From the NCBI GenBank assembly GCA_965207735.1, contig OZ242296.1, positions 3,200,001 to 3,264,000 of the forward strand: a stretch of DNA of 64,000 nucleotides. Direction: 5' to 3'. Origin of the DNA: Candidatus Versatilivorator sp. (GTDB lineage Bacteria > Acidobacteriota > Terriglobia > Versatilivoradales > Versatilivoraceae). Below, in pieces: positions 1 to 64,000 of this stretch. How positions within the stretch are numbered: the first letter of the stretch is position 1; each line of letters opens with the position of its first letter. A program made the translations under genes and the position numbers. A model generated the notes under the pieces. It was not told the DNA's origin, did not search any database, and worked only from the letters and a program-made list of their open reading frames with translations.

Positions 1-2885
1 GTACGCCGCAAGTCCGGGACAAGCTCACGGAAGCCGCCCAGGTATCGTCCTGCGAACAGGTGACCGTTGGGCATTTGGCCGGGTTGACAAGGTTGGATCT
101 ATCGGGGTCTGGCATCGCGTGGCTCGATCAGGACGACTTCAGTGGGCTGAGCCACCTGCAAATCCTTCTATTGAACAACAATATCCTGAGAGATTTGCCC
201 CGGGACGTCTTTGACGGATTGAGAAAACTGGAAACGTTGTGGTTGCAGGACAACTTTCTGAGTGAATTGCCGGAGGGAATTCTTGACGACTTCGTCGTTA
301 CCTTGGAAGACCTGCGCATCGATCCGCGGTTGAAATCCAAAATCCTATTCCATCTGACGAAACAGCATGCGGTCGAAGGCGCGTTTGTGAGGGTGAGAGT
401 GTGGTTGAGCCACGGGCTGCCCGTGGCCGTCCGAGTCCCCTACACGGTGAGTGGCACGGCTTCTGCGAATGAATTTGGGAGACTATCGCCCAGCCCCCAA
501 ACCGGACTTCTATTCTTGGCCGGGGAAAGGTCCCATGAGATTGCCTTCGCTCTGTCTGAGGACGCGGACACATTGGGCAAGACGATCGTTCTGACATTGG
601 GTTCGACCTCCCATATCAGTCTAAAGCGCTCCGATGGCGAGGGAAACGATGCGCCCGGACTGGGTTCCGAGACCTTTCTGGACCGACCGGACGGCAACTC
701 GAGCCACACGGTCACAGTAATTGATTCCGACGAACCGGCAATGGTATGCGGGCGCACCCCTCTGGTGATGGAAAGTTTGATGCGGGCAACCGGGAATTCG
801 ACCTGTGACGACGTCACCCTGGCGGATCTGTCCCGGGTGGAGAGATTGGACTTCAGGAACTCCGACATCAGCACCCTTGAAGCTCACGATTTCAAAGGGC
901 TCAGTTCCTTGGAGTTTCTATGGTTAAGAGACAACGACCTGACGGAATTACCGGAGGAGGTTTTTCACGGTCTGCATAACTTGACGCATCTGACTCTGCA
1001 ATGGAACTCCCTGAACAGGTTGCCCAAGGGAGTTTTTCGGGGACTGCATTCTCTGAAGTCCCTTGGCCTGAACTACAACTCTCTGAGCACGTTGCCCACG
1101 GGAATTTTCAACGAGTCGAACGCTCTGGAAGATTTGACTTTGTATGGCAATTCCTTAAGCCAATTGCCCTCTGGAGCCTTTAGCGGACTGAGCAACCTGC
1201 GTGAGTTGCACTTGCACATCAACCACTTGAATTCCTTGCCGGAGGGGATCTTCCACGGGTTGAGCGCTCTGGAGGAATTGTCCCTAAGCTACAATTCCGT
1301 GAGAAGGCTACCACAGGGGATCTTTCGAGGGTTGAGCGACTTGAAAGGGCTGGGATTGGGACGCAACCAATTAAGCAACTTGCCGGAAGGGGTCTTCAAC
1401 GGACTCGGCAATCTGCAATCCTTGGGGTTGAGTTACAACAACCTGACGAGCTTGCCCAAGGGGCTCTTCAGAGGACTCGGCAATCTCAGGGAGTTGTATT
1501 TGACGGGAAACCCGCTCAGAGATTTACCCGAGGGTGTCGTTGACGATGCACTCGGCACGCTGGGCGCAGACTTTCTCATGAACTTCTCGTTGAATTTGGG
1601 AACCTTTAGACGTGGCAGAGGAACGTTGACCGGAAGACTGGTTGTACCCCCGCACTTGAAGGCCGAGCTCGCTTTCGAATCGCCTGCGCAGCAAGCCCTC
1701 GACGGCGCGTCAGTGAGCGTACCGGTCTCGTTGAGCCGTAGGCTGCCTGTGGCCGTGAGAGTGCCATACACCATTGGCTCCAGCGGGACCGTGGGTCGTT
1801 TGACGGGTCTCTCGCCCGATCCGGACAGCGGCCTGTTGTTTCGGGCCGGAGAGACCCATCAAGAGATTGCCTTCACCTTGCCGCGACAGGTTGGCGCCCA
1901 GGGGGAAAGGGCAGTAATTCTGGATCTGGGCAAACCCTCGGAGATCGGCTTGCGCCGGTCCGACGGCCGGGGACCCGATGCTCCTTACCTTTTGACCGAA
2001 AACCTGGTCCTGCGTTCAGACCAGGGCGCCGTCCACACCGTCACGGTCCTCGACTCCGATCCCCCGGATCGGAAACCGTTCTGCCTGTCCCTCTGGGAGG
2101 GCGCTCCCTGCTGGACAGTATCCAACATGCCGCACGTGTTCCTGGGTCCCCTGGGCGAGAGTATTGCCACCACCGAACTCATCATCACTCACAAGGATCC
2201 CGGCCCGACAGCTTGTGAGGTGGCTGTGCTGTTTCACCGGGGGACCTCGACGGCTCCAGCGATATCGTTCAACGGTCAGTTCCTTTTCCGGAATATTCTC
2301 CGCGCCATCATCCCCAGAGGAGGAGCCGAGGTCCTGACCTTGTCGGCTCCTGACGCACAGGCGCCTGCAGCCGGAGCTGTTTACATCTTCACCCGCTCTC
2401 CCTGCACGGCTGACTCGTTTCATGTGCAGGGACGCTCCTTGCTTGAAAACCAGATCGATGGAGAAATCGACGAGCTGTTTCCCGTAGACCCGCAGTCCGC
2501 AGAAGAGTGGCTGGGTGACGGGGACTGTCGAGTCCTCACAGGTGTATTCGACAATGGCGGCAATGTCGGGATAGCCGCGGTAACCACTCAGCCGGGGCAA
2601 GCCGCTCCGCCCGGAACCCGACTTCGCTTTCAAGCATTCGATCTGCAAGGCAACTTCATCGCCCGGGTACCGGGTCTGGAGGTGTCCGGTGGCTACCAGG
2701 CTGTCTCGCCCTGGCAGTTCGACCAAGCCACTTCCATCCGGATGTGTCTGGACGTACCGGGCAGAAGCGGCTTCCAACTGGCCGTCACTGCTATCGGAGC
2801 CACGGTCAAGGACACCGGAGTGCAATATGTCACCGAGAGCTTCCACGGGGGAGGGGTGTCGGAGGGCAACCGTTCCGATCCGTGA
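1..2885 (+). CDS. Leucine-rich-repeat protein with two Ig/Calx-beta-like spacer domains and an unknown C-terminal domain; 5'-truncated by the window edge
   Basis: The frame is open upstream of GTG 60 (from nt 3: TPQVRDKLTEAAQVSSCEQV). 24-aa LRRs (LxxLxLxxNxLxxLPxxxFxGLxx): about 3 in the first block and 10 in the second. Each block is followed by a homologous LPVAVRVPYT...GLLFxAGE...RSDGxGxDAP module. Confidence 0.9.
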   Translation, partial: TPQVRDKLTEAAQVSSCEQVTVGHLAGLTRLDLSGSGIAWLDQDDFSGLSHLQILLLNNNILRDLPRDVFDGLRKLETLWLQDNFLSELPEGILDDFVVTLEDLRIDPRLKSKILFHLTKQHAVEGAFVRVRVWLSHGLPVAVRVPYTVSGTASANEFGRLSPSPQTGLLFLAGERSHEIAFALSEDADTLGKTIVLTLGSTSHISLKRSDGEGNDAPGLGSETFLDRPDGNSSHTVTVIDSDEPAMVCGRTPLVMESLMRATGNSTCDDVTLADLSRVERLDFRNSDISTLEAHDFKGLSSLEFLWLRDNDLTELPEEVFHGLHNLTHLTLQWNSLNRLPKGVFRGLHSLKSLGLNYNSLSTLPTGIFNESNALEDLTLYGNSLSQLPSGAFSGLSNLRELHLHINHLNSLPEGIFHGLSALEELSLSYNSVRRLPQGIFRGLSDLKGLGLGRNQLSNLPEGVFNGLGNLQSLGLSYNNLTSLPKGLFRGLGNLRELYLTGNPLRDLPEGVVDDALGTLGADFLMNFSLNLGTFRRGRGTLTGRLVVPPHLKAELAFESPAQQALDGASVSVPVSLSRRLPVAVRVPYTIGSSGTVGRLTGLSPDPDSGLLFRAGETHQEIAFTLPRQVGAQGERAVILDLGKPSEIGLRRSDGRGPDAPYLLTENLVLRSDQGAVHTVTVLDSDPPDRKPFCLSLWEGAPCWTVSNMPHVFLGPLGESIATTELIITHKDPGPTACEVAVLFHRGTSTAPAISFNGQFLFRNILRAIIPRGGAEVLTLSAPDAQAPAAGAVYIFTRSPCTADSFHVQGRSLLENQIDGEIDELFPVDPQSAEEWLGDGDCRVLTGVFDNGGNVGIAAVTTQPGQAAPPGTRLRFQAFDLQGNFIARVPGLEVSGGYQAVSPWQFDQATSIRMCLDVPGRSGFQLAVTAIGATVKDTGVQYVTESFHGGGVSEGNRSDP

Positions 2886-2897
2886 GGGTTCCGTGCA

Positions 2898-5800
2898 ATG
2901 CTGACGCCAGTGCGATTGCAATACATTGAAGCCTGTTCCGGGACCGCGATCTGGTCGGTAGTCATCCTGATTGCTCTCGCCTGCCCTGGCTCCTATCGTT
3001 CCCAAAACAGCCTGCCCAATCTCAAACCCTTTCAACCCGAAGGCTGGTCGGACGCCATCGTGGTCTCCAACCGGCAGGACACCAGTACCGACACCCTTGG
3101 ACTGGAAGCCTCCGACAGGATCTACGTGGATTTCGCCGTAATCAACAGCGGCAATTCCCCGGCGGCCGCACCATTTCGAGTCGAGCTCTTCCTGGACGGA
3201 CTGTTGTGGGAGACCTTCGACATTCCTACTCCCCTGGAGCCTCGGGCCTTTCGATTTCGTCTGGATTACCCTCTTGGACAAGTGGGCGCCGGCACCCATA
3301 CCCTCCAAGTCGTCGCCGATGCCGGAGACTCGATCTCGGAGAGCGACGAATCCGATAACGCCTATACACGGACGTTTAACGTCGGCAGCGACTGCTTTCC
3401 TCTGACAACCAGAGTTTCACCCCGGCGAGCCGGGACCCTGACCGTGAGTCGAGCACCCAATTGCGGCGGAAGCACCGTCAGCATCAGCCGATTTGCCGTT
3501 CCTGACGATAGTCCGTCGCGCGAGCCGGGTGAACTTGGCATCGCGGGTGAACCTGTGGTCAATGCCCAACGGGCGCGAGCATTTATCTCCCTTGGGGCGA
3601 GGGTTCAAACGGAGGATCGGGTAAGAGTGATCGTGGGATTGAGAACTGAAGGCCGATCGGTCGGCTCCGCCGCCTCCAGCTTGAGGGTGGCAGCCGCTCG
3701 CACGCCGGTGATTGCTCGCGCCCAGCAATCGGTGGCGAACCGGTTGAACGATCATAATGTGTCCATCATCCGGCGGTTCAAGTTCATTCCCTATGTGGCG
3801 ATGGAGGTGGACGAAGCAGCCTTGGATGCACTTGCTTCGGACCCGGAAGTCGTCAGCATCGAGGAAGATGAAGTCGTCCGGCCGACGCTGGAGGAAAGCG
3901 CGCCGTTGATTGGAGCTCCCCAGGCCTGGGCTCAAGGTTATGACGGTTCGGGACAAGCGATTGCCATCCTGGATACGGGGGTGAACAAGCATCACCCCTT
4001 TCTGTCGGAAAGGGTGGTGTCCGAGGCCTGCTATTCAAGTACGGAAGATCTCTTTTCACCACCGGTATGTCCCGGGGGCGTCAGCGAGTCGACCGGTTCG
4101 GGATCGGCAACCCCCTGTCCCGCGAGTGACTGCTATCACGGAACTTCAGTAGCCGGGGTCGCCGCCGGTCGAGGGACGGACTTCTCGGGCGTGGCCCCGG
4201 GGGCTCGGATCATCGCAATCCAGGTATTCTCTCAATGCTTTATCTCCAGGAACTGCATCCTCTCTTTCAATAGCGATTGGATCGCCGGGTTGGAGCGTGT
4301 TCTCGAGCTGAGCGCCAGCTTCGACATCGCTGCCGTCAACATGAGCTTCGGCGGCAGAACATTCTCGCAGGTATGCGACTCCGAATTCCCGGCTGCAAAA
4401 GACGCCCTGGACAACCTCCGCGCGGTCGGCATCGCCTCCATTGCATCCTCCGGAAACCGCGGCTCCGGCAAAGCCATCGAGTTCCCCGCCTGCATCTCCA
4501 GCGCTGTAAGCGTGGGGTCTACCGGCGACGGCGGTGAAGAGACTAGCTCGGAAACGGTCTCCGAGTTCTCAAACAGCTCACCTTTGCTGGACCTGCTGGC
4601 TCCGGGCGAGTCGATCACTACGTCCGGACCCGACGATAGTTTCGACACGTACAAGGGAACCTCCTATGCCGTTCCGCACGTGGCCGGCGCCTGGGCCGTG
4701 CTGAAATCCAAGGCTCCCAATGCCTCGGTCAGCGAACTGCTTTCCGTGCTGAAGGACACCGGCATCCCCATTGCCGACCCTCGAAACCGTCTCGTCACAC
4801 CCCGCATCCAGGTCGACGCCGCCCTCGACAGGATCGTTGAGGAACTACCCTACTCCTCCGGCACCCGCCTCACTCTGACCGCCAGACCCAATTCCGGATT
4901 TCGGTTCAAGAGCTGGCGGGGATGCGACTCCCCCTCCGGGAACCGGTGCGTGGTGGAGATGGAGTCAACCAAGCAGGTGGTTGCCTTTTTCGAACCGGCA
5001 GCGTCCAGCCTCCCGGATCTGATTACGACTTCACTGACGGGGCCCTCGACGGCGCTCATCGGCAGCACGGCTTCCATCTCCGCCGATATTCGCAATCAGG
5101 GTCCGGCCAACGCCGGTCCCTTCCGGTTGGGCCTCTATCTGTCTACAGACAGCACCATCACCACCGACGACACCTGGTTCGCCGCTTGCTCCTACGAGGC
5201 GGGCCTTCTGGCGGGAGAATCCGAAACCTGCAGCCGTTCCTATCCCATCCCTCCCCGGGTGAGTCCCGGCCGCTACTACCTGGGGGCTATTGTGGACGAT
5301 CTGGATCGGGTGGCCGAGAACAGCGAAACCAACAACGCTCGCGTGTCCGATTCAGGCCCGATGGATGTCCTGGCTCCCAGGACCCTCTCCCGTTCCTTCG
5401 TGCCGGTCATCCTGAGCGCCGAGGGACGCCGGGGCTCCTTCTTCACCTCGGAGCTGACCCTGACCAACCGAGGGTCTCGGGAGGCGAGCCTCAACTACAC
5501 CTACAGGGCACATGCCGGAGGGGGAAGCGGCATAGCCTCGGACCTGCTGGCTCCCGGGGAGCAGAGGATCGAACCCGACGCGCTCGGGCATCTCAGGCGC
5601 CTGGGTATCCCCGTCCCGGAGACGGGCAATCGTATCGGGACCCTGGGGGTTGAAGTCCTGGCCACTGAGGAGGTAGGCGTTCTGGTTCGAACCACGACCC
5701 TGGCGCCCGAGGGACGAGCCGGCCTTTCCTATCCGGGTGTCGCCGGCGGCCACGGGTTCGAGGAGCCGGTCTATCTGTGCGGCTTGCGTCAAAACATCCT

Positions 5801-6839
5801 GGACCGTTCCAACGTGGCCTTTCAGCACATGGGAAGTTCGGACGAGGGACCGATCACGCTGAGGACCACGGTATTCCCCGGGGATGAAGCCGATTCCAAT
5901 TCCCCCGACCTGAAGGACGTGACCCTGGAGCCGGGAGAATTTCACCAGTACTCGGAGGTGTTAGGTACCGTGGCCAACGGCTACGTCCGGGTGGAGCGGG
6001 TCGACGGAAAGGCCCCCTTCTATGCCTACGGGGTCATAAACGACAATGCCAACTCCGACGGCTCCTTCGTCTTTCCGGTCGCTTCCAGCTCCCTGGAGGG
6101 CAGCCTGCGCCACACCCTGCCGGTGATCGTCGAGGTCAACGAGTTCTCCAGCGAACTGACAGTGACCAACTTCTCCGAAGAGACCAAGACCCTCGACTTC
6201 AGCTTCGTGGCCGAGGGGCTCACCACTGCCGACCGCACGGCCCGCTTCAGCCTGAGGCTGGAACCGGGACAGCAGCGGATCATTCCCGACGTCATCGACA
6301 CCGAATTGCGCCGGCAGGGCGTGGAGGGGGTGCCCGCGGGGAGGGGTGGACTGGCCGGGGCTCTGTTCGCCACAGTGAAGAGCGGCGACATGAACGGGAT
6401 CGTGATCGGGGCCCGCACCAGCTCCTCCGACGGCCGCGGCGGGCAGTACGGGGTCTTCTACAACGCCGTGCCCGACGGAGCAGCATTTGGCGGCGCCGCC
6501 TGGATCGATGCCCTGCAGCAGAACGAAGAGAACCGCAGCAACCTGGCCCTGGTCAACACCGGAGAAGTCGACGACAGCCCCAGCGTCTTCGAGATCGACA
6601 TCTACGACGGGGAGACCGGCATGCTGGTCCGGACGGCCAAGACCCAACCGCTCCCCGCACTGCGCTGGCGCCAGATCAACGGAATTCTGGCCGACCATGC
6701 CCGGGGAACCACCCAGGGCTACGTTCGGGTCCGCCGGATTTCCGGCAACAATCCCTTCCTGGCCTACGGGGTAGTCAACGACGGCGGAGCCCCGGGCCAG
6801 CGTAGCGGCGACGGGGCCTACGTCCCGGCGCGCCGGTAG
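2898..6839 (+). CDS. Exported S8 (subtilisin-like) serine protease: CARDB - propeptide - S8 - CARDB - shared C-terminal domain
   Basis: Catalytic motifs ILDTG, HGTSVAG and GTSYAVPHVAG. CARDB signatures VADAGDSISESDESDN and IVDDLDRVAENSETNN. Hydrophobic N-terminus. The C-terminal ~480 aa is homologous to the next two genes. Confidence 0.92.
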   Translation: MLTPVRLQYIEACSGTAIWSVVILIALACPGSYRSQNSLPNLKPFQPEGWSDAIVVSNRQDTSTDTLGLEASDRIYVDFAVINSGNSPAAAPFRVELFLDGLLWETFDIPTPLEPRAFRFRLDYPLGQVGAGTHTLQVVADAGDSISESDESDNAYTRTFNVGSDCFPLTTRVSPRRAGTLTVSRAPNCGGSTVSISRFAVPDDSPSREPGELGIAGEPVVNAQRARAFISLGARVQTEDRVRVIVGLRTEGRSVGSAASSLRVAAARTPVIARAQQSVANRLNDHNVSIIRRFKFIPYVAMEVDEAALDALASDPEVVSIEEDEVVRPTLEESAPLIGAPQAWAQGYDGSGQAIAILDTGVNKHHPFLSERVVSEACYSSTEDLFSPPVCPGGVSESTGSGSATPCPASDCYHGTSVAGVAAGRGTDFSGVAPGARIIAIQVFSQCFISRNCILSFNSDWIAGLERVLELSASFDIAAVNMSFGGRTFSQVCDSEFPAAKDALDNLRAVGIASIASSGNRGSGKAIEFPACISSAVSVGSTGDGGEETSSETVSEFSNSSPLLDLLAPGESITTSGPDDSFDTYKGTSYAVPHVAGAWAVLKSKAPNASVSELLSVLKDTGIPIADPRNRLVTPRIQVDAALDRIVEELPYSSGTRLTLTARPNSGFRFKSWRGCDSPSGNRCVVEMESTKQVVAFFEPAASSLPDLITTSLTGPSTALIGSTASISADIRNQGPANAGPFRLGLYLSTDSTITTDDTWFAACSYEAGLLAGESETCSRSYPIPPRVSPGRYYLGAIVDDLDRVAENSETNNARVSDSGPMDVLAPRTLSRSFVPVILSAEGRRGSFFTSELTLTNRGSREASLNYTYRAHAGGGSGIASDLLAPGEQRIEPDALGHLRRLGIPVPETGNRIGTLGVEVLATEEVGVLVRTTTLAPEGRAGLSYPGVAGGHGFEEPVYLCGLRQNILDRSNVAFQHMGSSDEGPITLRTTVFPGDEADSNSPDLKDVTLEPGEFHQYSEVLGTVANGYVRVERVDGKAPFYAYGVINDNANSDGSFVFPVASSSLEGSLRHTLPVIVEVNEFSSELTVTNFSEETKTLDFSFVAEGLTTADRTARFSLRLEPGQQRIIPDVIDTELRRQGVEGVPAGRGGLAGALFATVKSGDMNGIVIGARTSSSDGRGGQYGVFYNAVPDGAAFGGAAWIDALQQNEENRSNLALVNTGEVDDSPSVFEIDIYDGETGMLVRTAKTQPLPALRWRQINGILADHARGTTQGYVRVRRISGNNPFLAYGVVNDGGAPGQRSGDGAYVPARR

Positions 6840-6927
6840 GATTGGCGGCCAGGGTTCTTCCCTGGTTGCAAGGACAGTCTCAGCCCCTTTCCCCTTCAGG
6901 ACTAGAAGCGTCGTGCGGTTTATTTAC

Positions 6928-6955
6928 TTGACGAAACTACCGCATGGTATAGATT
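6928..6955 (+). promoter_or_regulatory. Putative sigma70 promoter of the 7017 gene
   Basis: TTGACG (6928-6933), 16-bp spacer, TAGATT (6950-6955), in an AT-rich intergenic stretch; GGGAG precedes ATG 7017. Confidence 0.45.
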
Positions 6956-7016
6956 TATAGCCCTTCATCACAGAACTGTCACAGGCGAAGCTCAAAAACA
7001 ACAGGGAGCAATTGTC

Positions 7017-9107
7017 ATGAAATCCAGATCGCTGATGATCGTTTTGGCGTGCGCCATTCTTCTGGTCGCCCTCTTTGCCGAAGTGCGCCCCGCCTCGGCC
7101 CAGGAAGCACCCGCTATCACGGCCCGGGATGTGGTGGACCGGGATTCCCTGAAAACCTTCGTCCAGGGAGCGATTGCATGGTTGGGGGCGCAATTCGAGA
7201 GTGGAGTGGCTGTGGACATTGACGCCCTGAAGGAGGTCTTCAGGATGGACCCTGGGCCCTGGAAGCATGGGTCCACCTACTTCGTTGTGCTGGTTAATAA
7301 CCGTCAAAGTGAAGATTTCATCTTGATATTCTTCGACGCAGGCAATCCGGACCGTGATTCCAAGTTCCTCGGGCTGCTCGAAGACGACAAGGTAGTGAAG
7401 GCCATGAAAGATCTGGTCGCTTTGGCAGTCGAGAATGCGCCCATGATGGAAGGAGGCTTTGTCGAGTATGAAGAGGCAGGCATGAGCAGAGTCAGCTATG
7501 CCCAACTTGTCGTAGCGCCGGCGAACGCAGGAGCTATCGCAGGTCAGGAACTGATCATCAGTGCCGGTTTCAATCCGGGAGACAGTCCAATCGAGATGGA
7601 CGTGATGACGACCTTCGTCCCGGTGGTGCTGGACTCGATGGGGAAGAGCAACTCCCACTTCACTTCGGAGCTGGCCCTGACCAACCGGGGTTCCGATGCG
7701 GCCATGCTCAACTTCACCTATACGGCCGAAGCCGGCGGGGGTAGCGGCATGGCCACCGACATGCTCGGCCCCCACCAGCAGATGATCGCCTCCAACGCCA
7801 TCGACTATCTCAGGAGCCTCAACGTTCCCATTCCCAAAACCGGCAGCCGGGTCGGGACCTTGAGAATGGATGTCTCGGGTTCTTCCGACGTGAGCGCGGT
7901 GGTCCGGACCACCACCCCCACGGCCGTCCCCGAAGGGCGCGCCGGACTGGCCTATCTTGGGATTCCGGAAAACGGGGGATTCCACGACGAAGCGGTTTAC
8001 CTGTGCGGGCTGCGCGACAACCCGGGGGACCGCTCCAACGTGGCCGTCCAGAACATGGGGTCGGAGGGCTCGATCACCTTGAGGATCACGGCCTTTTCCG
8101 GGAATCCGACCGATCCCAGCGGCGAAATGGTGTGGGAAGACACGCTGGGACCGGGAGAGTTCCACCAAGAAAACGCCGTGCTGATGGGGGCTGGCAAGGC
8201 AGCTCCCATTGGGGTCGGCTCTGGGGGCGGCTATGTGAAAGTAGAGCGGGTGGAGGGAATGGCGCCGTTCTACGCCTACGGGGTCATCAACGACAACGCC
8301 AACTCGGACGGCTCCTTTGTCTTTCCGGTCAGCGCCCCCTCGCTGGAGGGAGCCATGGGGCTAACGCTGCCGGCGTTGGTGGAGATTAACCAATTCACCA
8401 CCGAACTGACGCTGACCAACTTCTCGGACCAGCAGAAGGTGCTGATGTTCAGCGCCACCCACGAAAGAATCGAGACGGCGGGCAACACGGTCGGCTTCGG
8501 TCCGGTGCCGCTGGCCCCCGGTCACCAGTACATCATTCCCAATGCGCTCGAATTTGCGCGCCAAACCTACCAACTCGATGTGCCCACCAACCTGGTGGCA
8601 CCCCTGCAGGTCCACGCGGTCGGGGGAGACATGAGCGGGGTCGTGATCGGAGCCCGGGTGGTGGCGCAGGCGGATCCGGAAGATAGGACCAAGGGGCAGT
8701 ACGGCGTCTTCTACACGGCAGTGCCGCGGGGTCAGGGATTCACCACCAGCGCCTGGGTGGACGGGTTGCAGCAGAACGAGGAGAACCGCAGCAACCTGGC
8801 CCTGATCAACACCGGAGAAGTCGACGATGACGCAATCATCTTCGAGCTCGACATCTATGACGGAGAGACCGCCGCGCGGGTCAAGACCGTTACCATGGCG
8901 GAGGAACCCCAAGTCATGGTCCCGGCCAAGGGGTTTCGCCAGATCAACGGCATCCTGGGCACACACGCTCCGGGAACCACGCAGGGCTACGTTGAGATCC
9001 GCAAGGTCTCGGGTGGCAACCCCTTCCTGGCCTACGGAGTGGTCAACGACGGCGGGGCTCCGGGTGAGAGAACCGGTGACGGCGCTTATATCCCGGCCAG
9101 GGAGTAG
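7017..9107 (+). CDS. Secreted protein: one degenerate Cache-like domain plus the shared C-terminal domain
   Basis: Signal peptide ending ...RPASA|QE. Motifs GPWKHGSTYF, GGFVEY and IISAGF. Shared domain runs from FVPVV (7614) to GDGAYIPARE. Confidence 0.85.
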   Translation: MKSRSLMIVLACAILLVALFAEVRPASAQEAPAITARDVVDRDSLKTFVQGAIAWLGAQFESGVAVDIDALKEVFRMDPGPWKHGSTYFVVLVNNRQSEDFILIFFDAGNPDRDSKFLGLLEDDKVVKAMKDLVALAVENAPMMEGGFVEYEEAGMSRVSYAQLVVAPANAGAIAGQELIISAGFNPGDSPIEMDVMTTFVPVVLDSMGKSNSHFTSELALTNRGSDAAMLNFTYTAEAGGGSGMATDMLGPHQQMIASNAIDYLRSLNVPIPKTGSRVGTLRMDVSGSSDVSAVVRTTTPTAVPEGRAGLAYLGIPENGGFHDEAVYLCGLRDNPGDRSNVAVQNMGSEGSITLRITAFSGNPTDPSGEMVWEDTLGPGEFHQENAVLMGAGKAAPIGVGSGGGYVKVERVEGMAPFYAYGVINDNANSDGSFVFPVSAPSLEGAMGLTLPALVEINQFTTELTLTNFSDQQKVLMFSATHERIETAGNTVGFGPVPLAPGHQYIIPNALEFARQTYQLDVPTNLVAPLQVHAVGGDMSGVVIGARVVAQADPEDRTKGQYGVFYTAVPRGQGFTTSAWVDGLQQNEENRSNLALINTGEVDDDAIIFELDIYDGETAARVKTVTMAEEPQVMVPAKGFRQINGILGTHAPGTTQGYVEIRKVSGGNPFLAYGVVNDGGAPGERTGDGAYIPARE

Positions 9108-9329
9108 ACGTTTCCAATGGTGCGCCCCGGGCTTGCGCCCGGCTTACTCCCACGCCTACCTGCGGACGCCGCTTTCACAGCTTGCTGGAATCCCTCGGGC
9201 GGAAGCCCGGGGGCGTGTGGACCCCGCTCTGCCGCAACCGCATAAGCAGCGAATCAGGTGCACCCGTCGAGAATTCGGCGCCCGTCCTGAATATGCCGGG
9301 CTTACCCCTACTGAATCGCGTTAAAAAGG

Positions 9330-10816
9330 GAGCCTTTTGCAAAATTCGGAATCGGGCATGACATTGGGCTGGCAACAGTGATGTTCCGGCGGTGACTACC
9401 CAGCTGCAAAGACCCTTTTGAAGGAAAAAGCCCGAATCTGATGGCCGGATGGCCAGCGGTCGCCGGACGCAGGCACAGCTTACCCTCTCCCGGCCTTGAG
9501 GCGGGCGAACCTGCTGTGCGGTTGGGGGTGGCAACCCGGTCTTCAGAGCGTCAGGCGCATCAACTGATCCACCGTCAGGGCCAGAATGCCGAACATCAGG
9601 TGGCACCTCACCTTGTCGGGGCCGCGAACCCTCACCTGCCTCCCGCCAAACTCCTCCTTGAGCCGTCCGTTGACCCGCTCCACCGTCGAGCGTTCCCGGT
9701 AGCGCCGCGCCTCGGGAGTCACTTGGCCGATACAGCGCCGGGCCAGTGCCTCCCGCTTCCGCTCGGCTTTCAAGGTAGCTCTTCGGCGGGGGTTGACGTC
9801 AATAATCGGCACATGCCCCAGCTTCTCACTGAAGGCCCGGATCTCCGGCGCATCGTAGGCGCTGTCCATCAAGTCGTAGAGACTCTCGACCCGCCTTGCC
9901 GTCAGCGTCGCCAGCGGAATGGCTGCCTGAGAGTCATGCACCGAGGCCGAGGTCAGCAGACAACTGACCGGAATCCCGCCGTCAATGGCGTCGAGGTGTA
10001 GCTTGTAGCCGGTCCAGCTCTCCTGATGCCCCTTGGCGTTGCGCTTGACGCCGATGTCGCAGGCCTTGGGCAACTCCTTCAACATTTCCTCCAGCGTCAT
10101 CGACCCCTGCCGCTCCAGCCGGCTCAACCGCTTGGGCCGTCGCTCGCCCTTCGGCGGCCGGCCCCGCCGGCGTTTCCGCTTGGCCTCCGGCGCAGCCTTG
10201 GCCGCTGGCTTTTCCCGTCCCGCAATCGCCGTCGAGTCCCTCGACACATGCCCCGCCAAGTGGCCCTTCAGCGTCTCCTCCAGCAATGCCTCGTGCAAAC
10301 GCCCCGGCAGGTCGCTCTCAGCGAATTCCGCAAAGGCCCGCGAGAAGGTCGACTCGCTCGGTACCTCCCACGCCCTCTCCCAGCCGCACAGCCGCCGCAG
10401 CCTCCCCTCACTCCTCAGCCGCTCCACCAATCCCCGCGTGGTCGCCACCTCCAGCATCGACTTCGCCAGATAGGCTCGCGCCAGCACTGCCCGATCCTCC
10501 AGCGGCCGGCCACGCCAGCCCCGACTGTAAGGCAGCAACTCCTCCACCCGCACCAACTCCAATACCTGCACCAGCCGCTGGTAACGCTCTCCCAGAGGCC
10601 CCAAAACTTCCTCCAGCAGGGGAAACAGCTCTCGTTGAAACCGGAACCAGTGTCGTGATAGGGTTTCCCTAAGGGGCAAGTTCCACCTCCGTTCATCATG
10701 TGGTTCAGACACCTTCATGATACAACAGACAGTGGTCTTGCCCCTCCTTCCACCTGCCCTCCTTGATCTTTCCCCACGTGAAAATTCCCGCTATCTGCGA
10801 ATTTTGCAAAAGGCTC
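9330..10816 (-). mobile_element. Intact insertion sequence (IS5/IS1182-like DDE), 1487 bp
   Basis: Perfect 19-bp terminal inverted repeats GAGCCTTTTGCAAAATTCG (9330-9348) and CGAATTTTGCAAAAGGCTC (10798-10816). 4-bp target duplication AAGG at 9326-9329 and 10817-10820. One transposase ORF. Confidence 0.95.
9543..10718 (-). CDS. DDE transposase (DUF772-like N-terminus plus DDE_Tnp_1-like catalytic domain)
   Basis: Motifs PSESTFSR, DSTAI, GYKLHL, SVHDSQ, MDSAYD and YRERSTVERVNGRLK. Alternative start TTG at 10679 follows GGAGG. Confidence 0.93.
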   Translation of the reverse strand: MKVSEPHDERRWNLPLRETLSRHWFRFQRELFPLLEEVLGPLGERYQRLVQVLELVRVEELLPYSRGWRGRPLEDRAVLARAYLAKSMLEVATTRGLVERLRSEGRLRRLCGWERAWEVPSESTFSRAFAEFAESDLPGRLHEALLEETLKGHLAGHVSRDSTAIAGREKPAAKAAPEAKRKRRRGRPPKGERRPKRLSRLERQGSMTLEEMLKELPKACDIGVKRNAKGHQESWTGYKLHLDAIDGGIPVSCLLTSASVHDSQAAIPLATLTARRVESLYDLMDSAYDAPEIRAFSEKLGHVPIIDVNPRRRATLKAERKREALARRCIGQVTPEARRYRERSTVERVNGRLKEEFGGRQVRVRGPDKVRCHLMFGILALTVDQLMRLTL

Positions 10817-10830
10817 AAGGAGCACTTACC

Positions 10831-13407
10831 ATGAGATCTCCATCTCCCGTTGTTCTGTTGGCGTGCAGTCTGGTCCTGACCGGCCTCTTCTTCGAGGTGC
10901 GCCCCGCCTCGGCGCAGGCGCAGTTGGAGTGCTCTCGTCCGGAAGGTGTTGCGGAGGCCCCCACCCCCAGCATCACGGCCGCCGAGGTGGCAGCCAACCC
11001 GACCCCCGAAAACCTGAAGCAGTTTGCTCTGGAGGCAAAAAACTACGGCGACGGCCTCGACCATGCCGCGTTGGCCTATGTCATATGCCATTTCAAGCAG
11101 GAAGGGGGGGATTGGAAATCCGGTTCCATCTACATCACTTCGCTGACTTTCCTGGCTGGGGGTAGAGTGGAAATTCACGCCGGAAACATGGCCTTCGGAG
11201 GCAGGAAAGTCCGTGAGGACGTCTTCATGGCCATTGCTGCCGCGACCGGCTTCGATCCGGAAACTCAAATGTTCACCAAGCCGGACGGCGACGTCTTGCC
11301 GGAGGAGCTGGGAGGCTACGCAGTCGGAATGCATGTCAGTTTCGGTCCCATACAGTTCCCGTTAATCATGACGGCCGGCCTGGATCTGCAGGAGACTCAC
11401 CTGGTGCACGAAGTCTTCGATCCCGCCGACGCCCCGGAGGTCACCGCCAGTGAGGTGGTGGACCGGGAGAGCCTGAAGACCTTCGTGAATGGCGCGATCG
11501 ATCGCCTCGGAGAACTGTTCGCGACGGAGGGCTTGGGTGGCCTTACCAAAGCCAAGGCCGTTTTCAGAGAGGAGAACGGGCCTTGGAGAGAAGGTTCGGT
11601 CTACCTCTTCACCCTGGATGCTACCGGCTACGTCTGGTTTCACGGGGCATTTCCGCATCAGTTCGAGTTCGTAGTCGCCACCGGCAGATATATAGATGCC
11701 GTCACCGGAGAACCCATATTCCCCAAGATCATCGAGGCGGCCCAATCAGACCCGGAGGGCGCCTTCATCACCTATCATTTCGACGATCCCGCCGATGACT
11801 CCGACAGCGCGGACATACCCAAGACTGCTTTTGTGCGCCAGCACACCTACCCGGGTTTTGGCTTACCCTTTATCTTCGGCTCCGGCTTCTATACGAGAAC
11901 CGGTCCGCCGGACACCATGACCCAGTTCGTGCCGGTGGTACTGAGCGCGGGAGGCAAGAACAACTCCTACTTCACCTCGGAGCTGGCCCTGACCAACCGG
12001 GGAGCCGACGCGGCCATGCTCAACTTCACCTATACGGCCGATGCCGGCGGGGGCAGCGGCATGGCCACCGACATGCTCGGCCCGCACCAGCAGATGATCG
12101 CCTCCAACGCCATCGAGTATCTCAGGGGCCTCGACGTTCCCATTCCCGAAACCGGCAGCCGGATCGGGACCTTGCGGGTGGATGTGTCGGGGTCTTCCGA
12201 CGTGAGCACGGTGGTCCGGACCACCACTCCCACGGCCGTCCCCGAAGGGCGCGCCGGACTGGCCTATCTGGGGATTCCGGAAAACGAGGGATTCCACCAG
12301 GAAGCCGTCTACCTGTGCGGGCTGCGCGATCACCCGGGGGACCGCTCCAACGTGGCCGTCCAGAACATGGGGTCGGAGGGTGAGATCACCTTGAGGATCA
12401 CGGCCTTTTCCGGCAATCCGACCGATCCCAGCGGCGAAATGGTGTGGGAAGACACGCTGGGGCCGGGAGGGTTCTACCAGGCAAACGCCGTGCTGATGGG
12501 AGCTGGCAAGGCCGATCCCATGTTCGGGGGCTACGTGAAGGTGGAGCGGGTGGAGGGGATGGCTCCCTTCTACGCCTACGGGGTCATCAACGACAACGCC
12601 AACTCGGACGGCTCCTTTGTCTTTCCGGTCAGCGCCCCCTCGCTGGCGGGAGCCATGAGCCAGACCCTGCCGGCCTTGGTGGAGATTAACCAGTTCACCA
12701 CCGAACTGACGCTGACCAACTTCTCGGACCAGCCGAAGCTGGTGATGTTCAGCGCCACCCACGAAAGAATCGAGACGCCGGACAACACGGCCGGCTTCGG
12801 TCCCCTGCCGATGCTGCCGGGTCAGCAGTTGATCATTCCCCATGCGCTGGCCTACGCCCGTCAGAACCTGGGGCTCAATGTGCCCATGGGCCTGGTGGTG
12901 CCCCTGATCGCCAACGCGGTGGAGGGAGATCTCAGCGGGGTCGTGATCGGAGCCCGGGTGGTGGCGCAGGCGGATCCGGAAGATAGGACCAAGGGGCAGT
13001 ACGGCGTCTTCTACACGGCAGTGCCGCGGGGTCAGGGATTCACCACCAGTGCCTGGGTGGACGGGTTGCAGCAGAACGAGGAGAACCGCGGCAACCTGGC
13101 CCTGGTCAACACCGGAGAGGTCGACAGCAGCGCCAGTGTCTTCGAGCTCGACATCTATGACGGGGAGACCGCCACGCTGGTGAAGACCGTTACCATGGCG
13201 GAGGAACCCCAAGCCATGGTCCCGGCCAGGGGCTTCCGCCAGATCAACGGCATCCTGGGCGCACACGCCCCGGGAACCACGCAGGGCTACGTCAGAATCC
13301 GCAAGGTCTCGGGGGCCAATCCCTTCCTGGCCTACGGAGTCGTCAACGACGGCGGGGCTCCGGGTGAGAGAACCGGTGACGGCGCCTATATCCCGGCCAG
13401 GGAGTAG
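10831..13407 (+). CDS. Secreted protein: two Cache-like domains plus the shared C-terminal domain
   Basis: ATG 10831 follows AAGGAG; the ORF-track start at 10717 lies inside the IS. Signal peptide is paralogous to the 7017 gene (FxEVRPASAQ). sCache_2-like motifs YLFTLDATGYVWFHG, KIIEAA, FITYHFDDP, KTAFV and IFGSGFY. Confidence 0.88.
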   Translation: MRSPSPVVLLACSLVLTGLFFEVRPASAQAQLECSRPEGVAEAPTPSITAAEVAANPTPENLKQFALEAKNYGDGLDHAALAYVICHFKQEGGDWKSGSIYITSLTFLAGGRVEIHAGNMAFGGRKVREDVFMAIAAATGFDPETQMFTKPDGDVLPEELGGYAVGMHVSFGPIQFPLIMTAGLDLQETHLVHEVFDPADAPEVTASEVVDRESLKTFVNGAIDRLGELFATEGLGGLTKAKAVFREENGPWREGSVYLFTLDATGYVWFHGAFPHQFEFVVATGRYIDAVTGEPIFPKIIEAAQSDPEGAFITYHFDDPADDSDSADIPKTAFVRQHTYPGFGLPFIFGSGFYTRTGPPDTMTQFVPVVLSAGGKNNSYFTSELALTNRGADAAMLNFTYTADAGGGSGMATDMLGPHQQMIASNAIEYLRGLDVPIPETGSRIGTLRVDVSGSSDVSTVVRTTTPTAVPEGRAGLAYLGIPENEGFHQEAVYLCGLRDHPGDRSNVAVQNMGSEGEITLRITAFSGNPTDPSGEMVWEDTLGPGGFYQANAVLMGAGKADPMFGGYVKVERVEGMAPFYAYGVINDNANSDGSFVFPVSAPSLAGAMSQTLPALVEINQFTTELTLTNFSDQPKLVMFSATHERIETPDNTAGFGPLPMLPGQQLIIPHALAYARQNLGLNVPMGLVVPLIANAVEGDLSGVVIGARVVAQADPEDRTKGQYGVFYTAVPRGQGFTTSAWVDGLQQNEENRGNLALVNTGEVDSSASVFELDIYDGETATLVKTVTMAEEPQAMVPARGFRQINGILGAHAPGTTQGYVRIRKVSGANPFLAYGVVNDGGAPGERTGDGAYIPARE

Positions 13408-13448
13408 GCCACCAGCCACCCACTACGCCACCGTGGCAGCATCCTCAT

Positions 13449-13477
13449 GGGAGCGCGGGCGGGACGCCCGCGCTCCC
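13449..13477. repeat. REP-like GC-rich hairpin, type 1; possible terminator
   Basis: GGGAGCGCGGGC-GGGAC-GCCCGCGCTCCC forms a 12-bp stem; a related copy lies at 26992-27013. Confidence 0.75.
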
Positions 13478-13575
13478 GGGAAGCCATCATCCCTTGACAT
13501 CGTCGGACCAAGATCAAAAAATTACAGAAGAACCTGGGCGTCGGCTGTCGTTGAAAGAGGTCCAACTGTTTTTCT

Positions 13576-16500
13576 ATGGGTCTATTCGTGTTAATTCGTG
13601 TACATTCGTGGTTCGCCTTTCCTTCCATCCTCCTCACCGGACTGGCGCTTTCCTCCGCTGCCTCCGGTGCTGAGCGAAGCGACCTACCCACCTTCAAGGC
13701 GGACGTTCTGCCGATCCTTGCCGAAAATTGCCTGATGTGCCACGGCCAGGAACCCAGGCAGGGCGAGCTGGACCTTCAGTCGGCGGCGGCCCTGCTCCAG
13801 GGCGGCCAATCGGGCCCGGCCATCGTCGCCGGCAGCCCCGATCGAAGCCTGATCATGGAGAAGCTGGTCAGCGGGCAGATGCCGCCCGGCGAGGCCAGGC
13901 TTTCACCCGAGGATATCGACCGCATCCGCCGCTGGATCGAGCGCGGCGCGCCCAGGGAATACGGCCGGACTGCCGATGGAGACGTATCCCCCCATTCAGG
14001 CCTTCCCGCCGTCAGCGAAAAGGACGTACTGCCCATCTTCCAGGTGCGCTGCGTGGCCTGCCACGGCAAGCGGCGCCAGGAGGCCGGGCTGGACCTGCGG
14101 ACACGGGCTTCCAGGCTGAAGGGCGGCCGCTCCGGTCCGGCCGTTCTTCCCGGAGATCCCGACCAGAGCCCGATCATCCAAAAGATCGAGTCGGGGGAAA
14201 TGCCGCCGGTGGAAATGCAGTTGGCCAACTCGGTGCGGCCTCCCACCGCAGCCGAGCTGCAGTTGCTGCGCCGCTGGATTGCCGGCGGCGCCCCTCCCGA
14301 TCCTCCGGTTTCCACGGCGGAGGCAGCCAATGGAGCTCCCGCCGTAACCGGGGAGGACCGCAAGTTCTGGTCCTTCCAACCGCCCGTGCGCCCCTCGATT
14401 CCTGACCTCCGGGCTCAGAAATTGGTCCGGACGCCGGTGGATGCCTTCCTGCTGACCAGGTTGGAGGCCAAGGGGTTGACCTTCTCCCCGCCGGCCTCGC
14501 CGCTGCAGTTGTTGCGGCGGGCCTACCTGGACCTGGTGGGGATGCCCCCCTCAGCCGCCGAAGTCAAGGCCTACCTGCAGGATAAGCGACCCGATGCCTA
14601 TGAGCGCATGATCGAGCGCCTGCTCAGTTCCAGACATTACGGCGAGCGCTGGGGGCGATACTGGCTGGACCTGGCCGGCTATTCCGACTCGGAAGGCTTT
14701 GGAGCCCACGACCGCTTCCGGCCCTTCGCCTGGCGCTACCGGGACTACGTGATTCGATCCTTCAACCGGGACAAGCCCTATTCGCAGTTTCTGATGGAGC
14801 AGATCGCCGGGGACGAGCTGGCCGACTACCGCAAGGAAAAAGTCACCCCGGAGTTGATCGATCGGCTGGCGGCCACCGGGTTTCTTCGGACCACCCCCGA
14901 TCCCACCGATGCCCCCGAGAGGGGGTTCATCCCCGAGCGCATGAACATCATCGCCGACGAGATCGAGGTCCTGACCTCGGCCGTGATGGGCCTCACCGTC
15001 AAGTGCGCCCGCTGCCACGACCACAAGTACGACCCCATCCCCCAAAAAGATTACTACCGCCTGAGCGCCATTTTTCAGACCAGCTACGATCCCTACGAAT
15101 GGCTTCCGCCCAAGAAGCGAAGGATCCCCATCGGCCTGGAACGAGAGAAGGAGGAAGTGGCGGCTCACAACCGGCCCTTGAAGGCCGAGATTCGGTCCCT
15201 GGAAAAAGGCCTGCTCAAGGAAGCGGCGCCCTTCGTCGACAAGCTGCTGGAAGAGCGATTGGCCGATCTGCCGGAAACGCTACGGAAGGAGCTGCGCGCC
15301 CTGGCCCATTCCCCGAGGGATTACCAGGGAGGAGAGCTCAGCCGAAAATTCCTGGTGGTCCGGGAGCTTCCGGAAGATGAAAGCTCCCAGGTGCGCCGCT
15401 ATCTGGCCGGAAAGTTCAAGAAAACGCTGCAGATTGGACTGGCCGATCTGAACCGGCGCTTTCCCGAGTTCGGCCCCAAGACCGAGAGCCTTCGCAAGCA
15501 GTTGGACGAGGTCAAGGGCAAGCTGCGTACCGAGCCCTATGTCCGGGCGCTCATGGATACCGGCGGCCGGCCCTCGACCACCTTCCTGCTGAAACGGGGC
15601 AACCACCTGTCACCCGGAGACGCCGTCACCCCGGGCGTCCCGGCAGTCCTGACCACCGGTCTGACCCCCTATCGGGTCGACCCCCTGAAGCACGCCCAGG
15701 ATTCCAGCGGCCGCCGCCTGGCGCTGGCGCGCTGGCTGACCCAACCCGCACATCCCCTGACCTCACGGGTCCTGGTGAACCAGGTCTGGCTCAGACACTT
15801 CGGCCGGGGACTGGTTCCCAGCCCTTCCAACTTCGGACGGGCGGGGGAGCCTCCCACCCATCCAGAGCTGCTGGACTGGCTGGCCACCGAATTCGTCAAC
15901 CGGGGCTGGAGCATCAAGACCCTGCACCGGATCATGATGACCTCCACCGCCTATCGTCAGACCTCACGGATCGGCCCGGAGACCCTGGAGCTCGACCCTG
16001 AGAATGCCCTTCTGTCTCGAATGCGGAGAGGACGGATGGATGCCGAGGCCCTCTACGACTCCATCCTGAAGGTGACGGGGCGACTGGACCCGACGCCCTT
16101 CGGACCGGCCGACGCGTTGGAAACCAAACCCAACAAGGAGGTGGTTGCCAAGGGCTCCAGGGCGGGCTTCCGCCGCAGCATCTACACCCAGCAGCGCCGC
16201 TACGATCCGGTATCCCTGCTGGAAGCCTACGACCTGCCTCGAATGACTCCCAATTGCGTGGAGCGCGAGAACTCGACCGTGGCTACCCAGGCCCTGCACA
16301 TGATGAACGGCACCACCGTGTGGGAGCACTCCCGCTACATGGCAGGCAGGATCATCGACCGGGTCGGCTACGACCCCAAGCGCCAGATCGGTCAAGCCTA
16401 CCTGCAGGCTCTGTCCCGAGAGCCGACCGAGTGGGAACTGGAGCGCAGCCGGGCCGCCCTGGAGCAGTTCGCCGGCCACTGGAAATCTCGCCTGCGCAAC

Positions 16501-16602
16501 GACCGGGACCCGACCCCCGTCCACTGGGCCGCCCAGTGGCAAGCCCTGTCCAGTTTGTGTCATACTCTGTTGAATTCGGCCGAGTTCAGCTTCGTGGATT
16601 GA
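13576..16602 (+). CDS. Planctomycete-type cytochrome c / DUF1549 / DUF1553 (PSD1) protein
   Basis: Two N-terminal CxxCH domains (CLMCH, CVACH). Motifs FWSFQPP, LRRAYLDLVG, YGERWGRYWLDLA, CARCHDHKYDPI, PTHPELLDWLA and QALHMMN. Confidence 0.93.
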   Translation: MGLFVLIRVHSWFAFPSILLTGLALSSAASGAERSDLPTFKADVLPILAENCLMCHGQEPRQGELDLQSAAALLQGGQSGPAIVAGSPDRSLIMEKLVSGQMPPGEARLSPEDIDRIRRWIERGAPREYGRTADGDVSPHSGLPAVSEKDVLPIFQVRCVACHGKRRQEAGLDLRTRASRLKGGRSGPAVLPGDPDQSPIIQKIESGEMPPVEMQLANSVRPPTAAELQLLRRWIAGGAPPDPPVSTAEAANGAPAVTGEDRKFWSFQPPVRPSIPDLRAQKLVRTPVDAFLLTRLEAKGLTFSPPASPLQLLRRAYLDLVGMPPSAAEVKAYLQDKRPDAYERMIERLLSSRHYGERWGRYWLDLAGYSDSEGFGAHDRFRPFAWRYRDYVIRSFNRDKPYSQFLMEQIAGDELADYRKEKVTPELIDRLAATGFLRTTPDPTDAPERGFIPERMNIIADEIEVLTSAVMGLTVKCARCHDHKYDPIPQKDYYRLSAIFQTSYDPYEWLPPKKRRIPIGLEREKEEVAAHNRPLKAEIRSLEKGLLKEAAPFVDKLLEERLADLPETLRKELRALAHSPRDYQGGELSRKFLVVRELPEDESSQVRRYLAGKFKKTLQIGLADLNRRFPEFGPKTESLRKQLDEVKGKLRTEPYVRALMDTGGRPSTTFLLKRGNHLSPGDAVTPGVPAVLTTGLTPYRVDPLKHAQDSSGRRLALARWLTQPAHPLTSRVLVNQVWLRHFGRGLVPSPSNFGRAGEPPTHPELLDWLATEFVNRGWSIKTLHRIMMTSTAYRQTSRIGPETLELDPENALLSRMRRGRMDAEALYDSILKVTGRLDPTPFGPADALETKPNKEVVAKGSRAGFRRSIYTQQRRYDPVSLLEAYDLPRMTPNCVERENSTVATQALHMMNGTTVWEHSRYMAGRIIDRVGYDPKRQIGQAYLQALSREPTEWELERSRAALEQFAGHWKSRLRNDRDPTPVHWAAQWQALSSLCHTLLNSAEFSFVD

Positions 16603-16603
16603 G

Positions 16604-18103
16604 ATGATTGTGCGGCGCCAGTCCCCTCCGAAACCGGAAACCAGAGCCAAAAAGGCATCGCTTGCCGACAGCCCCCGGCTGTCGCGGCGGGAGTTGTTCG
16701 CCCGCTCGGGCTCTCTCCTCTACGGCACCGCCTTGGCCTCGATCCTGGGCAAGGAGCTATTCCCCACCGATCCCCTGCTGGCTTCCAGCGGCGAGAGCTA
16801 CGATCTGAGGCCCCGGACTCCCCATTTCGACCCCAAGGCCAAGGCCGTCATCCACCTGTTCATGAACGGGGGCCCCAGTCAGGTGGACCTGTTCGACCCC
16901 AAGCCGCTGCTCAAGAAATATGCCGGCACCGTCCCCAACCGCGACCTGACCTCCGACATAACCTCGCCCACCCAATCGGGAGGACTGCTGCCCTCGCCCT
17001 ACCGCTTCGCCAGGCACGGGCAGTCGGGCATGGAGTTGTCGGAACTGCTGCCCCACCTGGCAAGCCACGTGGACGACATCGCCCTGATCCGCTCCATGTA
17101 CGGGGCCCACTTCAACCACGAGCCGGCCATCTTCTTCATGCAGACGGGACGCACCGTGGCCACCCGCCCTTCAGTGGGAGCCTGGGTCGCCTATGGGTTG
17201 GGAACCGAGAACCAGAACCTTCCGGCCTACGTGGTGCTGGACGATCCCAAGGGGCTGCCGGTCAATGGCATTGCCAACTGGCAGTCGGCCTGGCTGCCGC
17301 CGGTGTATCAGGGCACCCGGTTCCGCGCGGAGGGACCTCCCGTGCTGAATCTGGACCCCCGCCCTGAATGGCCGGGCTCGCTGGTGAAGGCCCAGCGGTC
17401 GCTGCTGCAGGACCTGGACCGGGCCCATCGGCAGGAGCGCCCCCACGAGCCCTACCTGGAGGGACGGATCGCCAGCTACGAACTGGCCGCGCGCATGCAA
17501 CTGGCGGCCAGCGACGCCCTGGATCTTTCCAAGGAAACCGATAAAACACGGGAGATGTACGGCCTCAACCGGGAGGAAACAGCCTCCTACGGGAGACGCT
17601 GCCTCATGGCCCGCCGGCTGGTGGAGCGGGGAGTCCGGTTCGTGCAGCTCTACATCGAGAGCCAGATCTGGGATGCCCACAGCGATCTGGACAAGATGTT
17701 GCGCTACAGTTGCGGCAAGACCGACCTACCCGTGGCCGCCCTGCTGACCGATCTCAAGCAGCGCGGCCTGCTGGATTCCACCCTGGTGGTTTGGGGGGGC
17801 GAGTTCGGACGCCTGCCGCTGTCGCAGACTCAAGCCTCCGGAGTCTCCGGCCGCGACCACGGCCCCAGCGGCTTCAGTGTCTGGATGGCCGGCAGCGGCG
17901 TCAAGGGCGGCACCACCTACGGAGCCACCGACGAGTTCGGACACAAGGCCGTGGAGAACCGGGTCAGCGTCCACGATTTCCACGCCACCATCCTGCACCA
18001 GCTGGGCATGAACTTCCGCGACCTGGCCTACGAGCGCCACGGCCTGCACGAGCGCCTCACCGATCAGTTCCCCGCCCGCGTCGTCTCCGAAGTACTGGCT
18101 TGA
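16604..18103 (+). CDS. DUF1501 domain protein with Tat-like signal
   Basis: SRRELF twin-arginine motif; GGPSQVDLFDPKP, RRLVERGVRFV, WDAH, GEFGRLP and GRDH. Confidence 0.93.
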   Translation: MIVRRQSPPKPETRAKKASLADSPRLSRRELFARSGSLLYGTALASILGKELFPTDPLLASSGESYDLRPRTPHFDPKAKAVIHLFMNGGPSQVDLFDPKPLLKKYAGTVPNRDLTSDITSPTQSGGLLPSPYRFARHGQSGMELSELLPHLASHVDDIALIRSMYGAHFNHEPAIFFMQTGRTVATRPSVGAWVAYGLGTENQNLPAYVVLDDPKGLPVNGIANWQSAWLPPVYQGTRFRAEGPPVLNLDPRPEWPGSLVKAQRSLLQDLDRAHRQERPHEPYLEGRIASYELAARMQLAASDALDLSKETDKTREMYGLNREETASYGRRCLMARRLVERGVRFVQLYIESQIWDAHSDLDKMLRYSCGKTDLPVAALLTDLKQRGLLDSTLVVWGGEFGRLPLSQTQASGVSGRDHGPSGFSVWMAGSGVKGGTTYGATDEFGHKAVENRVSVHDFHATILHQLGMNFRDLAYERHGLHERLTDQFPARVVSEVLA

Positions 18104-18199
18104 GGGGGACGCCCGAGCCCCAAGCGACCTGTCCCCACCCGCTTCGTTGGGCAACCCGGCGTTTACCCCCCACCGCATCAGCCTTCGCCATTCGGCTCG

Positions 18200-18222
18200 A
18201 CTCCCCCTCAAGGGGGGAGTGA
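18200..18222. repeat. REP-like hairpin, type 2, between convergent genes
   Basis: ACTCCCCCTCAAGGGGGGAGTGA; degenerate copy at 26937-26959. A type 3 REP half (GAGCCGCGAAGCGGCGGCAGCAGG) follows near 18297. Confidence 0.65.
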
Positions 18223-18401
18223 CAAGGGCCAGCCCGCCGTCGAGCCGGAGGGGGGCAAACGCGGCGTCCCGGGAGTGGACGTCAGTGCATCGAGCGGAGC
18301 CGCGAAGCGGCGGCAGCAGGTGATTGTGGCGTGGGGCGGCGTTTCTTTGGAGAAGCAATGCGTTTCGGAACCCAGTCCTCAGTCCACCACCCTCTCCTGG
18401 C

Positions 18402-19115
18402 TCAACCCTTTTCCACGACCCCGCGCCTCCTGCCGACGCGGTCCATAACGTAGAAAGGCGCGTAGGCCGCCGCGAACAAGAACCAGGCCAGACCCGCCAC
18501 CGACAGCATGTACCAGGGCCAGGGGCCCAAATAGTCCAGCAGGCTGGCTCCGGCCGGTTTGTAGCGCATGTAGACGTAGTTGGTATCGATCAGATAGTTG
18601 AGGGGGAAGATCAGGACAAAGCAGTAGATGGCGGTGATGACGTAGACCCGCACCATCGAGCTTGGAAACGGTCGAAAACGGAAGACCAGGGTTGCGTAGA
18701 GCGCTCCCAGGATGATGAGTCCATGGGTGAAAAAATAGCTCAGGTAGAGGGGATGGGGAAAGGGCTCCTCCAGGTCGGGAGTGAGGATCGCTTGCAGGGT
18801 GCCGCTGAATCCCCAGAAGTAGGCCAGTTCGTAGGACAGGCGGTTCCGCGACAACATCAGCACCGCCGTCGCCATGATGGCGGTGCTGCACAAGTGAAAG
18901 GGAAGCACATCGGCGAATCGGTGATCGTAAACCGTGACCCTGATCCAGGCCTTGACGATTTCGTGAGCCACCACAAAGAGGCCCAGCCCCACCGCCACCT
19001 GGATGCCCCGGCGCTCGGAGCAGCGGCGGCGCACCCACAGGGGCAAAAGCACGCTGACCCCCAGCACCACGGCCACGGTCAGCAGGTGGACAGGACTGAA
19101 GAGAACGAAGTTCAC
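18402..19115 (-). CDS. YwaF/TMEM164-like integral membrane protein
   Basis: LPFHLC, QAILTPDL, YFFTHG, NYLIDTNYVY and LLDYLGPWPWY motifs; about 6 hydrophobic segments. Confidence 0.85.
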   Translation of the reverse strand: MNFVLFSPVHLLTVAVVLGVSVLLPLWVRRRCSERRGIQVAVGLGLFVVAHEIVKAWIRVTVYDHRFADVLPFHLCSTAIMATAVLMLSRNRLSYELAYFWGFSGTLQAILTPDLEEPFPHPLYLSYFFTHGLIILGALYATLVFRFRPFPSSMVRVYVITAIYCFVLIFPLNYLIDTNYVYMRYKPAGASLLDYLGPWPWYMLSVAGLAWFLFAAAYAPFYVMDRVGRRRGVVEKG

Positions 19116-19148
19116 GGTGAAAACGGGGTCACGGTCTGTTGGCTATAG

Positions 19149-19330
19149 GCCTTGCCTGAAACAAACGAAAAAAGACAAAAGAAAAAGAGTTATCCACGAA
19201 GGGACACGAAGAACGACGAAGGACCACTAAGGCGCTGAGGTTGGCCGCGACGGAGTACCAAGTTCACGAAAGGATTGTCGATTTCCGATTGTTTCACTCT
19301 CGTATGATCCGCCCGGCAGGGCGGGGACAC
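19149..19330 (+). repeat. Dispersed ~170-bp repeat (module A)
   Basis: CCTGAAACAA...TTATCCACGAAGGGACACGAAGAACGACGAAGG...CACTAAGGCGCTGAGGTT...GTCGATTTCCGATTGTTTCACTC...GATCCGCCC. Recurs near 35982, 36318 and 36645, and split/inverted at 39961-40158. Confidence 0.9.
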
Positions 19331-19553
19331 GTTTAACCTGGACCCAGCCTAGGCTTTGAGCTCTGCCGGCCCCGACAGCGCTTCCAATGGACCAGAATTC
19401 TCGGAAATATGCAAGGGCTTCCGGCCATGCTGCGCAGCTTCACGCCCCGCGGAGCCGCAACAGGCTCCGTCGAGCGGTGGTTCGTGGTAGGATTCGGAGT
19501 CTGGCAGTCAGCGGGCGCGGCCTGAGATAACTTCTGAACCCGAAGGAAAGCCC

Positions 19554-20312
19554 ATGACGGAACGGGAGAAGGTGGCCATTGTGACCGGAGCCGGAACCGG
19601 GATCGGCAGAGCTGCCTCGACGCACCTGTTGGAGGCAGGCTACCGGGTGGTCCTGGCCGGCCGACGCCGGGAGCCCCTGGAGGTAGTGGCAGCCCAGGCC
19701 GACCCCTCGGCCGATAGGACCCTGGTGGTGCCCACCGACGTGGGGTCCCCTGCCTCCGTCCGCGCCCTGTTCGACCGGTGTCGTGAGAGGTTCGGCCGGC
19801 TCGACCTGCTCTTCAACAACGCGGGAATCGGAGCCCTTCCGAAACTTCTGGAGGACCTGAGTGCGGATGAGTGGCAGGCGGTGGTGGACACCAACCTGAC
19901 CGGCTCCTTCCTCTGCACTCAGCAGGCTTTTGAAATCATGAAGAGCCAGACACCCCGGGGCGGTCGTATCATCAACAATGGCTCCGTCTCGGCCCAGGTG
20001 CCTCGACCCAACTCGGCTCCCTACACCGCCACCAAGCACGCCATCACCGGTTTGACCCGCTCCACCTCGCTGGATGGGCGCAAGTACGATATCGCCTGCA
20101 GCCAGATCGACATCGGCAACGCCGCCACTCCCATGACGGCCAAGTCCAAAGACGGCGCGCTCCAGGCTCACGGGGCCGTCGTGGTGGAGCCCACCATGGA
20201 TGCCGACCACGTGGCCCGCGCGGTGGTCTACATCGCCGAACTGCCGCTGGACGCCAACGTGCAGTTCATGACCGTGATGGCCACCAAGATGCCCTACATC
20301 GGTAGAGGGTAA
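19554..20312 (+). CDS. Short-chain dehydrogenase/reductase
   Basis: [12 protein letters not shown] and YTATK motifs. Confidence 0.95.
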
Positions 20313-20328
20313 AGGAAGGGAGTACACC

Positions 20329-20706
20329 ATGGCGGATTCGACCAACCCGGTTCACTGGTTCGAGATTTCAGTCAACGACATGGACCGGGCCAGCAAGTTC
20401 TACGAAAACGTGCTGGAAATCCAGCTCGGCCTCCACCAGGTGGAGTCCACCCTGATGGCCTGGTTCCCCACGACCGAGGGAGGTGCCGGATGCAGCGGCG
20501 CGCTGCTCAAATCAGAGGGGCGAACGCCCTCCCACGACGGAACCATGATCTACTTTTCGGTCCCGGACATCGAAGCGGTGCTGGCCAGGGTGGAGGCCAA
20601 CGGCGGCAGGACGCTCACCCCCAAAACCGATATCGGGGAGTATGGTTTCTACGCCTACTTTGAAGACACCGAGGGGAACCGCGTGGGCGTGCACTCGTCG
20701 GCCTGA
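20329..20706 (+). CDS. VOC/glyoxalase family protein
   Basis: VHWFEI...FYENV...IYFSVPDI...GG...FEDTEGN; RBS AAGGGAG. Confidence 0.92.
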   Translation: MADSTNPVHWFEISVNDMDRASKFYENVLEIQLGLHQVESTLMAWFPTTEGGAGCSGALLKSEGRTPSHDGTMIYFSVPDIEAVLARVEANGGRTLTPKTDIGEYGFYAYFEDTEGNRVGVHSSA

Positions 20707-20841
20707 GCGGGAGGCGCGGGCGCCCTGGAGCGGCCGAACCGAGCAGAAGTTTATTGAATCGCAGCCTCCGCGCCCGTGGCAGGCCCGAAAGCGCTGATCC
20801 CAGGAAAACCCGTCAGGATAAATCAACTCAGGAGGAAACCC

Positions 20842-21597
20842 GTGGCCCGTCCAACCGATCAAGAGCTGATTGAAGAACTGCGCAAGTTCGACACTCCCTC
20901 CATCACCAACGTGGTGGCGACCTATCCCGGCCATCCCCTCTGCCTGGGACTTTACAATCCCTGGACCGAGAACTGGTACACGGATCAATCCATACGCTGC
21001 ATGTTTCCGGAGCTGGGCCCAATCGTCGGCTACGCGGTCACCTGCGTCCACGGGTTGCCCGACCCCAGCTACGACTGCCTGAGTCTGGCCGACCTGGTGG
21101 AAGCCCTGGGCAAGTCCAGAAAACCCACCATCCTGGCCTTCCAGCAGAAATTCCCTCCCGAAGTGGCCGGCAAGGTGGGACTGGCCGGAGGCGTCCTGAC
21201 CACCACTCTCAAGGCTGTCGGGTGCGTGGGGGCCATCTCCAACGGCCCCTCCCGCGACATCGACGAGATCCGTCCCATGAAGTTCCAGTACCTGCTCAGC
21301 GGAACCACGCCCGGACACGGACACATGGCTTTTCGCGCCATCAACGTGCCGGTATCGGTGGCGGGCATGGACGTAGCTCCGGGAGAGATCATCCACATGG
21401 ATGAAAACGGCGCCTGCAAGTTTCCCGCCGACCGTCTGGAAGACGTCCTGAACAACGTTCGGGCGCTGCAGAAGGAGGAAGCGGTCCGAATGGACCTCCT
21501 GAACCAGGCCAGGACAACCGAGGAGGTGCTGGATATCGTGAGGCAGAATCCCTACGGCGCGACCAAGGACGGAGATTCGGGCGGTTCGAAGCCGTGA
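20842..21597 (+). CDS. RraA-like / HMG aldolase family protein
   Basis: GTG 20842 follows AGGAGG; motifs GPIVGYAVT, GAISNGPSRDIDEI and VAPGEIIHMDENG. Confidence 0.85.
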   Translation: MARPTDQELIEELRKFDTPSITNVVATYPGHPLCLGLYNPWTENWYTDQSIRCMFPELGPIVGYAVTCVHGLPDPSYDCLSLADLVEALGKSRKPTILAFQQKFPPEVAGKVGLAGGVLTTTLKAVGCVGAISNGPSRDIDEIRPMKFQYLLSGTTPGHGHMAFRAINVPVSVAGMDVAPGEIIHMDENGACKFPADRLEDVLNNVRALQKEEAVRMDLLNQARTTEEVLDIVRQNPYGATKDGDSGGSKP

Positions 21598-21699
21598 CCG
21601 ATCGGGTCGGGGGTCGGTCAGCGCAATCGAGGGCTCCGGTGCAGGCTTGCAACCCATTGCCGATGTTCGAATGCGGCCGGAACCGGAAGTAAAAATCCC

Positions 21700-22770
21700 A
21701 TGGATGCAATGGAACAACTTGGCCTGGGGCTGGGAGGACTGCCGCTGCTGAGCCGGGCGCGCACCCGTTCGGTATCCCCGGAGAATCCCGGAGGGGAGAA
21801 GGGACGGGGCGGGATGGCGGCGCCCGATCCGGCGAGCCTGCCCTTCAGCGAAGCGGCCAGCGACCTGGGACAGGGATGGAAGGTCAGTCCCTTCTACAAG
21901 GTGAAACCCGGTGAGACCCTGACCCTGATGGACGTCGAGGGGCCTGGCCTGATCCAGCACATCTGGCTGGTGGCCGATCCCGCCAAGGGACGCTCCCACG
22001 TCCTGCGCTTCTACTGGGACGGGGAGGAGACACCCTCCATCGAAACCCCCGTCTCCGACTTCTTTGCCGTGGGCCACAACCGGTTCGCCCCGGTGAACTC
22101 CCTGGCCGTGACCGTCAACCCCAAGTCGGCCTTCAACTGTTATTGGCCCATGCCCTTCCGCCGCCGGGCCAGGATCAGCTTCACCAACGAAGACCAGGAG
22201 GAGCTGGGGCTTCTCACCTACCAGATCACCTATGCCGAGACCGAGGTCCCCGAGGGCGCCGGTTATCTGCACGCCCAGTGGCGGCGGGCCGTCACCGACC
22301 GCGACCATCCCGAATACGTCATCGTGGACGACGTCCGCGGGCAGGGCAAGTACGCCGGGACCTTCCTGGCCTGGACCCAGTTGTCGGACGGGTGGTTCGG
22401 CGAAGGAGAGATCAAGTTCTTCATTGACGGGGACGGGGAGTTCCCCACCATCTGCGGCACCGGCACCGAGGACTACTTTTGCGGAAGCTTCGGGTTCCCC
22501 GAGACCTACAGCACAGCCTACGCCGGCAACGTGCTCAAGCATCCCGGCGAAGACGGACCACCCAAGTGGAGCCTCTACCGATGGCACATCAGGGACCCCG
22601 TCTGCTTCCAGCAGGACCTGCGCGTGACCATCCAGGCACTGGGCTGGTGGCCCAACGGCAAGTACCAGCCGCTGGCCGATGACATCGCCTCGGTGGCCTA
22701 CTGGTACCAGGCCGAACCGCACCTGCCGTTTCCGGAGTTGCCCGGGCTGGCGCAGCGCTGGCCGCGCTGA
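21700..22770 (+). CDS. DUF2961 / glycoside hydrolase family 172-like protein
   Basis: SPENPGGEKGRGG, GPGLIQHIW, YWPMPF, WFGEGEIKFFIDGD, GTGTEDYF and YRWHIRDP. Confidence 0.9.
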   Translation: MDAMEQLGLGLGGLPLLSRARTRSVSPENPGGEKGRGGMAAPDPASLPFSEAASDLGQGWKVSPFYKVKPGETLTLMDVEGPGLIQHIWLVADPAKGRSHVLRFYWDGEETPSIETPVSDFFAVGHNRFAPVNSLAVTVNPKSAFNCYWPMPFRRRARISFTNEDQEELGLLTYQITYAETEVPEGAGYLHAQWRRAVTDRDHPEYVIVDDVRGQGKYAGTFLAWTQLSDGWFGEGEIKFFIDGDGEFPTICGTGTEDYFCGSFGFPETYSTAYAGNVLKHPGEDGPPKWSLYRWHIRDPVCFQQDLRVTIQALGWWPNGKYQPLADDIASVAYWYQAEPHLPFPELPGLAQRWPR

Positions 22771-22867
22771 TCGCGGACAGTGCCCGAGCGGGCGTAGTTG
22801 GGCGTCGCCGGGAGGCAACCGAAACGGCAACCACTGAACCAAGGAACCAACCCGCAAGGAGTTCGAC

Positions 22868-23728
22868 ATGGCTCAACTGACCCTGGCCACCTGCCAGTTC
22901 GAGATCCAGACCCAGGTCGGAAAGAACCTCCGGTCCATCACCCGGCAGATGAAGCAGGCCAAGTCCAAGGGGGCCCACCTGGTTCACTTCTCGGAGGCCT
23001 GTCTGACCGGCTACCTGGGGAGCGAGCTCAAGTCCGTCCGGGAAATGGACTGGGAAGCTGTTTCCTCCGCCATGGAAGAAATCATGGCGCTGGCGGGAGA
23101 ACTGGGTCTGTGGGTGGTGGTGGGATCCAACCACCGACTGTCGGGCCGGCACAAGCCCCACAACTCGCTCTACGTGGTGAGCGATAGGGGACGCCTGGTC
23201 AACCGCTACGACAAGATGTTCTGCACCGGAGACCACGACGACGACGGCGACCTTCACCACTACAGCCCCGGTCAGGCCTTTGTGACCTTCCAGGTGCAGA
23301 ATGTGGTTTGTGGACTGCTGATCTGTCACGACTTTCGCTACCCCGAGCTGTTTCGCCAGTACAAGCGGCTCGGGGTCCAACTCATGCTGGTCTCCTTCCA
23401 CAATGCCGGCGGCAGCCTGCAGAGCTATCACAACTACAACACCTGGGTTTCGACCACCATTCAGGCCGCGGCCGCCAGCAACTATTATGCGATCAGCGCC
23501 AACAACGGCACCCGCCGCCACGCCTGGCCAAGCTTTGTGGTGAATGCCGAGGGACTGGTGGTCGACCGGGCCCGACCCCACCGCCCGGCGGTCCTGATCA
23601 ACCCCATCGACACTGAACTGGAGCTGTACGACGCCTCCAAGGCCTGGCGGGACCGCTGCATGCAGGGAACCCTTCACAGTGGGACCCTCACCCGGGATCC
23701 GCGGTCCAGCGAACGGATCCGGGTCTGA
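22868..23728 (+). CDS. Carbon-nitrogen hydrolase (nitrilase superfamily)
   Basis: E-K-C triad in FSEA, YDKMF and LICHDFRYPE. Confidence 0.92.
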   Translation: MAQLTLATCQFEIQTQVGKNLRSITRQMKQAKSKGAHLVHFSEACLTGYLGSELKSVREMDWEAVSSAMEEIMALAGELGLWVVVGSNHRLSGRHKPHNSLYVVSDRGRLVNRYDKMFCTGDHDDDGDLHHYSPGQAFVTFQVQNVVCGLLICHDFRYPELFRQYKRLGVQLMLVSFHNAGGSLQSYHNYNTWVSTTIQAAAASNYYAISANNGTRRHAWPSFVVNAEGLVVDRARPHRPAVLINPIDTELELYDASKAWRDRCMQGTLHSGTLTRDPRSSERIRV

Positions 23729-23744
23729 CCCAGACCGGCCAGGA

Positions 23745-26153
23745 ATGCGACTCCAACTCCACACCACGCCCGCCCGTCGAACGGGCTTGATTTGGCTCTG
23801 CCTGACCTTGGGTCTGCTCCTCCTGCCGGTGGCTTTTCGCCCGGGTTCGGCCGGGGCAAACCGGAACGAACCCAACGCCCTGCAACAACTCAAGAGCCGA
23901 TGGCAGTCGGTGCCCTCGCGGGTGGTCGGCTCCCCCGACCCACCTCCCCCCTACCGGGTGGTGCGGGCCTTCCCCAAGCTCTCGCTGACCAACCCGGTGG
24001 TGGTGGTGAAGGAGCCGGGGAGCCAAAGCTTGTGGTTCATCGACCAGGACCCCGGGAAAGCCGAGCCCCGGCTGTGCCGGACCACCGGAGACCCGGCTGG
24101 CGGCGCCTACGAAGTCCTGCACCACTTCGGGAAATCCCTGGCCTACAGCATCGCCTTCCATCCCGCCTTCCAGGAGAACGGCCACCTCTTCATCGGCAGC
24201 AACGACCGGGTTGCGGACCGCGACAAGCGCGTTCGCATCACACGCTACCGGGTGGACCGCGCCCCGCCCCACCATTTCCAATCCGACTCGGCCGAGGTGA
24301 TCATCGAATGGAAGTCCAACGGACACGACGGCGCCGCCATCGCCTTCAGTCCCGAGGGGCTGATGTACGTCACCTCCGGCGACGGGACCAGCGATTCCGA
24401 CACCATTCTCATGGGCCAGGGACTGGACCACCTGCTGGCCAAGGTGCTGCGCATCGACGTGGACCGCCCGGACCCGGGGCGCCTCTACTCGGTGCCTCCG
24501 GACAATCCGTTCGTCGCAATGGAGGGAGCCCGCCCCGAAACCTGGGCCTACGGGTTTCGCAACCCCTGGCGCATGTCGGTGGACCCCGGCACCGGGCATG
24601 TATGGGTGGGCAACAACGGACAGGACCTCTGGGAACAGGTCTACCTGGTGAAACGAGGAGCCAACTACGGCTGGAGCGTCTACGAGGGCAGCCACATCTT
24701 CTACGCCAACCGCGAACTGGGGCCGACCCCGGTTTCCAAGCCCCTGCTGGAACACCCGCATTCCGAAGCACGCTCCATGACCGGCGGCCTGGTCTACTAC
24801 GGCTCCCGGTTCCCGGAACTGCGGGGAGCCTACATCTACGGCGACTATTCCACCGGCAAGATCTGGGGCGCCCGGGTGGAGGGCCGGAAAGTTGTCTGGC
24901 ACAATGAGCTGGCAGATACCTCCCTGGCTATCGTCGCCTTCGAGGTGGACGCTGACGGCAACCTGCTGGTGCTCGACTATCGAGACCAGGGAAAAGGGGG
25001 GCTCTATTCCCTGGAACCCAACCACGCCCCCGACAGCAGCGACCAGTTCCCCCGGCGCCTGAGCCAGACCGGGCTGTTTGCCTCGGTCGCGGGCCACCGC
25101 TTGACGCCCGGCATGATCCCCTACTCGGTGAACGCCCCCCTGTGGTCGGACGGCGCCTTCAAGGAACGGTCTCTCTATCTTCCGCTCCCCGGAGGTAAGG
25201 ACGAAGGGCAGAGCCAGGCCGGCGCCGACATGACTTCCAACGTAGGCTGGAGCTTTCCGGACCGGACGGTGCTGGTCAAGTCGTTCGGATTCGACTCGGA
25301 AAGCGGCGACGGCCGCGAGCGGCGTTGGATCGAGACTCGCCTGCTGACCCGGCAGCAGGGAGAATGGGTCGGCTATTCCTATGCCTGGAACCGGGAACAG
25401 ACCGAAGCCCGCCTGGTGGGGCGCGAAGGACTGGACGCCTCCGTCGAGATCAGCCTGGCCGAAGGCGGGAAGCGCCGGCTGGACTGGCGCTTCCCCAGCC
25501 GGAGCGAATGCATGGTCTGCCACAGCCGAGCCGCCAACTTCGTCCTGGGGCTGGCGACGCTCCAGATGAATAAGGAACACGACTATGGAGGGGTGACGGC
25601 CAACCAGTTGGAGGCGCTACACTACCTGGGAGTGCTGAAGCCGGCCTGGTCGGACGAGGACAAGCAGTCCCTGAGAAAGCGGTTGCAGGAGAGCGGGGTC
25701 AACCGCTACCGGCTGGACTCGCGGGTGGAGGCAATCACGGCCGCCGGCTTCGATCGGGCGGTGTTGCCGGCCGAGCTGTCCTTTCACTGGTCGGCAGCTT
25801 TCCCCCGCCTGGTCGATCCCTACGACCCGCGGGCAGACCTGCAGGCCCGGGCCCGCTCCTACCTGCACTCCAACTGCGCCCAGTGCCACGTGCAGGCCGG
25901 CGGAGGCAACTCCCAGATCTCACTGGAGTTCAGCAAGAGCCTGGAAGACATGAGGATGCTGGACCTGGAACCCCTGCACCACAAGTTCGACATCCCCGAC
26001 GCCAGGCTGGTGGCTCCCGGCGATCCGGCCCGCTCCGTCCTGCTCCACCGCATGGCCACCCGCGGCCGGGGCAAGATGCCTCAACTGGCTACTTCAGTGG
26101 TGGATCGTCGGGCTGTCGAGCTGATTCGCGAGTGGATCCGCCGGATGGAGTAA
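23745..26153 (+). CDS. PQQ-dependent glucose/sorbosone dehydrogenase beta-propeller fused to a C-terminal diheme cytochrome c region
   Basis: Motifs HDGAAIAF, SGDG, KVLRIDVD, PPDNPF, YGFRNPWR and GANYGW; then YSVNAPLWSDG, CMVCH and CAQCH. Signal-like N-terminus; start codon uncertain. Confidence 0.88.
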   Translation: MRLQLHTTPARRTGLIWLCLTLGLLLLPVAFRPGSAGANRNEPNALQQLKSRWQSVPSRVVGSPDPPPPYRVVRAFPKLSLTNPVVVVKEPGSQSLWFIDQDPGKAEPRLCRTTGDPAGGAYEVLHHFGKSLAYSIAFHPAFQENGHLFIGSNDRVADRDKRVRITRYRVDRAPPHHFQSDSAEVIIEWKSNGHDGAAIAFSPEGLMYVTSGDGTSDSDTILMGQGLDHLLAKVLRIDVDRPDPGRLYSVPPDNPFVAMEGARPETWAYGFRNPWRMSVDPGTGHVWVGNNGQDLWEQVYLVKRGANYGWSVYEGSHIFYANRELGPTPVSKPLLEHPHSEARSMTGGLVYYGSRFPELRGAYIYGDYSTGKIWGARVEGRKVVWHNELADTSLAIVAFEVDADGNLLVLDYRDQGKGGLYSLEPNHAPDSSDQFPRRLSQTGLFASVAGHRLTPGMIPYSVNAPLWSDGAFKERSLYLPLPGGKDEGQSQAGADMTSNVGWSFPDRTVLVKSFGFDSESGDGRERRWIETRLLTRQQGEWVGYSYAWNREQTEARLVGREGLDASVEISLAEGGKRRLDWRFPSRSECMVCHSRAANFVLGLATLQMNKEHDYGGVTANQLEALHYLGVLKPAWSDEDKQSLRKRLQESGVNRYRLDSRVEAITAAGFDRAVLPAELSFHWSAAFPRLVDPYDPRADLQARARSYLHSNCAQCHVQAGGGNSQISLEFSKSLEDMRMLDLEPLHHKFDIPDARLVAPGDPARSVLLHRMATRGRGKMPQLATSVVDRRAVELIREWIRRME

Positions 26154-26169
26154 GCACGGATCCCGGCGA

Positions 26170-26931
26170 GTGAGCATGATTGATATGTCAGGATTCGACA
26201 TCATCGCCGTCGCTTGGGCCGCCCTGGCGATCCCGGTCTTCATCTACAGCCTGGTGGGGACCGACCACGTCGGCCGCACCGGTGGAAACCCTTCCGGCCC
26301 GCGGGTGGCGGCACGCTGGGGCTGGGTTGTCATGGAACTGCCGGCGCTGTGCGTGCTGCCGGCAGTGTACCTCTCGGCCGGTAATCGGCATCCGGTGGCC
26401 GACCTGCTGGTCTCCGCCTGGGTGATCCACTACGCCCACCGGACCCTGGTGTGGCCCTGGATCGTGCCGCGCTACAGCCGGCCAATGCCGGTCGCTACCT
26501 GCTCCTCGGGCTTCGTCTTCAATGTCGTCAACGGCCTCCTCATCGGCTGGTTCCTGGGCTACGCGGCAGACTATCCGCGGGAACGGCTGCTGGACGGCCG
26601 CTTCATCGCCGGTGCGGCCGCGTTCCTGATGGGAGCGGCCCTGAACGTGACCTCCGACTACCGCCTGGCACATATGCGCCGGCAGCAGCAGGGGCGCTAC
26701 CTCGTCCCTCGCGGCGGCGCCTTCAGGTTCCTGTCATCGCCGAACCTGACGGGAGAGATGGTCGAGTGGATCGGGTTTGCGCTCATGGCCTGGTCGCTGC
26801 CGGCGCTGGCATTCGCCCTGTGGACCGCCGCCAACCTGATTCCCCGCGCGCTCTGGCGGCACCGCTGGTACCGCCGGACCTTCCCCGACTACCCGTGCTC
26901 CCGCCGCGCGGTCATCCCCGGCGTCTTGTGA
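26170..26931 (+). CDS. Steroid 5-alpha-reductase (3-oxo-5-alpha-steroid 4-dehydrogenase) family membrane protein
   Basis: WVVMELPA, HYAHR, FNVVNG, SDYRL, PRGGAF..SPNLTGEMVEW, ANLIPRA and HRWYRRTFPDYP..RRAVIP. Confidence 0.88.
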   Translation: MSMIDMSGFDIIAVAWAALAIPVFIYSLVGTDHVGRTGGNPSGPRVAARWGWVVMELPALCVLPAVYLSAGNRHPVADLLVSAWVIHYAHRTLVWPWIVPRYSRPMPVATCSSGFVFNVVNGLLIGWFLGYAADYPRERLLDGRFIAGAAAFLMGAALNVTSDYRLAHMRRQQQGRYLVPRGGAFRFLSSPNLTGEMVEWIGFALMAWSLPALAFALWTAANLIPRALWRHRWYRRTFPDYPCSRRAVIPGVL

Positions 26932-27140
26932 GGCCGACTTCCCGTCAAGGGAGGAGTGATTCGCCTGATGAGGGTCGATATGGATAAGGATGCGGGCGGG
27001 ACACCCGCGCTCCGAGGCGATGTCCAATCACACCCGCGTTGAGGAGGAACTGCAGAAGCCGAGTTGGAAGACAACCGATTGAAAGTCCCATCCATGACCG
27101 AACCACCAAACGATTCAGCGGACGGAGGCAGGTATCCCGC

Positions 27141-28088
27141 TTACTTGCCCCTGGAAGGTGGAGAACCGGTGGCGTCGCCCTGCTTGATGATGTTCATGGC
27201 CATGGCCACCATGGAGCCCACGTCGCTCACCGACGCCGGCATGATCAGGCTGTTGCCTTCCTTGGCCAGCTTGCCGAATTCGGCGATGTATTGCTCGGCC
27301 ACCCGCAGTTGGAGGGCCTGATCGCCGCCGGGGGCCTGTATGGCTTCGGCCACCTTGACGATCCCTTCGGCGGTGGCGGCGGCCACGCTGCGAATGGCGG
27401 CCGCTTCTCCTTCGGCTTCGTTGATCTGCTGGGTGCGATTGGCCTCCGAATTCTTGATGACTTCCTGCTTACTGCCCTCGGCCTCGTTGATGGCCGCGTC
27501 CCGAATGCCCTCGGAATTCAGAATGACCGCTCGCTTTTCCCGTTCGGCCCGCATCTGCTTTTCCATGGCCTCCAGAACATCCCGGGGGGGCTTGATGTTC
27601 TTGATTTCGTAACGCAGGACCTTCACGCCCCAGGGGTCGGAAGCCTTGTCCAGTTCGCTCACCACCGAGGTATTGATGTTGGTCCGCTCTTCAAAGGTGC
27701 GGTCCAGCTCGATCTTGCCCACTTCGCTGCGCAGGGTGGTTTGAGCCAGTTGGGAGATGGCGAAGATAAAGTTGGTGATGCCGTAGGAAGCTCTCTCCGC
27801 GTTGAGCACCTTGAGGTAGAGGACGCCATCCACCGAGACCTGGACATTGTCGCGAGTGATGCAGATCTGCTCGGGGATGTCTATGGCGACTTCCTTCAGG
27901 GAATGCCGGTAGCGGATGACATCCAGGAAGGGAATGAGAATATGGAACCCCGCGTTGAGCGTGCCGCTGTACCGCCCCAGCCGCTCCACGATATAGGCGC
28001 TCTGCTGGGGAACCACCACGGCCGTCTTGGCCAGAATGAACAGCACCAGCACCGCCAGCAGAAAGAGTACGATCAACCCTGCGTCCAT
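27141..28088 (-). CDS. SPFH/band 7 (paraslipin, QmcA-like) protein
   Basis: VERLGRY, QICITRDNV, QTTLRSEVG, WGVKVLRYEI and QMRAEREKRA. Confidence 0.95.
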   Translation of the reverse strand: MDAGLIVLFLLAVLVLFILAKTAVVVPQQSAYIVERLGRYSGTLNAGFHILIPFLDVIRYRHSLKEVAIDIPEQICITRDNVQVSVDGVLYLKVLNAERASYGITNFIFAISQLAQTTLRSEVGKIELDRTFEERTNINTSVVSELDKASDPWGVKVLRYEIKNIKPPRDVLEAMEKQMRAEREKRAVILNSEGIRDAAINEAEGSKQEVIKNSEANRTQQINEAEGEAAAIRSVAAATAEGIVKVAEAIQAPGGDQALQLRVAEQYIAEFGKLAKEGNSLIMPASVSDVGSMVAMAMNIIKQGDATGSPPSRGK

Positions 28089-28567
28089 TAGCTTTTTCCT
28101 CCATTTACCCGTTCAAATGAGTAGGGTTTGCGAACCCACAACACCACGCCCTCGACGCGGTCGACCTTACAGCTCTCCGCCTGGGTGATAGGCTCCGGCC
28201 CCACGTTCTTGGCCCTCCAGGAAGTCCCGCGCAGCTCGACCTGTCCGTATCCGTCCACCGCGATGTTCTCCAGAGACTGGGCCGTTTGGCCCACCAGGTC
28301 GTTGACCGGCTGAGCGGGAGCGACCCGCCTCATCCTTTCCTGCAAGCGCCCCCTCAACAACAGCAGGCTGCCGATGGAGAGCAGGGAAAAGAGCAGCCAT
28401 TGCAACCAGGCCGGCCCCTCCAGCCCCACGACCGCCAGCAGGCCCACCAGCACGGCACCCACACCGAAGAACAAGAGGTAAAAGCCGGTGGGAGTGACCA
28501 GTTCCAGAAACAGGAGCGCAAGCCCCAACAGCACCCAGAACCACCAGGTCGTTGCCCAACCGTCCAT
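28088..28567 (-). CDS. NfeD family membrane protein, partner of the SPFH gene
   Basis: Three hydrophobic segments followed by an OB-fold-like GQVELRGTSWRA region; translationally coupled to the SPFH gene. Confidence 0.9.
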   Translation of the reverse strand: MDGWATTWWFWVLLGLALLFLELVTPTGFYLLFFGVGAVLVGLLAVVGLEGPAWLQWLLFSLLSIGSLLLLRGRLQERMRRVAPAQPVNDLVGQTAQSLENIAVDGYGQVELRGTSWRAKNVGPEPITQAESCKVDRVEGVVLWVRKPYSFERVNGGKS

Positions 28568-28749
28568 CGCAAACCTCTCGGCAACCCGCCTCTGTTGGCG
28601 CGGAAAAGAAGCGAAGAGACCATACCATTTTCTCTCGCCTGGAGGCCAGTGGAGAGCGGGTTATTCCTCTCCACCGAGAGCCTTCGCCGCGGAAACTCCC
28701 TGATTCCCCATGGTCAGGCCCTTCCTTTGGAAGACTGCAGAGTTATATG

Positions 28750-28778
28750 TTGAAAATGATATTCATGTTCACTATAAT
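28750..28778 (+). promoter_or_regulatory. Sigma70 promoter overlapped by a Fur-box-like palindrome
   Basis: TTGAAA (28750-28755), 17-bp spacer, TATAAT (28773-28778). GAAAATGATATTCATGTTC (28752-28770) matches the Fur consensus GATAATGATAATCATTATC at 15 of 19 positions. Confidence 0.75.
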
Positions 28779-28833
28779 GCTGCTCCCCGCGGAAAGCGGC
28801 TTCATGGTTTTTTCGATTAGCGGAGGTATCAGA

Positions 28834-29865
28834 ATGGCAATGCTGCGTATGTTGGGATTGATGTTGGCTCTTGTCCTGGCGACCGGGGCCAACAAGATTT
28901 CCGGTACGCCCCCATCGCCTTCAGGCCCCGGTGCACCACTTACCGACCTGCCCCGGGGGATCACCAGTTTCGGCGCCGCGGTGATCGGCGACTGGCTGTA
29001 TGTTTACGGGGGTCATTTCGGACGGCCCCACCATTATTCCAACACCAGTCAATCCGACGAGTTGAGCCGTTTGAATCTCAGTCGACCGGCGGACTGGGAA
29101 ACCATCGCCAAGGGTCCGCGTCTGCAAGGTCTGGCCATGGTAGCCCACGGCGGCAAGCTCTACCGCGTCGGCGGATTCACGGCGCACAACGAAGAGGACG
29201 ACGACCACGACCTGCGCTCGGTGGCCGATTTCGTCCGATTCCATCCGGAAACGGGGAAGTGGGAGTCGCTGCCGTCCCTGCCGGAGCCACGGTCCTCTCA
29301 TGACGCCGTTTTGATCGGGGATAAACTTTACGTTGCCGGCGGCTGGCGCCTGGGCGGTGAAGATCCCGAATGGCACCAGACGGCCTGGGTAACCGATCTT
29401 TCCAAGGAGAAAATCGTCTGGGAATCACTTTCCGAGCCGCCTTTCCTGCGGCGAGCGGTTTCCCTGGGACGCCGGAACGGCAAGCTGTACGTCATCGGCG
29501 GTATGCAAAAGAAGGGCGGGCCGACCACCAGGGTGGATGTCTACGACCCGGCTAGCGGCCAGTGGTCCCAGGCGCCGAGCCTGATCGATCCCAAAGCCGA
29601 CGCCGACCGCGGCAAGGGGATGGAGGGCTTCGGTTCCTCGGCCTTCACGGTCGGCGGTCGCCTGTTCGTCAGCACCTACGGTGGCAATGTCCAGGTGCTG
29701 GACGGCGAAAACGGTGCCTGGCATATCTCGGCCAAGCTTGAGGACGACCGCTTCTTCCACCGCATGCTGCCGTACAACGGCCGCTTGCTGCTGGTGGGTG
29801 GGGCCAGCATGCGTGCCGGCAAGCGTCTTCATTTCGAAACGGTCGGGCTGTCCAGCCTGAAGTGA
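28834..29865 (+). CDS. Secreted Kelch-repeat beta-propeller protein
   Basis: ATG 28834 follows GGAGGT; signal peptide; Kelch motifs LYVYGG, LYRVGG, LYVAGG, LYVIGG and LLLVGG with downstream Trp residues. Confidence 0.9.
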   Translation: MAMLRMLGLMLALVLATGANKISGTPPSPSGPGAPLTDLPRGITSFGAAVIGDWLYVYGGHFGRPHHYSNTSQSDELSRLNLSRPADWETIAKGPRLQGLAMVAHGGKLYRVGGFTAHNEEDDDHDLRSVADFVRFHPETGKWESLPSLPEPRSSHDAVLIGDKLYVAGGWRLGGEDPEWHQTAWVTDLSKEKIVWESLSEPPFLRRAVSLGRRNGKLYVIGGMQKKGGPTTRVDVYDPASGQWSQAPSLIDPKADADRGKGMEGFGSSAFTVGGRLFVSTYGGNVQVLDGENGAWHISAKLEDDRFFHRMLPYNGRLLLVGGASMRAGKRLHFETVGLSSLK

Positions 29866-29962
29866 CCGGCGACACGCCATCCGACATCCATAGTCACTTT
29901 GATCGCCGAATCCGCTTGAGGCATAATGAATCCGGGAGTTGAGCCCTGTCGGTCCCGGAGAC

Positions 29963-31807
29963 ATGACCCTCGTTAACTGGCGAATTCAGATCCTGGCCGT
30001 GATGGCCTTACTGATCCCTGCGACTTCCAAGGGGTCGGAACCGCAAGCCCTCTCCATCGCCCCACTGGGCGGCCAGCGCGGTGCCCGTCTCGAGGCCATC
30101 CTGCGGGGCCGGTCCCTCCAGGGGGCTTATGCCGTCCGGTTCGATCGGGAGGGCGTGACCGCCACGGTCGAGCGTGTCGAAGAACTGGCGCGCGCAAGCG
30201 ACGGCGACCCATCGGACAAGTCCCCCAAAGCTCAGAAGCTGACCCTGGGTCTGCGGATCGACCCCTCGGCCGGGATCGGTCGCTACCAGTTCAGGGTCGT
30301 CTCGCCGCAGGGCGTTTCGGGGCCGCTGGCGTTTCTGGTTCACGACCTGCCTTCGGTGGCCGAGAGCAACCCGTCCTCGGGCCAAGCTCCCAGCCCCCAA
30401 GCAGTCGACTTCCCCTGCGCCATTGACGGAGCCATCAGCCGTCCCGGAGAGAGGGACCTCTACGCCGTGCGGGCCGCCCACGGCCGGCAACTCCGCTTCG
30501 AGCTGATCTCCAATCCGTCCGGAACATCCATGGGGGGACGCGCCGGCTACAGGGGCGGCTTCGACTCGGTGCTGACGCTCTACAGGCCACGGGGGAGCTG
30601 GTTCGAGGAGGCCCGCCTCCATCGGCTGGCCTATGACGACAAGTCCAAGGCCACCCCCCGGCCCAATCCGCTTATCCAAGCCCGGCTTCGCCAACCCGGC
30701 CTCTACCTGCTGGAAGTGGGGTCCTTCTACAATCTCGGCGGCGCCGAATTCAGCTACCAGCTCCGGGTCACCCCCAACGGCCCGGCGACTCCGGACCGGC
30801 CATCAGCCACCGCCAACGGATCCGGACCGGAACCCTGGCGGGAAAGGAGCTTCGCCCGCCCCATCCGGCCGGATCACATCCGACGGATCCTGGCCAGGAC
30901 GGTGGAGAAAGGTGCCGGGGCGGAGGCAGACTCTGCGGACAACGGCGGGCCTCGCCAGGAGGAGGGGATCAATTCCGGTCCGACCGCCTACTCGATCATC
31001 GGGGAGCAGGAACCCAACGACGGCGCCGGTCCGCTTCCGGAGGCGACTCTCCCTTTCCTGGTGGAGGGCGCCATCGACCGGCCCGGCGACCTGGACAGGC
31101 TGGTTTCCTTCCGGGTCCAACCCGGCCGGAAGCTCAGCTTCGAGCTGGAGACACCCGAGGCGAGTCTGCCCGACTTCAACCCACGCTGGGCCGTTTTGGA
31201 TCAAGCCGGGAAGGTGGTTCTGAGCAACGTCTACCGGCGTGTGGTCCGCCAGGCCCTCTCCTACAGCAAGACCATCGAACCAAAGACGATTCACACCTTC
31301 CTGCGGGGAGGAACCTACAACCTGCGGGTCCACGACACCACCCGGCGGAACGGGGCTTCCAACTTCCGCTACCGCTTGCTGGTGAGGCCCCAGATTCCCC
31401 ACGCCGGGGAACTCAGGGTCCAGGAGGACCGGCTCAACCTGGTTCCGGGCGAGGCCGGCAAGCTGACCGTCACCACGGGACAGGAGGAAGGGTTTACCGG
31501 TCAGATTCTCCTCCATGTCGAAGGTCAGCCGCCGGGCGTGCAGGCCTTTCCCAGCACCGACTATCAGCCGGAGACACCGCCTAACCTGGATCAGGGCCCC
31601 AAGGAACGGTATATGCCGCAACAGGGAGCCACCTCGGTCATGATCGTGGCCGCTGAAGACGCTCCGGCTACGCGCATGCCCCATATCCTTCGCATCCGGG
31701 CTCGGCCCGTGGTTTCGGGGAAGATAGGGCCGCTTCTGCCCGTGGGGAAGGTGCACCTGATGGTCCTGGAAGGAAATCGCCGCCAGGCGGCCGCCAATTC
31801 GCCCTGA
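29963..31807 (+). CDS. Secreted PPC (pre-peptidase C-terminal)-like domain protein of DUF1549/DUF1501 loci
   Basis: Signal peptide; PLGGQRG, GAISRPGERDLY, EQEPND, GAIDRPGDLD and YRLLVRP motifs; no catalytic motif seen. Confidence 0.8.
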   Translation: MTLVNWRIQILAVMALLIPATSKGSEPQALSIAPLGGQRGARLEAILRGRSLQGAYAVRFDREGVTATVERVEELARASDGDPSDKSPKAQKLTLGLRIDPSAGIGRYQFRVVSPQGVSGPLAFLVHDLPSVAESNPSSGQAPSPQAVDFPCAIDGAISRPGERDLYAVRAAHGRQLRFELISNPSGTSMGGRAGYRGGFDSVLTLYRPRGSWFEEARLHRLAYDDKSKATPRPNPLIQARLRQPGLYLLEVGSFYNLGGAEFSYQLRVTPNGPATPDRPSATANGSGPEPWRERSFARPIRPDHIRRILARTVEKGAGAEADSADNGGPRQEEGINSGPTAYSIIGEQEPNDGAGPLPEATLPFLVEGAIDRPGDLDRLVSFRVQPGRKLSFELETPEASLPDFNPRWAVLDQAGKVVLSNVYRRVVRQALSYSKTIEPKTIHTFLRGGTYNLRVHDTTRRNGASNFRYRLLVRPQIPHAGELRVQEDRLNLVPGEAGKLTVTTGQEEGFTGQILLHVEGQPPGVQAFPSTDYQPETPPNLDQGPKERYMPQQGATSVMIVAAEDAPATRMPHILRIRARPVVSGKIGPLLPVGKVHLMVLEGNRRQAAANSP

Positions 31808-31836
31808 ACGGGCCGGGCGTTAGCCGATACGATCCC

Positions 31837-34425
31837 ATGAATGCTTCCCGCCGCGAAAAACGACACCACCGCAGAGGTCAGCCGGCCCTCCAACTGGCTT
31901 TGCTCGCACTGGTGCTGGCGGCCGGGCAGCCAAGCCATGCCCAAGAGCAAGCGGCCGACTCCGGCCAGGCACCGGGCGCCCCTGCCGCCACAGCCGTCCC
32001 CAAGCTTCTGTCCCTGAGCCTTCACCCCCGGACCGTCACCCTGCGGAGGCAGGGGGCTTTCCAACAGTTTCTGCTCACCGGCACTTACAGCGATGGGGTG
32101 GACCGGGACCTCTCCAGGCAGGCCCGCTTCTCCCTGTCGGATCCCCGTAGGGCGCGGGTGGATGGCCGGGGTCGGATGGTTGCCCTGGCCGGCGGCCAGG
32201 TTCGGTTGACCGCCGAATTCGGCGGCCGCTCGGCGGAGAGCACCATACGCGTCCAGGCCTCCGCCAGGACCCGCGCCCCCAGCTTCGCCCTGGATCTGGA
32301 GGGAATCTTCACCCGGCAAGGCTGCAACGACAGCCATTGCCACGGCAGCGTCAAGGGCCGCGGTGGGTTCAAGCTCTCCAGCCAGGCCGGCAATCCCCGG
32401 GAGGACCACCGCTGGATCGTGCGGGGCGGAACCTTCCAGATCTACAGCCTGGAGTCGGCCGGTCCCGAGACTCCCCGAATTTCGCCGGAGGCGCCCGAGG
32501 AGAGCCTGCTCCTGTTGAAGCCGACCCTGCAAGTGCCCCACGGAGGCGGCCGGCGGCTGGATCCAGCCGGACCCGAGTATCGAGCCCTGCTTCAATGGAT
32601 TCGCCAGGGAGCGCTCTACGGAAATGGCGGCGTGGAGATTGTCCGCCTGGAGGTCATACCCCGGCAGATGGTGCTGGAGCGGGAGCGAAGCCAACAACTG
32701 GTCGTCACCGCCTGGCTCTCCGACGGCAGCCGAGAGGATTTCACCCGCCGGGTGCATTACCAATCGACTGCCGACAAGGTGGTCGAGGTGGGTGAAGACG
32801 GCCTGATCCGGGCGCGGGAACCCGGCGAGGCCACCGTCCTGGTGCAGGCGCCGCGCCTGGCGGCCCGAGTCTCCCTGGGGGTGGTGAGCAGGATCCTCGA
32901 GGAATTTCCCCGGGAGACCCCCCGGAACTTCATCGACGAAGAGGTCCGGCAAAAGCTGCGCCGCCTCAGCATTCTGCCCTCGGAACGCTCCGGCGACCCG
33001 GAATTCCTGAGGCGGGTCTGCCTGGACCTGACGGGAACCCTGCCCCCTCCCCGCCGGGTGCGGGAGTTTCTGGAGAGCCGCGATCCGGGCAAGCGGGACC
33101 GCCTGATCGCCACCCTCCTCAATTCTCCTGAGTACATCGACTACTGGACCTTTCGCCTGGCCGATCTGTTCCGCGTCTCCCATGAGCAGGGCGGCCGGGA
33201 GAAGGTCAAGATCTACTGGGAGTGGATCCGGGACTCCATTGCCCGCAACAAGCCCTTCGACCAGGTGGCGCGGGAGCGCATGGCCGGCCAGGGGTACAAC
33301 GGCCCCACTCGCCATCTCTGGGGAGCCGACGAGATTCGTCTCCCCCAGGACGTCATGACCGAGCAGGCCCGGGTGTTCCTGGGCCGGCGGCTGGACTGCG
33401 CCCAGTGTCACGACCACCCCTTCGACTCCTGGACCCAGGACCAGTTCTGGGGCTTGACGGGTTTCTTCAAGAACCTGACCTATTTCTGGACCACCATGGC
33501 TGCCGTGGACGATCCCATCGGGCACGAGGAGTTCGGGGCAGACAGCCGCCTGCTCCATCCCCGCACCAGGCGGGAGGTGGAAGCCGTCTACCCCGACGGC
33601 AGGCCTCTGCCGGTAGAGGAAAGGACAGATCCCCGGCCGCGACTGGCCGACTGGTTCACATCATCGGAGGAGTTGTTCTTCGAAGAGGCCATCGTGAACC
33701 GGGTCTGGAGCTACTTCTTCGGACGAGGGATCGTCGATCCGGTGGACGATTTTCGCCTCACCAACCCGCCCAGCCATCCTGAGCTGTTGAGGAAGCTGGC
33801 CCATTTTTTCCGCTCCAGCGGCTACGACGTCAAGCGCCTGATCCGGCTGATCGTGCAGTCCAACGCCTACCAGCGCTCGGGCCGGCCCAACCCCACCAAC
33901 CGGAGAGACGGCCTCAACTACTCCCGCGCCCTGCCCAGGAGTCTGGACGCTGAAATCCTGCTGGACATGATCTGCCAGATCACCGGTATCCCCGAGGTCT
34001 TCGAGGGGAAGGACGAGCGGGAATACGGCGGCCGCCAGCCGGCGGGCACGCGAGCCATGAACATCGTCCATCCGGACCTCCACCCCTCTCGTTTTCTGGA
34101 TATCTACGGGCGGCCCAGTCGGACGGCGGTGCCCGAACGCAAGGGCGGTGCCAGTCTGGCCCAGGCCCTCCACATGCTGGCCGGCCCGACGTATTCCGAC
34201 AAGCTGGCGCAAAAGGGAGGCCGCATTGATCGCCTGTTGAACTCAGCGACTATCGACAGGGAGATCGTGGAGGAATTCTACCTGGCCGCCCTGTCACGCT
34301 TTCCCACGCCGGAGGAGACCAGTCAACTGGTTCGGATGGTCGGGGCGCGCCCTTCGCGAAAGCAGGCTCTGGAGGATCTTCTCTGGGGGGTGATCGCCTC
34401 CCGCGAGTTCGCTTATAATCACTAG
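31837..34425 (+). CDS. DUF1549/DUF1553 protein with Ig-like (Big_2) domains
   Basis: GTYSDGVDRDL, GCNDSHCHG, FLRRVCLDLTG, CAQCHDHPF, VNRVWSYFFGRGIVDPVDD and PSHPELL. Confidence 0.92.
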   Translation: MNASRREKRHHRRGQPALQLALLALVLAAGQPSHAQEQAADSGQAPGAPAATAVPKLLSLSLHPRTVTLRRQGAFQQFLLTGTYSDGVDRDLSRQARFSLSDPRRARVDGRGRMVALAGGQVRLTAEFGGRSAESTIRVQASARTRAPSFALDLEGIFTRQGCNDSHCHGSVKGRGGFKLSSQAGNPREDHRWIVRGGTFQIYSLESAGPETPRISPEAPEESLLLLKPTLQVPHGGGRRLDPAGPEYRALLQWIRQGALYGNGGVEIVRLEVIPRQMVLERERSQQLVVTAWLSDGSREDFTRRVHYQSTADKVVEVGEDGLIRAREPGEATVLVQAPRLAARVSLGVVSRILEEFPRETPRNFIDEEVRQKLRRLSILPSERSGDPEFLRRVCLDLTGTLPPPRRVREFLESRDPGKRDRLIATLLNSPEYIDYWTFRLADLFRVSHEQGGREKVKIYWEWIRDSIARNKPFDQVARERMAGQGYNGPTRHLWGADEIRLPQDVMTEQARVFLGRRLDCAQCHDHPFDSWTQDQFWGLTGFFKNLTYFWTTMAAVDDPIGHEEFGADSRLLHPRTRREVEAVYPDGRPLPVEERTDPRPRLADWFTSSEELFFEEAIVNRVWSYFFGRGIVDPVDDFRLTNPPSHPELLRKLAHFFRSSGYDVKRLIRLIVQSNAYQRSGRPNPTNRRDGLNYSRALPRSLDAEILLDMICQITGIPEVFEGKDEREYGGRQPAGTRAMNIVHPDLHPSRFLDIYGRPSRTAVPERKGGASLAQALHMLAGPTYSDKLAQKGGRIDRLLNSATIDREIVEEFYLAALSRFPTPEETSQLVRMVGARPSRKQALEDLLWGVIASREFAYNH

Positions 34426-34435
34426 GAAAGAGACG

Positions 34436-34645
34436 ATGGGCAGCAAGCACAAAGCAAATGACCCGGTCGCTCATCATGTAGGACTCGGCATCGCTATTGG
34501 TGCGGCTATTGGCGCCGCTTTGGACGAGATTGGGACTGGTGTGGCACTAGGTCTGGCCATCGGCGCTGGTATCGGTACGTGGTTAAAGAAGAAGCAGGAT
34601 ACAGATAGCCGGCCCGCGGAAGGCGAAAGTGAAATCGACCTCTAA
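34436..34645 (+). CDS. Small glycine-zipper membrane protein
   Basis: GLGIAIGAAIGAA...GVALGLAIGAGIG (GxxxG repeats); fills the gap between two co-oriented genes. Confidence 0.7.
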   Translation: MGSKHKANDPVAHHVGLGIAIGAAIGAALDEIGTGVALGLAIGAGIGTWLKKKQDTDSRPAEGESEIDL

Positions 34646-35969
34646 TTCCTGTTTGAACGGGATCCACCTCACTCGCAGGGGCTTCCTGCGCGCGGGCTCA
34701 TTGGGTCTCTTCGGGCTCAGCCTGAGCCGCTATCTGCATCTCCAGCACCTGATGGCCTCCTCCGACTCCCCGGCGAAGCCGGCCGCCAAGGCCCAGGCCT
34801 GCATCCTGCTGTGGCTGGAGGGCGGTCCCAGCCAGGTCGACACCTTCGATCCCAAGCCCAACAGCGCCTTTGCACCGATTTCGACCAACGTCCCCGGCAT
34901 CCGGATCTCCGAGCTGCTGCCCCGGGTGGCCCGGCAGATGGACAAGCTGGCCGTTATCCGCTCGATGTATACCGAGGAGATCGATCACCAGCAGGCGACC
35001 TACTACGCAATCACCGGGCACCGTCCCAACTCGGCCCTGGAGTCTCCCAGCCTGGGCTCCATCATCGCCAGAGAGCTCAGTTCGCGCCGCAACATGCCCC
35101 CCTACGTGATCGCACCGCCCATCGATCGACCCTACCTGAACTACTTCAACGCCGGTTTCATCGGCGCGCGCTACCAGCCCATGGTGGTCCCCGATCCCGC
35201 CCAAGAAGACTTTCAGGTTCCCGACCTGGTGCTTCCCAAGGAGATCGGCATGGACCGGGTGTCCCACCGCCGCTCCTTTCTGGAGGTGGTCGACCGCCTC
35301 TATCGCAGCCAGGAGCAGAAGGCCGAGTTCGCGGCCCTGGACGACTTCAGGCAGCAGGCCTTGACCATCCTCGCATCCCCGCGGGTCCGGCAGGCCTTCG
35401 ATCTGTCACAGGAATCGGAGAAAACCCGGGACGAGTACGGACGCCACCGTTTCGGCCAAAGCGTGCTGCTGGCGCGCCGGCTGATCGAAGGCGGCTGCCG
35501 CTTTGCCACGGCCGCCGGATATGACATGACCGAGTGGGACCTCTGCCACGTGGAGAACGACAAGTACAATCGGGACCTGTTGGCTCCTCCTTTCGATCAG
35601 GCTCTGTCCGCCCTGATGAAAGACCTGGACCAACGGGGACTGCTGGAATCAACTCTGGTTGTGGCCATGGGCGAGTTCGGCAGAACTCCCCATGTCAATC
35701 CCCGCGGCGGCCGGGACCACTGGCCCCACTGCTGGTCGATGGTGTTGGGCGGCGGGGGGATTCAAGGGGGGCAGGTGATCGGCGCCAGCGACGAACGAGG
35801 GGCGCGGGTCGCAGACCGCATGGTGACAATCGGGGACTTGTTCGCCACCGTCTACAAGGCGCTGGGGATCGACTGGACCACGGAGTACATGACCCCCATC
35901 CAGCGTCCCGTCAAGATCGCCAACTCCATCGGCGGAGAGAGCGGCCTGCCCATCGAGGGCTTGATCTGA
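34629..35969 (+). CDS. DUF1501 domain protein with Tat-like signal
   Basis: TRRGFL; GGPSQVDTFDPKP, LARRLIEGG, GEFGRTP and GRDHW. Confidence 0.93.
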   Translation: MKSTSNSCLNGIHLTRRGFLRAGSLGLFGLSLSRYLHLQHLMASSDSPAKPAAKAQACILLWLEGGPSQVDTFDPKPNSAFAPISTNVPGIRISELLPRVARQMDKLAVIRSMYTEEIDHQQATYYAITGHRPNSALESPSLGSIIARELSSRRNMPPYVIAPPIDRPYLNYFNAGFIGARYQPMVVPDPAQEDFQVPDLVLPKEIGMDRVSHRRSFLEVVDRLYRSQEQKAEFAALDDFRQQALTILASPRVRQAFDLSQESEKTRDEYGRHRFGQSVLLARRLIEGGCRFATAAGYDMTEWDLCHVENDKYNRDLLAPPFDQALSALMKDLDQRGLLESTLVVAMGEFGRTPHVNPRGGRDHWPHCWSMVLGGGGIQGGQVIGASDERGARVADRMVTIGDLFATVYKALGIDWTTEYMTPIQRPVKIANSIGGESGLPIEGLI

Positions 35970-35981
35970 ACCGGCCCGTCC

Positions 35982-36815
35982 GGCTTGTCTGAAACAACCG
36001 ACAAAAGACTTATCCACGAAGGGGCACGAAGAACGACGAAGGGACACTAAGGCGCTGAGGTTAACCGCAACGGGGTACCAAGCTCGCGAAAGGATGGTCG
36101 ATTTCCGATTGTTTCACTCCCGAATGATCCGCCCACCAGGGCGGGGGCCGGACTTTTAAGTAATTGATTATCCCCGGGCGAACGCCCGGGCGACCCATTG
36201 AGCCGCGGAGCGGCGGCAGCAGGTAGCCGTGGGCGTGAGCCCATGGAAAGGGGTAGCTCCACGTCGAGCCGCGAAGGCGGCGGCAGCAGAGGGCCGAAAG
36301 CGCGAGGCCCCGGAGACCGGCTCTCCTGAAACAATAGAAAAAAGAGTTATCCACTAAGGCCGACCAAGGGCCACTAAGGCGTTGAGGTGAACCGCGACGG
36401 GGTACCAAGCTCGCGAAAGGATGGTCGATTTCCGATTGTTTCACTCCCGAATGATCCGCCCACCAGGGCGGGGGCCGGACTTTTAAGTAATTGATTATCC
36501 CCGGGCGAACGCCCGGGCGACCCATTGAGCCGCGGAGCGGCGGCAGCAGGTAGCCGTGGGCGTGAGCCCATGGATAGGGGTAGCTCCACGTCGAGCCGCG
36601 AAGGCGGCGGCAGCAGAGGGCCGAAAGCGCGAGGCCCCGGAGACCGGCTCTCCTGAAACAATAGAAAAAAGAGTTATCCACTAAGGCCGACCAAGGGCCA
36701 CTAAGGCGTTGAGGTGAACCGCGACGGGGTACCAAGCTCGCGAAAGGATGGTCGATTTCCGATTGTTTCACTCTCGGATGATCTGCCCGGCAGGGCAGGA
36801 GCCCGGCTTACCTGA
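35982..36815 (+). repeat. Tandem array of about 2.5 composite units (module A plus REP type 3 doublet), 327-bp period
   Basis: CTGAAACAA anchors at 35989, 36326 and 36653. Most of 36045-36772 is duplicated almost identically at +327. Confidence 0.95.
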
Positions 36816-36842
36816 GAATCTGCTGCTTAAGCCGGCTTCCTT

Positions 36843-36931
36843 GAGAGCGGCGAAGCCGCGCCAGCACTTAGCCGTGGGCGTCAGCCCATGGGAAGCGTCG
36901 CCTATGGGTGTCGAGCCGCGTAGGCGGCGAC
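36843..36931 (+). repeat. REP type 3 doublet; its last unit abuts the integrative element
   Basis: GAGCGGCGAAGCCGCGCCAGC..TAGCCGTGGGCGTCAGCCCATGG...GAGCCGCGTAGGCGGCGAC; same layout as 36200-36290. Confidence 0.8.
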
Positions 36932-39327
36932 TACATCAGAAAACTTGTAACTGCTCATTATAATAGACTTACTGTGGTTTGTCCTGTTGTAATCCCCTCA
37001 TTATATCCCTCTATTTGAACGGGAATCCACTGGACTATTCAGGACGTTGGTGGACGTAACTGTTCGGTCAAGGTGTGGAATACCGGTCGGTCGGCATCCT
37101 CCCCGCAGCGATCAAGCCACATTGCGTCGGTGTCGCCGCTGAGCCGCCATCGTAGCGGCTGGCCCCCCAGGTCAGGCCAGCCGAGAGTGCTCGCCAGCCA
37201 CGAAACCCCTCTACACGGCTGGCGAACCGACCATATCGTTCTGACTGCACGAGTTTCATCTCCGCTCTCTGCCCCCAGTCCCGATGGAGGTGGAAGGGGG
37301 ACGCTTCGTCGGTTGCTCGGTTAGCACAGAGGACAAACCCGCAGGAGGTCGAGCCCACAGCTTGACCGAACAGTTACTGGTGGACAGTCTTACGATCATT
37401 CGACCCCCGAGACTCTGCGTCCGGGAACGTCGAGCGGGGTGGCAAGCTGCCGGTGCTGCAGACCGGAGATGTCGGGTTGTGAGCATCCTCCAGCCTTGCC
37501 CTTCTCGGCCTCTGGCCATCTGTGGTCTTCTGTTCTTCGAGGGCTTCATAGACGAGGGCGCGCAGCCAGGAGCCGACGTCGAGGTGCCGCTGGATGACGA
37601 GGCGCTGGAGGCCTTCCCGCCAGGGATCACTGTGGAGGGAGCGACCCCCGAAAACGAGGGGCGGAAGGGTGGCCAGAGGCCTGGCCACCTTTCCACCCGC
37701 TCGTGGCGCACCAGCGGCAAAAATGAGGGGGTCGCTCCCTCCACTTCCTCCCCTCTCGTGCGGCGCGCCACCCCGCCGGGCGAGGGGGGGACGCGCGAGG
37801 CGCAGCCTCGCTTCGCTTTTCCGCAGCGGACGCGGGGAATCCGTGCCAACCCGCTTCCAATGCGGGTTTCCGGGCACAACCTGGACCACGACGGCGAGGA
37901 CTCCGCCCTCTGAGAGAGGAGCGTTGGGGTGGTCGAAATCATGTCCACCTTGGATGTCCACCCCGCCGTCTGAAAGGTGGACACCCCTACGACGCCACGT
38001 CCTTGACCCCCGGAGGCGGAAATCGTCGATCATGTCGCGGCCGTTGGAGGCCGGGTCTTCCTGCTCCCATTGGTCGATCTTCTCCATGACGACACCGAGG
38101 CCGCCATGGCGTTCGATCGTGTCCTGACCCCTGAATCCGCGAGCTTTGCGGGGGCTGGCTGGGCTTTCTCACTCCCTGGCATATCAGGACACCCCGGAAC
38201 GCCTCCTGGACCGATTCCCGTCTCAGGGACCGCAGGGACCGCCGCCTGTGGGGAAACCGGAATGGCCGGCTCGCTCAGCTGTCCCGGGGTCGCCATGCGG
38301 AGAGAGCGACCTCCGTGCGGGGGCAAAGGGTGTCCGGACTCCTGGCCGCCTTTGCCCTCCTCCGTGGCGCGCCAGCGCCGAAAAAGGGGGCGCTGTCACC
38401 GCCAGCACCCGTCTCGTGCGGCGCCGACGCGCCGGGCGAGGCGGGGACAGCGAGGCCGGCGCCGCAACGCGTAGTGCCGGGGAGCCAGCCTACCCAATGT
38501 AGTACATTGGCGCTGGCGAGGGGCTCCCGCCCCTTCGAACCCCCGACCGGGGGGAACTCCCCCTTGCCCCCCGTCATCCCCGCCGCTCCCTTCTTCCTCT
38601 GCCGGGAACTTGGAGCCTGGCTCTCACCCTGGTTTGCCCCGGGCAACCGATCCCCTGGGCCAGGTAACGCGCCCAGTCGTCCATCAGGACACGCCGGCGC
38701 TCGAACAGGTCCGAGCGGGCATAGGCCGCCTCGATCCGGTTCCGGACCACATGCGCCAGGGCCGCCTCGACCACCTCCCGGGGATGATCCGTCTCTTCGG
38801 CCGCCCAGTCCCGGAAGCTGGAGCGGAACCCGTGCGGCACGGCCGCAATCCCCTGCTCGCGGACCAGCCACCGCAGCTCCTTGTCATTGAGCGGCTTCCC
38901 TTGCCCGCGGGTGAACACCAGAGGACCGGCTCCTTCGCCCAGAGTCCGTGCCGCTTCGAGAATCCCCAACGCTCGGCCACGGACGACCAGGCGTTGAATC
39001 CAACTGCGGGTTCCGCTGGGCTGGACGAAGAGGTACAATCCGTTTCCATCGGCGTATCTACCGGGCGGAGCGGAGCGCAGGAAGGCAGCCGAGAGGGCGT
39101 TGCTGGGGTGACGGCCGGTGAGTTTGGTCTTAGGTCGGGCAGGAGCGAAGTCCGTTACCGTATCTATCCCCCCATATTATGGGGGATGGCAATGGATTTC
39201 AGGGGACGTTGGTAGCAAGTCAACCCACAGTAGAACTGGTCTAAGACACTCATAAATAACACAGTTATGGACTCTACTGGACGCCCCTAGACATCACTGG
39301 ATTTTATAGGGACGTTGCGGCGGCGGC
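36923..39327 (-). mobile_element. Decayed ~2.4-kb tyrosine-integrase element (integrative element remnant)
   Basis: Integrase pseudogene at the right end. Both termini are AT-rich and share motifs ATCCCC(T/C)CAT and TGGA...TTCAGG(GG)ACGTTGGT (about 36992-37051 and 39166-39213). Putative core GGCGGCG(A/G)C at 36923-36931 and 39319-39327. Confidence 0.65.
38574..39161 (-). pseudogene. P4-like tyrosine integrase with arm-DNA-binding N-terminus, internally deleted
   Basis: NALSAAFLRSAPPGRYADGNGLYLFVQPSGTRSWIQR is joined in frame to HGFRSSFRDWAAE...AALAH...AAYARSDLFERRR.LMDDW. The core-binding domain and first catalytic Arg are absent. The probable start reads ACG at 39161-39159. Confidence 0.9.
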
Positions 39328-39373
39328 AGCAAATGCCGGTGAGCCCAAGTGAAGCACAAGCCGACGCAATGAT

Positions 39374-39612
39374 GAGCCTTTTGCAAATATCGCAATCGGG
39401 AATGACATTGAGGCGGCAAGGATGATGTGCTGCAGGCTCCAGCATTCACCACGATAAGCACACGAGACAACAGAAAGCACAAAAGGCACAAAACGAGTTT
39501 CTTGATTTCGAGACTTGCCCATCCGATGGTTCTTTTTATGCTTTTTGTGGTTTTTGTGCCTTTTGTGGCCATTCCCGGCAAAGGTCCCGCTGGTGAATGT
39601 TGCAAAGGGCTC
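39374..39612. mobile_element. 239-bp MITE related to the IS at 9330-10816
   Basis: The first 55 nt match the IS left end at 45 positions; right end GAATGTTGCAAAGGGCTC; 4-bp target duplication TGAT at 39370-39373 and 39613-39616. Confidence 0.9.
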
Positions 39613-39691
39613 TGATGTTTATTTGAAACAACGCCTTGTGCCGGGTGGCGGAACATCCGTTCAAAATCAAACAAAGTTAGACGGCTAATTT

Positions 39692-39897
39692 ACATGGATG
39701 CACAGGATGGACAGGATTATTGGGCGAGAGTTTCCACCGTCATGAGTCCAACCATCGCCTCTGTTCCAACACAGATTTTCCAAGACCCGCTCCCAGGCTC
39801 TTGGATCAGTTCCAACAGCCGCCCGATCATCAAGCGGGTCTGCTTCTGTGGCACAGCCTCCCGTGCCGTTTATCCTGTTTATCCTGTGCATCCATGT
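39692..39897 (-). mobile_element. 206-bp element with 9-bp-periodic inverted ends enclosing a decayed GxxExxY-like gene fragment
   Basis: ACATGGATGCACAGGATGGACAGGAT and ATCCTGTTTATCCTGTGCATCCATGT are inverted copies (24 of 26). The minus strand reads MDAQDKQDKRHGRLCH, then after a frameshift KQTRLMIGRLLELIQEPGSG...EAMVGL. Confidence 0.65.
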
Positions 39898-40007
39898 TCA
39901 ATAAGTAGAAAACCGGTTTGGCACGACAGGGCCCTTGTTCCCGACAGGCCATGAAGACTCATTGTTTCACTCTTGTATGATCCGCCCGTCGTGGGGGGCG
40001 GGGGCCC

Positions 40008-40158
40008 GGCTTGCCTGAATCAGCAGAGCGACATCCCTTCGTGACCTTGCTATCCCGTCGCGGTAAGACTCAACGCCTTTGTGGCCCTTTGTCGTTCTTA
40101 GTGGCCCTTCGTGGATAACTCTTTTTCTTTTGTCTTTTTCGGTTGTTTCAGGCGAGCC
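40008..40158 (-). repeat. Inverted module A copy bounded by GGCTYGCCTGAA inverted repeats
   Basis: GGCTTGCCTGAA (40008-40019) and TTCAGGCGAGCC (40147-40158). The interior is a close reverse-complement match to 19149-19280. The 3' half of module A lies in direct orientation at 39961-40007. Confidence 0.85.
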
Positions 40159-42462
40159 AACGCGGCCGTCATCGCTCTGGCCTTGCTGGCGGGCGCCGGC
40201 TGCCGGGAACGTTCCGGAGAGCTCCTCCCGGCAGGCTACACCGGTAGGAAGGCTTGCCAACCCTGCCACCCCGAGGAGTACGCCGCCTACATCGGCTCCG
40301 ACCATGATCTGGCCATGGATCCGGCCAGCGACCGGACGGTTCTGGGCGATTTCGAGGAAGCCAGCCTGACCCACTTCGGAGTTACGTCCCGGTTCTACCG
40401 CCGAGACGGCAAGTTCCTGGTCTCCACCGAGGGAGCCTCAGGCGCCGTCGCAGAGTTCGAGGTCAAGTACACCTTTGGGGCAGACCCCCTGCAGCAGTAC
40501 CTGGTGGAGTTTCCCGGAGGGAAGCTCCAGTGCCTGCCCCTCTGCTGGGACTCTCGGCCTCAGGCAGAGGGCGGCCAGCGCTGGTTTCACCTCTACGACC
40601 GTGAACGCGTTGCTCCCGACGACCTTCTCTTCTGGACTCGGGTTTCCCAGAACTGGAACACCGCCTGCGCCGAGTGCCACTCCACCGGCCTGCGCAAGAA
40701 CTTCGACCCTTCCACCAACACCTACCGGACCCGCTGGTCCGAGGTGGACGTGTCCTGCGAGGCCTGCCATGGTCCGGGCGCGGCCCACGTGGAGTGGGCT
40801 CAGGCCCGGAAACGGGGGGAGCCCCGGCCGGATACCCCCGACCTGGGGTTGGCCATCCGTCTCAAGGAGGCCGAACCTGCCGTCTGGACCCGCGATGAGA
40901 GCACCGGCCGGCCCCGGCGCACTCCCCCTCTGGCTTCCCCTATCCAGCCGGAGATGTGCGCCCGCTGCCACTCGCGGCGCGGCCTCATCAGCGCGGACTA
41001 CGTTCATGGAGACTCCCTTCTGAACACCCACAACTTGAGCCTGCTGGAAGAAGACCTCTACTACCCCGACGGCCAGATCCTGGAGGAAGTCTATGTCTAC
41101 GGGTCCTTCCTGCAGAGCCGCATGGCGCAGAAGGGTGTGGTCTGCACCGACTGCCACGATGCCCACAGCGCCCGCCCCCGACTGGAGGGAGATGCGCTCT
41201 GCACCCGCTGCCACTCCGCCGAGACCTACGCCTCCCGCTCTCACCACCACCATCCGGCCGCCTCCAGTGGTGCCCGTTGCGTTGAATGCCACATGCCCGC
41301 CCGGACCTACATGGTGGTGGATCCACGGCGCGACCACAGCTTTCGCGCCCCGCGCCCCGATTTGACGGCCAAGATTCAGACCCCCAACTCCTGCAACGGC
41401 TGCCACCAGGACCGTTCCACCCAGTGGTCACTGGGACACTTTCAGCGATGGTACGGAACCGGCCCCAGAGAAAAGCACTTCGGCGAGACCATTGCCGCCG
41501 CTCGCCAGGGAATCCCCGACCAAGGGGTGGATCTCATCCGGTTGGCCCGGTCCCCCCGGCGGCCTGCCATCGTTCGGGCCACCGCAGTCTCACTGCTGGA
41601 GAACTATCCCGGGCGGGCCACCGCCGAGGCGCTCGGCACCCTGGCAAAGGATGCCAGCCCGCTGGTGCGGGCGGCGGCTGTCGAAGCCCTGGGACCGCTT
41701 CCGCCCCACCAGCGGGAACCCAGGCTACAGGCGGCCCTGGAGGATCCGGTGCGCCTGGTGCGCACCCTGGCCGGCCGGGCCCTGGCCGGGGCTGCCCCGG
41801 CTGGAGTTTCACCCCGGCAACGCCAGCTCAGAGCCTCGGCCGTCCAAGGGTATGAAAAGGTACAACAGCTCCATGCCGACCATCCCGGCGGGCACTTCAA
41901 CCTGGGGGACCTATACCGGGACCAGGGGGCCTTCGATCGGGCGGAAGCGTCCTACCGCCAGGCGATCGCCCTGGAGCCGGCCTTTGTCCCGGCCTATCTG
42001 AATCTGGCCGACCTCTACCGGGAGATGGACCGAGAGGCCGAGGGGAAGAAGCTGCTGGAGGAGGCACTGAAAACGGCCCCCGAGTCGGCCGCGGCACAAC
42101 ACGCCCTGGGCCTGCTGCTGGTCCGAACCGGACGACGCCGGCCGGCCCTGGACCACCTGGCCCGTGCCGCGGAGCTGGAGCCGGACAACAGCCGGTATGC
42201 CTACGTCTACGGGGTGGCGCTCAACTCCCTGGGAGAATCGGCCCGGGCGGTCCGTGTGCTGGACCAAGGGCTGAAATCCAGGTCTCATGACCCGGATCTT
42301 CTGTTTGCGCTGGCCACCATTCATCGGGACCGGAGGGAGTTCAGGAAGGCGCTGGCTCACGGCCGGCGGCTGCTGGCCCTCTATCCGGAGAACGCCGGTT
42401 ACCACCGTTTGGAAAGACAGCTACGGACTTTAGCCCGAATTCCTCGCAGGGGGGTGCAATAA
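40111..42462 (+). CDS. Octaheme c-type cytochrome lipoprotein with HEAT-like and TPR repeats
   Basis: Eight CxxCH motifs (CQPCH, CAECH, CEACH, CARCH, CTDCH, CTRCH, CVECH, CNGCH); lipobox-like LLAGAGC; SPLVRAAA and DPVRLVR HEAT-like motifs; TPR motifs such as NLGDLY...AEASYRQAIALEP. Confidence 0.92.
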   Translation: MDNSFSFVFFGCFRRANAAVIALALLAGAGCRERSGELLPAGYTGRKACQPCHPEEYAAYIGSDHDLAMDPASDRTVLGDFEEASLTHFGVTSRFYRRDGKFLVSTEGASGAVAEFEVKYTFGADPLQQYLVEFPGGKLQCLPLCWDSRPQAEGGQRWFHLYDRERVAPDDLLFWTRVSQNWNTACAECHSTGLRKNFDPSTNTYRTRWSEVDVSCEACHGPGAAHVEWAQARKRGEPRPDTPDLGLAIRLKEAEPAVWTRDESTGRPRRTPPLASPIQPEMCARCHSRRGLISADYVHGDSLLNTHNLSLLEEDLYYPDGQILEEVYVYGSFLQSRMAQKGVVCTDCHDAHSARPRLEGDALCTRCHSAETYASRSHHHHPAASSGARCVECHMPARTYMVVDPRRDHSFRAPRPDLTAKIQTPNSCNGCHQDRSTQWSLGHFQRWYGTGPREKHFGETIAAARQGIPDQGVDLIRLARSPRRPAIVRATAVSLLENYPGRATAEALGTLAKDASPLVRAAAVEALGPLPPHQREPRLQAALEDPVRLVRTLAGRALAGAAPAGVSPRQRQLRASAVQGYEKVQQLHADHPGGHFNLGDLYRDQGAFDRAEASYRQAIALEPAFVPAYLNLADLYREMDREAEGKKLLEEALKTAPESAAAQHALGLLLVRTGRRRPALDHLARAAELEPDNSRYAYVYGVALNSLGESARAVRVLDQGLKSRSHDPDLLFALATIHRDRREFRKALAHGRRLLALYPENAGYHRLERQLRTLARIPRRGVQ

Positions 42463-42520
42463 TGCACCGCAGTTCCCTGTGAGAAACACCATCTTAGGAA
42501 ACCCCTTCCAAGGAGGAGCC

Positions 42521-44032
42521 ATGCTGAACGTAATGATGGATCAGATAAGCCAGGTGGCCGGCCCCTATATTCCCCGGATTGCGGGTGCCTTGGGCATCCT
42601 GATCGTGGGGTGGCTGATTGCCTTGATCGTGGCCGCCCTCCTGCGGGCGCTGATGCGCCGCACCGGGATCGCCGGCCGGGTGGCGGCCTGGTTTGGCGGG
42701 GAGGGAGGGGCCAGGGACGTGCATGTCGACAACTGGGTCGGCAGGGGCGCCTACTACCTCATCATGCTGTTTGTGCTGGCGGCGGTGTTCCAGACCCTGG
42801 GTCTGACCATTCTGACCGAGCCGCTCAATCGGCTCCTTACCAGCATCTTCGAGTTCGCCCCCCGCATTCTGGGAGCGGGATTCCTCCTGATCATCGCCTG
42901 GATCCTGGCCTCGGTCCTGAGACTGGTCATTGCCAAGGTGCTGACTGCCGCCAGGCTGGACGAGCGGCTGAGAGGCGGCGTAGGAGCAGAGGACGAGCAA
43001 CGCCCCCCTCTGGCCAGGAGCCTGGCCGACGCCGTCTATTGGCTGATCTTCCTGCTCTTTCTGCCGGGAGTCCTCAACGCCCTGGCGGTGGAGGGACTGC
43101 TGGAACCGATTCAAGCCATGGTTGGAAAGGTGGCCGGATTCATTCCCAACCTGTTTACGGCAGCGGTCATCCTGGGCCTGGGATGGTTGATGGCCCGCAT
43201 CGTGCAACGGGTGGTAAGCAGTCTGCTGGCAGCCGTGGGGCTGGACACTCTCAGCGAGAAAGGCGGTCTCTCCACCGTGCTGGGAACCCAGCGGCTCTCG
43301 GGAGTGGTGGGGCTGGTGGCCTACATTCTGATATTCCTGCCGGTGGTGATTGCCGCCCTCAATGCTCTCCGGATGGAAGCCATCACGGTGCCGGCCAGCA
43401 ACATGCTCACCATGATCCTGGAAGCCATTCCGGCCATTTTCGGGGCCGTGCTGGTGTTGACGATCGCCTACCTGGTGGGCCGGGTGGTGTCGGGACTGGT
43501 CGCCAACCTGCTGGCCGCCGCCGGCTTCAACGGCATCCTGGCCAAGCTTGGCCTCGGCAAGGAAACCGACGACGGATCCCGGACCCCCTCGGCCATCGTC
43601 GGGACCCTGATCCTGGTGGCCATCATGCTGTTCGCCGTCACTGAAGCAGCCGGTCTCATCGGCTTCAACGTCTTGTCCCAACTGACTTCCCAGTTTCTGG
43701 TCTTCGCAGGCCGCATCATCGTCGGACTGGTCATCTTCGCCATCGGGCTCTTCCTGGCCAATTTCGTGCACCGGACGGTGCTGGCGGCCGGGGCCGCCCA
43801 GTCCCGCCTGCTGGCGCTCGGCGCCCGCATCGCCATCATCGTGCTGGCGGGCGCCATGGCCCTGCGGCATATGGGGCTGGCGGACGAAATCGTCAACCTG
43901 GCCTTCGGACTGGTTCTGGGAGCGGTGGCGGTAGCCCTGGCTATCGCTTTCGGTCTGGGAGGACGGGAATTTGCCGCGCGCCACCTGGAGGGCTGGCTGC
44001 AATCGATGAAATCGGAACAGGCGACGAAATGA
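42521..44032 (+). CDS. Multi-repeat TM_helix (CmpX / MscS-TM1-like) membrane protein
   Basis: ATG follows AAGGAGG; repeated [YF]IP.I.GA..IL..GWL.A units; terminal ALAIAFGLGGREFA. Confidence 0.85.
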   Translation: MLNVMMDQISQVAGPYIPRIAGALGILIVGWLIALIVAALLRALMRRTGIAGRVAAWFGGEGGARDVHVDNWVGRGAYYLIMLFVLAAVFQTLGLTILTEPLNRLLTSIFEFAPRILGAGFLLIIAWILASVLRLVIAKVLTAARLDERLRGGVGAEDEQRPPLARSLADAVYWLIFLLFLPGVLNALAVEGLLEPIQAMVGKVAGFIPNLFTAAVILGLGWLMARIVQRVVSSLLAAVGLDTLSEKGGLSTVLGTQRLSGVVGLVAYILIFLPVVIAALNALRMEAITVPASNMLTMILEAIPAIFGAVLVLTIAYLVGRVVSGLVANLLAAAGFNGILAKLGLGKETDDGSRTPSAIVGTLILVAIMLFAVTEAAGLIGFNVLSQLTSQFLVFAGRIIVGLVIFAIGLFLANFVHRTVLAAGAAQSRLLALGARIAIIVLAGAMALRHMGLADEIVNLAFGLVLGAVAVALAIAFGLGGREFAARHLEGWLQSMKSEQATK

Positions 44033-44059
44033 ACGGCGGGGGCGGATGAGAGATGCGGC

Positions 44060-45544
44060 TCAAATCTTGAAGGTCGCATCGGGCTGCATGGGGTAGATCT
44101 TGCGGCCCAGGCGCTTGAAGGGCAGCTTGGAGAAGTCCTGGGTAAAGACGCTGCTGGCGTCGACGTTGAAGATCGAGCCGGCGATGGCTTTGAAGCCGCT
44201 GCGAAAGTGGCCGGTGGACTTCACGCAAATATAGCGCATACGGGCGCAATCCAGTCCCAACCCACGGCTGAAGGCCAGATCCATGGGTTGGTGGCCCAGA
44301 GTGATGACCGCCACGTACACCCCGTCCTGCCTGAGCAGCACCGAATCCCCGTGGTCGCCTTCCAGGCCGGCGAACATGGGACCGTCATAGACGAAACGGC
44401 CGTCGCTCACCGCCACCACCTCGGCCCGCATGGGGACCGGCGGTCCCACCAGCGGGTGAGACTTCCCTCCGACCTCGACATCAACCCGGTTCCCGACACC
44501 GGCGCGGAGAGCTGTCCGGACGGTTTCCGGGTCGACGATATGGAGCACGACCGCGTCCTGCAACCGCCGCTCCAGGAAGAGGCGCAGAATCTCGGTGCTG
44601 TCGCTGGGCGCGCCGCCGCCCGGGTTGTCGGCCTGGTCGGCCAGGATAATGGGGTACTTCCCCAAGGCCTCGCCCTGTGCCAGGGCCCGGCCGGGTGAGA
44701 GAGGCTCGCGCTGCCAGGTCTCCTTGCGCTCCCAGATCCAGCGGGCCAGCTCGTCGGCCCTCCGCTGCGCTCCCGCCGGATCGTTGTCGGTGACGACCAG
44801 GGTGGAAGCCCCGGCGCAGTTGACGTCGGCCCACTGATAGCCGACTCCAACGCTGGCCGTCAGGACCCCCGGCTGTCTCTCCAGTTCATGCAGGCGGTCG
44901 ATGACCAGGCGCATGGGCTCTTCGGCGGTGATCATCTTGGCCGCCGCCCAGAAAAGGGGGATGGAGCGCCAGGCCAGAGTGGGGCGGATCTCTCCCCGCA
45001 CCGTCCGCACCATCATGTCGGCCGCTTCCACTCCCCGCTCAGCCATGTCCACGTGGGGATAGGTGTCCTCCACGATCAAGGCGGTGGCGTTGTCCACCAT
45101 GGTCTTGCCGATGTTGCAATGGAGATCGTGGACCCCAATGATCGGACAGCGGGGGCCTACCAGTTGCCGGACACTCTTCAGGATGTCCCCGTCGGCGTCA
45201 TCGATGCCCTCGGCGGAATAGGCCCCGTGCACGCTCAGGAGCACCCCGTCCACCGGGAAGGCCTCGCGCAAGAGCGCCAGCAGGGACTCCTTTAGAGCCT
45301 CGTGCGTCTCCCGGCTCGGCTGCTTTCCCGAAGCAGCATGGCGCCAGACCAGCGGGACCATCTCCACCTCTTGCCGCCGCAACTCCCTGATGAATCCGTC
45401 GATGATGGTGTTGACCTCACCCGAACGTTGCAGCAGCTCCTCGGGCCCACTGGAGCGGGAATGCCCGTAGAACTCCTCCAGAGGCGTCTCCACCGTGGAG
45501 TAGTTGCTGCTCTCGTGCTCTATACCGCCGATGGCAATGCGCAT
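44060..45544 (-). CDS. M81 family (MlrC-like) metallopeptidase
   Basis: Starts MRIAIGGIEHESS; motifs HGA, DADGD, DLHCN, YPHVD, DNPGGG..DST and KSTGHFR. Confidence 0.92.
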   Translation of the reverse strand: MRIAIGGIEHESSNYSTVETPLEEFYGHSRSSGPEELLQRSGEVNTIIDGFIRELRRQEVEMVPLVWRHAASGKQPSRETHEALKESLLALLREAFPVDGVLLSVHGAYSAEGIDDADGDILKSVRQLVGPRCPIIGVHDLHCNIGKTMVDNATALIVEDTYPHVDMAERGVEAADMMVRTVRGEIRPTLAWRSIPLFWAAAKMITAEEPMRLVIDRLHELERQPGVLTASVGVGYQWADVNCAGASTLVVTDNDPAGAQRRADELARWIWERKETWQREPLSPGRALAQGEALGKYPIILADQADNPGGGAPSDSTEILRLFLERRLQDAVVLHIVDPETVRTALRAGVGNRVDVEVGGKSHPLVGPPVPMRAEVVAVSDGRFVYDGPMFAGLEGDHGDSVLLRQDGVYVAVITLGHQPMDLAFSRGLGLDCARMRYICVKSTGHFRSGFKAIAGSIFNVDASSVFTQDFSKLPFKRLGRKIYPMQPDATFKI

Positions 45545-45575
45545 CCGAAACTCCTTTTCCGCCGCGACTTGCTTC

Positions 45576-45989
45576 TCACCCCAGTACTTCGAAAGCCAAC
45601 TTGCGACCGCGGCCGTAGCGGAAGACCGCGAAATCGTTATCAAAGGAGATGACCCGCGATATGCCAAGCCGTTCCATGAGCGCAAACGACGTTCGATCGA
45701 CAAGGGAGAAGTCCTGGTCGGGGAAGCGTTCGCCGATAGCCCAGGCACCCTCCAGGTCAGCCCAGGTTGTCTGTTCAATGGTCGCCGCTCCGTTTCTCAG
45801 ACCGGCCCAAAAAGTCTCTGCGGCGTTGGCAGAAATAAAATGGTGGAGGAGACGCCAAGTCTCAACCAGTATGTGGTCGCTGGTAACCAACGCTTCGTCA
45901 ATGGCAAGAAGGTGCTTCGCACGACCGTTGTGCTGGTCACCACGATCAGCGGCCGCGTACCAGGCCGAGCTGTCAACGAAGACGCTCAT
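45576..45989 (-). CDS. vapC: PIN-domain (VapC-like) toxin
   Basis: FVDSSAW, ILVET, FSLVDRTSFALM and SFDNDF provide the acidic PIN residues. Confidence 0.9.
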   Translation of the reverse strand: MSVFVDSSAWYAAADRGDQHNGRAKHLLAIDEALVTSDHILVETWRLLHHFISANAAETFWAGLRNGAATIEQTTWADLEGAWAIGERFPDQDFSLVDRTSFALMERLGISRVISFDNDFAVFRYGRGRKLAFEVLG

Positions 45990-45997
45990 GGCGGATC

Positions 45998-55631: not shown

Positions 55632-56657
55632 TCAGAAGGTGGCGATGGGGTTGAGCGGCGATCCGGTGCCGCCGCCGACCGGCAGCGGGGCTGCCGTGAT
55701 CAGGAACTCCCAGCGGTTGAGGCGGCGGGCGGTGGCACTGAGGGCTTCCAGGTCGCAGTTGTCGAAGATGGGGACCCCCATGGCGATGATGGAAAGCATA
55801 TGAATGGGTGAGACCACGCCTTCGATGCCCGAGGGAGCCACCTCGCTGGCGGCGTCGCTGCCCAGCATGGCGATCTCCCGCTGGTGCAGCCAGCGGGCGC
55901 AGGAAGCATTCATTCCGGCCGCCGTTTCGGAAACGTCCCAGACGCCCTTGGCGTCGCGTCTGGCCCAGCGTCCCGTCCGCACCAACAGCACGTCCCCCCG
56001 GCCCACTTTCACTCCGGCCTTCTTTTCCCAGGCGTCCAAGTCTTCCGGATAGATGGCGTCTCCCGGTTCCAGATAGTCGACCCCTTTGAGGGCTGGGATG
56101 TCCATCAGAATCCCGCGGGTGAAGATGCCGTCTTTCACCGTCTCGATACCCAGCTTGCTCGCACCCTCGTCGGTGACTTCCATGCGGGAAAACCCGTTGA
56201 ACATCTTGCCCCCGTAGAACATGTGGCACAGGGAGTCCATGTGGGTATGGGCCCAGCCGTGGTATTGCATGCGATAGGCGTCATTGGAGAACATCCCGGG
56301 ACTCTTGCCGGTCAACAGCATGGCATGCTCGACGGGAAAGGGATTGTCTACAGACTCTTCCTTCTCGATGTCCCGGGCCAGGGAAACCGATACGCCTTCC
56401 CGGACCAGCTTGGCCGCCTGCTTGCGCTTGTCCGGGGTAATGAAGTTCAGGGCTCCCAGCTCATCCGAGTCTCCCCAACGCCCCCAGTTGGACAGCTCGT
56501 CCATCCACCGGTCGATATCGGCCTTGGTCAGGCTCCGGCTGACCTGAGCCGACATGTCGGGGACTTGAGAAGACCGTTGCCAAAAGAACCAGATCGCCAA
56601 CAGAGCCACCAGCAAGGCAATGGGCCGCCAGTAACAACATCCAAAAGAAATTCTCAT
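55632..56657 (-). CDS. Cyclase family (kynurenine formamidase-like) protein with N-terminal membrane anchor
   Basis: NWGRWG..DELGALN, HTHMDSLCH, GDVLLVRTG, GSD and GGTGSPLNPIA. Confidence 0.9.
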   Translation of the reverse strand: MRISFGCCYWRPIALLVALLAIWFFWQRSSQVPDMSAQVSRSLTKADIDRWMDELSNWGRWGDSDELGALNFITPDKRKQAAKLVREGVSVSLARDIEKEESVDNPFPVEHAMLLTGKSPGMFSNDAYRMQYHGWAHTHMDSLCHMFYGGKMFNGFSRMEVTDEGASKLGIETVKDGIFTRGILMDIPALKGVDYLEPGDAIYPEDLDAWEKKAGVKVGRGDVLLVRTGRWARRDAKGVWDVSETAAGMNASCARWLHQREIAMLGSDAASEVAPSGIEGVVSPIHMLSIIAMGVPIFDNCDLEALSATARRLNRWEFLITAAPLPVGGGTGSPLNPIATF

Positions 56658-56681
56658 TCGACTGTTCTCCTTGATTGAACT

Positions 56682-57467
56682 TCAGGCACGCCGCAGCTCG
56701 TCGGCGGTCAGCCGGTGCACCACCGTTCGCAGTCCCTGATCCCCAAGGGAGATCACCCGGTAGCCGCCCGGCAACGACACCGACTGTTCGGACCAGGGGC
56801 CTTCCCCGAACTGGAAAGAAATCGCCGGCACCGACATGAAGTGGGTGCCCGCGTAGTGAAGATGGCACTCGAAATGGATATGGCCGAAGAAGACCGCCTC
56901 CACGCATTGGGACCCCTTGAGGATCTCCAACAGCGCATCGGCATTCTTCAACATCAGCGCGTCCATCCAGGAAACCCCGCTGGCCAGGGGATGGTGGTGC
57001 ATGAAGACCAGGGTGGGTTGGGGTTCCCGGAGCAACTGGTCCAGCCATTGGAGTTGCCCCTCCCCCATGCTTCCCCAGACCTCCCCGGGGCGGGAGGTGT
57101 CCAGCACCACCAGCCGCCATCCCGATCGATGCAGGCAGTAGTAGTAGGGATCGCCGCCCGGTTGCTCCTGGTTCAGCAGATGCCGCCGCAGGCTCCCGCG
57201 GTCGTCGTGGTTGCCGACGGCGTAATGGACCGGAGGGCCGACCCTTTCCATATGGGCCTTGAAGAGCCGGTAGGCGGCCTCGGTTTGCTCGGAGACCGAG
57301 TCGCCGGTGTAGATGCACAGGTCGGGACGCGGCCGGATGGCGTTGATGGAAGCGATGGCGGCCTTCAGGGCGCGGGCGGGCTCCACCCCGTAGATCACAT
57401 GGGCGGGATCGCCGAACAGATGAGCGTCGGAGAAGTGGACGATCGAGAACTCGGACTCGGCGGTCAT
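56682..57467 (-). CDS. Metallophosphoesterase (Icc/CpdA-like phosphodiesterase)
   Basis: SDAH, TGD, GNHD, HHHP and GHIH. Confidence 0.92.
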   Translation of the reverse strand: MTAESEFSIVHFSDAHLFGDPAHVIYGVEPARALKAAIASINAIRPRPDLCIYTGDSVSEQTEAAYRLFKAHMERVGPPVHYAVGNHDDRGSLRRHLLNQEQPGGDPYYYCLHRSGWRLVVLDTSRPGEVWGSMGEGQLQWLDQLLREPQPTLVFMHHHPLASGVSWMDALMLKNADALLEILKGSQCVEAVFFGHIHFECHLHYAGTHFMSVPAISFQFGEGPWSEQSVSLPGGYRVISLGDQGLRTVVHRLTADELRRA

Positions 57468-57754
57468 GGCGCAACCCCGGCAGGCCGGCGCCGGAAGGTG
57501 GTTTTCAATGGCCCCTGAAGGCCGGCTGTCGGCATGCGGCCCACTCTATCACGACCCTGATTGGGAGCCAAGCCGGCGAAAACGGCGGCCGGCCGGCCGC
57601 GGTCGAAGCAGCCCCAAACCTGCCAGGGAGAAGGGTTTGACTTCCCCGGGCGCGGGCCATATCATTTCCGCCCTGACCGGTCCGCAACCAGAAACAGATC
57701 CGAATTCTTGCCCCAAGCCGGCCTCCGCAGGGACGAGGCCGCGGTGAATGCACC

Positions 57755-58501
57755 ATGGCCAGGCTAAGCCAGCAAGCGCTGGAACAGTACCGGCAGCAGG
57801 GTTACGTCAGGGGCGGGAAGATACTGTGCGACAGCGAGTTGGCCCGGCTGCGGGAGGAGATCGACCGGCTCATCGCCGGGCTGCCGGCGGAAACCCGGCC
57901 CGAGAACATGCCGTCGGTGCATTACAGCAACCGCTACTTCCTGGATCTTTTCCTCAGTGAGCCCCTGGTGGACGTTGCGGAGCAGATTCTGGGTCCGGAC
58001 GTTGCCCTCTTTACCTCCTACGTCATCAGCAAACGCCCCGGAGACGGGCTGGAGGTGGAGTGGCACCAGGATGCCGCCTTTTTCCCCATCGACCCCATGG
58101 AGACCTTCACCGTGTGGCTGGCCGTGGATGACTCGGACCGGAGGAACGGATGCATGCAGGTCATCCCGGGGTCCCACCGAAACAAGGTGCTCTTGAACCA
58201 CCGGGTCGATACGGACAGCCAGACCACACTGCCGCTGTCCTTCCGGCAGGTGGACCAGACCCGGGCGGTCGACGTGGAGCTCAAAGCCGGGGAGTTCTCC
58301 GCCCACGACGTCTTCCTGTGGCACGGGTCCAACCCCAACCGTTCCCGGCGGCGCCGGTGCGGCATCACCATCAAGTACATTCCGACTTACGTCCGCATCG
58401 ATCGCACCTTCGTGTCTCCCACCGGGTTCGATTGGTCCGGTCTGAGACTCTATCTGGCCCGGGGGCGTCCGGGCGAGCTGAATGAATACGTCAACCTGTA
58501 G
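57755..58501 (+). CDS. PhyH-family Fe(II)/2-oxoglutarate dioxygenase
   Basis: WHQD, WLAVDD...NGCMQVIPGSH and HGS.PN.S...R. Confidence 0.93.
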   Translation: MARLSQQALEQYRQQGYVRGGKILCDSELARLREEIDRLIAGLPAETRPENMPSVHYSNRYFLDLFLSEPLVDVAEQILGPDVALFTSYVISKRPGDGLEVEWHQDAAFFPIDPMETFTVWLAVDDSDRRNGCMQVIPGSHRNKVLLNHRVDTDSQTTLPLSFRQVDQTRAVDVELKAGEFSAHDVFLWHGSNPNRSRRRRCGITIKYIPTYVRIDRTFVSPTGFDWSGLRLYLARGRPGELNEYVNL

Positions 58502-58558
58502 CGAGGCGGTGCCTCAGCCCAATTGGCAAGAGAAAAAAGATATCAAGGAAGGAACACG

Positions 58559-60940
58559 ATGAATCAACCCACCGACGACCGCCTCAGAAGACTGGGGGCG
58601 GGCGAGTCGATCCAATCCCTTTGCAAGGCCTCGGGCATGTCGAGGCAGCAGTTCGAGGACTGGTGGCAGTCGGAGATCCGGTCCAGAGTGCCCGAAATGG
58701 AAGCCCGTCACGAACTGGCGGTGAAGCGTCCGGTCCGGATCGAGCGCGATTCCTGGGGGATTCCCCACATCTCGGCCGAGGACGACCTGGACCTGTTCTT
58801 TGGCTACGGCTTTGCCATGGCCCAGGACCGGCTGTTTCAACTGGACTTCCTGCGGCGCAAGGGGCAGGGGCGGCTGGCCGAGATTCTGGGTCCGGAAGGA
58901 ACCGAGTCGGACCTGCTGGTCAGAACCGTGGGGCTGCCGGGCATTGCGGCCGAGGAGGAAAACCGCCTTCCGGAAGAGGTAGCCCAACGGCTCCAGGCCT
59001 TTTCGGACGGGATCAACGCCTGGATGGAGCGCACCGCCACCTCCCTGCCCATCGAGTTCGACCTGCTCGACTATGAGCCCGAGCCTTGGTCTCCCGCCGG
59101 AAGCCTGGCCATACAGGTCGAGTTCCAATGGTATCTGACGGGGCGCTTCCCGGTCATCGTCATTCCGGAACTGGCCAAGCGCCGCTTACCCAGCTCTGCA
59201 CTCTACCGGGCCTTCCTCCAGGGAGAATCCGACGAGGAGAGCATCCTGCACGCCGGCGACTATGCCGCGCGGCCCCGACATTCGGCGGCCAACCCGGCCG
59301 TGGGCCCCGCCGGCGGCGACCCCTGCGAGGGGGAAGGCAGCAACAACTGGGCGATCGCAGGATCGAGGACCCGGAGCGGCCGGCCGCTGCTGGCCAGCGA
59401 TCCCCATATCGCCTTTGCCGCCGTCTCCTGCTGGTACGGAGTGCACCTGCGCAGCCCCTCCCTCAGTGTGGCCGGCACCGGATACTCGGGGGTGCCAGCG
59501 GTGATGATCGGCCGCAACCATCGGGTGGCCTGGGGCGTTACCAACAACATCTGCTCCCAGCGGGACCTCTATCAGGAGAAGACCGATCCCGGCCATCCCG
59601 GCTGTTTCCTCCATGACGGAAAATGGGAGCCGGCCCGGGAGCGGGTCGAGGAGATCAAGGTGAAGGGGAGCCCTCCGCTGACTCTGAAGGTGCCCCACTC
59701 CAGAAACGGCCCCATCGTGGACTCGGTGCTTCCCCCGTTGGCGAGGGATACGGGACCAGTGTCGCTCCGCTGGCTGGGGGCGGAAGGCTCCGGATGGCTG
59801 CCGGCCCTGCAGCGCATGAACCGGGCCGGCAGTGCCGACCAGTTCCGGCAGGCGTTGGAGGGGTGGATCATGCCGACCTGGAACATGGTGTTTGCCGACG
59901 TGGACGGGAACATTGGACAGCAGGCCACCGGCAGGATTCCAATCCGCCGACTCTGGGAAAGAGGCTACCGGCCGGGCTGGGACCCCGCCCATCGGTGGGA
60001 CGGGCTCATTCCCTTCGAGGGCATGCCCGCATTGAATAACCCGGAAAGAGGCTGGATCGCCACCGCCAACAACCGGCCGGCCCCGGACGACTTTCCCTAC
60101 CCCCTCTCCGGCACCTGGAGCAGCGGCCACCGGGCGCGCCGGGTGCGCCAGAGAATCGAAAACGGGAGGGACCTGTCCAGGGAGGACCTGGTCGGGATCC
60201 AGCACGACGTTCTCTCCCTGCGGGCCCGCGAGTGCCTGCCGCACCTGTTGCAGATCCTGGACCAGCACACTCCAGAGAATAAAGACGCGGTGGAAGAGCT
60301 CCGGGGCTGGGACGGCCGCATGGAGACCGACAGCGCCGGCGCTTTGATCTTCGAGACCTTCTTTACCCATTGGAGCCGCACCGTGGCCGGCGAGCGCTTT
60401 CCCCAGGACCAGGTGGAGCTGGTTTCCGGGGCCATCGGCGGACTGGCCTCGCAGTTGCTCAGGGAAGACCCGGTGGGCTGGTTCGAGCGGCAGCCGCGCC
60501 GGAGCGCGGTGGTCCGGGCCTGGCGCGCCAGCCTGACCGAGCTGTCCCGGCGGATGGGTCCCGAGGTCTCGGGCTGGACTTGGGGACGGGCCCATCGAAT
60601 CCATCTCAGGCATGTGCTCTCAGGGCGAGGCGATCTGGGAAGCCTGCTGGATCGGGGAGGTCAACCGGTGAAGGGCAACGGAATCACGGTCTGTAATACC
60701 GGGTATGACCCAAACTGGGGCGCCACCATGGGCGCCAACTTCCGAATGGTCGCCGATCTCGGCAGTCCGGAAGCCGGGTTGTGGACGGTGGACGCCCAGG
60801 GGCAGTCCGGCCATCCCGGCAGCCCACACTACGGCGATCAATTGCCCGCCTGGCTGGAAGCCCGCTACCACTATTTGGCACTGGAGTCCAGGTCTCCGGA
60901 TATCAAGGCCAGAACGACTCTGAACCCCGCCGGCCCGTAG
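58559..60940 (+). CDS. Penicillin acylase family (S45) Ntn-hydrolase with an HTH-like N-terminal extension
   Basis: RDSWGIPHI, AQDRLFQ, G|SNNW nucleophile, ASDPH, TANN and GQSGHPGSPHY.DQ; no signal peptide. Confidence 0.93.
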   Translation: MNQPTDDRLRRLGAGESIQSLCKASGMSRQQFEDWWQSEIRSRVPEMEARHELAVKRPVRIERDSWGIPHISAEDDLDLFFGYGFAMAQDRLFQLDFLRRKGQGRLAEILGPEGTESDLLVRTVGLPGIAAEEENRLPEEVAQRLQAFSDGINAWMERTATSLPIEFDLLDYEPEPWSPAGSLAIQVEFQWYLTGRFPVIVIPELAKRRLPSSALYRAFLQGESDEESILHAGDYAARPRHSAANPAVGPAGGDPCEGEGSNNWAIAGSRTRSGRPLLASDPHIAFAAVSCWYGVHLRSPSLSVAGTGYSGVPAVMIGRNHRVAWGVTNNICSQRDLYQEKTDPGHPGCFLHDGKWEPARERVEEIKVKGSPPLTLKVPHSRNGPIVDSVLPPLARDTGPVSLRWLGAEGSGWLPALQRMNRAGSADQFRQALEGWIMPTWNMVFADVDGNIGQQATGRIPIRRLWERGYRPGWDPAHRWDGLIPFEGMPALNNPERGWIATANNRPAPDDFPYPLSGTWSSGHRARRVRQRIENGRDLSREDLVGIQHDVLSLRARECLPHLLQILDQHTPENKDAVEELRGWDGRMETDSAGALIFETFFTHWSRTVAGERFPQDQVELVSGAIGGLASQLLREDPVGWFERQPRRSAVVRAWRASLTELSRRMGPEVSGWTWGRAHRIHLRHVLSGRGDLGSLLDRGGQPVKGNGITVCNTGYDPNWGATMGANFRMVADLGSPEAGLWTVDAQGQSGHPGSPHYGDQLPAWLEARYHYLALESRSPDIKARTTLNPAGP

Positions 60941-60977
60941 CTGAGGCGGCGGCCGCCGCCACAGAAAGGCATTCACC

Positions 60978-62174
60978 TTGGAAGACACCTACCGAAGCCT
61001 GGGAGTGCGGCGGGTGATCAATGCCGCCGGGACGCTGACCCGCCTGGGGGGCCCGCCCATGGCGCCGGAAGCCGTGGAGGCCATGCGGGAAGCCTCCCGC
61101 TGGAGCGTATCCATCGAGGAACTGCAGGACCGCGCGGGGAGGTACCTGGCGGAGGTGACCGGCGCCGAAGCCGGCTATGCCACCTGCGGAGCCGCCGCCG
61201 GATTGCAGCTTGGGGCCGCGGCCTGCCTGGCCGGCCTGGACATCCACCGGATGGAGCAACTTCCCGACAGCGACGGCATGCCCAACCGGATCGTGGTGCA
61301 GCGCTGCCAGCGCAACGCCTATGACCATGCGCTACGGGCTGCCGGCGCCAAGCTGGTGGAGGTGGGACAACTGGGAAACCCGGAGGCGCGGCCGACGGCG
61401 CGCTGGCAGATCGAGGCGGCCATCGACCCCCGCACCGTGGCGGTCCTCTGGGTGGACATGCAGGCCCCGGGGGCGGTCTCCCTGGAAGGCACGGTAGCGG
61501 TGGCTCATCGCCATCGACTGCCGGTCATCGTGGATGCGGCCGCCTCGCTGCCTCCCAGAGAAAACCTGAAACGCTTCGTGGCCGCCGGAGCCGACCTGGT
61601 GGCCTTCTCAGGCGGCAAGGCCCTGGGGGGACCGCAGGCTTCCGGGATCCTGGTGGGCCGCCGGGACCTGATAGACTCGGTGGCCTTGCAGCACCAGGAC
61701 ATGGACGTCTGGCCCGAGACCTGGATGCTGCGCGGCCGCTTTCTGGAATCGGGCCGGCTGCCGGGCCCGCCCCTGCAGGGAATCGGAAGGCCGCTCAAGG
61801 TGGGCAAGGAGGAAATTGCCGGCCTGGTGGCGGCCGTGAGAGCTTACCTCAAACAGGACCCTGAGGCCTGGCGGCAAGAGCAGGCCGACAAGATTCAGAC
61901 CCTCCGCACCGGCTTGGAACAACTTCCCCGCCTGAGGGTCACGACCACGGACAGTGGGGAGTCGGGCTACCCGCTGCTCGCCGTGGAGCTCGAAGAGAAT
62001 CCGTCCGGACTGACACTGGTGGACCTGGTGCTGGGCCTGCTGGAGGGCGATCCGTCGGTGGCGGTCGGCCAGCAGGAGATGCCCCGGGGCCGCCTGATCC
62101 TCAACCCCGTAAGCCTGGGCGTAGACCAGCTGGAGCTGGTCATCGAGCGGTTCGGCTCGATTCTGACCCGCTGA
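60978..62174 (+). CDS. SelA-like / DgaE-like PLP-dependent enzyme
   Basis: VINAAGT, IVDAAA, FSGGKALGGPQ (PLP lysine) and GRPLKVGKEE. Confidence 0.9.
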   Translation: MEDTYRSLGVRRVINAAGTLTRLGGPPMAPEAVEAMREASRWSVSIEELQDRAGRYLAEVTGAEAGYATCGAAAGLQLGAAACLAGLDIHRMEQLPDSDGMPNRIVVQRCQRNAYDHALRAAGAKLVEVGQLGNPEARPTARWQIEAAIDPRTVAVLWVDMQAPGAVSLEGTVAVAHRHRLPVIVDAAASLPPRENLKRFVAAGADLVAFSGGKALGGPQASGILVGRRDLIDSVALQHQDMDVWPETWMLRGRFLESGRLPGPPLQGIGRPLKVGKEEIAGLVAAVRAYLKQDPEAWRQEQADKIQTLRTGLEQLPRLRVTTTDSGESGYPLLAVELEENPSGLTLVDLVLGLLEGDPSVAVGQQEMPRGRLILNPVSLGVDQLELVIERFGSILTR

Positions 62175-62196
62175 GAAGCACTGAAACGAGGAGGCC

Positions 62197-62994
62197 ATGG
62201 AACGCAAGAGCTACTGGTATCAGCAATACACCTGGCAGGAGTTGAAGGCCCTGGTGCCCCGCCAGCCGGTGGTGGTCCAACCGATCGGCTCGGTGGAAGA
62301 CCACGGGCACCACCTGCCCCTGGATACCGATAACTTTCTGATCCAATCCATCTGCGAGGAGGCAGCCCGACGCGCCGATGGAGAGATCCTGCTGCTCCCG
62401 CCGATCCCCTACGGATTTGAAACCCACCACATGGACTTCCCGGGAACCATCGATATCCGCATGGAGCATTTGCTGAACTTCGTTCTGGACGTTACCAAGA
62501 GCGTGGCCCACCACGGATTCAAGCGCATCCTGATCGCTGACGGGCACGGTTCCAACATGCCCATCCTGGAACTGGTGGCCCGCAGGACCATCCTGGAAAC
62601 CGACAGCCTCTGCGGCGCCTTCATCTGGCCGTCCCTGGCCGCCGAGAAAATCCAGGAGGTGCGGGAATCGGAGCGGGGAGGCATCGCCCACGCCGGCGAA
62701 CTGGAGACCTCAGTCTACCTGCACCTGGACCCTCAAAGAGTCCAGATGGACAAAGCCGTGACGGAAATCGGCCTGCCTCCCTCCAATTTCATCTTCCTGG
62801 ATCTCATGGCCAGCTCCCCGGTGGCCTTCATGGATATCTGGACGCGCTTCAGCAAGACGGGCGTCGTGGGAGACCCCAAGCTGGCGACCGCCGAAAAGGG
62901 CCGGGTGATCTTCGAGGCGGTAGTAGAGGCTTTCCTGCGCCTGGTCCGGGAGTTCAAGAACCGCCCCGACGGCCAGCGGGTCGACCACCATTAG
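62197..62994 (+). CDS. Creatininase family amidohydrolase
   Basis: PIGSVEDHGHHLPLDTD, FPGT, GHGSN, HAGELETS and GVVGDP..AT.EKG. Confidence 0.93.
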   Translation: MERKSYWYQQYTWQELKALVPRQPVVVQPIGSVEDHGHHLPLDTDNFLIQSICEEAARRADGEILLLPPIPYGFETHHMDFPGTIDIRMEHLLNFVLDVTKSVAHHGFKRILIADGHGSNMPILELVARRTILETDSLCGAFIWPSLAAEKIQEVRESERGGIAHAGELETSVYLHLDPQRVQMDKAVTEIGLPPSNFIFLDLMASSPVAFMDIWTRFSKTGVVGDPKLATAEKGRVIFEAVVEAFLRLVREFKNRPDGQRVDHH

Positions 62995-63049
62995 GCCTCG
63001 ACCCAATCACAGTGATCGGCGGGACCACCGCCTCGGCTAGCGGAAAATA

Positions 63050-64000
63050 ATGATGACCATTCAATCGAGAGTTCTGAAGACACTTGCCGTGACCTTACTC
63101 GTTTTCACGCCAACCGCACCTGAAGGGTTCGGACAGGGCACGTCGCCAGATCTTTCCTTTTCCAGCCTGAACGACATTGCCCTCGACGCCGAGGGCAATA
63201 TTCTGGTTGTCGATTCCGATTCCAACCGGGTCTACAGGGTCACGCGTGACGGAAACATCTCCGTGTTCGCCGGTACCGGGCGACAGAGAGCAGACGGGGA
63301 CTCGGGCGGCGACGGCGGGCCCGCAACCGAAGCTCATTTGCGTTATCCGGAAAGTATCGCCGTGGGTTCGCAGAACGAGGTCTATATTTCCGACGAAGAC
63401 CGAGTCCGCCGGGTAGATGCCAGAGGCATTATCACGACCATCGCCGGAAGCGGGAATTCGGGAGACGGTTTAGCCCGTGGGCAGATTGCAACCGACTTTC
63501 GCCTACACGATTTAAGAGCCATTGAATACGACCCGCGTTCAGGAAGATTGTACATCTGGCAAAGGAATCAACGAATCTGGCGGGTTGAGAATGACAGGAT
63601 CTTTCATTTTGCAGGAAGTGGAGGGACAGGATGTAGGGGCGATGCAGAACATCCGACCCAGGCGCAATTCGACTATATTGCTGACATGTCGGTCGGCCCC
63701 GACGGATCACTTTACTTGGCCGACGGTATTCGTATTCGCAAGATCGACCCTGCCGGGTCCACGATCACATCGGTCGCCGGTAACGGGAGATTCTGGGACA
63801 GACGGATCGCGGATGGAACACCCGCCCTCAGAACGGGCATGCGGCGTCCTCGAGGATTGGCCTTTGACTCTCGGGGACTGTTGCACTATGGAAATGATGA
63901 CGGAGACATCTATCGGCTTGAGTCTAACGGAACACTGACACTGTTCGCCGATCTGTTCGATTTGCGGGGCACCACACAGAGCGGCAGGATGTTCTTCGAA
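63050..64000 (+). CDS. Secreted NHL-repeat protein, 3'-truncated by the window edge and absent from the ORF track
   Basis: Manual translation from ATG 63050: MMTIQSRVLKTLAVTLLVF...IALDAEGNILVVDSDSNRVYRV...VFAGTG...GDGGPATEAHLRYPESIAV...ITTIAGSG. Confidence 0.88.
   Translation, partial: MMTIQSRVLKTLAVTLLVFTPTAPEGFGQGTSPDLSFSSLNDIALDAEGNILVVDSDSNRVYRVTRDGNISVFAGTGRQRADGDSGGDGGPATEAHLRYPESIAVGSQNEVYISDEDRVRRVDARGIITTIAGSGNSGDGLARGQIATDFRLHDLRAIEYDPRSGRLYIWQRNQRIWRVENDRIFHFAGSGGTGCRGDAEHPTQAQFDYIADMSVGPDGSLYLADGIRIRKIDPAGSTITSVAGNGRFWDRRIADGTPALRTGMRRPRGLAFDSRGLLHYGNDDGDIYRLESNGTLTLFADLFDLRGTTQSGRMFFE

What the first reader, a model, noticed from the sequence alone, without database searches (positions are those of the whole stretch)
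5397..13404. A ~480-500 aa C-terminal carrier domain shared by three tandem exported proteins with unrelated passengers
Seen: the S8 protease (from 5397), the one-Cache protein (from 7614) and the two-Cache protein (from 11926) all end in the same domain, FVPV.L...FTSEL.LTNRG through AYGVVNDGGAPG.R.GDGAY.PAR[RE]-stop. It is an internal duplication: each half has P....F..EL..TN, then RSN.A..N.G and YV......G..PF.AYGV.ND...DG. It is always C-terminal, shows no TM helix, LPXTG or SLH motif, and does not end in an aromatic residue as autotransporter barrels do. Inference: a lineage-specific sorting, anchoring or S-layer-like display module that carries swappable cargo, analogous to but distinct from T9SS CTD or PEP-CTERM. 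This is my best candidate for an undescribed system.
Basis: partly seen in the sequence, partly recalled or inferred. Interest (0 to 1): 0.85.

Follow-up and report, generated by a model that had tools for sequence, protein, structure and literature searches.

The report
Four-domain display tag mimicking S-layer hub
This acidobacterium attaches the same 480-residue, four-part module to the end of 36 very different exported proteins, and the module is predicted to share its fold with the ring-forming tip of a likely surface-coat (S-layer) protein, so it probably serves as a plug-in tag that holds enzymes and adhesins on the cell surface.

Summary
The module begins exactly at 5397, 7614 and 11926 and has no Pfam or NCBIfam match. 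This genome holds 36 full copies, all C-terminal, on LRR, NHL, fn3/cadherin, protease, sulfatase and other cargo. It is found in 24 of 24 genomes of the same family and in none of 16 other same-class genomes. 'Always C-terminal' fails elsewhere: about 15 of the top 150 homologues carry it right after the signal peptide. AlphaFold gives four beta-sandwiches whose best match is TM1070, the ASRAH superfamily (known to form dyads and tetrads). New here: a hypervariable exported protein lies beside the type II secretion secretin in 14 of 17 genomes. It has two Ig-like domains plus one TM1070-fold domain, resembles Slr4/AvsA S-layer proteins, and that domain is predicted to form a four-membered ring (0.83, controls 0.00). 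The module is therefore most likely a fused copy of that ring, used for display. Export route, binding partner and the S-layer itself are inferred, not shown. Sequence homology between module and S-layer domain was not detected.

The parts
2898..6839 (+). Exported S8 serine protease: signal-like leader, CARDB, I9 propeptide, S8, InlB-B-like repeat, CARDB, then the module
5397..6836 (+). Module copy 1 (480 aa), four predicted beta-sandwiches A1 (about 5397-5750), B1 (5751-6092), A2 (6093-6482), B2 (6483-6836); the A-B dyad is duplicated
7017..9107 (+). Exported protein with one weakly Cache-like domain plus the module
7614..9104 (+). Module copy 2 (497 aa)
9543..10718 (-). IS transposase (DDE_Tnp_1 + DUF772) inserted between genes 2 and 3; not part of the system
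10831..13407 (+). Exported protein with two weakly Cache-like domains plus the module; the likely start is the second Met (MRSPS...), the ORF caller's start at 10717 overlaps the IS end
11926..13404 (+). Module copy 3 (493 aa)
52758..54110 (+). Exported protein with a divergent (type 2) two-domain version of the module right after the leader
   Evidence: type-2 profile E 1e-29
63041..64000 (+). 5' part of a further carrier (NHL + trypsin); its module lies beyond the window end
   Evidence: L020

Best explanation
The 480-residue module is a fused set of four predicted ASRAH (TM1070-type) beta-sandwiches that likely acts as a non-covalent surface-display tag: Sec-exported cargo would cross the outer membrane through the type II secretion system, and the module would then hold it on the surface by doing what four copies of the likely S-layer protein's C-terminal domain are predicted to do as a ring. 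Shown: copy number, terminal position, cargo diversity and shuffling, family restriction, and the gspD-next-to-candidate gene order. Predicted: the fold of the module and of the candidate's C-terminal domain, and the ring. Inferred: that the candidate is the S-layer protein; that the T2SS exports the cargo; and that the shared job is binding a surface glycan (LPS or polysaccharide) or filling a four-fold node of the lattice.
For: (1) 36 full copies in G000, all ending within 17 aa of the stop. Passengers include LRR, NHL, fn3/cadherin stalks up to 4,381 aa, spondin, M12B, M9, S8, trypsin, sulfatase and GSDH. 23 of 36 pass a crude signal-peptide test and several more look like signals by eye. 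(2) Modules 87-91% identical sit on passengers with no BLAST similarity (LRR, collagenase, trypsin). (3) The module works at either end. In homologues it follows the leader and precedes an LRR linker, the slot that a divergent type-3 tetrad fills in G000. (4) AF2 pLDDT 95; best structural match TM1070 1nc7, Z 11.4, rmsd 2.8, 110 of 116 aligned; next ASRT 2ii7, Z 7.7. (5) The genome has LpxC and BamA, so cargo must cross an outer membrane. It has a gsp cluster (E, F, G, H, two more pseudopilins, M and a secretin) and only two partial autotransporter hits. (6) About 2 kb downstream of the secretin lie two paralogous exported, acidic, Gly/Ala/Thr-rich proteins with a variable N-part and a conserved C-terminal domain. 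Their model has Ig-like sandwiches plus a C-terminal domain whose top hit is again TM1070 (Z 11.9, rmsd 2.5, 106 aligned). The Atlas neighbours include 'S-layer protein Slr4 domain' (0.93). Secretin and candidate lie within 8 kb in 14 of 17 genomes checked. Slr4 and AvsA, proven S-layer proteins, also lie just downstream of T2SS genes (PMC7821379; bioRxiv 2025.04.15.648961). (7) Four copies of the candidate's C-terminal domain score 0.83 against a best control of 0.00 (runs share at least 76% of contacts, pLDDT at least 76). The mark was reached by 20 of 30 true pairs and 1 of 23 single-chain proteins, counts that hold only roughly for four copies. Each copy touches neighbours with two different faces, as in a ring.
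Against: Profile comparison finds no sequence link between the candidate's C-terminal domain and the module (0.2%; best 9.7% to a third acidobacterial variant), so the link rests on a shared predicted fold. The ring may be predicted from memory of the solved TM1070 tetramer, and I could not superpose it on the module's own domain arrangement. Co-distribution is imperfect. Family f57 has strong module matches but no match to the candidate profile. Family f5 has the candidate but not the module. 4 of 24 family relatives gave no candidate match. The candidate does not match PF19526, and no S-layer has been imaged in this lineage. T2SS export of 3,000-5,000-aa chains is beyond the substrates I recall. 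A related dyad sits on a propeller protein encoded inside the bamA-skp operon, which may be periplasmic.
Confidence: 0.55

Rival explanations
1. The module is a folded recognition signal for the T2SS only; cargo is exported and released into the matrix rather than held on the cell.
For: The gspD-linked candidate and the cargo share the same predicted domain type. Position at either terminus fits a conformational signal. Many passengers are hydrolases.
Against: Long fn3/cadherin stalks ending at the module look like tethered adhesins. A fourfold repeat suggests avidity binding. T2SS genes also occur in genomes without the module (G036).
Confidence: 0.15
2. The module is an accessory lectin (CBM-like) that binds host or substrate glycans and has no role in sorting or anchoring to the producer cell.
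For: ASRAH domains were proposed to bind sugars (PMC2739507). Several lower-ranked structural neighbours are CBMs. Many polar residues are near-invariant (E19, R98, R131, R137, D216, D221, R340, R380, D462, D472).
Against: One ligand would have to suit proteases, sulfatase, LRR and Cache-like cargo alike. The module is kept by all 24 family genomes searched. The same fold ends the candidate S-layer protein.
Confidence: 0.13
3. The module works inside the envelope: it binds peptidoglycan, or pairs with the dyad of a BAM-linked propeller protein that routes cargo through BamA.
For: A leader + propeller + type-2 dyad gene was found in 23 of 25 family genomes, directly after bamA in all 20 where the contig allows. 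It was duplicated along with bamA in G014. Chloroflexi tetrads are fused to peptidoglycan amidases.
Against: That dyad is a different subtype (HHalign 94-95% to the module). The gene is missing between bamA and lpxD in module-bearing G185. Giant adhesin-like cargo makes little sense in the periplasm.
Confidence: 0.12
4. The module is a cleaved C-terminal sorting signal like the T9SS CTD or PEP-CTERM, with a dedicated sortase or translocon.
For: 36 of 36 copies in G000 are C-terminal with a conserved GDGA(Y/F)xPARE end.
Against: About 15 of 150 homologues have it N-terminally and 5 internally, with the same end motif running on into cargo. There is no TM helix or basic tail. It is four folded domains, not a short signal.
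Confidence: 0.05

Closest known systems
ASRAH superfamily (ASRT PF07100, TM1070 PDB 1NC7; De Souza, Iyer, Aravind 2009, PMC2739507)
   Same: Predicted fold (Z 11.4), conserved Asn ending strand 2, occurrence as dyads and tetrads in secreted proteins, proposed binding of surface sugars.
   Different: The sections read describe three families (cytoplasmic solo, Chloroflexi amidase tetrads, actinobacterial lipoprotein dyads). They describe no acidobacterial family, no multi-cargo expansion and no link to S-layers or T2SS. The paper's supplement was not read.
DUF5719 (PF18986)
   Same: Nearest named Atlas neighbour (0.94). Linked through intermediate profiles: the module profile hits DUF5719-positive acidobacterial tetrads at E 1e-27 to 1e-19.
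   Different: None of 36 copies matches PF18986 directly; the WYFAEG motif is absent.
Slr4 (PF19526), AvsA and NpdA: T2SS-linked S-layer proteins
   Same: Applies to the candidate partner, not the module: gene just downstream of T2SS genes, Sec leader, about 570 aa. AvsA is modelled as two Ig-like domains plus a third sandwich and lies next to rfbD; Slr4 forms a p4 lattice.
   Different: No PF19526 match. The passages read report no cargo family that carries a fused copy of an S-layer domain.
TIGR03437 Soli_cterm (lineage-expanded acidobacterial C-terminal domain)
   Same: Same idea: a many-copy terminal domain on acidobacterial exported proteins (description recalled; distribution).
   Different: No match to the module. 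Genomes with 78-102 candidates (G036, G055, G273) are not among the DUF5719- or module-positive ones, although some genomes have both (G133, G119, G077).
SLH, CWB2 and similar non-covalent envelope anchors (recalled)
   Same: A repeat module shared by S-layer proteins and by many surface enzymes, found at either terminus.
   Different: Different fold, no Pfam match, diderm host.
T9SS CTD and PEP-CTERM/MYXO-CTERM (recalled)
   Same: Many-copy terminal tag on unrelated exported cargo.
   Different: Those are short, strictly C-terminal and processed. This is 480 aa, four folded domains, and is also found N-terminally.

Membership tests
ASRAH superfamily | Beta-sandwich of TM1070/ASRT topology | tested here: met
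   1nc7 Z 11.4, rmsd 2.8, 110 of 116 aligned on residues 230-362 (domain A2), the only Z >= 8 among 48,161 chains; 2ii7 Z 7.7. The other three domains were not searched singly; A1-A2 and B1-B2 are homologous
ASRAH superfamily | Near-invariant Asn at the end of strand 2 | tested here: met
   N24 99%, N258 99%, N387 97% of 181 sequences; the B1 position is Asn in the consensus but His in the S8 copy
ASRAH superfamily | Conserved Trp at the start of strand 1 | tested here: inconclusive
   W369 (97%) in B2; by eye Phe, Tyr or Leu in the other three; no residue-level structural alignment was available
ASRAH superfamily | Secreted forms occur as dyads or tetrads | tested here: met
   duplicated A-B dyad; single dyads also in G000
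ASRAH superfamily | Sugar or small-molecule binding cleft | not testable with these tools
   only conservation of polar residues is seen
ASRT family proper (PF07100) | Stand-alone cytoplasmic domain with the SHEshChhN signature | tested here: not met
   fused and exported; strand 2 reads SELTLTN / SNVAFQN; no Pfam hit
DUF5719 (PF18986) | Match to the profile above the cut-off | tested here: not met
   0 of 36 copies at E <= 1; only an indirect link
T9SS CTD | Short, strictly C-terminal signal matching the CTD models | tested here: not met
   no NCBIfam or Pfam hit; 480 aa; N-terminal forms exist
T9SS CTD | T9SS translocon SprA in the genome | tested here: inconclusive
   0 of 4 genomes, but the controls did not ring either
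PEP-CTERM / LPXTG-type signals | Motif + TM helix + basic tail | tested here: not met
   highest 19-residue hydropathy 1.65 in 36 copies
Autotransporter (T5SS) | C-terminal beta-barrel ending in an aromatic residue | tested here: not met
   model is four sandwiches; ends in ARE, SQE etc.
TIGR03437 Soli_cterm | Match to the profile | tested here: not met
Slr4 family (candidate partner, outside the window) | Match to PF19526 | tested here: not met
   only language-model similarity 0.93
T2SS-linked S-layer proteins (candidate partner) | Exported multi-sandwich protein encoded next to the gsp cluster | tested here: met
   14 of 17 genomes; model
T2SS-linked S-layer proteins (candidate partner) | Most abundant surface protein, forms a 2D lattice | not testable with these tools
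   no RNA run listed; codon bias uninformative; ring predicted only

The most novel reading that the evidence does not exclude
Many Acidobacteriota build a T2SS-exported square-lattice S-layer whose four-fold hub is made of ASRAH domains, and they decorate it with dozens of enzymes and eukaryote-like adhesins by fusing each to a single-chain copy of that hub. This would be a plug-in S-layer display system with several interchangeable hub subtypes (types 1-3 here, DUF5719-like ones elsewhere in the phylum). By extension, the Slr4/AvsA S-layer tips may be ASRAH domains too.
Probability: 0.35. Interest if true: 0.88.

Novelty: new variant of a known kind. Interest (0 to 1): 0.72.

Why it matters
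If right, it names the route by which an uncultured acidobacterial lineage puts LRR, NHL, fn3 and cadherin proteins and hydrolases on its surface. How symbionts display such proteins is poorly known; the sponge association of Ca. Versatilivorator is recalled, not shown here. It gives a specific S-layer candidate for a phylum in which S-layers were called 'ambiguous' (Johnston et al. 2024). It gives the ASRAH/DUF5719 domains a concrete, testable role. It also gives a marker: the module picks out a genome's surface proteome (36 proteins here, 1,473 clusters at 50% identity in public data). Cultured Acidobacteriota that carry the candidate S-layer gene could be imaged directly.

Tried and rejected
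Pfam, NCBIfam and PDB sequence searches of the module found nothing significant. Foldseek on the whole module gave only generic multi-sandwich hits, TM <= 0.16; on the S-layer candidate it gave generic adhesin Ig hits. Direct profile comparison of the candidate's C-terminal domain with the module, its quarters and the bamA-linked protein was negative. The codon-bias test for high expression was uninformative: scores span only about +/-0.03, the candidates rank at the 58th and 82nd percentiles, and the reference set was 8 genes. No RNA holder was listed. The SprA search was inconclusive. A G185 ORF that weakly hit both DUF5719 and Slr4 was checked as a possible f57 S-layer protein; it is a repeat protein with one dyad, so it was rejected. 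The blanket neighbourhood clustering of module genes timed out and gave no result; a planned profile scan of 20 candidate loci could not be run. The C-terminal domain of the LRR protein at the window start does not align to the module (at most 7%). Literature searches found no paper for 'Versatilivorator', 'DUF5719' or 'TIGR03437/Soli_cterm'. Searches listed no paper describing this module or an acidobacterial S-layer; subscription journals are not covered.

Full report
Observation. Three + strand genes (2898-6839, 7017-9107, 10831-13407) end in a shared 480-497-aa module that starts at 5397, 7614 and 11926, exactly as reported. It has no Pfam, NCBIfam or PDB sequence match. The two halves are homologous (HHalign 100%, E 9e-46); the two domains within a half do not align to each other by profile (3%). 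The first gene is an S8 protease. The other two are paralogues whose passenger repeats are only weakly Cache-like. An IS lies between them.

Scale. A profile from the three copies finds 40 ORFs in the genome (G000), 36 with the full module, all ending within 17 residues of the stop; pairwise identity is 38-99%, median 61%. The 33 passengers outside the window carry LRR, NHL, fn3, cadherin, spondin, M12B, M9, S8, trypsin, sulfatase, GSDH, SBBP or TIG domains; 1 of 33 had no Pfam hit. 23 of 36 pass a crude hydrophobic-leader test. One of these is a false call, about six more look like signals by eye, and about seven ORFs start in mid-domain and appear 5'-broken; no signal-peptide predictor was available. 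Modules 87-91% identical sit on passengers with no similarity, which shows recent shuffling.

Range. Matches were found in 24 of 24 genomes of the same family (2-39 matches each) and in 0 of 16 other same-class genomes. In a phylum-wide sample 8 of 300 matched, strongly in one family (f57) and weakly in three; only 5 candidates per genome were scored there. Record titles of the closest loci name Ca. Versatilivorator / Versatilivoraceae / Terriglobia. Four of 77 loci are labelled Acidimicrobiia or Chloroflexota, on contigs of 2-65 kb; mis-binning versus transfer was not tested. One homologue is labelled Thermoanaerobaculia. Among cluster representatives, 1,473 match at E <= 0.001. Of the best 150, 123 carry the module C-terminally, 20 N-terminally (15 genuine by eye, 5 truncated or frameshifted), 5 internally and 2 almost alone. 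This rules out a strictly C-terminal processed signal.

Fold. AF2 gives four beta-sandwiches (pLDDT 95, pTM 0.92). The wide structural search puts TM1070 first (Z 11.4, rmsd 2.8, 110 of 116) and ASRT second (Z 7.7). These define the ASRAH superfamily. Its description (PMC2739507; parts 1 and 2 of 3 of the text read, supplement not) notes a conserved Asn after strand 2, secreted dyads and tetrads, a TM1070 tetramer and probable sugar binding. The Asn is conserved here. The Atlas's nearest named neighbours are DUF5719/ASRT clusters. DUF5719 matches 53 of 301 phylum genomes, mostly in long ORFs. The module's profile hits several of those proteins (E down to 1e-27), and profile-profile links join the module, three other acidobacterial variants and the WYFAEG form. 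G000 also has other subtypes: type-2 dyads and one type-2 tetrad, six proteins with type-3 units at or near the N-terminus, and single dyads.

Export context. G000 has LpxC and one Omp85 gene, three secretins, a gsp cluster with E, F, G, H, two further pseudopilins and M, preceded by GT2, RmlD and epimerase genes, and only two partial autotransporter hits. About 2 kb downstream of the cluster's secretin lie two paralogous exported proteins of about 570 aa, rich in Gly, Ala, Thr and Asp. Homologues occur in 20 of 24 family genomes with 33-69% identity within the genus; the C-terminal 170 aa are the conserved part. The model (pLDDT 89) has Ig/pilin-like sandwiches and a C-terminal domain whose top hit is again TM1070 (Z 11.9, rmsd 2.5, 106 aligned). 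The Atlas places that domain near 'S-layer protein Slr4 domain' clusters (0.93; PF19526 on 28% of one cluster), though PF19526 itself does not match. Secretin and candidate lie within 8 kb in 14 of 17 genomes checked: six of the genus, G015, G017, G018, G024, G031, G237, G297 and G306; not in G014, G036 or G169. These genomes are related and not independent. Proven S-layer genes show the same order: slr4 (p4 lattice; passages of PMC7821379), npdA (passages of PMC10765051) and avsA, which lies between pulD and rfbD and is modelled as two Ig-like domains plus a third sandwich (passages and one section). Johnston et al. call S-layers in Acidobacteriota ambiguous (abstract, parts 2 and 3 of Results and passages). 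Their closed supplement may list an acidobacterial model.

Ring prediction. Four copies of the candidate's C-terminal domain (residues 5-155 of alignment A5) scored 0.83 against a best control of 0.00. The runs shared at least 76% of contacts, with pLDDT at least 76. The mark was reached by 20 of 30 true pairs and 1 of 23 single-chain proteins, counts that hold only roughly for four copies with my own alignment. One copy uses two distinct faces for its two neighbours and residues 140-148 meet centrally, as in a cyclic ring. Likeness to the solved TM1070 tetramer may explain the pass.

Mechanism. The simplest reading is that the candidate is a T2SS-exported S-layer protein whose ASRAH tips form a four-fold hub, and that the module is that hub fused into one chain. 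Any cargo carrying it at either end could then use the same gate and dock on the same surface ligand or lattice site. Each step after the gene-level facts is prediction or inference.

Against. No sequence homology was detected between the candidate's domain and the module (0.2%). I could not compare the module's domain packing with the ring. f57 has the module without a detectable candidate, and f5 has the candidate with TIGR03437 expansions instead. A type-2 dyad on a propeller protein is encoded directly after bamA in 20 of 20 family genomes where the contig allows (found in 23 of 25), which keeps a periplasmic or BAM-linked role open. No expression data exist.

Verdict. A real, unnamed, massively expanded ASRAH-tetrad family: a new variant of a known superfamily. 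Its probable link to an undescribed acidobacterial S-layer and T2SS was not found in the searches; find-searches of three further papers had no mention either. Interest 0.72.

Noticed in passing
G000 C1:2243648-2248326 (L150, L186, L213), outside the window: Two tandem candidate S-layer genes just downstream of the T2SS secretin. In G015, G017, G018 and G024 the order is gspD - candidate - DUF1573 gene; in G014, G017 and G018 TPR proteins follow, some with a PMT_2 mannosyltransferase domain (possible S-layer glycosylation).
   Followed up: yes
G000 C1:2615010-2616758 (L144:11008-12759, minus strand): Single-copy gene (leader + YVTN-like propeller + type-2 ASRAH-like dyad) between bamA and skp-fabZ-lpxA across the family, duplicated along with bamA in G014; a possible lineage-specific BAM accessory.
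   Followed up: partly
window 60-2885 (end of G000 C1:3196715-3202885): LRR protein directly upstream with a different C-terminal domain of about 270 aa, found in 3-4 G000 proteins; no Pfam hit, not alignable to the module (at most 7%); perhaps a very divergent dyad.
   Followed up: partly
window 52758-54110 and G000 C1:4484514-4485983: Two paralogous exported proteins with an N-terminal type-2 dyad followed by a small unknown beta domain.
   Followed up: partly
G000 C1:4999990-5005134, 734684-737260, 1527761-1530253, 4003727-4007905, 4021284-4025663, 1080228-1081442, 3173453-3178561: Type-3 ASRAH-like dyads or tetrads near the N-terminus of exported proteins; one is followed by the same LRR linker that follows N-terminal type-1 modules in relatives, suggesting interchangeable subtypes.
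   Followed up: partly
G000 C1:3326494-3327363, 2982118-2983362, 4327470-4330328, 3878242-3878709: Single-dyad proteins of a further subtype, one of them leader + dyad alone.
   Followed up: no
window 7101-7610, 10918-11922: Cache-like repeats in exported proteins with no TM helix or signalling domain; unusual for a sensor fold if the assignment holds.
   Followed up: partly
L055, L067, L088, L100: Close module copies (63-67% identical) in records labelled Acidimicrobiia or Chloroflexota on small contigs: mis-binning or transfer, untested.
   Followed up: no
G000 C1:2248000-2268000 (L216): The gsp cluster is interrupted by an IS and by copies of a dispersed repeat, with a duplicated pseudopilin gene start; whether all genes are intact was not checked.
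   Followed up: no
window 9543-10718; G000 C1 near 2988000 (L154:14121-15296): The same IS transposase occurs elsewhere in the genome; its end creates a false upstream start for the third gene.
   Followed up: partly

Follow-up and report, generated by a model that had tools for sequence, protein, structure and literature searches.

REP sequences are the targets of several IS elements, including IS1397 and IS621, and REP13E12, another repeat that hosts a mobile element, is long, about the size of a gene, and differs in this from RAYT-associated hairpins. Insertion into REPs has also been described for ISPsy8, ISPa11, ISPpu9/10 and ISRm22/19 (Tobes and Pareja 2006, PMC1525189). These elements resemble the family reported here in their many-copy insertion at a fixed position of REP palindromes, but they use transposases, whereas the present family has an arm-binding tyrosine integrase, phage-like att ends and cargo, with element lengths reaching 44 kb. 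The meningococcal MDA filamentous prophage inserts in dRS3 (Bille 2005, PMC2212043), which, like the target of our family, is a palindromic repeat with multiple insertions and is present in several hundred copies; however, MDA is a phage, encodes an IS621-like transposase and its circle has been sequenced (PMC2212043), whereas our family has a tyrosine integrase and a predicted circle. The phiRv1 element likewise lies inside a dispersed repeat, REP13E12, by means of a site-specific recombinase, which in that case is a serine recombinase (PMC9317374). The precedents for repeat targeting (IS elements, the MDA phage and phiRv1) use other enzymes. The present family resembles P4-type islands but differs from them in its target, which is not a tRNA gene.

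The family integrase is similar to IntSXT-subgroup (P4 cluster) integrases of genomic islands, PICIs and ICEs in its DUF4102/Arm-DNA-bind_3, central and catalytic domains (PMC8138268), and the elements share with IntSXT/P4 islands a 7-bp core, an integrase at one end and defence-rich cargo. Seven base pairs is the typical exchange segment of tyrosine integrases (PMC10111431). IntSXT clusters enter conserved genes, among them tRNA genes, guaA and prfC (Smyshlyaev 2021, PMC8138268), whereas our family occupies a many-copy intergenic REP at 16 sites of one chromosome and includes non-autonomous derivatives. The HE-PICI integrase clade (Tommasini 2023, PMC10111431) is comparable in that integrases of the P4/PICI group repeatedly acquired new sites of a single type and that subclades correspond to sites; it inserts in late genes of prophages, whereas repeated sequence is the common thread in our clade, which uses REPs, cassette relics, codons of repeated domains and other integrase genes. 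Intergenic islands account for 22.8% in TIGER/Islander, where REPs are not named (PMC12424338), and for 17.5% in ProBord, whose available text does not contain the whole word 'REP' (PMC13626063), and the accessible part of PMC12884075 presents no case of a tyrosine integrase with a REP target. The open literature, which omits most subscription papers, returned no tyrosine integrase with a REP or dispersed-repeat target; the TIGER database and Mageeney 2020 may already list such targets.

The window analysed here is a stretch of 64,000 nucleotides (C1:3200001-3264000) within the 5.26-Mb single-contig genome of Candidatus Versatilivorator sp., and it contains an element of 2.4 kb (36923-39325) that is a pared-down copy of a mobile element present at 16 sites of the genome (Table 1). 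A previous sequence-only reading had described a tyrosine-integrase element at this locus, apparently inserted in a REP and not in a tRNA gene. The motifs on which it relied are present where it located them (GAGCCGCGTAGGCGGCGAC at 36913-36931 and GGCGGCGGCAGCAAATGCCGGTGAGCCC at 39319-39346), the AT-richer composition of the inner sequence was confirmed at both ends, and both ends carry arm-like motifs, namely repeated (C/T)ACTGGA(C/T) and GGACGTTG. ARAGORN returned no tRNA or tmRNA in the 64-kb window, in agreement with the lack of a tRNA at the element; elsewhere in the genome, no tRNA call lies closer than 96 kb.

Table 1. Layout of the window copy and of the adjoining REP sequence (window coordinates).
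Feature	Position	Strand	Evidence
Acido-Lenti-1 (RF01687) unit of the REP cluster, just outside the element	36846..36891	-	cmscan 46.3 bits, gathering score 37; also flanks RAYT genes in L140-L143
Target hairpin AGCCGCGTAGGCGGCG, host arm plus core of the left junction, complete after insertion	36914..36929	+	sequence, fold
Left copy of the 7-bp core GGCGGCG	36923..36929	+	G002 empty-site overlap, junction comparison
Element left end: ACTACA adjoining the core, AT-rich spacer, arm-like CACTGGAC and GGACGTTG motifs (presumed role)	36930..37055	+	genome blastn/nhmmer, motif positions
MITE-like insert of 322 bp, 23-bp terminal inverted repeats, 8-bp TGGTGGAC duplication; secondary passenger	37056..37377		11 copies
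Common backbone, mostly non-coding, strong hairpins, two diverged 72-bp repeats	37378..38573		15-59 blastn pieces per position
3' remnant of the 338-aa backbone gene	37941..38126	-	tblastn 45% identity
P4/IntSXT-type tyrosine integrase remnant, arm-binding N-terminus fused to catalytic C-terminus	38574..39167	-	domain search, comparison with intact sister
Element right end: AT-rich spacer, arm-like repeats, CGTTGC adjoining the core (presumed role)	39168..39318	+	22 blastn and 26 nhmmer genome matches
Right copy of the 7-bp core GGCGGCG	39319..39325	+	G002 empty-site overlap, junction comparison
Displaced 3' tail of the repeat (GCAGCAAATGCCGGTGAGCCC...), joined to the left flank in empty sites	39326..39400	+	orthologous empty site L027:860 onward; paralogous C1:721395-721158, 97.5% over 239 nt

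One contig lacks the MITE-like insert and joins 37055 to 37387. A Pfam search of three ORFs in 37259-38087 matched no family. The 338-aa backbone gene, which is intact beside the integrase in some sisters, also returned no Pfam family for its protein; the nearest named Atlas clusters were DUF5697 (0.87) and a cluster with Replic_Relax on 41% of its members (0.85), a weak lead towards a possible relaxase or replication function. No transfer module was identified in the element. The cargo of the larger elements, scanned over selected ORFs of at least 170 aa, includes Zorya II-like, retron, RT-nitrilase and type IIG restriction genes.

Dozens of relatives of the 2.4-kb stretch occur in the same genome, and its left end returned 26 blastn and 28 nhmmer matches. 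The ends pair into 15 complete elements of 2,059-44,403 bp, with a single unpaired left end at C1:3351771. The hairpin AGCCGCGWAGGCGGCG directly precedes all 16 left ends of the family in this genome, and the core followed by RCAGCA comes after all 15 right ends. Of the complete elements, 13 have an exact GGCGGCG at each end and the other two show one mismatch. The base 3' of the core is A in 16/16 left junctions, G in 11 and A in 4 right junctions, and A in 26 and G in 23 of 49 empty hairpins; since this base is invariant in left junctions and mixed in right junctions and empty sites, the exchange ends at the 7-mer. The sequence-only reading had described a core match of 8 of 9, possibly due to chance, and both statements have to be revised: the core is an exact 7-mer, and chance is excluded by the position of 16/16 left ends after a 17-mer found 67 times in 5.26 Mb and by 15/15 right ends that resume the repeat. 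Its description of a split REP with the 5' half as left flank holds for the 3' tail, which is displaced, and not for the left side, where the whole small hairpin and the whole Acido-Lenti-1 unit are kept. The continuation, previously likened to GCAGCAGGTAGCCGTGGG, reads GCAGCAAATGCCGGTGAGCCCAAGTG here according to the empty site, GCAGCAGGTAGCCGTGGG being that of a paralogue.

The search for an empty site, which had been proposed as a check, was successful in the congener G002, where the orthologous site is empty and the hairpin uninterrupted. In locus L027 of this genome, window positions 36333-36929 correspond to 224-866 and 39319-40022 to 860-1562, the overlap being exactly the 7-bp core. 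The two genes flanking the window element are adjacent in 13/13 congeners; the orthologous gap contains neither the hairpin motif nor the element in the other 12 and is a repeat mosaic, different in every congener. A second element, C1:734103, also has an exact empty site in G002 and, as both loci are empty there, the REP predates the insertion at both. Across the 15-window comparison, to which L174, L177 and L182 contribute no call, an empty hairpin was found at the matching place in three orthologous windows (one exact), and most of the others have no REP. Within the genome, the rejoined window flanks gave 21 junction-spanning matches, the best of 97.5% over 239 nt. A contig of sequencing run X15 joins 36922 to 39319 with 7 letters in common and may represent any empty paralogue. 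Sponge metagenomes are among the runs that contain part of the element, runs with a small word share being left out.

Three matches to Rfam Acido-Lenti-1 above the gathering score occur within 35900-40200, and the genome holds 67 hairpins and 96 central units, with RF01687 above the gathering score. The target repeat was intergenic at the loci inspected. Four of the 30 PF01797 loci of the genus (L140-L143, in G012, G011, G001 and G002) are intact Y1 transposase genes with inverted sets of the hairpin and Acido-Lenti-1 on both sides; inverted REPs on both sides of a transposase gene are the RAYT arrangement (PMC3390384). The Rfam match and the flanking of RAYT genes in four congeners thus indicate that the target is a true REP, and suggest that Acido-Lenti-1, an 'sRNA' in Rfam that was given as a candidate RNA by Weinberg 2010 (PMC2864571), is a REP. 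The only PF01797 match found in the genome under study is flanked by a different repeat and none by the target repeat, and this gene was rejected as the cognate RAYT. Hairpins with a GGCGGCG core and tail are occupied in 16 of 65 cases, those with an AGCGGCG core in 0 of 48 (Fisher p 6.5e-5) and isolated GGCGGCGRCAGC in 0 of 17 (p 0.034), the p values overstating the significance because the copies are kin and not fully independent.

Intact sister integrases of about 400 aa contain PF13356, PF22022 and PF00589, the sister at L001:690-1910 scoring above all three cut-offs, and the R, K, HxxR, H and Y catalytic motifs are kept in 9/9 intact family integrases of the genome. Each of the 15 complete elements has as its end gene a tyrosine integrase or what is left of one; IS transposases occur as variable cargo only, and no DDE/DEDD enzyme was found in the end position. 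The best integrase homologs in a phage collection are about 39% identical, and solved structures matched partial integrase domains only. Domains, catalytic residues of the intact sisters and a duplicated core with an empty attB are those of IntSXT/P4 islands, and tRNA/tmRNA integration, the strict P4 hallmark, was not observed in the family. The window integrase retains its C-terminal part and a piece of the N-terminus that scores 25.3 bits against a cut-off of 27, begins with an ATA start codon and lacks the first catalytic R and K, about 229 central codons being missing at 38974-38980, where the two parts are fused at a 7-bp microhomology. The same deletion is common to five copies, including the window copy which, judging from its sequence, is a non-autonomous deletion derivative.

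On the basis of 16 insertions at the same seven bases and never at a tRNA, the integrase likely uses the many-copy repeat as a landing site. We assign a probability of about 0.88 to the reading that the window holds an internally deleted copy of a family with 16 insertions at the REP hairpin core, whose P4-type integrase likely recombines a circle with any such hairpin. The earlier proposal of an integrative element family with a multi-copy REP as attB is in this way supported by fixed ends, empty sites and intact integrases at the REP core. The attP of the circle would read GTTGC-GGCGGCG-ACTACA, and the integrase would bind core sites beside the 7-mer as well as the arm repeats of the AT-rich element ends; CGCGTA, the host arm on the left, matches the core-site sequence of the element poorly. 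If strands were exchanged across the 7-mer, the hairpin would be restored on the left side and the RCAGCA tail would end up on the right. An intact sister likely supplied the enzyme that moved the deleted 2-kb form, which is itself unable to make integrase. A normally single-site integrase would in this manner act like a targeted transposase, with about 65 fitting hairpins of which a quarter are filled. The attP junction was found neither in the genome nor in the fetched loci, and viral contigs gave one match only, in an unrelated context and attributable to chance. Metagenome contigs gave none and the back-joint was absent from the listed joints and loose ends of the contigs of six runs, negatives that carry little weight because they concern contigs and not raw reads and because a control search of the metagenome collection yielded a single right end.

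The integrase might instead be a passenger, with the RAYT transposase of the REP, or gene conversion between dispersed repeats, moving the element as a composite together with the flanking REP sequence. Both flanks of one composite repeat are common to five of the 15 complete elements, with about 22 junction-spanning paralogues, and because of these some copies may have spread with their flanks; moreover, the repeat is RAYT-associated and four right flanks resemble the 3' end of a RAYT gene. However, the element interrupts a single hairpin, duplicating 7 bp, instead of lying between two REPs, the 15 rejoined sites represent 11 flank contexts (by inspection), sister integrase clades with similar arms have other targets, and the only PF01797 gene found in the genome sits by a different repeat. 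The closest relative of the window copy, C1:4408614, also lies in unrelated flanks: it carries the same deletion, its identity to the window copy is 99.3% on one side of the MITE and 97.3% on the other, its match begins at the hairpin and ends at GCAGCA, and the left flanks of the two copies share about 40% identity, the similarity ending at the junctions. We regard movement as a composite as improbable. Given the shared deletion in unrelated flanks, att-precise movement in trans after loss of the integrase is the simplest reading, and the window copy was probably moved in this way.

Even less probable, in our opinion, is that the integrase has its primary target at the 3' end of tmRNA or of a tRNA and uses the REP hairpins as secondary sites. 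The tmRNA 3' end does hold GGCGGCG in antisense, about where tRNA-Ser islands have their core, and relatives at 46-56% identity are integrases of tmRNA, tRNA-Arg and tRNA-Ser islands. However, the tmRNA heptamer is followed by GGAGTC and not by RCAGCA, and tmRNA was rejected as primary target, since it has the same heptamer but is unoccupied and its flank differs. None of the 31 family ends in this genome is at tmRNA, and all are at least 3.2 kb from each of the 51 tRNA/tmRNA calls. Among 79 homolog loci of 70-94% identity, a set that overlaps the 20 right ends described below so that the counts are not additive, 71 integrase-proximal ends were mapped and none was at a tRNA gene or a recognisable tRNA 3' piece; the family is also nested among clades with other cores. 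The sequence-only reading had named intact homologs at tRNA genes, with REPs arriving later, as the finding that would speak against it; this was not borne out, the nine intact integrases of this genome all lying in elements bounded by the REP core. A chance junction match, or REPs that came beside a dead element later, has a negligible probability. In its favour are a short, GC-rich core, with 1056 genomic occurrences of GGCGGCGRC, and the mosaic gap that differs among the congeners, but the left ends keep one register, the intact hairpin of the orthologous empty site refutes it and the rejoined flanks reproduce an empty paralogue.

Insertion of family members at the REP is also recorded in related genomes. 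The right end is present in 12 of 13 congeners, in none of 11 other genomes of the host family and in 1 of 16 more distant genomes. Among 20 fetched right ends, 18 are of the REP type, the exceptions being L016 (the same element as L049), a family member with a non-REP right junction, and a genome of another family with another core; a partner left end was within reach in 13 of the 18 REP-type loci, each time after the hairpin. Subclade B targets TGCACRG within a repeat that, once rejoined, resembles the beginning of a gene that we take to be of the GxxExxY family. The target of subclade C is TACGCGG, in a related palindrome on the other strand that also occurs beside a PF01797 gene at L146. 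Gemmatimonadota members insert at T-V-T codons in repeated domains, another acidobacterial clade at a GTCCCC repeat, and two clades into integrase genes. Comparison with the trees showed that target type follows integrase clade.

These trees comprised a quick first tree, a FastTree and a careful tree of 38 of the 126 rows, with target labels assigned by eye; L083, L091, L104 and L110 were left out, as the automatic junction finder chose wrong blocks. In the careful tree the clade with non-tRNA targets (100/99) nests among tmRNA, tRNA-Arg and tRNA-Ser island integrases, the deep forks being partly supported, several basal and outgroup targets unmapped and the root given by two outgroup rows. 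Eight rows were labelled 'tRNA-Ser fragment': in L122, L126 and L129 an intact tRNA-Ser end and the matching fragment lie 13-32 kb apart, and L121, L123, L125, L132 and L134 carry the label without this confirmation. The nearest confirmed tRNA-targeting relatives are tRNA-Ser islands at 48-56% identity. As the clade nests among tRNA/tmRNA island integrases, its ancestor likely targeted tRNA genes, and the REP specificity likely descends from such a tRNA-3'-end-targeting integrase.

The targets of the clade include two RAYT-REP subtypes, a GxxExxY-like cassette relic, repeated surface-protein domain codons, its own backbone and other integrase genes. We lean towards the broader interpretation that a P4-type integrase clade of Acidobacteriota, Gemmatimonadota and a few Gammaproteobacteria records, apparently largely sponge-associated, left tRNA genes and repeatedly re-evolves specificity for host multi-copy sequences, combining a site-specific mechanism with transposon-like spread, non-autonomous minis and landing sites multiplied by RAYTs. 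The integrases of the family could yield multi-site integration tools, and its relatives, about 80-95% identical and with different mapped 7-bp cores, offer a natural series for the study of integrase target change. P4-type integrases are, as a rule of thumb, confined to a single conserved gene in each genome, a rule that the family would break, and the REPs spread by RAYTs would additionally serve as renewable landing pads on which islands as large as 44 kb settle.

In one related element of the window's own genome (G000), the target of insertion goes with the integrase and the core and not with the arm: this element combined a left arm of the family-A type (94% identical) with the core and the integrase of family B. 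Family A, to which the internally deleted copy in the window belongs, lands in a REP, a small repeated hairpin. Two integrases that fall outside the family-A clade (L054 and L083) had right ends in this REP family, a hint that retargeting to it occurred independently. A mainly Gemmatimonadota subclade of related integrases (loci L074, L075, L081, L082, L084-L089, L092, L094, L096 and L101) was inserted at the T-V-T codons of repeated surface-protein domains, and at four of these loci, joining the two flanks again gave an uninterrupted domain of this kind. The 3' end of the G000 tmRNA bears the family-A core heptamer at about the usual crossover position of islands; no family-A element was found there despite the match, which is probably a coincidence.

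Integrase genes themselves host related integrase elements in G000 and at fetched loci L021, L112 and L115-L118. Family E interrupts a family-A integrase gene at its FEFLVL codons, and a Vicinamibacterales clade is inserted at the DGNGLYL codons of integrase genes. Family D, whose core is approximately CCCTGCGG, apparently has its target within the backbone that the elements share, resulting in nested elements. A 322-bp MITE family with termini GTAACTGTTCGGTCAA was present in 11 copies in G000, most of which occupy roughly one position within the left arm of elements of families A, B, C and E; this MITE is a passenger whose target seems to be the integrative element itself. A second, shorter form of about 140 bp had the same termini.

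Among selected ORFs of sister elements (L185, L186, L189, L193-L195 and L197), the cargo comprised Zorya II-like zorA/zorB/zorE genes, a dcm methylase, a PDC-S02-like gene, an RT-nitrilase fusion, type IIG restriction-modification genes, a retron-type RT, ankyrin proteins and many IS. A gene encoding 338 aa directly followed the integrase in several elements and persisted as remnants in many others; Pfam returned no family for this backbone gene and its Atlas clusters at 0.97 were without names. Elsewhere in the window, a PIN-domain gene and a small gene upstream of it are likely a VapBC-type pair.

Coordinates of the features in the window and in G000 (contig C1) or at other loci
Feature	Window	G000 C1 or other locus
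Family-A arm with family-B core and integrase		2004800-2009007
tmRNA		4065184-4065542
Integrase element inside an integrase gene		3885282-3871656
Family D sites	about 37620-37630	636601, 1014084, 1124436, 1111415
322-bp MITE	37056-37377	
338-aa backbone gene		2881315-2882331 (L187:12418-13431)
PIN-domain and small upstream genes	45576-46246	
327-bp tandem array	36025-36809	
Acido-Lenti-1 units	36201-36246, 36528-36573, 36846-36891	L140-L143 (RAYT gene loci of congeners)

The whole gap holding the window element is a repeat mosaic, unlike from congener to congener, with a tandem array of mixed repeat modules upstream of the element. In this genus Acido-Lenti-1, which Rfam classifies as an sRNA, has the behaviour of a REP associated with RAYT genes.

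Follow-up and report, generated by a model that had tools for sequence, protein, structure and literature searches.

Classical MITEs of DDE insertion sequences are short, non-coding, multicopy and bounded by inverted repeats, and in REP/RAYT systems a small nuclease gene, there encoding an HUH enzyme, is found with its own repeats and with many gene-less copies of them. MITEPpu9 of Pseudomonas putida KT2440 is a non-coding module that, according to the account in PMC12288879, shares its left and right boxes with the transposase gene of ISPpu9 and forms circles; the ISPpu9/MITEPpu9 pair is described there with an AG core and the motif GCCC-N4-GGGC in the left box. For IS621, the left guides are described as resembling, core included, the top-strand sequence at both the left target and the left donor (PMC11208160). 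The function of the PD-(D/E)XK family PF13366 is entered as 'Unknown' in PMC3424549.

The element studied here lies at positions 39692 to 39897 of a 64,000-nucleotide stretch of DNA from Candidatus Versatilivorator sp., which we call the window, and its likely vehicle is a variant of a published, MITEPpu9-like kind. As far as the published description goes, the two have in common the AG core, a non-coding module within IS110 boxes, the GCCC-N4-GGGC left box and the occurrence of tandem modules (PMC12288879). They differ in number and content, as about 190 framed units are present here and their cargo is varied, with relics of a different gene family among it. ISPpu9 is described as inserting into REPs, whereas here the target-guide word equals the donor-guide word and every IS copy lies behind another right end; circles were demonstrated there and are predicted here (PMC12288879). 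Tandem non-coding units together with full IS110 modules, whose boundaries match the left donor, are shared with the expanded IS110 loci of bioRxiv 10.64898/2026.08.14.744561, where the account speaks of adaptive genes as cargo rather than repeat relics as here. With IS621 our system shares a non-coding left end and target and donor guides that include the core dinucleotide; on the coding strand the core is AG here and CT there, and our guide assignment, which is modelled on IS621, covers the left guides alone (PMC11208160).

The relic within the element brings in a different comparison. In common with the Ssn/NTS system (SRM), as described in PMC11893778, there is a small nuclease gene in its own repeats, single-copy and at a fixed locus, alongside hundreds of gene-less repeats in lineage-specific variants. 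In contrast to both Ssn/NTS and REP/RAYT, GxxExxY is a PD-(D/E)XK protein (PF13366) and not a GIY-YIG or HUH enzyme, and its repeats are 9-10-nt periodic arms that overlap the gene start and on which any action of the nuclease is putative. Unlike in classical DDE MITEs, the moving unit does not end at the relic arms, and the arms are not accompanied by a target duplication.

The element and its relic

The arms at 39692-39717 and 39872-39897 are inverted copies of each other with 24 of 26 positions identical, whereas inverted 26-mers from 30 shuffles of the region agree at 17 positions at most. Each arm contains a lead unit, ACATGGAT, and two ACAGGAT words at a spacing of 9 nt (39702/39711; 39872/39881), and the predicted fold, in which the two arms pair, has a z of -7.8. 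The minus strand translates as MDAQDKQDKRHGRLCH and then, in a different frame, as KQTRLMIGRLLELIQEPGSGSWKICVGTEAMVGLMTVETLAQ*, so that the inverted periodic ends and the MDAQDKQD start with its frameshifted continuation, both noted in a preliminary description of this DNA, are confirmed. The element sits in a 4.1-kb spacer that runs from a DUF1501 gene (end 35969) to a multihaem/TPR gene (start 40111). The unit that is common to the copies exceeds 206 bp, extending over about 39618-40009 with IS110 ends as its limits, and the following features can be assigned:

39872..39897, minus strand: 5' arm of the relic cassette, which holds the old start codon and encodes MDAQDKQD; arm and N-terminus are also found in the intact L058-L060, L063, L064 and L068
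39782..39871, minus strand: GxxExxY relic piece 1, frameshifted, covering the N-terminus as far as the motif's G, from the DNA match to the L059 cassette
39726..39760, minus strand: GxxExxY relic piece 2, the V-E-L-K (ExK) stretch, from the match to L064 and the alignment of copies
39692..39717, minus strand: 3' arm, which repeats the 5' arm in inverted orientation (24/26 match)
39962..40009, minus strand: IS110-type left end of about 48 nt, a GC-rich hairpin terminating in TGAAACAA, as in the genome's 10 IS110 copies
39898..39961, minus strand: 64-nt linker from the left end to the 5' arm, common to copies
39632..39691, minus strand: 60-nt linker from the 3' arm to the right end, common to copies
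39618..39631, minus strand: IS110-type right end, degenerate, with TTGTTTCA retained and the terminal AG lost; sister copies have the canonical end
39374..39612, minus strand: second passenger, a CACAAAAGG-armed module between degenerate IS5/IS1182-like terminal repeats (39374-39389 and 39597-39612)
36807..36816, minus strand: secondary right-end-like word CTCAGGTAAG, at which composite units end in G002 and G009
40010..40156, no single strand: neighbouring unit with a CACGAAGG arm and IS110-type right ends on both sides (40010-40023 minus, degenerate; 40143-40156 plus)
35984..36800, minus strand: further IS110-framed units of the same array, with left ends near 36110, 36437 and 36764 and a right end at 35984-35997

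An AG core at 40011-40010 stands immediately before the left end of the window copy. Piece 2 reads MVGLM here and MVELK in several sister copies. The CACAAAAGG-armed module contains a C-terminal GxxExxY relic, ASLEIKKLVL (about 39489-39518), and, lying between IS5/IS1182-like repeats, fits the classical DDE MITE class; the array units at 35984..36800 hold CACGAAGG arms and REP-like hairpins. The word CTCAGGTAAG likely closes a composite unit of the window copy's subtype, with a 2.4-kb insert separating the two here: copies with a degenerate end have this word within 600 nt in 13 of 22 cases in relatives and in only 2 of 15 in G000, the genome of the window. Because its right end has decayed, the window copy probably moved inside such a longer composite or no longer moves.

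The 2.4-kb insert (window 36930-39318) lies inside a REP-like module of the array and is missing from G002. It contains a 154-aa ORF (38574-39038, minus strand) that gave no match in a Pfam search and that we take to be a decayed phage-type integrase fragment. Elsewhere in the window, 72-nt tandem units with leucine-rich-repeat-like spacing occur in a coding region (933-1486), three paralogous genes stand 2.2-4.3 kb apart (5381-13408), and two short minus-strand ORFs of 82 and 141 aa (45576-46246) may encode an antitoxin and its PIN-domain partner.

Searches with the TIGR04256 profile covered 41 genomes. The same-genus intact genes inside CACAGGAT arms start MDAQDKQD or MDRQDGQD, and these intact parent genes match both the PF13366 and the TIGR04256 models. 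The relic matches the L059 cassette at 76% over 113 nt (39782-39893, E 2e-19), and its VELK stretch matches L064 at 83% over 35 nt. With the arms removed, the relic interior outscores 200 of 200 shuffles against each of seven cognate-clade GxxExxY genes; against seven GxxExxY genes of other clades the scores are lower, and 7-135 of the 200 shuffles equal them. The GxxExxY origin suggested in the preliminary description therefore holds at the DNA level and has little counterpart in protein searches, as the family-model search returned no GxxExxY match at the relic locus itself and the pairwise protein match is weak (E about 6e-4). Given the DNA matches to L059 and L064 and the outcome of the cognate-clade shuffle test, the 206-base element is a double-deletion derivative of a GxxExxY (PF13366) gene that has retained its arms. 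An intact frame of about 115-130 aa is lacking, as two internal deletions and frameshifts have accumulated: the N-terminal part stops at the motif's G and is followed by a deletion in which the Y and the catalytic D are lost, then by the ExK stretch, and then by a second deletion that reaches the 3' arm. In G011 the sequence LGSGFLES is preserved in an older copy.

GxxExxY genes and arm flavours

At 41 of 49 GxxExxY genes the inverted flanks score above the 95th percentile of 194 control windows, which upholds periodic inverted arms as a class linked to GxxExxY. No target duplication was found at the relic arms. All four arm flavours that had been reported for the window are present in it: in addition to CACAGGAT, we located CACAAAAGG at 39478/39559, CACGAAGG at 19195, 36015, 40036 and 40106, and CACGAAT three times at 13584-13604 with 10-nt spacing. 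Each flavour belongs to one supported GxxExxY clade (CACAGGAT 100/99, CACAAAAGG 100/100, CACGAAT 100/99 and CACGAAGG 99/97), a mapping that shows association and not co-evolution because all clades were sampled from one genus. A search of the published literature found no pairing of such arms with GxxExxY.

The genome of the window has 243 CACAGGAT-type arms, forming 84 pairs, and a search of it for an intact GxxExxY gene found none, the best matches being one N-terminal half and one C-terminal half. Of 14 genomes from the same genus, 7 have the cognate gene intact, each in a single copy. It occupies one junction in six of the seven, between genes that by sequence reading are gspE- and gspF-like, and tandem relics surround it; at the same junction G000 has relics only. 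Four of the five relic-rich genomes (17-32 matches) lack the intact cognate gene, namely G000 with 19 relic matches, G002 with 28, G009 with 17 and G011 with 32; the fifth, G005, has 24 matches and the intact gene. The other six gene-bearing genomes have 0-2 relic matches each, a count to be read with the fact that three of them are fragmented assemblies, which hide repeats. Multicopy GxxExxY sequences examined in the genus mostly travel within the ends of what are, seemingly, other elements. CACAAAAGG-clade genes, intact or nearly so, lie in G009 (4 copies) and G002 between terminal repeats that resemble the repeats of an IS5/IS1182-like element of 391 aa, for which the best model, IS1182, scores below its cut-off.

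The CACGAAT-clade genes L237, L238 and L239 (G011, G009) occupy a unit of about 600 nt with CTAG on both sides and without terminal inverted repeats. G000 contains about 200 IS5/IS1182-like terminal repeats, and L001 (G000:2249924-2250109), its only long GxxExxY remnant, is cut exactly at such a repeat. In other genera, intact GxxExxY cassettes occur as head-to-tail triplets with spacings of 477 and 483 nt (G014:C59 287495-288799; G017:C4 160000-161317; L052).

The IS110 frame and its guide-like words

Twenty-three copies of the relic can be aligned along more than 150 nt, and almost all of them are alike for 60-110 nt outside the arms. This common flank beyond the arms rules out the arms as the ends of a classical TIR MITE. 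Homology between the copies extends to TGAAACAA on one side and to TTGTTTCA on the other, and this frame-end 8-mer occurs 589 times against about 108 expected. We weighed whether TTGTTTCA/TGAAACAA might be integron attC, dif, CRISPR or DDE ends, and dropped these candidates because the same ends bracket the IS110 gene. A frame consists of the left end of about 48 nt and the right end TTGTTTCAG(A/G)CAAG. G000 has 286 left and 284 right ends, and 191 of its units are framed, with a reversed-genome control for the frame counts giving 0 and 10. The cargo of its framed units is nothing (18), a CACGAAGG arm (126), the IS110 gene (10) or CACAGGAT modules, and left ends that follow a right end do so at identical spacing in 104 of 128 cases.

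For the 24 relic arm pairs of G000, a left end lies 64-67 nt upstream in 15 and a right end within 250 nt in 17; both IS110 ends are present in 12, at least one is nearby in 20, and 4 have neither. Both inverted 8-mers are in the expected place in 38 of the 40 relic copies in G002, G005 and G009. The same left linker, followed by the arm, leads into at least three different interiors. All seven G000 linker pairs hold an arm unit (197-206 nt apart), with none of the seven joined without arms. Among 17 loci searched for an ancestral, unframed relic source none was found, most old copies already having a left end or its remains. Counting against IS110 as the carrier of the relic, 36 of the 84 CACAGGAT arm pairs of G000 stand more than 250 nt from any IS110 end.

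The only IS110 found in G000 is present in 10 full-length copies of 464-468 aa (NF033542, above cut-off). A tandem IS110 pair in G013 has a spacing of 1675 nt, equal to the predicted unit length, and this spacing, together with the match of the guide to the outer end, disfavours the view that IS110 entered, as a small insertion, an empty unit that was already there. In the non-coding left region of IS110 the word AG(A/G)CAAG occurs twice. The second, donor-guide-like word is identical to the copy's own right end in all 10 G000 copies (8 G-type and 2 A-type, switching together) and in 19 of 20 copies in relatives, L161 being mismatched, for a total of 29/30. Barring the A/G position, the first, target-guide-like word equals the second in G000, G002, G004, G005 and G013, and a further right end immediately precedes the copies in 10 of 10 cases in G000 and 16 of 16 in G002/G004/G005/G013. 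From this we infer that the target guide is self-matching and would stack units head to tail. A variant IS110 in G008, 80% identical, has GGTCAG as its target-guide word, and 5 of its 5 copies lie behind GGTYAG in heptamer repeats.

Folding of a single non-coding region is no better than that of shuffles (z 0.5), the consensus fold of the region has 1 compensatory pair of 46, and an Rfam search gave no match to a bridge-RNA family. No intact cognate IS110 was found in G009, which has 232 left-end motifs and 17 relic matches, or in G011, with 65 motifs and 32 relic matches. G004, in which IS110 is present with 148 left-end motifs, has one relic match, and all three genomes count against carriage of the relic by IS110.

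The loci of the G008 variant in 7-nt tandem repeats are L143, L152, L159, L165 and L167; at locus L216 of G005, similar repeats precede an ORF that we take for a four-helix-bundle gene. A 5-nt GCAAG/ACAAG duplication is often seen after the right end or at empty sites (G000 1615662, 2699217 and 758907; L214, L225) and may be a trace left by excision or by offset recombination. The array hairpin module matches the Rfam family Acido-Lenti-1 (RF01687, 42 bits, above gathering) at L137:2129-2174, G000 about 4681028-4681073, and similar hairpins occur in the window at 36200-36300, 36530-36630 and 36845-36930. What is catalogued as an 'sRNA' family may thus be a mobile repeat that travels within IS110-framed arrays. 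A group II intron domain (RF02003) lies just upstream of one IS110 copy (L135:29-171).

Junctions and modes of spread

At the window locus, G002 has the same relic, six relatives have other CACAGGAT arms, and six have none. To judge from the 94% identity of the G002 counterpart, the window copy is inherited at this locus. The relic is absent from G000 at 33 of 34 syntenic sites (29 distinct sites) that correspond to relic loci of relatives, a count that omits the six of 40 loci without a syntenic pair; the element is thus polymorphic for presence and absence, as the preliminary description had anticipated. The syntenic anchors were set with 130 and 100 nt around the relic interior masked, so that anchor distances provide no test, and as the genomes are kin, six of them fragmented, the counts are not independent.

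None of the 18 loci inspected has its junction at the relic's own arms. At L214 and L225 the sequence is empty apart from a framed array acquired at AG, with an ambiguity of 5 nt in both cases. L190, L191 and L224 show a switch inside the left end and L222 a cargo swap in an unchanged frame, and the sequence of these four junctions points to homologous recombination. AG lies exactly at the junction of 91 of 158 array-initial left ends, compared with a genome frequency of 5.8%. Contigs from 8 sequencing runs are broken at the repeats, and no circle was seen in them. An arm pair of another subfamily has collapsed to a 10-nt palindrome (G000:3481291), and in G011 the L243 cassette stands, almost from arm to arm, in place of a 29-nt spacer; these two cases leave room for an arm-level mechanism in the family at large.

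Taken together, the homology of the relic, the ends it has in common with IS110, its presence and absence among relatives, and the guide-like words that match both the right end and the targets argue that the element, a dead GxxExxY cassette, was probably multiplied as cargo of miniature self-targeting IS110 units, and that an RNA-guided IS110 recombinase encoded in the genome acted on it in trans, rather than the nuclease. An arm-bracketed relic would have come to lie between IS110 ends, from where the recombinase would cut out the unit from AG to AG, forming a circle, and place it into CAGRYAAG-like sites, directly after the last G. With a target guide equal to the donor guide, each insertion would leave a fresh target at its right end, and units would therefore pile up head to tail as mosaic arrays. 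As these arrays offer many identical ends and arms, host recombination between them would then swap or delete cargo, and homologous recombination likely contributes to the spread in this way alongside IS110. The earlier proposal of a small nuclease as the mobiliser is not supported for this element, since no intact GxxExxY gene was found in G000, genomes with many copies mostly lack the gene, and the inspected junctions lie outside the arms, with copies framed by the ends of IS110 recombinase elements. The accompanying claim that neither a DDE nor an HUH transposase is responsible survives for the window copy only in that IS110 is its likely mover, and does not suit the CACAAAAGG neighbour, which lies between DDE-type IS5/IS1182-like repeats.

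The main rival account gives the host a larger role, with IS110 seeding the frames only and the relic spreading mainly by homologous recombination and gene conversion among hundreds of near-identical left ends, right ends and arms. The crossovers in the left end (L190, L191, L224), the cargo swap at L222, the use of one left linker and arm for at least three interiors, and the richness in relics of G009 and G011 without an intact cognate IS110 would all fit this account. Conversion requires a pre-existing frame, however, and the L214 and L225 units stand at sites that are free of a frame in G000 and have their junctions at AG, which is also enriched at array starts; we regard the account as unlikely. 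It would seem rather improbable, too, that a GxxExxY nuclease recognises the arms and moves, or once moved, the 206-bp unit from arm to arm, the IS110 ends being incidental. The parent gene is fixed at one locus in 6 of 7 genomes, the G000 search found no intact gene, copies abound where the gene is absent, no G000 linker pair (0/7) is without its arm unit, and the arms have no target duplication. The points that would be well explained by such a nuclease are the arms at 41 of 49 GxxExxY genes, which track the protein clades, the several intact cassettes in other genera that abut adjacent stop and start codons, the almost arm-to-arm exchange at L243, the 36 of 84 unframed arm pairs, the palindrome at G000:3481291 as a conceivable empty site, and the ring of tandem relics around the parent gene.

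The stable predicted pairing of the arms and the intergenic position of the copies inspected would also suit a hairpin with a host function, e.g. in RNA stability or termination, that keeps or spreads the copies and makes the mover secondary. Fast turnover among close relatives and the pseudogene-like decay of the interior speak against this, and we consider it very improbable. In addition to carriage by IS110, we tentatively raise a two-tier repeat factory, in which each GxxExxY clade cuts its own 9-10-nt periodic arm and a self-targeting IS110 collects and stacks the resulting units. The nucleases would create arm-bounded units and recombination points, and an IS110 target guide that converged on its own donor end would give rise to the hundreds of mosaic intergenic arrays.

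The analysis separates two signals, the arms as the mark of origin from a GxxExxY cassette and the IS110 ends as the likely vehicle. Multicopy arm repeats alone therefore do not prove that GxxExxY moves DNA, which bears on many similar candidates. The IS110 copies form a natural series in which variation of the guides goes together with that of donor ends and targets, and one of the variants is self-matching, and the four GxxExxY clades, each with a defined arm word, provide candidate substrates for a family whose function is listed as 'Unknown'. If true, the two-tier factory would give a function to a widespread family of orphan nucleases and a mechanism for BIME-like mosaics.
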